Shown here: positions 1 through 20,000 of the stretch, in pieces
How the letters are laid out: every line of letters starts with the position of its first letter
Numbering within the stretch: the stretch's first letter is position 1
DNA from: Chromera velia
Taxonomy: Eukaryota
Assembly: GCA_018398765.1 (NCBI GenBank)
Contig: JAHBMJ010000245.1
Coordinates: 112,112 to 132,111, forward strand
Reading direction: 5' to 3'
DNA length: 20,000 nucleotides
Translations under genes and position numbers: made by a program
Notes under the pieces: model-generated
The model's database searches: none
The model's input: the letters and a program-made list of their open reading frames with translations, nothing else
Told to the model about the DNA's origin: nothing

Positions 1-1324
1 TCAGAGTTTACATCGCTGTGCCTGAGACCTCAAGTCCCCAAGTTCTTTGCGTATCCCACTGTCGGTAACCTATAGGTCCAAGTCAAACGACTGTAACCGT
101 CATGTAACCGTCTGTTAGTACCAATCATCATCATGTTTAGTGACACGTTATGAAATCAATGCAAAAAATATACATGAATAAAAGGTTTTCTATATACTGC
201 ATGCATATTACTAGGCGTATTTAACGCCGTATTATTATTTGCGTGACTTGTGACTCCAAGTCTAGCTCCGAGTCTAGTCAGTGACTATAAGTCCAGTCAT
301 GACTCAAGAGTCTAGTCATGAGTTACCTAACTTAGCTTGCGTACGCGTGTCCTCAGGCTTTTATATCCAAATTTGATTTAATTCAATTTTAATTAAATTT
401 CAATTCAATTTCTGTAATTAAAATTCACATGCGCGATGGGGTATGAAACCGTATAATGATGCTCTGGAGCCTCTGCGGGGACTTAATTCCATGATGTTAT
501 ATGCCAAGTAAAAGAAATATAGTTAAGAACATTTACACATATATTTGATACATATAATTAATTTTAGATGATACTAGAAATGATATTCACACACTTATGA
601 TATTAATATATTACTTTAGCTTTAAGTAAAACTTTAGTCTTCATTGACTCTTCAGTCTCTAGACTTTGGTATTACTTCCTATATAAAGATACGGGCAAAG
701 TAGGGCAAACAAAATGCACGCTAGTGTGCAAGACCTAGAAATGCTCGAGACATGTTAACAAAATTTATTTCTTGTGTGTTCGAATACTTGTAGGCCGTTT
801 CAGCTATCATAACACGTTCTAAGACACGTTTCTCCACGGATCCGGAGTCGATCTTTTGTAATCTTCTGTGGTAAAATCTTAATTGAACTCAACCTCAGAC
901 TGGCCTGCAGTCTCAGCCACTCGATTGAATTCCCAATTTAACAATCCTCGGTAGGATATTGATTCAGGTACGGAGAAAAATTTGCGTCATCTTCCAGTCC
1001 GCTTCAAGTGGAGTAGTGGACTACATTCCATTAAGTACTTTCTGCCTGCCCAAAGAAGAAAAGAGCCTGAGGCAAGGGCAGAGCATGCACACAATCAGAA
1101 CAGACGTGCATTTTGTTTTCATGGAATCAAAACTTGCAGGAAGAATCGAGCAGCACCAGCATTCAATTTGGCACGAAGAGCAATGATCGAGAGCCAATGA
1201 CATGAAGATGAAACGAAAATAAAGGAAAAAGCGGGGAAGAGGAGAGGAAAGAAGAACATCGGCATATAACAAAAAACTCAGGCATCCAAAAATCGCAAAA
1301 CTGCTTCATCAAGCCCCCCTTTCC

Positions 1325-3583
1325 TCAGGCAAGGACCAACGAAAAGCAGTTTAGCTCGGCCACTCCTTGTCGGAGTTGCTTTCGCCCACTCCCCGAGAGA
1401 CCGTCAAGAGCCGCCTTGTGCAGTTCAAAATCCAAAGGAACGCCTCGTTCCTCAACCTTTCCCCCTATTTTCAAAATCACGTCAACCAGATCATTAGTGA
1501 TAATTCTCATACAGACGACGAAGGACACCCTTACAAGAGACAACATACCGCCCTCTTGCATGGACTTAGAGAGTGCTTTCACGGTGTCCGATGTAACTTG
1601 TGTCTCTGCAAAAATGAGCGTTTTCAGACCTTTCATACCCCCCAGTGCCTCCATCAACATCACTGCCCCCTTGTCCGTCAAGCCGGTTCCCGACAGGTCG
1701 ACGTGCTGCACTGCACCCCCTCTGCCCTCACCTTCCACATTCCCAATTGCCTTCTGCTCTCCCTTCTGTATGGAGAGGAAGTGTCTGAACAGACCGCAAA
1801 GACTTGCCGCGTCTTCGTCTGAGAACTGTGCGCGACCCGCGAAGGAGACGCGAAGCATGCTGCGAGCACTGCGGGAGATGAACTGCTTATACAGAGACTT
1901 CACAGTCGCTGCGTCTGCCCCTTCTTTGAATTTCTTTTTCTTTAAAAAAGAGTTGAACTGCTCCGGAGAGAAGGCGACCTGCACGGGCTGCTGACTCAGG
2001 GAGAGAGCAGCCGAGTGACTTTCGTCGTTTGTCTCACATTCATTTTGCGGAGTGGGCAACCTGGTGGGCAACTCGCAAATCAAACGGCTAGGCTTGAAAC
2101 ATGTCACGCAGGTCTCGAGGGTAGGCCACCCCCTTTCTCCGTATGGGAGCGGATTGGGAGACTTTGGAGGGACTCCTGTGGACCGGAAGACGCGTGTGTG
2201 GGGACTGCTGTAGAGGAGGTCCATTTGTTGGAGGGCTTGTTGGAAGGAGGAGTACTGCTCCCCGTCTCGGGGCCACTGGTAAAGGGACATGAAGTCCCAA
2301 AAGACGAACACTCGCTCTGCATTCTCCCCCTCTGCCCACCACTGAAGATTTAGGGCCTCTACTAGGAGGCGCAGGTGGAACATCTCGGGATCGGGGTGAG
2401 TCTGGGAGAGCCAGCTGAAGGATAGGCAGACTACGGTGAATCCACCTATCTGAGGAAAGCCGGTCTTTGCACTCTCTGCTGCGGCCTGCAGAGTATTCTG
2501 TGCGGCTGCCTCTTCCATTCCGAGCTCTTTCAGCACCCCCAGCACATCTTGCCGTCGGGGAACCGGGCGTCCCTTCTGAAGAAGAAGGCGGAGGACTGGC
2601 AAGGGCCAGAGAGCAATGGCGCCTTGGACAATGAGCTCTTGGATCAGCTTCCATGATTCTGTCTGTGCTGCCATCCAATCAACGGAGGGCTCATCAAGAA
2701 GAGAGGGAGTCATGCCTGCAAGCAAATCCCGAATCTTCAGATGCCGCATGGAGGCTGCCATCTTGACTGCTGTGCTGCCGTCTGGAGCGGTGATGGCGGG
2801 GTCTGCACCGTGCTGCAGGAGCATGATGACCACATCCAGATACCCGTTCTGAGCTGCATACATGAGGGCAGTACAACCCATGATGTTTTTCTCATCCATC
2901 TGTGCCTTCTCTCGGACGAGAAGGCTGATCACCTCCGGGTGGCCATCGTGTGCAGCCAGCATCAGAGAATTGTACCCTCCCCAGGTTTTCACATTCACCC
3001 CTGCCTTCTCTCTCAACAACACGGCCATTACATCGGCGTGCCCCTTGCTAGAGGCCATCATCAGAGCTGTGAAGCCACCGTTATTTTTCCGATGGACATC
3101 CGCTCTGTGTCTCACTAACAGACACACCACATCAGTGTGTCCGTTCTGAGCTGCCAACATCAGGGAGGTGCTTCCATCTTTTCTTTTCTGGTTGACATCA
3201 ACTTTCTCTCGCAGCAGCAGAGCTACCACTTCTGGGTGTCCGTGTTGGGCTGCCATGATGAGAGCGGTGGTGCCACCCTTGGTGAGGCCCAGCTTTGCCT
3301 TCTTTTGTAGCAGAAATTCCACAACCACACAGTGCCCCTTCTCTGCAGCGAGCATCAGGGCCGTGAACCCGCCTCCTGCAAGTAGAAAAGCGGGAGGGAT
3401 GAGCGGAGAGAAATGGATGCACAGTCATACCACGGGAAAACGTGTGGCAAAAGCCACTACGGAGGAGGAAATGTAGATCCCTTGATGTGCCATACAATCG
3501 GACAGACCGAGAGACAGATAGATGGACACATAAACGCAAAGAGAAACAGACAGACAGGTAGATACACAGACAGAGAGACAGAC

Positions 3584-3620
<37 letters not shown>

Positions 3621-4789
3621 CAGACAGGCAGACAGACAGACAGACAGACACTCAGACACTCAGACACTCAGACAGACAGAGACACAGACACAGACACACA
3701 GACACACACACAGACACACAGACACACAGACACAGAGACAGACACAGAGACAGACACAGACACAGAGACAGACACAGAGACAGACACAGAGACAGACACA
3801 GAGACAGACACAGAGACAGACACAGAGACAGACACAGAGACACACAGACACACAGACACACAGACACACAGACGCACAGACGCACAGACACACAGACACA
3901 CAGACACAGACACATACACAGACACAGACACACACAGAGACAGAGACATAGACAGACACAGACACAGACACACAGTCGTCAGACAAGAGGTCAACACATA
4001 TGCTGGAAGAAAGCACAGAGCGGTATGGCTGCGCAAGAAACAAAAGCAAAAAAGCGGGGGCGGCAGAAAGGCAGGGAGAGGTAAAGGGGGGGAAAGAAAG
4101 GAAGAGACCAGATGAAGAAAAGGAAAAAGGCACCAGTACAATGGAAATTGAAGAGTCAAAGAAGGAAATTCGAAGGAGACGAAGAAAGAAAGGAAGGAAC
4201 AAGAGATGGACGCTGGAGCCGGGAAGGGAGGAAGGAGGAAGTGTAGAAATAAAAGGGGGACAGAAAAAAAGAACCAAAACCCTGTCAAAGAAAAGAGCTG
4301 TCTGAAAAAACAAAACAGAGGACAGACCATCTCGAGCATTGAGAATTCCGGGACACTGCTGCAGTGCTTTCTTCAGTTCTCCAACCGCACTTCTCTCGAC
4401 GGCCTCAAACCATTCTCTGAAAGCAAATACACCGACACAGGGGAAGGTGCGTTGTGAAAACTACGGAGACTCTTCGAAAGGAAGCCTGAAACTGAAAAGG
4501 AGTGTCAATGGGCCGGAGCTTACTAAACCTTTCTACCGCTAAATGAAGAGAAAAAAGTAGAAGGTGAAGACTTGTCCTTTATGGACTTGCATACCCCGCA
4601 CGCAGGCAAGTCTACGCAGTCATGCAGCTGAGGCAGACGTGAATCTGCATGAATTGGCTCTAGCAATACATATTTGACGATGTCCTGCTTCGCTGCGTTT
4701 GCGTGCACCAAAAAGAAGTCGGATACTGGCGACTTCTTGAACTGCATGGATGTGCCTTACCGTTTTGGCTTGGACCCACTACATCCCAT
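1325..4789 (-). CDS. Spliced gene, about 722 aa: N-acylation motif, ankyrin repeats, HET/TIR-like domain and C-terminal LRRs. Exons are 4761-4789, 4328-4416 and 1325-3375.
   Basis: The exons join in frame through GT-AG sites (CG|gtaagg...tttcag|A and G|gtctgt...ttgcag|GA). This gives [54 protein letters not shown]... There are six full and one partial GxTALMxAAxxGH ankyrin repeats. HET-like motifs are LSFSW (2411-2425), FWDFMSLYQ (~2276-2302), MDLLYS and RGWPTLE (2114-2134). RI-like LRRs ([26 protein letters not shown]) lie at ~1500-1860. Confidence 0.85.
3545..3975. repeat. Compound microsatellite (ACAG/AC/ACACAG-based) in intron 2 of the ankyrin gene
   Basis: About 430 bp of AC/AG-rich tandem units, including the 12-mer gacacagagaca repeated several times. 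Confidence 0.95.
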
Positions 4790-5636
4790 CCTTCAAAATT
4801 TCCTTCTTGTACAGAAGGACACACGGGGACCAATCGAGTGCAGAGGAGAGAGTTCGGGCTGAAAGAGACCCTGCCGAAGCAGATTACGTGCACACAGAAG
4901 GAGAGCAAAGAAGACTTCAAAGCAACATCTGGGTACAAGAGACAAAGAGCTCTGCGGTGAGAAAGCGGCCAATCTAGTGTCACTTTGAACCTCTCTCTAC
5001 CAGTATGCAAGTGTGCCTTGAAGAAGCCTGCATGGGACGCATTCAAGAATCAGGATTCCGTTTTTGGTTAATTTTCTGGACGTACGTCTGGAAAATAACG
5101 AAGGTCAGACACTTTTCCTTGCATAATTCAATGCAAGGCAAGGGCCGGGAATTAAGTGCCTCGCGGCTTTCCGGGACCGCGCGCGTGAAACCAATTTTCG
5201 CTTTCCGGGCCATTCGCATGCAAGGCCCCCGATCGATCAGTCTGATCCTCTTTTCGATCGATCTGCTTGCAGTGGCGTACAGAAACTTGGGTCTGGATGC
5301 CAGACATCACGTACGTCGTCCGATCTACTGCTTTAGTCGTCGACACTCGAAGAGCATAGCATTGTGACTACACTCTGAGCTTCATCGCAGGTCTACCCAG
5401 AAGGAGCGTTTCCGCAACTTGCGGGCGTGGAATCTGTTTTTGTCTCCTTTGGCGCTTTCCACTTTTTTGTCTTTGACAGGTACCGTTTGTTGCCACTGCC
5501 ACTTGTTACTCCGGACTGCCTCAAATTTTCTCGTCTATTTATTAGCCTTTGGGCTTGTGCTGACCCCGTGGCGGTAGGCTGGTGCTTTATCTTTCCTTCC
5601 TGACGGCCGTCTTTCTTCCGAAGGAAAGCAGAAAAG
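4790..5636. promoter_or_regulatory. Intergenic region between divergent genes, probably a bidirectional promoter plus 5' UTRs
   Basis: About 850 bp between head-to-head start codons. A CpG-rich core at ~5140-5345 has palindromes GATCGATC (x2), ACGTACGT (x2) and CGCGCG. Confidence 0.45.
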
Positions 5637-8600
5637 ATGGAGCCAACGAAGGAGGAAGTGGAGACCAGACCCCAAGCACCATTGGAGGTGGCACAGTTCC
5701 TTCTACCCAGGCCTATGCCTTTCCAACAGAACATCCAAGGCCACCTTGTGGGCTACAATTTGTACACCCAACAGTCGGTCGCTGCTTTCCCTCTCCGATT
5801 TTCACTCCAGTCTCTTCGTACATTCTTTGCGTTCCTTTTTTCCTCATCAATTTGGGACAGACCATACCCACCTCGGCATTCAGATGAGAATCATCCCTCT
5901 CAAAGATCATCCCCGTATTTCTTCTGTCTTCTTGCAGATCTGCAGGAGCATGGAGGCAGAACATCGTCTATCAGCAGCCCGAGGCTGTGGGACCTTCACC
6001 ACATCCGCCACACCAACCCCCTCCTCACCCGGCTTTCTTCCCTTCCCCCTGGCCCCCTACTCATCACCATTTCATGCCACCCGCATTCACTTCCTTCACA
6101 GCCAGACTGAGCGAACCACCTCAGCCTCCTGTCTTTCCGGGACCACCGCACTCCCATTTCACCGCCACACATCCAGTCCCAACCCCCGTCCCTTCAGCAG
6201 CTAGGCATCGCGACCAAACGGCAACAGCCGCACCGACACCTGCACGACAGCCGGAACCAAGACAGCGGGAGGGCTATCTCGATCAGATACCCACCCCTGC
6301 TGCTCTACAAGGTATCGGTGAGATGGCAAGTCCGACAGGTGTGTCTCGTATGGCAAGTCCCCAAAGGTTCCGAGGCGCCTCCCCCCCTCCCATGGCCCGC
6401 TCCCGGCCCGTCCCTGTCCGATCCGAGACCGGGACCGCTCACACGGGACCGCTCCCACAGAGGGCCTCTATCCGTGTCACTCCAGCGCCAGGGGGGGGAA
6501 TTGCGGGAGCCCTTTCCCCCCGTATGCACCCAGGAGTGCCCCCCTTCGCCCAAGCCCTCCCCCTCCTTCCCCCTCCCGGAGACGGCAGACGCCCAGCACA
6601 GGCGTCTCCCCAACTGGGACCCACCCCCCCTCAGATGCCCCCTCCCCCCTTTGCACAACCCCGTTCCCACTTCCCCCCCCCCCTCATGGGTGGTATGCCA
6701 GACAGACGGACGGTCGCCTTCATGCCCCACGAAGGCCGGGGTCTTCTGCCCCCTCCCATGGTCCTGGGCACCCACACACCCCCACTGCCCCGTCCCATGG
6801 GAGGGCCCCCTGCGCCTCTTGCCGGGGCCCCTCCCCCAGGTGCATGGACCCCCATGATGCACGTCCCCCCCGTGCAGCAACCCGTACCTGCCGGGGACGT
6901 CCAACCCGAAGACGCTTCTCCTTTGCACGTGAAGGTCAAGACGGAGGAAGGGCCTGAGTCTGCCGTTGTGCAAAGAAAGGCACTGGTCGGAAGGAAGAAG
7001 GGGAAGCCTTCGAAAGACGAGGTACAACGTGCGAGAGACCAGGAGAAGCCGACTGCTGCGACAGAGGCCGACACACAGGATGATGGAGGTGCAGTGAGAG
7101 GAGGAGGGCCTGTGCCTGAGGCCGGACCCGTGCAGACCTCCAGGTCCCCTCGGAGGTCAAGGGGGCAGAGTGAGAAAGGAAAGGGGGTGGAGAAACCCAA
7201 AAGATCATCCAATCGGTCACCTAGAGTCCACAGGGAGACACAGGGAGTCCAGACAGCAATTGCACGTCTCCTCTCTCCCCGTCTCGACGAACCACGAAGG
7301 CCCACTCCCCCCCGTCGCCCCCCCCACGCCAACCTCTCTTCCCACCCTCCCCTCGAGACTCCCACCAGAGCCGGAGTCCTCCCGGTCCCCCTATCTCCCG
7401 ACGGTATCGTCAGAGGTCCAGAGCACATCGATGCAGCCCAAGTCGCTGCAAGAGATGCTCGTCACCTCCATCAGCAACAGCAGGCACAGCAACAGAGATC
7501 AGGAGAACCCCCCCTGACCCCCTCCCTAGTGCATCCAGGAGTCACAGGCACCCCCCACGTGCCGAAAGCGACCCCCTCCATCGAGCCAAAAAGTGCGGGC
7601 GAGTCTCTCATGACCTCGCCTCTTGTACCGGAGAGGGCTGTACAAGGGAGGGGGGGGGAGAGGGAGAGAGTGATGCTGGATGAGGAAGAGGATGAAGACG
7701 AAGACGAGGAAGAGGATGAGGAAGATGAGGAGGGGGAGGATGAGAGCAGTGGGGAGGAGGACGAAGAAGAGGAAGAAGAGTCGGAGGAGGAGGAAGAAGA
7801 GGAATATGAGGAGGGGCAAACCACAAGAAGAAATGAGGAGGCCACAGGGGACGCAGATGCAGAGGATGATGTCCAAGCTCCAGCCACAGAAGAAGTGATT
7901 GACCCCCGTGACCAGAGTCCAGCTGCTGCCGCTGCGGCGGCTGCCGGTGCAACGAGGAATAACGTGGAAGTGTCTTCCCCCCTCTTTGACAACCGTCAGC
8001 ATCAGAGCAGTCTCCTGAGTCTCCAGGCAGAATTGATCCAGGCAGAGGGGGTTCTTGACGAGGAAGAGGAAGAAGAAAGGCGCAAAGAACAGAACAGCAA
8101 CAGCAGCGAAAAATCCGAGTCTTCCCCCTCCATTGTCACAGGAGACACACCCATCCACGCCTCGGGCGATGCAGCTGGAGAGAAGGATGCAGAGGCAACG
8201 CCCCCTTCCCCCCCCCGTATTCTCTACTCTGACTACACCACACCGCAAGCAGAAGCTCAATCCTTTTCCCCGCCTTCGTTCGCAGCCGCTGCAGCAGCAG
8301 GGACGGTAGCAGATCCTTCGGTCGAATCAGCTAGAGAGTCTGAGGAGGTCGAAGCGGAAGAGGGGGGTGAGGAGGAGGAGAAGGAGGGCCCCGCACAGGA
8401 CAGGGACGCCCCCGCCGTTCCGGTACCTCCAGAGATGAGCATGGGGACCCGACAGGGCTCCACTCTCTCGGACGCTGCCGCCTGGGTGTTCATTGACCCC
8501 CAGGAGCTCCATACCCTCTCGCCGTCTCCTGCTAAACCGACGGAGACAGAGACGGGCTCTGCGACAGCAGCTGCGGCATCGGGAGAAGATCAGGAGGAAG

Positions 8601-8653
8601 AGGAAGGCGACAAAGAGGTGCGTGCGCGCAGGAGTCGTACTTGCATACATGTG

Positions 8654-8722
<69 letters not shown>

Positions 8723-9636
8723 GTGATGCTTAATCAGTCTGACTCTGTTTTAAAAGAACGAAGAGAAGGGTGTGCAGAGAACACAGGACAGCGAAAGACG
8801 AAGAGGAAGAATAAACGGAGGAATCTGTGCTGCCCAGGATCTTACGAACACAGATGAGATGCGCTGTTTTCTGTGTGTCTGCCTTTCTTTCTTCCTTTCT
8901 TCCTTCCTTCCTTTTTCTCTTTTTCTGTTTCTCGCTCTCTTTCTGTCTCTGTTCGCGGCGCCTCTCTCCCTGCCTTTGTGTCTCTCTGTGTGTCTCTCTG
9001 TATCCATGATGTATGTATGTGCGTATGTATGGGCTTGTCTTTGTTCTGTCTGTCTCGACCTTTCTTCTTCTATCTGTGGCTGCAGGAGGTCCCGTCTCCT
9101 CAGAGAGAGCCCGCCCCTTCAGCAGCAGGTGAGGGAGACGCCCCGAAGGAAACTGCACCAGCAGCAGCAGCAGCAGCAACGGCGACGCGAGGGGGACACG
9201 TTGCGGACAGATACCTCCACCACCTGAGTCAAAACAAGTCCAAGGTCAGTCAGCAAATGCGTCCCTTTCTCCCTTCTTCTATCACGCCTGTCGGTCGGTT
9301 TGCCTGTCTGTCTGCTGTCTGCTTGGACGGACACAATAGCGGGAAGAGAGAAAGAGGGAACGCAGAGTCCCCCCTTCGTTCCAGCCCGAAGTTCCCACTT
9401 GGCGTTTGACCACCGGATGCGATGCCGCCTTTGTCTGAACGATTGCGTTTCTCCTACCAGCCCCTTTCTGTCTGCCTGTCTGCCTTTCATCTGCTCATTT
9501 GTCAAATAACCTGCCTGCTTGTCTTTTTACACGTCTGCAGTCTTCACTGCAAGGTGTGGGCTCTCCGAAAAGTCCTTCCCCGCTCGAGAAGCTGGAGGTT
9601 CCAGAGGGAGCAGAGGAGGGACCGGGGGGGGACTGA
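5637..9636 (+). CDS. Spliced gene, about 1023 aa, for a Pro-rich, acidic, low-complexity protein of unknown function. Exons are 5637-5773, 5938-8617, 9086-9244 and 9541-9636.
   Basis: A 2.7-kb open frame ends at GAG|gtgcgt. The downstream exons are phase-consistent (ctgcag|GAGGTC...AAG|gtcagt and ctgcag|TCTTCA...GAC TGA). The exon 1 donor (CA|gtcggt) is less certain. The protein has poly-Pro, many SP/TP sites, a long E/D tract and poly-Ala, with no recognisable folded domain. Confidence 0.75.
8656..8720. repeat. (CT)n(GT)n intronic microsatellite
   Basis: Seen directly, just after the donor at 8618. Confidence 0.95.
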
Positions 9637-10189
9637 GAAATAGATAGAGCTTGGGAGGGGGGGAGGGAGGGAGGAGGAAGGGGCGAAGTCTCTCCAAGGG
9701 AAAGTATTTTAGACTCCAGATATACTTAGACTTAGACACACACACACAGAGGGGGGGGGCATCGAGCGAAGAAGGGTTCTTTCTCTTCTACGACCTCGCC
9801 CACCCCTGTCGGACTGCCATGACGGATCGATGCATCGGAGTTGTGGTCCTTCTCTTACTTAAGTGGCGTGGCAGCAAGAAGAAGGAAGGCATGGAGGAAA
9901 GAAAAGAAAAGGAGAGATGAGGGCGGGACAGGGATGGACAGGAAGAGCCGACCGAGAACTCTCCAATATTCTTTGACGTTCTGTGTTTGTCTCTTCCTCC
10001 ATTGTCCCTCTCCTCTCTTCCCAGTTTCTTTCTGCATGCGCTTCTGCTGGTCCTCTAACCTGTTCTGTTCTGCCCGACACCATGTCTTTATTTCTGCATT
10101 TTTGTGTCTCTCGTTTCATGATTTCGTGAGTTGACGAGGAGGGAAGACGGAAGCGGAGGAACCATCCGTTCGCAAACATACGTACATAC

Positions 10190-10211
10190 ACTCTCTCTCT
10201 CACACACACAG

Positions 10212-10264
<53 letters not shown>

Positions 10265-10266
10265 GA
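10190..10266. repeat. (CT)n(CA)n(GA)n compound microsatellite
   Basis: Seen directly. Confidence 0.95.
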
Positions 10267-11250
10267 TGAAGGGAGGCCGGAAGAAATGAAATCCTTTTAG
10301 CAGACGGGAGGGGACTGAAAGAAGAGTTGTGAAGAAGAAACGGGTGCACCTTTTGCTCCTTGTGTTGACGTGCAAATGCCTCCCTCCCCTGTCGTGTCAG
10401 AAGGAAGAAAGACAGGAAAGGAAAAATCTGTTCCTGTCTCTGTCCATGACACTCTCTCTTGTCAACGGTCTCTTTGCCAAATATTTGTCGGGTTGTTGGA
10501 GGAAGGAAAGAAGTAAGGCAGAGAGAAGGCAAAGAGTAGCCAGTAGCTCCTTCTGCCCGTGTCCTGATCAGCCCCCATTAAATAAACTGCATCTTGCTGA
10601 AGGCAAGGAAAGAAGCATCTTAGTCTGTGCCCACTTTCTTTCCATTTGTCTCGAACAAGTGCGCCGTCGCCTCTTTCCCAAAGAAAGAAGGGGGAGGGGG
10701 GACGGCATGCTTTTTGGGTGACCGCACTCACTAAGACGTTTGATGAATACATGGATGTTTGATTCAATTACTTACGTACTTGGTGGGCCTTCATGGTTTT
10801 TCAGTGTTCTTTGTGTCCCTGCGTTGCGTTGTTGTTGTTGTGTGCTGTGTGTTTCTTCTGACCTTCGTGCCGTGTCGTGTTCGATGAGTGCGCTGGTCGC
10901 CCCTTCGCCCTCTTCCCTGCTGATGCATGTGTGGTCTCTTCACCCGGATGGGCAATGAAAGTGGGAGAAGGGGGCTGTGCCCGATCCAACTAGACAACCA
11001 TATAGACGTGCAGATCAAAATTGATCGATCGATAGATCTGCGTCACAGAGGGCTTGCTTGCATGGGGTGACTGCCTAGTCTTCCTTCGATCGCTGCCTGC
11101 TGTGTTGTTTCTTGGATCAGTGTTCATGAGCGTGTGTACTTGTGGAGAGAGAAAAGAGGAGGGACCATCGACTCATCCCGCTTTTTGTTTCTTTTGTTGA
11201 TTGCGTCAGGCCTGCTTTTCTCTCCTCTTTCTTTCAAGGTGAACGAATGT

Positions 11251-11349
11251 CCTTTGTTGTACATGCGATGCCTTGCATGCATGCGTCTTTCTTTCTTGCC
11301 CTTTGTTGTACATGCGATGCCTTGCATGCATGCGTCTTTCTTTCTTGCC
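11251..11349. repeat. Perfect 49-bp tandem duplication containing TGCATGCA
   Basis: The unit cctttgttgtacatgcgatgccttgcatgcatgcgtctttctttcttgc occurs at 11251-11299 and 11300-11348. Confidence 0.9.
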
Positions 11350-12706
11350 ACCACTGCTCACTGTCGTTGTGAATGCATGGATCAGTTCTCAAATGAATGA
11401 GGGCACATATGTTTCCGGGAAGAACCAAATCGGTTTCTCCCTTCTTTTTTCGCGCACACACTAAATCCTTTTTGTGTCTGCATTCACGGAGAGCCGGACG
11501 GGAAGAATGCTTCTCTTGCTCATTTTTATTCGTTTCTTTCTTCTTCGGCCGTCGACCCACCTGTCGCTTTCAGCGCTTCCTCTCTGTCCCTTCCTTCCCC
11601 CCTCTAACTCTCCCTTGTGAGGTCCGGCAGTCGGGCTCTGTTCTGTTCGTGCTCATGGCCTGCTCCATTGGGGGGCTTGGAACTTGTACAGGCAATTAAT
11701 TGAAAAAGAAATCGGAGGGGAAGCAATCGAGTGAAAGACTGTGGGCAGTACCCACCTCGAGGGTGATCGAAAGACTGATAAGAGGCGGCAGAACGAACAT
11801 GGGTCGAAGTACAGGAAAGAAGCAGGTGGTCATAATGGAGAAAAGACGGTGCCTGACAATCAATATGTGTATGGCGATGTGTCAGAAAAATCATAGAAGG
11901 AATTAAGAGAAGGGAAGCACGAGGATGACATTTGGCGACACATGCCAATTCTATTGGTGTGATTTGTAAAGTTCTTTTTATATAACGGTCCGACCGCGGA
12001 CTTTACACGTTATCTAGCATATTGTAGTTGACATTTTAATTTTTTTTTTAAAAAAACAAGATTTTAAACCTTCAAAAAGAAAAAATAACAACTGACATAT
12101 TAAAAAATTATTAACTGTTATACACATTAATTTGTTTTTGAATCTTTTTAAATGTTTTTTAAATTAATAGAAAATTAACCTAGCTTCTAATAGATTTTTA
12201 AAATATTTTTTTGATCGATCCTAAAGTTATGTTTCGGAGTTTATATTCTTACGTGTACGTCGATGTGGTTAAACCCTTTCTGTCAGTGATAAGTGATTTA
12301 TTAGTGCCCTAGAGCACTGTTTATATATGTTCCGTGGCTCCTTTTCACGAGAATCTACCAGAGTATTTCTTTCTCATTCTTGGAAAAACCTAGGGAAAAA
12401 CCTTTTCAACTTAATATTTTTGCACTGATTTTACTGTATATTAAATTTTGTAATTAAGTACTCGTACGTAAGCCAAAAACTCAGACGCCATAAATATAAG
12501 TTCTAATAAGTTCAACACTCGTCCTGGTACAAATTTAAGCTACAAAATGGCCAAACCTAACGGGCCATCGAGTATATGCATCATCATCATCATTGTCAAA
12601 GTAGAATTTTAGTATAGGAATGCTACGGTGATCTAGCTAGTGATCTAGATTCTGATAAATTGTAAAAAATTTTAGAAAAATTTTTTTGGATTCAATCATA
12701 CTTAGC

Positions 12707-12890
12707 TAGGATTGAGATTAGGATTAGGATTTGTGTTCGGAGGATTGGCCTCCTGCCCCAATGCCGAATGTCCAACGTGCAGCTTCCAAGGAAAGTGCCT
12801 AGATACATCGGACCTCCTTGGCCGGCCCGCACAGGTCTAGCCTGTGCCGCAAATGGTTTACAATTGAAGAAAAAGCACACGCGGCATGAT
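12707..12890 (-). mobile_element. Possible SINE or LINE 3' end with an (AATCCT)n tandem tail
   Basis: A GC-rich island in AT-rich DNA with several hairpins (gcacagg/cctgtgc, ccaagga/tccttgg, ggagg/cctcc). On the minus strand it ends in about four AATCCT-like units (12707-12730). Confidence 0.4.
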
Positions 12891-13189
12891 TTTTTCTTTA
12901 GCTGAATGACTTTCTGGTTTCAATCTGAGGTCATCTGACAGAGGGGCAAAAGGCTTCTAAAAGCAAAATGACTTTTAGTGCTGAAACGTAACAGAGAAAG
13001 GGAGAGAAAGAATGGAGAGAAGAGATTAAGACCAGGTGAGAGAGAGAACACGTTTATTTCACATTTTTCAGAGTAACCAAGAACGTTTCTTTTCCCGATA
13101 AGACTTAATATTGTTGTAATTCGCTCAGCTGTCAAGTGATAAGTGATCATTTAGTGGTGCCCTAGAGCACTGTTGCCGTTTTACCTTAT

Positions 13190-14330
13190 AGAGGTCGCCC
13201 CCGCAAACGACAGGGGGGTGTGCCTCACTCCTGAGGCTCAGACGACACCCCATAGCCCGCCTGGTTTCCCAAGCCACGATCAATTAACTAACAACTGTTC
13301 TGAACCTTGCATGTTTTGGGCCGCTGACTGAGAGGGGACCATTCCAAAGATAATACCAATGACACCAGACGATGGGGCATTTTGGCTTTGTATGTATGCT
13401 TCCTGCATCCTTCTTTCTGCTTTGTTCTCTCCTTCCACTCTTATCTCCCTTCCCTTTTCCATTGCTTCCAGAATCCTCTTGTATTCTTCTTTTTTTCTTT
13501 TGTCTCCTCCCCTTCTCTTTATGATTACTCCATACCTTTATGCCAGAACCGTCTCATCCAGTGAGCTCCCTGGTGCGTACCTTCCTGGGCTCTCCTTAAA
13601 AACTTTTCTGCGGAATGCAGCTGCCTTCCCGAGAAACCCATCTATCGCGGGATGTTGTTCATTCATCAGAAAAGCAAACAGAGTGTCCGTCTGAGGGGCT
13701 CTCCTCTCCCTTCCCTCTTTCTTTCTATAGATTTCTCTTGCTTTCTTTTCTCTCTTCTCGTTCCAGTCTCTTTGCAACCCTTCATACATTCTTACTGTCT
13801 TTTGGTCATATACTGGGCATTCTGTCAACATATAGATCTCATCCTCCAGCACCTCTATATCCATCTATCTTTTATAGAACGGGCATAGTCTCTTTTCCAG
13901 TGGTACCCTCTGTTCTCCTCTCTGTGGCACCTTCTCCCTTATTGCTGCCAGCGTTCTGTCTCCCACTGTGCAAGCCGCTCTTCTTTTATACTCTGCTCTT
14001 GTCGTTATTCTTTCGTAACAAAATAGCACCCTTTCCAGCTTTTCTTTCTCTATTTTTATTCCTTTTCTTGGTCTATCTTCTGATGTTTTCTCAAACAAAG
14101 AGAGGTGAAGTCTATTTTCATTTGCTTTTGTTCTATATATGTCTGCCATGTGAACTCTTCTGTACTTTTCTCTCTCTCTACGGTCTCTCTCTCTCACTCT
14201 TCTCTCAATTCTCCACCTGAAGCTTTCTTTTTTTCTTTCTTTTATCTCTCTGTCTGTCTTTTCTGCAATCCATCTCTCCATTCTGTCTATTCTGTTACGA
14301 TCATCCTAGCTAGAACTAGAGCTGGAATTA
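13190..14330 (-). mobile_element. 5'-truncated, decayed non-LTR retrotransposon (LINE): ORF2 C-terminus plus 3' UTR
   Basis: ORFs 13865-14281 and 13538-13864 share a frame across a TAG. Together they read VPLEKRLCPFYKR*MDIEVLEDEIYMLTECPVY, which matches the LINE ORF2 C-terminal zinc knuckle RxCxxC...EDExHxLxxCPxY with C->Y and H->Y changes. No RT domain or TSD was seen. Confidence 0.75.
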
Positions 14331-16178
14331 TCTAAATTTAGTTAGGACATATAGTAAAGGTACCAGTGGTTATTGTAGGTCTTAAGAGGTTTTTCTGTGT
14401 TAGTTGCATTGCATGCTAGCATTTATTAGTAGTGGTAGCTTATCAATCTCATATAGTCTCATATATGCTAACATATGATTACATATGTCATGTGATACTA
14501 GCATATGATATAACTGGTATTATATGGGGGCCAGGGTCCTCAGAGACCCAAAAATAACTTCAAACAGCCATTTCCAGTTTTTAAAATTGTTTCTAATGAA
14601 TCCTAATGAGTTCATAGCCCTAGTCCCAGCCATATGATATCAGCCTTTAAATATCTTTAAAAACACTTTAATAAGCCTTAGATATACCATTTCTACTGAA
14701 TCAGATATGAAGTTAGTACAGATAAATCAGCTAAGGTCTGCTAAGGTCTAAGTTTATACGTCAATTTACTCACTACATAGGTGTTATAGGTTACTATAGG
14801 CCATAGTATAGCAATCATTAACTCGTTGAGTGAACGCTTCGTGAGTTCCTCGTCTCTCTAGATAATAATTAGTAATAATATATAATAATATTAAATCATA
14901 TTGCAAAAAGAGGAGTATGAAAAAGTATCTCGGCATATATGGCTCACGATGCGTCTAGATGCGTCGAAGGATAGTAAAGGATAAGAACTTTTGTCTGTAC
15001 CCCCCTTTTGACACCTGACTTGACAATGGGAGTACCCACCACGACAGTTAACGACAGCGTAGCTAGACATGCAGTGCGTGGCCATGGTGCCACTGGGCAC
15101 TCTCATGCACGTATGTCCGTAAGACTTTTAGTCTTACATTTTTTTTTTGACACTATATTTTACTATATGATACTTTATGATCATTTTTTTTAGATGTAAA
15201 TGCTAGGCCTATATTTTTGTCACCATCGTCTTTAGGGGTTTGCATTGCTACAATCGATCCTGTATCGATGTACATGAGTTAAAATGCGTGTCATCTTTGC
15301 ATGAGGCTAAAATACAGAAATTAAGCTGAACTGCAGGCCCCCTTCGATCGGGCAATAGTGTATGATTCATAATCTTATTCTTCGATAGTCCAATCTCACT
15401 CTCAGCGCATTACATTTTTGGGAAGCCGAATCATCAGAATTGACAAAACACAAAGTTTGTGTATATACGCTTCTATACTTAGTTTGTCCGCCATGTTGAT
15501 GTTCTATGGGATGTTGGACGCGCTGTCACAGCATTCGACAGCGACTCAGTATGACAGAAAATGACAGAAAAGCCTTTGACAGAGCTATATAGGTGCCAAG
15601 GTCAAAAGCTTTTTTTGACACTCCCGCGTATCGGTCCCGAAAAGACTCGCATCCTTCAATAGCTCGGACGCGATATAGCTTGGTTTGGATATGCATGCAT
15701 GCAGCGAGATTAACTTCAATTTGGGCTTCCTTTTGTCAAGTTCATCCTCCCAATGATGTTTTCTGTGCGCCTACTCTCGTGTATCTGTCAATCAGTCAAT
15801 ATAAACTACTATAAACTAGTATAAACTGGTCTTCCAACAAATGACCGGTGAAGTTAAAAAGGTGTGTGTCTTGAAACGCTTCACAAACAATCTCAAAGGT
15901 GAGCTAGTGCCTTGACTTTAATGTCAGAAGATGATTTTCTACTTTTTCCTAATTTATTCGGAATTTTCTGTCCCCCGCCTCACCTTCAATATAAATGTAT
16001 GACAAAACCCTCGATCATCATATATGAATTTTTCAAAAAAAATGTTGCACTTTTAGCCGCCAGCCCAAGTAAAAGCTTACTTGAGTGAAGGAGCCGAAAT
16101 TTCTCACTGCCACTGCATGAGCCGATCCGATCCGCCAGACTTACTTTCGCGCGCAAGGCACGCGAACTGACTTGTTAA

Positions 16179-16930
16179 TAGGCAATCCGAATCATGAAGA
16201 GTCATCCAATACAAATTCGTATGCACAGATGCTTTCCGGGGCCGCACACAGTAGAATTCCGTGAGCGTGTCGATCCTTCCGTCTATACATGCATTCATCT
16301 CTCAGTTAAGCTTCCACACACCTGCTTTGACCGTGAAGTTGGAACGTTTATAGATCTTTGCATGAAATAGCTCAGCAGCAGAGACCCTGCCTGTGCGTAA
16401 TGCAGGGCGGGCGGTGCAGATCTTGTCGAGCGGATACAACAGGTAAGGAAAACAAGTAACAGTATACGTCTGGCACACCCTTTCTGTGCTTTGAGTGAAT
16501 GCATTGCTACATGACAACATGTCGTCTTCTGGAGAGTGGACATCTTGAAAATTGGATACTTGATTGAAGATCCCCTATATTTTGCAAAGATTACCCGACA
16601 GGTTTGAGGTCAAAATACGGCTGTTTTGGTTATTCTGGTAGTAAAAGCATGTGTAGAAAGAAGCAGAGGGGAGGAAGAATACAATGCAGATTTCACTTTT
16701 TTGCCTTCTTCTCTGTATGTGCAACCCCCTTCCTTGCAGAGCTCTCTTTTCTCTGACTGCCTGCCTGGTGACTGCAAGCGGGTCCGCCATTGGAGTGCTT
16801 GTACTGAGACCACCATAATAGAAAAGAATAGAGACAAAGTCCACAGCCAAGATGCCCTTCAAAAATGGGGGTCATTTTTTTTGTTAGTGCAGCTGCCATA
16901 CATTTGACTCTTCATTAGTTGGATTACCTA
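16179..16930. mobile_element. Non-autonomous DNA transposon (MITE-like), copy 1
   Basis: The left end taggcaatccgaatcatgaagagtca matches the reverse complement of the right end (taggtaatccaactaatgaagagtca) at 22/26 positions. The outer TA is a probable TSD. It is about 96% identical to 17442-18192. Confidence 0.85.
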
Positions 16931-17441
16931 AAAAAATTTTATTTCAAGACAGAGAGAGAGAAGAGAGCAAAGATGATTCGATATGTTGCAGTGCTGGCAT
17001 ACCCTCTTCTTTTATGAAACTTTCAAAGTGTTTTGCTCTGTCTGCTTGAGGAGACAGAAGTGAATATGTGCTTCTCTGCTGTTTTTACAGGCCTGTCAGA
17101 CGCCTCCCTGACCACGCGCACACCCGGCCCCTCCTTTCATTGCACTCTTTGCTCTCTTTGGTCAGTAACTGACTGTCTGCCACTTCTCTCCACTCTATGT
17201 TCTATGCATGGTGGATTCTTTCCTCTCTCGTCTGTCTCTCTTGTCCCGTATTGGTCTCTTTTACTCGCAAACCCCGCAAAATTGTCGGTACGACGAAGGA
17301 TTTTTTCTTTTCTTCTCTTTTGCTCCCCCTGTAGCAGGCCAAAAAATGGGGAAAAAATTGACACAGTTGGATTTTGCCTAGTGCATCTTTTGTCACAGCC
17401 CCGACTTCCCACATTGTTCCTTTCCAAAAATAAAGTTTCTT

Positions 17442-18192
17442 TAGGCAATCCGAATCATGAAGAGTCATCCAATACAAATTCGTATGCACAGGTGCTTTCC
17501 GGGGCCGCACACAGTAGAATTCCGTGAGCGTGTCGATCCCTCCGTCTATACATGCATTCATCTGTCAGTTAAGCTTCCACACACCTGCTTTGACCGTGAA
17601 GCCGGAACGTTTATAGATCTTTGCATGAAACAGCTCAGCAGCAGAGACCCTGCCTGTGCGTAATGCAGGGCGGGCAGTGTAGATCCTGTCGAGCGGATGC
17701 AACAGGTAAGGAAAACAAGTAACAGTATACGTCTGGCACACCCTTTCTATGCTTTGTGTGAATGTATTGCTACATGACAACATATCGTCATCTAGAGAGT
17801 GGACATCTTAAAAATTGGATACTTGATTGAAGATTCCCTATATTTTGCAAAGATTACCCGACAGGTTTGAGGTCAAAATACGGCTATTTTGGTTACTCTA
17901 GTAGCAAAAGCATGTGTAGAAAGAAGCAGAGGGGAGGAAGAATGCAATGCAGATTTCACTTTTTTGCCTTCTTCTCTGTATGTGCAACCCCCTTCCTTGC
18001 AGAGCTTTCTTTTCTCTGACTGCCTGCCTGGTGACTGCAAGCGGGTCCGCCATTGGAGTGCTTGTACTGAGACCACCATAATAGAAAAGAATAGAGACAA
18101 AGTCCACAGCCAGATACCCTTCAAAAATGGGGGTCATTTTTTTTGCTAGTGCAGCTGCCATACATTTGACTCTTTATTAGTTGGATTACCTA
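17442..18192. mobile_element. Non-autonomous DNA transposon (MITE-like), copy 2, same orientation
   Basis: It has the same TIRs and TA ends, and homology to copy 1 stops exactly at the TIRs. By eye it differs from copy 1 by 27 substitutions and one 1-bp indel. Confidence 0.85.
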
Positions 18193-18745
18193 TAGCCTAC
18201 TTCTGACCGTTTGCCGCCCCGCGGCGACAACCGTGCCTCTCATGCAGGGTGCAAGTCGAGGCCCGGCAGTGGACCGCGGGGTGGCCCGAAATATAAATCC
18301 CATCCTATTCTACATAAGCCGGTTAAGGCGTTTTGAGAACAAAATGACTATTAAGTCAGGTAATAAAAAGAAAAACTGTACATACATCATCAACTAGATC
18401 ATCAATTAAACTATTAGTCAATATTAGATTCAATAACCCTCAATATATCTAAATGAATAGTAATAAAAATGAATCAAACTATATTAAAATGATTATTCAT
18501 GAATGTACACACCATAAAACATTGTTCAATATTGTCAAATATAATATTAATTAATCAAATCACAGATCTGACAGAGAAAAGAAGGAAAAGGCGGAAAGCA
18601 TTAGAAGCACAAAGTCTTCTCTCCTCTGGACTTGGAGACGCCTCAACCCATTTGACCCCCCCCCTTTATCATCTGTCAGCTGCATTTGACATATGTCTGT
18701 ACACAAAGCAAATATGTGATTGATGTGCGATTGATATACGATTGA

Positions 18746-19905
18746 TTATCGTTTTCTGAAGTCGCAGTCACTTTTATGACCATCGGAATCCAGATTTGAG
18801 GTGTATTGATGAAGGAAAGCTGCATAGTCACGGACTCGCCCTTGTGTGCAAGTCTATCCCCTTGTCCGCATACTACTCCTCACCCCCCCCCTAACCGACA
18901 ATCGGACCTCCTTTGCTACTGCAATGATAGAGGAGAACATAGATCTCTCCGGCACATCTATGCCCGCTTTGTCCTCTTGCTTCTTCTCAACATGAAGGTC
19001 TGTAAGAGGCTCCCCCTCTTCCTTCTTTTCAACACCGCCGCCTTCATTCTCTTCAAAATCCCCCTCGCTACCTGAAAAGTCGGACTCCGACATCTCGTCT
19101 GACTCATCAACAAGACCATCATCACCCTCACCTCTTTCCTTCTTTCCTTCCTCACCTCTCTCCTTCTCTCCTTCCTCACCTCTCTCCTTCTCTCCTTCCT
19201 CACCTCTCTCTTTTTCTCCTTCCTCACCTCTCTCCTTCTCTCCTTCCTCAACTCTCTCCTTCTCCCCTTTCTCACGTCTCTCCTTCTCTCCTTCTTCAAC
19301 TCTCTCCTTCTCTTCTTCCTCACGTCTCTCCTTCTCTCCTTCCTCAACTCTCTCCTTCTCTCCTTCCTCACGTCTCTCCTTCTCTCCTTCCTCAGCTCTC
19401 TCTTTCTCTCCCTCTTCACGTCTTTCCTTCTCTCCTTCCTCACCTCTCTCCTGCTCGCCCGGAGGAGCGTCAAGCAGGCGCACCCGGTGAAGCCTTTCAA
19501 AGACTTCCTCCAAAACGATTCGGCAGGTGGATTTAAGGATAGAACCGAGACGCCCCCCTTTTGTCTTTGTTCTCGCTTCCTGCAGAGCGGAAGTGAAAGA
19601 CGCAAGGTCTGCAGCGGACTTAAAGGTTCGTCGATTCCAGTGCTCTTATGATCGGGATGTTGGATGTTTAAACTGCAGGAAAACCATATCGGCCCCCTCT
19701 CCTCCATCATACAGGACCTCGAAGCAGTCTATCTCACTGTCTTTTGCTTGTCCCTCTTTATCCTGCCAGTACCAATGCATTGGTGCATACATAACCATCG
19801 TGCGCTTCATCCAATACGAGAGGAAAGCAACAGCAACTTTCGGGAGCTAGTAGCTGTTTGTGGTCATCGCCAGAAAGAGAAGTTCAAGCGCTTGACGGCT
19901 TTTGA
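18746..19905 (-). pseudogene. Terminal exon of a decayed gene continuing past the window edge, with a possible OTU-like C-terminal half and charged 8-aa repeats
   Basis: An acceptor (tg)n-cag| lies at 19905. One frame reads KSRQALELLFLAMTTNSY*LPKVAVAFLSYW...DMVFLQFKHPTSRS*EHWNRR...MRTRG*TCTQGRVRDYAAF...RKR*. In-frame stops are at 19847-49 (TAG), 19646-48 (TAA) and 18854-56 (TAG), with no frameshift. Confidence 0.6.
19124..19450 (-). repeat. 24-bp coding minisatellite, 13 copies plus a partial copy of ERxEEGEK
   Basis: Visible in the ORF 18854-19513 translation. Alternation of R with A/V suggests a 48-bp higher-order unit. Confidence 0.9.
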
Positions 19906-19908
19906 CTG

Positions 19909-19965
19909 CACACACACATACATACATATACACACACACACACACACACACATACACACACACAT

Positions 19966-20000
<35 letters not shown>
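19909..20000. repeat. (CA)n/(TA)n microsatellite, probably intronic
   Basis: Seen directly, next to the acceptor at 19906-19907. Confidence 0.9.

What the first reader, a model, noticed from the sequence alone, without database searches (positions are those of the whole stretch)
1325..4789. Ankyrin-HET/TIR-like-LRR protein: candidate innate immune or cell-death receptor
Seen: the central domain has the ordered motifs [25 protein letters not shown] and [10 protein letters not shown], flanked by ankyrin repeats and LRRs. Established: the fungal HET domain (PF06985) has the pattern ALSYxW / WIDxxCIxQ / MxxIY / RxWxxQE. It is a cell-death effector remotely related to TIR domains and in fungal NLRs usually lies N-terminal to a NACHT or NB-ARC domain. 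Inference: here it sits between two repeat sensor modules with no P-loop NTPase, an unusual architecture. The Glu at 2114-2116 may be functionally important for TIR-like NAD-processing chemistry.
Basis: partly seen in the sequence, partly recalled or inferred. Interest (0 to 1): 0.78.

Follow-up and report, generated by a model that had tools for sequence, protein, structure and literature searches.

The report
Membrane-anchored HET/TIR-like LRR protein family
A spliced algal gene encodes ankyrin repeats, a domain predicted to fold like fungal HET and TIR domains, and leucine-rich repeats behind a likely lipid anchor; it belongs to a large family with no Pfam model that likely signals by cutting NAD+, possibly in defence.

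Summary
The gene is real. Three minus-strand exons (4789-4761, 4416-4328, 3375-1325) give a 722-aa protein, and both introns are spliced out in public contigs. Order: an MGC acylation-like start missed by the database gene call, 6-7 ankyrin repeats, a central domain (aa 268-545), then 4-5 degenerate RI-type LRRs. There is no P-loop. The organism is most likely Chromera velia. The central domain has 1,263 relatives at 50% clustering; Glu460 is kept in 145 of 146. The model is confident (pLDDT 92). Its core matches fungal HET models (TM 0.62-0.63, under the Atlas bar), and TIR/SEFIR/NDT/SLOG-type structures fill the top 26 rows (best Z 7.3). Pfam HET and TIR are not hit, and profile comparison with bacterial TIRs is at chance. 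It is therefore a distant HET/TIR-like domain, not a PF06985 member by score. The LRR follows the domain in 92 of 118 relatives, so it is a fixed partner; the ankyrins are the swappable part. NAD+ cleavage is likely; immunity or cell death is untested, and EF-hand fusions suggest a signalling rival.

The parts
4761..4789 (-). Exon 1; start MGCSGSK, likely N-myristoylation (Gly2) and S-acylation (Cys3) signal
   Evidence: spliced contigs; in-frame stop upstream; MGC start in 19 of 141 Met-starting relatives
4417..4760 (-). Intron 1 (344 nt, GT..AG)
   Evidence: skipped in contigs of 4 of 4 runs
4328..4416 (-). Exon 2; likely N-cap of the ankyrin stack
   Evidence: N-cap role is inference
3376..4327 (-). 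Intron 2 (952 nt, microsatellite-rich, GT..AG)
   Evidence: skipped in contigs of 2 of 4 runs; sequence
1325..3375 (-). Exon 3, to the stop codon
   Evidence: open frame; covered in pieces by contigs
2708..3373 (-). Ankyrin repeats, aa 41-262 (6 Pfam stretches, 7 TAL-type motifs)
1859..2692 (-). Central HET/TIR-like domain, aa 268-545, with an N-terminal RRQ subdomain and a C-terminal F-T-N-G-x-D-type motif
   Evidence: (pLDDT 91.9, pTM 0.90)
2072..2437 (-). TIR-like core, aa 353-474: four strands with helices between; S358, W361, D368, D400, Q406, R409, W456 and E460 near-invariant
2114..2116 (-). Glu460, predicted catalytic residue
   Evidence: 145 of 146 aligned relatives; in the helix after the third strand; register inferred from range ends
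1913..1930 (-). aa 522-527, FKEGAD; the family has T/S and mostly N at 523-524, so this copy deviates while keeping D527
   Evidence: no difference listed at these bases in the covering contigs
1328..1858 (-). 4-5 degenerate ribonuclease-inhibitor-type LRRs, aa 546-722
   Evidence: the family profile hits RI/NLRP LRR structures

Best explanation
This is a spliced gene for a likely membrane-anchored signalling enzyme whose central domain is predicted to fold like HET/TIR domains and likely cleaves NAD+ with Glu460, is probably held off by its own LRRs, and would be switched on through the ankyrin repeats in a likely defence or cell-death pathway. Shown: gene structure and splicing, domain order, absence of a P-loop, family size, near-invariant polar residues, LRR linkage, expansion in Chromera. 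Predicted: the fold and the place of Glu460. Inferred: lipid anchoring through Gly2/Cys3; partner or non-self binding by the ankyrins; release of the LRR lid and clustering on the membrane in place of the NTPase-driven oligomer of NLRs; NAD+ cleavage to ADPR or cyclic ADPR; defence as the outcome.
For: Fold: the top 26 of 50 VIA rows for the core are titled or recalled as TIR, SEFIR, nucleoside deoxyribosyltransferase (NDT)-like or SLOG; best is the SpbK TIR NADase, Z 7.3, rmsd 3.6, 99 aligned; first unrelated row Z 5.2. The Atlas aligns the core to the PF06985 part of two fungal clusters, TM 0.63 and 0.62. Foldseek's best is an NDT, probability 0.89, TM 0.48, E 0.098. Catalysis: E460 145/146, W456 148/148, D368 147/147, D400 145/147, D527 141/143. 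Catalytic TIRs carry a Glu on helix alphaC (10.64898/2026.04.20.719644, passages), which is where E460 lies. In three rows whose range stops near the fourth strand, counting back puts E460 within 1-2 residues of SpbK E192, NDT E98 and ThsB E85. HET keeps a functionally important Glu (PMC9153377, PMC9815663, passages). Anchor: MGC in 19 of 141 starts against 0.24 expected from composition. LRR partner: 92 of 118, reversed controls 0 of 118. Defence-like evolution: 20 named Chromera velia paralogues, a 30-leaf clade with support 0.92, and varied repeat number and order.
Against: No Pfam HET or TIR hit for this domain, and at most 1 of 93 members at E<=5. hhalign to 29 bacterial TIR_2 domains: local score 14.8, inside the shuffled range (max 20.2); both local and global modes pair the wrong strands. 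All Z-scores are under 8, which the tool says may mean only a common arrangement; Atlas HET scores are under its bar; Foldseek has no match at E<=0.001. NDTs score as well as TIRs, so the substrate is open. The register check is indirect and rests on three chosen rows. No enzyme activity is reported for HET domains in the passages read (PMC10890737, PMC10197012). This copy has K523/E524 where the family has T/N. EF-hands occur in 7 of 115 relatives scanned, plus one cNMP-gated channel, one kinesin and one Tudor fusion, which fits general signalling. The MGC expectation has no proteome-wide control, and the sequences are related.
Confidence: 0.4

Rival explanations
1. The same enzyme chemistry, but as an everyday second-messenger source at membranes (for example cADPR-type control of Ca2+), not immunity. 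The N-terminal modules set location or input.
For: EF-hands in 7 of 115 relatives, one cNMP-gated ion channel, kinesin, MORN and Tudor fusions; frequent acylation-like starts; transcripts of this gene and of apparent paralogues are present in all 4 runs laid.
Against: Lineage-specific expansion with shuffled repeats is more typical of recognition genes (general knowledge). The nearest named fold relatives, fungal HET domains, are cell-death domains (PMC4986451, passages). The culture conditions of the runs are unknown.
Confidence: 0.25
2. This particular copy is a weakened or non-catalytic paralogue that acts as an adaptor or decoy, recruiting active family members through domain-domain contact.
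For: K523/E524 replace T/N in a motif that is T or S in 127 of 144 relatives and in all 25 Chromera-clade rows printed. PMC4986451 (passages) proposed HET as an adaptor. Some TIRs with the Glu show no activity.
Against: 21 of the 24 family positions tabulated match the paralogue pattern, and E460, W456, D368, D400 and D527 are intact. None of 8 amino-acid differences in a second allele touches them.
Confidence: 0.2
3. The domain is an N-glycosidase of the same superfamily with another substrate (a nucleoside, nucleotide or ADP-ribosylated target), as in NDT, DNPH1 or MilB.
For: NDT-type chains tie with TIRs in VIA (Z 6.8 against 7.3) and lead Foldseek. The domain has extra invariant acids and an extra subdomain that TIRs lack.
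Against: hhalign to 17 NDTs is also at chance. A multi-domain repeat architecture and gene expansion fit signalling better than salvage metabolism (inference).
Confidence: 0.15

Closest known systems
Fungal HET domain (PF06985), e.g. Podospora HET-E, HET-D, HET-R and the NTPase-free het-B protein BH
   Same: Predicted core fold (TM 0.62-0.63; about 0.5 over 186-198 residues for the whole domain), a conserved Glu, large variable gene families, and occurrence without an NTPase (PMC10890737, PMC10197012, passages).
   Different: No Pfam score; invariant HPDP and QxPR loops and an RRQ subdomain; a fixed C-terminal LRR (no LRRs were found in fungal NLRs, PMC4986451 abstract passage); an acylation-like start; found in alveolates and haptophytes; no cell-death data.
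Catalytic TIR domains (SpbK, ThsB, SARM1; the Chlamydomonas 3'cADPR TIR)
   Same: Strand and helix order to the fourth strand, a Glu on the third helix with an aromatic residue four before it (W456/E460; SpbK Y188/E192), Z 6.1-7.3.
   Different: No detectable sequence or profile similarity; the domain is about twice the size; activity and oligomer state are unknown.
Nucleoside 2'-deoxyribosyltransferase / DNPH1 / MilB N-glycosidases
   Same: Same superfamily fold, Z up to 6.8, with a catalytic Glu at a matching position by inferred register.
   Different: Mostly small stand-alone metabolic enzymes (general knowledge); no repeats; no profile match.
NLR immune receptors (effector - NACHT/NB-ARC - repeats)
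   Same: An effector-like domain with RI-type LRRs and ankyrins; one Atlas cluster is automatically named 'Protein nlrc3'.
   Different: No NTPase in this protein; Walker A-like strings in only 3 of 150 relatives, one of them a kinesin. The 'NLRC3' label likely comes from the LRR alone.

Membership tests
HET (PF06985) | Score above the Pfam gathering threshold (22.5 bits) | tested here: not met
   0 families for the domain at E<=10; at most 1 of 93 members at E<=5
HET (PF06985) | Same three-dimensional core | tested here: inconclusive
   TM 0.63 and 0.62 to the PF06985 part of two fungal clusters, both predicted models, scores under the Atlas bar
HET (PF06985) | Profile-profile or residue-level match of the four motifs | not testable with these tools
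HET (PF06985) | Induces cell death when expressed | not testable with these tools
   Needs an experiment
Catalytic TIR | TIR-type alpha/beta topology | tested here: inconclusive
   Consistent enrichment in the top 26 rows, but best Z 7.3 (rmsd 3.6, 99 aligned), under 8
Catalytic TIR | Conserved Glu on helix alphaC, within 3 A of ThsB E85 after superposition | tested here: inconclusive
Catalytic TIR | Sequence or profile similarity to TIR/TIR_2 | tested here: not met
Catalytic TIR | NAD+ cleavage on self-association | not testable with these tools
   Needs an assay
NLR/STAND | Central NACHT or NB-ARC P-loop NTPase | tested here: not met
   No Pfam hit, no Walker A, and no unassigned stretch long enough between the domains
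NLR/STAND | C-terminal superstructure repeats | tested here: met
   RI-type LRRs
NDT-like N-glycosidases (PF05014) | Profile similarity | tested here: not met
   hhalign score 12.1 against 11.7 for the reversed control, 17 sequences

The most novel reading that the evidence does not exclude
Marine microeukaryotes (chromerids, colpodellids, dinoflagellates, haptophytes) carry a large, unannotated class of lipid-anchored, NTPase-free immune receptors built on a fixed HET/TIR-like NADase-plus-LRR module with swappable sensor domains. Membrane clustering replaces the NLR NTPase, and the family is a missing link that would show HET domains to be NAD+-processing enzymes.
Probability: 0.3. Interest if true: 0.85.

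Novelty: new variant of a known kind. Interest (0 to 1): 0.62.

Why it matters
How HET domains kill is stated to be unknown (PMC10890737, passage), and little is known of cell-autonomous defence in algae and free-living relatives of apicomplexans (my own knowledge). A family of more than 1,200 clusters with an invariant catalytic-looking site, invisible to Pfam and in part auto-labelled 'NLRC3', gives many testable candidates. Surveys of eukaryotic TIRs that start from known TIR profiles would likely miss it.

Tried and rejected
Single-sequence search of solved structures with the domain: 2 hits, both E>0.6. Family profiles against PDB sequences: the 60 rows shown of 430 and of 91 are all LRR proteins or match in the LRR part. 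PADLOC and NCBIfam with 28 members: only single weak unrelated hits. Foldseek with the whole domain: no TIR among the 50 or so rows listed, best E 0.29. Homodimer prediction with NAD: no answer, score 0.01, not evidence either way. One-pattern scans for prokaryotic and viral relatives: 0 of 33 and 0 of 121 candidates confirmed; tblastn of phages: none. These are weak and do not show absence. The metagenome scan gave 20 of 79 candidates, mostly short contigs that were not studied further. The attempt to collect HET sequences from prokaryote genomes found none (three genomes were not scored), so no HET profile comparison was made. Long proteins other than P0015 may match through the LRR only, so a helicase fusion (P0161) is not claimed. 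No whole genome is held, so paralogues were counted from protein databases only. No holder was on record as RNA; splicing is the evidence for transcription. Look-ups of earlier findings returned nothing. Literature: ten searches; no listing showed a description of this domain-LRR family. The library lacks most subscription papers, and the supplementary TIR tables of bioRxiv 10.64898/2026.04.20.719644 were not seen and could list members.

Full report
Gene. The window is eukaryotic DNA with microsatellite-rich introns. A 699-codon minus-strand frame covers 1325-3424. Taking the first exon as 4789-4761 and scanning splice sites for the other two gave two in-frame models that differ by one codon; the 722-aa one has exons 4789-4761, 4416-4328 and 3375-1325. 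Contigs of four public runs (one study, RNA status guessed by the tool) skip 4417-4760 in 4 of 4 runs and 3376-4327 in 2 of 4, which fixes that model. The contigs differ from the window at 16 coding codons, 8 synonymous and 8 not, none at a near-invariant residue. The database's own product (676 aa) starts at Met47 and lacks the MGC start. All ten other hits of the first search are Chromera velia proteins at 45-56% identity, so the window is most likely from that species.

Anatomy. Residues 41-262 are ankyrin repeats. Residues 546-722 are degenerate RI-type LRRs: below the Pfam cut-off but supported by profile comparison, shuffles and solved-structure hits. There is no Walker A motif. Residues 268-545 match no Pfam family.

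Family. phmmer with the domain found 1,263 representatives at E<=0.001 and 233 at 1e-10; the best 150 were studied. In them W361, D368 and W456 are invariant where aligned, and E460 is kept in 145 of 146, D400 in 145 of 147 and D527 in 141 of 143. Atlas neighbours are eukaryotic clusters, most often haptophyte, on few labelled members. Twenty named Chromera paralogues were seen. A tree of 144 core sequences (7 gappy rows left out; FastTree, midpoint root) puts the query in a 30-leaf clade with support 0.92 that holds 19 of them and 10 not looked up. An LRR follows the domain in 92 of 118 non-training members with enough sequence, against 0 of 118 reversed. Other partners vary: ankyrins before or after, EF-hands in 7 of 115 scanned, and single cNMP-channel, kinesin, Tudor, F5/8 and YEATS fusions (only the best five families per protein are shown). 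No NACHT or NB-ARC appeared in those tables. 37 of 141 Met-starting members begin MG and 19 begin MGC, against 9.6 and 0.24 expected from composition; there was no proteome control.

Fold. AlphaFold2 gives a confident domain (pLDDT 91.9, pTM 0.90) and core (92.5, 0.85), with the strand-helix order of TIR and E460 in the helix after the third strand. Foldseek finds nothing at E<=0.001; for the core its best rows are an NDT (probability 0.89) and TIR-APAZ. VIA against 48,161 chains ranks TIR, SEFIR, NDT-like and SLOG chains in the first 26 rows, best SpbK at Z 7.3, first unrelated row at Z 5.2. The family labels of 7m5h, 1t1j, 2nx2, 4ohr and 7un8 are recalled. The whole domain gives the same set at Z 4-5. 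The Atlas aligns the core to the HET part of two fungal clusters at TM 0.63 and 0.62, below its naming bar. Counting back from range ends, E460 is 17 from the end where SpbK E192 is 16, and 18 where NDT E98 is 17; it is 22 where ThsB E85 is 24. Residue numbers come from PMC12847820, PMC9570332 and the 2026 preprint (passages); that 1f8x and 6lhy are those enzymes is recalled. This check is indirect, uses three chosen rows, and does not work for rows whose ranges run further. Against: hhalign with 29 TIR_2 and 17 NDT domains scores 14.8 and 12.1 in local mode, inside the block-shuffled range for TIR (max 20.2); a response-regulator control scores 9.0. Global mode gives 13.6 against a shuffled maximum of 10.4, but with probability 1.7% and the wrong strands paired. 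At most 1 of 93 members hits Pfam HET or TIR.

Mechanism. The likeliest reading is a membrane-tethered enzyme of the TIR/NDT superfamily, closest to fungal HET. Gly2/Cys3 would anchor it, the ankyrins would bind a partner or non-self cue, the constant LRR would gate the enzyme, and clustering would allow E460-dependent NAD+ cleavage, as oligomerisation does for SpbK (PMC12847820, passages). The fold is predicted; anchoring, gating, substrate and role are inferred. I put the fold assignment near 0.85, Glu-dependent catalysis in the family near 0.7, and the whole defence reading for this copy at 0.4. Rivals are non-immune second-messenger signalling (0.25), an inactive adaptor copy given K523/E524 (0.2), and another nucleotide substrate (0.15).

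Relation to the literature. PMC4986451 (passages) found HET homologues in stramenopiles, haptophytes, choanoflagellates, green algae and bryophytes, linked HET to TIR, and found no LRRs in fungal NLRs; alveolates are not named in that passage. PMC10197012 and PMC10890737 (passages) show that HET often occurs without an NTPase and that its chemistry is unknown, so the lack of a P-loop is not itself new. PMC12881547, PMC9153377 and PMC9815663 were seen as passages. The 2026 preprint (passages and section 9) shows an algal TIR making 3'cADPR, in a clade with dinoflagellate and haptophyte TIRs; whether it covers this family could not be checked, as its tables were not seen. Ten searches turned up no description of an acylated HET-like-plus-LRR family.

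Verdict. It works like a HET/TIR signalling domain by predicted fold and conserved Glu, but it is not a PF06985, TIR or NLR member by the tests run. New variant of a known kind; interest 0.62.

Noticed in passing
window 16179-16930 and 17442-18192: A direct duplication of about 750 bp at 96-97% identity, spacing 1262-1263; frames over it have no Pfam match.
   Followed up: partly
window 19032-19507: A 24-nt tandem array inside a minus-strand frame encoding Glu/Arg/Lys-rich repeats (18854-19645); only a weak Pfam hit below cut-off.
   Followed up: partly
window 5604-8857 (+): A divergently oriented gene with a long Pro-rich and Glu-rich frame; no Pfam match.
   Followed up: partly
window 2184-2221 and 2283-2314: Other long contigs match only the two most conserved motif codon runs and then diverge in all 4 runs, which suggests expressed paralogues.
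   Followed up: no
P0036, P0037, P0043, P0064, P0073: The domain is fused to a cNMP-gated ion channel, kinesin, YEATS plus EF-hand, Tudor, and F5/8 plus EF-hand; single gene calls, which could be mis-joined models.
   Followed up: no
P0002 versus window 4328-4789: The public gene call omits the two exons with the MGC start, so acylation starts in this family are probably undercounted.
   Followed up: yes

What the first reader, a model, noticed from the sequence alone, without database searches (positions are those of the whole stretch)
16179..18192. RIP-like CpA/TpG->TpA hypermutation between two neighbouring MITE copies
Seen: a by-eye alignment of the two ~750-bp copies gives 27 substitutions, of which 24 are transitions. 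14 are CpA/TpG<->TpA (e.g. aaaTag/aaaCag, tctGga/tctAga, cttGaa/cttAaa, cttCat/cttTat), against about 5 CpT, 3 CpC and 2 CpG. TpA alleles occur in both copies (about 4 in copy 1, 10 in copy 2) and come from both strands. Established: this spectrum is the hallmark of fungal repeat-induced point mutation (RID-dependent, CpA-biased in Neurospora), whereas ordinary 5mC decay hits CpG. Inference: the gene style looks non-fungal (chromerid-like), so this may be a RIP-like, repeat-targeted defence or CpA-methylation mutagenesis in a lineage where I do not know of it being described.
Basis: partly seen in the sequence, partly recalled or inferred. Interest (0 to 1): 0.88.

Follow-up and report, generated by a model that had tools for sequence, protein, structure and literature searches.

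The report
Mild C-to-T decay of Chromera repeats
In the alga Chromera velia, these two copies of a small transposon and the repeats next to them have drifted from C to T at CpA and just as much at CpG, which likely reflects ordinary decay of methylated repeats rather than the fungal RIP defence, though a weak RIP-like process is not excluded.

Summary
The counts are right: 24 transitions (14 at CpA/TpG), 3 transversions and 1 indel between the copies. The window is Chromera velia. After normalising, the CpA excess in the pair is modest (1.65x, p=0.018; four-class p=0.12). Contigs of public runs set the direction as family C/G to window T/A. In 50 independent changes in neighbouring repeats CpG is hit at least as hard as CpA (1.86x against 1.41x; CpT 0.64x, CpC 0.49x). 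Only 3-8% of CpA sites are hit, RIP indices are negative and strands are not coordinated, so this is not canonical RIP. Best reading (0.5): deamination of methylated repeats in CG and CA contexts. Rivals: a genome-wide C-to-T bias with a generic CpR context (0.3); a weak RIP-like process (0.15; the sister alga Vitrella has a DNMT4-clade protein). The single-copy control and Chromera's own DNMTs could not be tested. The two 'MITEs' plus their 511-bp spacer are a piece of a 1,263-bp unit that is repeated head to tail (or circular) in roughly hundreds of copies.

The parts
16181..16928 (.). MITE-like element, copy 1 (748 bp, between TA dinucleotides at 16179-16180 and 16929-16930)
   Evidence: no Rfam family at E<1 here; 11 transitions where this copy has the T/A allele
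16181..16204 (+). left terminal inverted repeat (24 bp; 20 of 24 match the right one)
   Evidence: print-out; self-BLAST 16905-16944 against 17467-17428
16905..16928 (-). right terminal inverted repeat of copy 1
16931..17441 (.). 511-bp spacer. It is as deep in the runs as the element and is joined to element ends in the majority form of the genome.
   Evidence: tables 2, 5, 5c, 8 (16935 onward was laid)
17444..18190 (.). MITE-like element, copy 2 (TA at 17442-17443 and 18191-18192)
   Evidence: 13 transitions with the T/A allele; 8 of them are listed as places where the family has C/G
18330..19100 (.). another multi-copy repeat; the window copy has T/A where the family has C/G at 22 of the 24 listed places (10 CpA, 6 CpG, 4 CpT, 2 CpC)
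12716..14240 (.). nested multi-copy repeats; of 39 listed places, 24 are family C/G to window T/A (10 CpA, 6 CpG, 5 CpT, 3 CpC), 7 are reverse and 8 are transversions

Best explanation
Repeats in this Chromera velia window have drifted from C to T on both strands at CpG and CpA about 2-3 times faster than at CpT and CpC, likely because repeat cytosines are methylated in CG and CA contexts and then deaminate slowly, one site at a time. Shown: the direction, the low density (about 2% per copy in the pair), the context order CpG >= CpA > CpT > CpC, and the lack of strand coordination. Inferred: the methylation, its restriction to repeats, and the enzyme (a DNMT1-superfamily or DNMT4-type protein is a candidate only because Vitrella has one). 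The pair itself is likely one insertion, element-spacer-element, lifted through its outer inverted repeats from a head-to-tail array of a 1,263-bp unit and placed at a TA. Some differences between the copies are older array variants and others are private.
For: Direction: majority differences over 10320-16175 in run X1 are 73 family C/G to window T/A, 15 reverse and 21 transversions (109 places; X2 gives 73, 13, 18). Of 69 listed rows outside the two copies, 50 are forward, 9 reverse and 10 transversions. Family-wide, 191 of 210 variant places in X1 and 184 of 202 in X2 are transitions. Context in the 50 independent changes: CpA 1.41x, CpG 1.86x, CpT 0.64x, CpC 0.49x; CpA+CpG p=0.0005. Three adjacent hits lie in one CGCG run at 13395-13397. 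CpG is depleted in genes and most repeats (observed/expected 0.49-0.81) but is 2.16 in single-copy AT-rich DNA at 11985-12280 (20 counts over both strands), where the repeat spectrum would give 0.60 at equilibrium. A single-copy transcribed stretch (10320-11913) has GC 0.49 and TpA 0.33, far from the simulated equilibrium of GC 0.18 and TpA 1.14. In Zymoseptoria, Dim2 methylates TEs in the order CG > CA > CC and raises C-to-T in repeats (PMC8016269, passages). Vitrella CEM15752 was classed as DNMT4 (PMC10538959, passages and supplement tree).
Against: No methylation data and no Chromera DNMT were seen. A review gives faster mutation at pyrimidine-purine steps as a general trend in bacterial experiments, and cites a paper whose title says CpG is highly mutagenic in unmethylated S. 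pombe (PMC6330053, passages), so the context needs no methylation. The single-copy stretch 11985-12280 has GC 0.25, near the 0.18 equilibrium, which a genome-wide bias would also give. Two AT-rich stretches (1-900 and 12321-12715) show no CpG loss (0.99, 0.88). Only 40 of 246 and 40 of 162 rows were shown by the tool, chosen by support. Majority letters are not always ancestral. A DNMT survey found no DNMT4 outside diatoms in the MMETSP transcriptomes (PMC9998398 section 7); whether Chromera was in its set was not established (no mention in 12 of 23 supplementary files).
Confidence: 0.5

Rival explanations
1. The spectrum is the ordinary genome-wide mutation bias of C. velia (strong C:G to T:A, faster at pyrimidine-purine steps). 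It shows in repeats only because they are unselected and have a family consensus to compare with.
For: The context is CpR rather than CpA, as in the general YR trend (PMC6330053). Single-copy DNA at 11985-12280 is AT-rich (GC 0.25) against a context-free equilibrium of 0.17. There is no strand coordination and divergence is low.
Against: Transitions are 81-91% of changes, which is high for unmethylated genomes (recalled, not from a call). That same single-copy stretch keeps a CpG excess of 2.16, and the single-copy transcribed stretch has TpA 0.33 and CpA 1.22, though selection or gene conversion could explain the latter.
Confidence: 0.3
2. A weak RIP-like process: a DNMT4/RID-type enzyme recognises repeated DNA and mutates CpA, on top of separate CpG decay.
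For: CpA is above expectation in the pair and in both larger independent repeats (1.65x, 1.50x, 1.42x; pooled 35 of 74 against 23.4, p=0.004). CAT is the most frequent context (15 against 6.4, not corrected for 16 classes). 18 of 24 pair transitions fall in one 350-bp stretch (p=0.044, width chosen after looking). 14300-15000 has TpA 1.27 and CpG 0.50, close to the simulated end state. Vitrella has a DNMT4-clade protein and only 1.5 Mb of TEs (PMC4501334).
Against: 3-8% of CpA sites are hit; RIP indices are negative; CpA is enriched in the element (1.3), whereas Neurospora TE consensuses are depleted (PMC3318451). Same-strand neighbours are 35 of 66 against a null of 36.3. Dim2-dependent mutation in Zymoseptoria is over 98% at CA; here 35 of 74 are. 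A tandem unit of roughly hundreds of copies keeps the C/G letters, and Chromera has about 30 Mb of TEs.
Confidence: 0.15
3. The differences are assembly or sequencing errors in a collapsed repeat.
For: The region is highly repetitive; some copy-2 alleles (for example at 17794) have no depth in contigs of X1 or X2.
Against: Copy-2 alleles appear at about single-copy depth in separate runs (17564: 33 in X1 and 16 in X2; 17749 and 17886: 18 in X2), and two alleles (17810, 17835) are shared with a subfamily. Contigs drop rare variants. X1 and X2 match 14084-15935 with no differences in the listed pieces.
Confidence: 0.03

Closest known systems
Repeat-induced point mutation (Neurospora crassa; RID/DNMT4 and DIM-2)
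   Same: C:G to T:A changes on both strands of repeats; CpA above expectation; duplicates longer than 400 bp and over 80% alike (PMC3318451).
   Different: CpG is hit as hard as CpA; density is low; CpA is not depleted and RIP indices are negative; no strand coordination; large TE load and a C-rich many-copy tandem unit persist; enzyme and timing are unknown.
Dim2-dependent mitotic CA mutation in Zymoseptoria tritici (PMC8016269)
   Same: Repeats that gain C-to-T at CA; the methylation order there (CG, then CA) resembles the mutation order here.
   Different: There over 98% of C-to-T changes are at CA and CG is spared; here 35 of 74 are at CA and CG is not spared. No 5mC has been shown in Chromera.
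5mC deamination decay of methylated TEs in plants and basidiomycetes
   Same: Slow, dispersed C-to-T changes with CpG elevated (for basidiomycetes PMC3318451; for plants recalled).
   Different: No CHG excess here (13 against 14.6 expected); the non-CG part is CA-weighted.
TA-targeting MITEs (Tc1/mariner-type, label recalled) and TE-derived tandem arrays (PMC5932611, abstract)
   Same: Terminal inverted repeats, TA on each side, many copies, head-to-tail units.
   Different: The repeated unit is the element plus a 511-bp spacer that also occurs joined to itself without the element. No partner transposase was identified.

Membership tests
Canonical RIP | Directional C:G to T:A transitions in repeats | tested here: met
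   73 forward, 15 reverse and 21 transversions of 109 places (X1); 50, 9 and 10 of 69 listed rows
Canonical RIP | One dinucleotide context (CpA) stands out after normalising | tested here: not met
   independent set CpG 1.86x, CpA 1.41x; pooled 1.50x and 1.49x
Canonical RIP | Dense mutation; CpA depletion and positive RIP indices | tested here: not met
   4 and 10 of 124 CpA sites hit; composite index -0.76 and -0.63, CpA observed/expected 1.3
Canonical RIP | Strand-coordinated clusters within a copy (feature recalled) | tested here: not met
   35 of 66 neighbouring changes on the same strand, null 36.3, p=0.67; copy 1 has 8:3 and copy 2 has 5:8, p=0.12
Canonical RIP | Restricted to duplicated DNA | tested here: inconclusive
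   X1 and X2 show 0-1 differences in single-copy pieces; X13 shows 12 in about 1,545 nt, but those rows were not printed; composition gives indirect, mixed evidence
Canonical RIP | RID/DNMT4 gene required | not testable with these tools
   no genome held and no suitable stored query protein; Vitrella has a DNMT4-clade protein
Canonical RIP | Acts before meiosis | not testable with these tools
   needs crosses or mutation-accumulation lines
5mC deamination decay of repeats | C-to-T elevated at CpG | tested here: met
   13 of 50 against 7.0 expected in independent repeats; not seen in the pair alone (2 of 24 against 3.0)
5mC deamination decay of repeats | 5mC present on the repeats | not testable with these tools
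   no methylome found in searches
MITE | Terminal inverted repeats | tested here: met
   24 bp, 20 of 24 match
MITE | Target-site duplication and empty site | tested here: met
   TA on both sides of both copies; joint 17443 to 16938 without the element, listed for X1 only, depth 266 (table 5c)
MITE | Short, non-coding, many copies | tested here: met
   748 bp; longest stop-to-stop frame 104 aa; depth in the thousands against 12-27 for single-copy DNA
MITE | Autonomous partner transposase with the same ends | not testable with these tools
   no genome held

The most novel reading that the evidence does not exclude
Chromerid algae run a DNMT4/RID-dependent, homology-guided CpA mutator, a weak RIP outside fungi. 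It would leave a 1.5-fold CpA excess on young Chromera repeats and TpA-rich relics such as 14300-15000, and might keep Vitrella nearly free of transposons.
Probability: 0.15. Interest if true: 0.85.

Novelty: new member of a known kind. Interest (0 to 1): 0.38.

Why it matters
My searches found no paper on cytosine methylation or repeat mutation in Chromera. Woo et al. 2015 has no occurrence of 'methylation' or 'methyltransferase' in its main text. Even the ordinary reading predicts CG plus CA methylation of repeats in the closest photosynthetic relative of apicomplexans, which one sequencing run could test. The function of non-fungal DNMT4 enzymes is stated to be unknown (PMC9998398). If Chromera has one and the CpA excess is limited to repeats, chromerids become a place to test whether RIP-type defence predates fungi; a transfection method for Chromera has been reported (PMC12407925, search listing only).

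Tried and rejected
No whole genome is held, so no genome-wide family alignment or DNMT search was possible. A 16-nt pattern in metagenome contigs gave 120 loci; BLAST of the element against them gave at most 28 aligned bases, so they are chance hits. Longer patterns found nothing in viral contigs or prokaryote genomes. No tRNA lies in the window, and Rfam over 11800-19200 gave one chance hit at E=0.73, so the tandem unit is not a known RNA-gene array by these tests. An LTR/TRIM reading was rejected: the ends are GG..CC inverted repeats with TA, and element and spacer have about equal depth. A plant-type CHG pattern was rejected (13 against 14.6). The single-copy control failed: X1 and X2 are near-identical to the window there, and the 12 differences in X13 were among the unprinted rows. 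I fetched E. coli dcm as a possible seed but did not search with it, because a word-based search would be swamped by bacterial enzymes. No RNA holder was listed for the stretch. X5 holds the element at depth 9-14 only and was not used as a separate organism. Look-ups in earlier scan notes by place, sequence and words gave nothing on this genome. Supplements not seen: 11 of 23 files of PMC9998398, 4 of 16 of PMC4501334, and those of bioRxiv 2021.11.30.470311 (closed); they may list Chromera DNMTs.

Full report
Observation. Aligning 16179-16930 with 17442-18192 gives 24 transitions, 3 transversions and 1 indel. Contexts of the transitions are 14 CpA, 5 CpT, 2 CpC, 2 CpG and 1 ambiguous between CpT and CpC; TpA alleles number 4 in copy 1 and 10 in copy 2. 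CpA makes up 124 of 350 cytosine sites in the element, so 8.5 of 24 are expected: p=0.018 one-sided, p=0.12 for the four-class test. Only 4 and 10 of 124 CpA sites are hit. RIP indices of the copies are negative (-0.76, -0.63) and CpA is enriched, at 1.3 times expectation.

Organism. The ankyrin-repeat protein at 1325-3424 has 10 relatives besides itself, all named Chromera velia CCMP2878. No genome is held for the window, so I used contigs of public runs.

What the two copies are. Each copy is about 748 bp with 24-bp imperfect inverted ends (20 of 24) and TA on both sides. Laying four runs on 16935-19100 shows that the 511-bp piece between them is about as deep as the element. The element's right end joins the spacer's start in most of the depth (X2: 5,152 against about 5,517), and the spacer's end joins the element's start (X3 record 20, no differences). 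Single-copy depth is 12-15 in X2 and about 27 in X1. The tool warns that depth is no copy number, but the ratio points to hundreds of copies of a 1,263-bp head-to-tail unit; contigs cannot tell an array from a circle. X1 also lists a spacer-to-spacer joint with one TA and no element (depth 266), which is an empty site. I infer that a TA-targeting MITE landed in a ~510-bp tandem repeat, the new unit was amplified, and an element-spacer-element piece moved here through its outer ends. Two copy-2 alleles (17810, 17835) are shared with a subfamily (about 1,750 of the depth in X2), so not all differences arose in place.

Direction. Of the 13 transitions where copy 2 has T/A, 8 are printed as places where the family has C/G (40 of 246 rows shown). 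Piece counts imply the same for 18175, and imply that copy 2 equals the family at five places where copy 1 has T/A (X3 records 17 and 20); that part is inferred. Over 10320-16175, majority differences in X1 are 73 family C/G to window T/A, 15 reverse and 21 transversions. Family-wide, 191 of 210 (X1) and 184 of 202 (X2) variant places are transitions.

Context in independent data. I used the 29 printed rows outside copy 2 and all 40 printed rows (40 of 162), 69 rows in all: 50 forward, 9 reverse, 10 transversions. The 50 forward changes are CpA 21 (14.9 expected), CpG 13 (7.0), CpT 10 (15.7) and CpC 6 (12.4); CpA p=0.046, CpA+CpG p=0.0005. Pooled with the pair, the factors are CpA 1.49, CpG 1.50, CpT 0.66, CpC 0.51. 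The CpA excess therefore repeats, but it is half of a CpR excess, and the pair's low CpG count was small-number noise. There is no CHG excess (13 against 14.6) and no strand coordination (35 of 66 against 36.3). Spatial clustering in the pair is marginal (p=0.044, width chosen after looking).

Is it limited to repeats? Not settled. X1 and X2 match the window in single-copy pieces (0-1 differences). X13 differs at 12 places in about 1,545 nt, but those rows were not printed. Composition is mixed. A simulation with the repeat spectrum ends at GC 0.18, TpA 1.14, CpA 0.75, CpG 0.60. The single-copy transcribed stretch has GC 0.49, TpA 0.33 and CpA 1.22, far from that. Single-copy 11985-12280 has GC 0.25, near it, but CpG 2.16, unlike it. 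14300-15000 has TpA 1.27 and CpG 0.50, close to it. 1-900 and 12321-12715 show no CpG loss.

Mechanism. I favour slow deamination of cytosines methylated at CG and CA in repeats (0.5): it gives the direction, the order of contexts, the scattered two-strand hits and the transition excess. The methylation and the enzyme are inferred. A genome-wide bias (0.3) remains, because faster mutation at pyrimidine-purine steps is a general trend in bacterial experiments and CpG mutability is reported without methylation (PMC6330053, passages and a reference title). A weak RIP-like process (0.15) is not excluded. Vitrella brassicaformis CEM15752 groups with diatom DNMT4 and was classed as DNMT4; the authors say that in their IQ-TREE tree this clade splits from canonical DNMT4 (PMC10538959: passages, table row, supplement 7 part 2). 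Chromera itself did not appear in that paper's supplements.

Comparison. Neurospora RIP makes CpA an outlier and depletes CpA in TE consensuses (PMC3318451, passages); neither holds here. Zymoseptoria Dim2 gives over 98% of C-to-T changes at CA and spares CG (PMC8016269, passages); here 35 of 74 are at CA and CG is hit equally. It works like RIP only in outcome, in that repeats lose C; it fails three tested defining features and should not be filed as RIP. A 2026 review calls RID fungal only (PMC13297926, passages), and the function of diatom DNMT4 is given as unknown (PMC9998398, passages and section 7).

Literature. No paper holds both 'Chromera velia' and 'repeat-induced point mutation'. 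Searches listed nothing on chromerid methylation or repeat mutation. Woo et al. 2015 (PMC4501334, passages; 12 of 16 supplements searched) gives about 30 Mb of TEs in Chromera and 1.5 Mb in Vitrella, with no mention of methylation. PMC12695648 names Chromera only in its supplements, a table and a tree of adenine methylases; PMC5890265 has no mention; bioRxiv 2021.11.30.470311 notes chromodomain-fused TEs in Chromera; PMC5932611 was seen as abstract and outline only. The library lacks most subscription papers. Earlier scan notes held nothing on this genome; two unchecked diatom notes describe the opposite change.

Verdict. The signal is real and mild, apparently undescribed for this organism, and most likely a new case of a known process. 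Interest 0.38. The RIP-outside-fungi reading has probability 0.15 and would deserve 0.85.

Noticed in passing
window 16179-18192: The 1,263-bp unit (element plus spacer) is joined head to tail in most of its depth (X2: joint 5,152 against about 5,517 for the unit; single-copy depth 12-15), which suggests several hundred copies as an array or a circle. A spacer-to-spacer joint without the element is listed for X1.
   Followed up: partly
window 1325-3424 (-): A long open frame with ankyrin repeats; all 10 relatives found are C. velia paralogues at 38-50% identity. Fourfold sites avoid TpA and CpG.
   Followed up: partly
window 10320-11913: A single-copy stretch covered by one contig of run X13 (guessed RNA) with 12 other letters, a 5-base gap and a 49-base skip at a local tandem duplication (11250-11350). 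X13 seems to be another strain, useful as the missing control.
   Followed up: partly
window 11985-12280: Single-copy, AT-rich DNA (GC 0.25) with CpG at 2.16 times expectation, unlike the rest of the window; it may be an unmethylated regulatory stretch.
   Followed up: no
window 12280-12321 and 13129-13174: A shared ~45-bp end motif of a high-depth repeat family. Other copies have AT-rich flanks and short tandem heptamers before the end.
   Followed up: no
window 14300-15000: AT-rich, low-copy stretch with TpA 1.27 and CpG 0.50, the only part close to the simulated end state of the repeat spectrum.
   Followed up: partly
window 19130-19460: About 14 copies of a 24-bp unit inside minus-strand open frames rich in Glu/Lys/Arg.
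   Followed up: no
earlier notes e1-7620964 and e1-7614841 (other genomes): Unchecked notes report the opposite change (TpA to CpA/TpG) in diatom repeats; diatoms are the other protist group with DNMT4.
   Followed up: no
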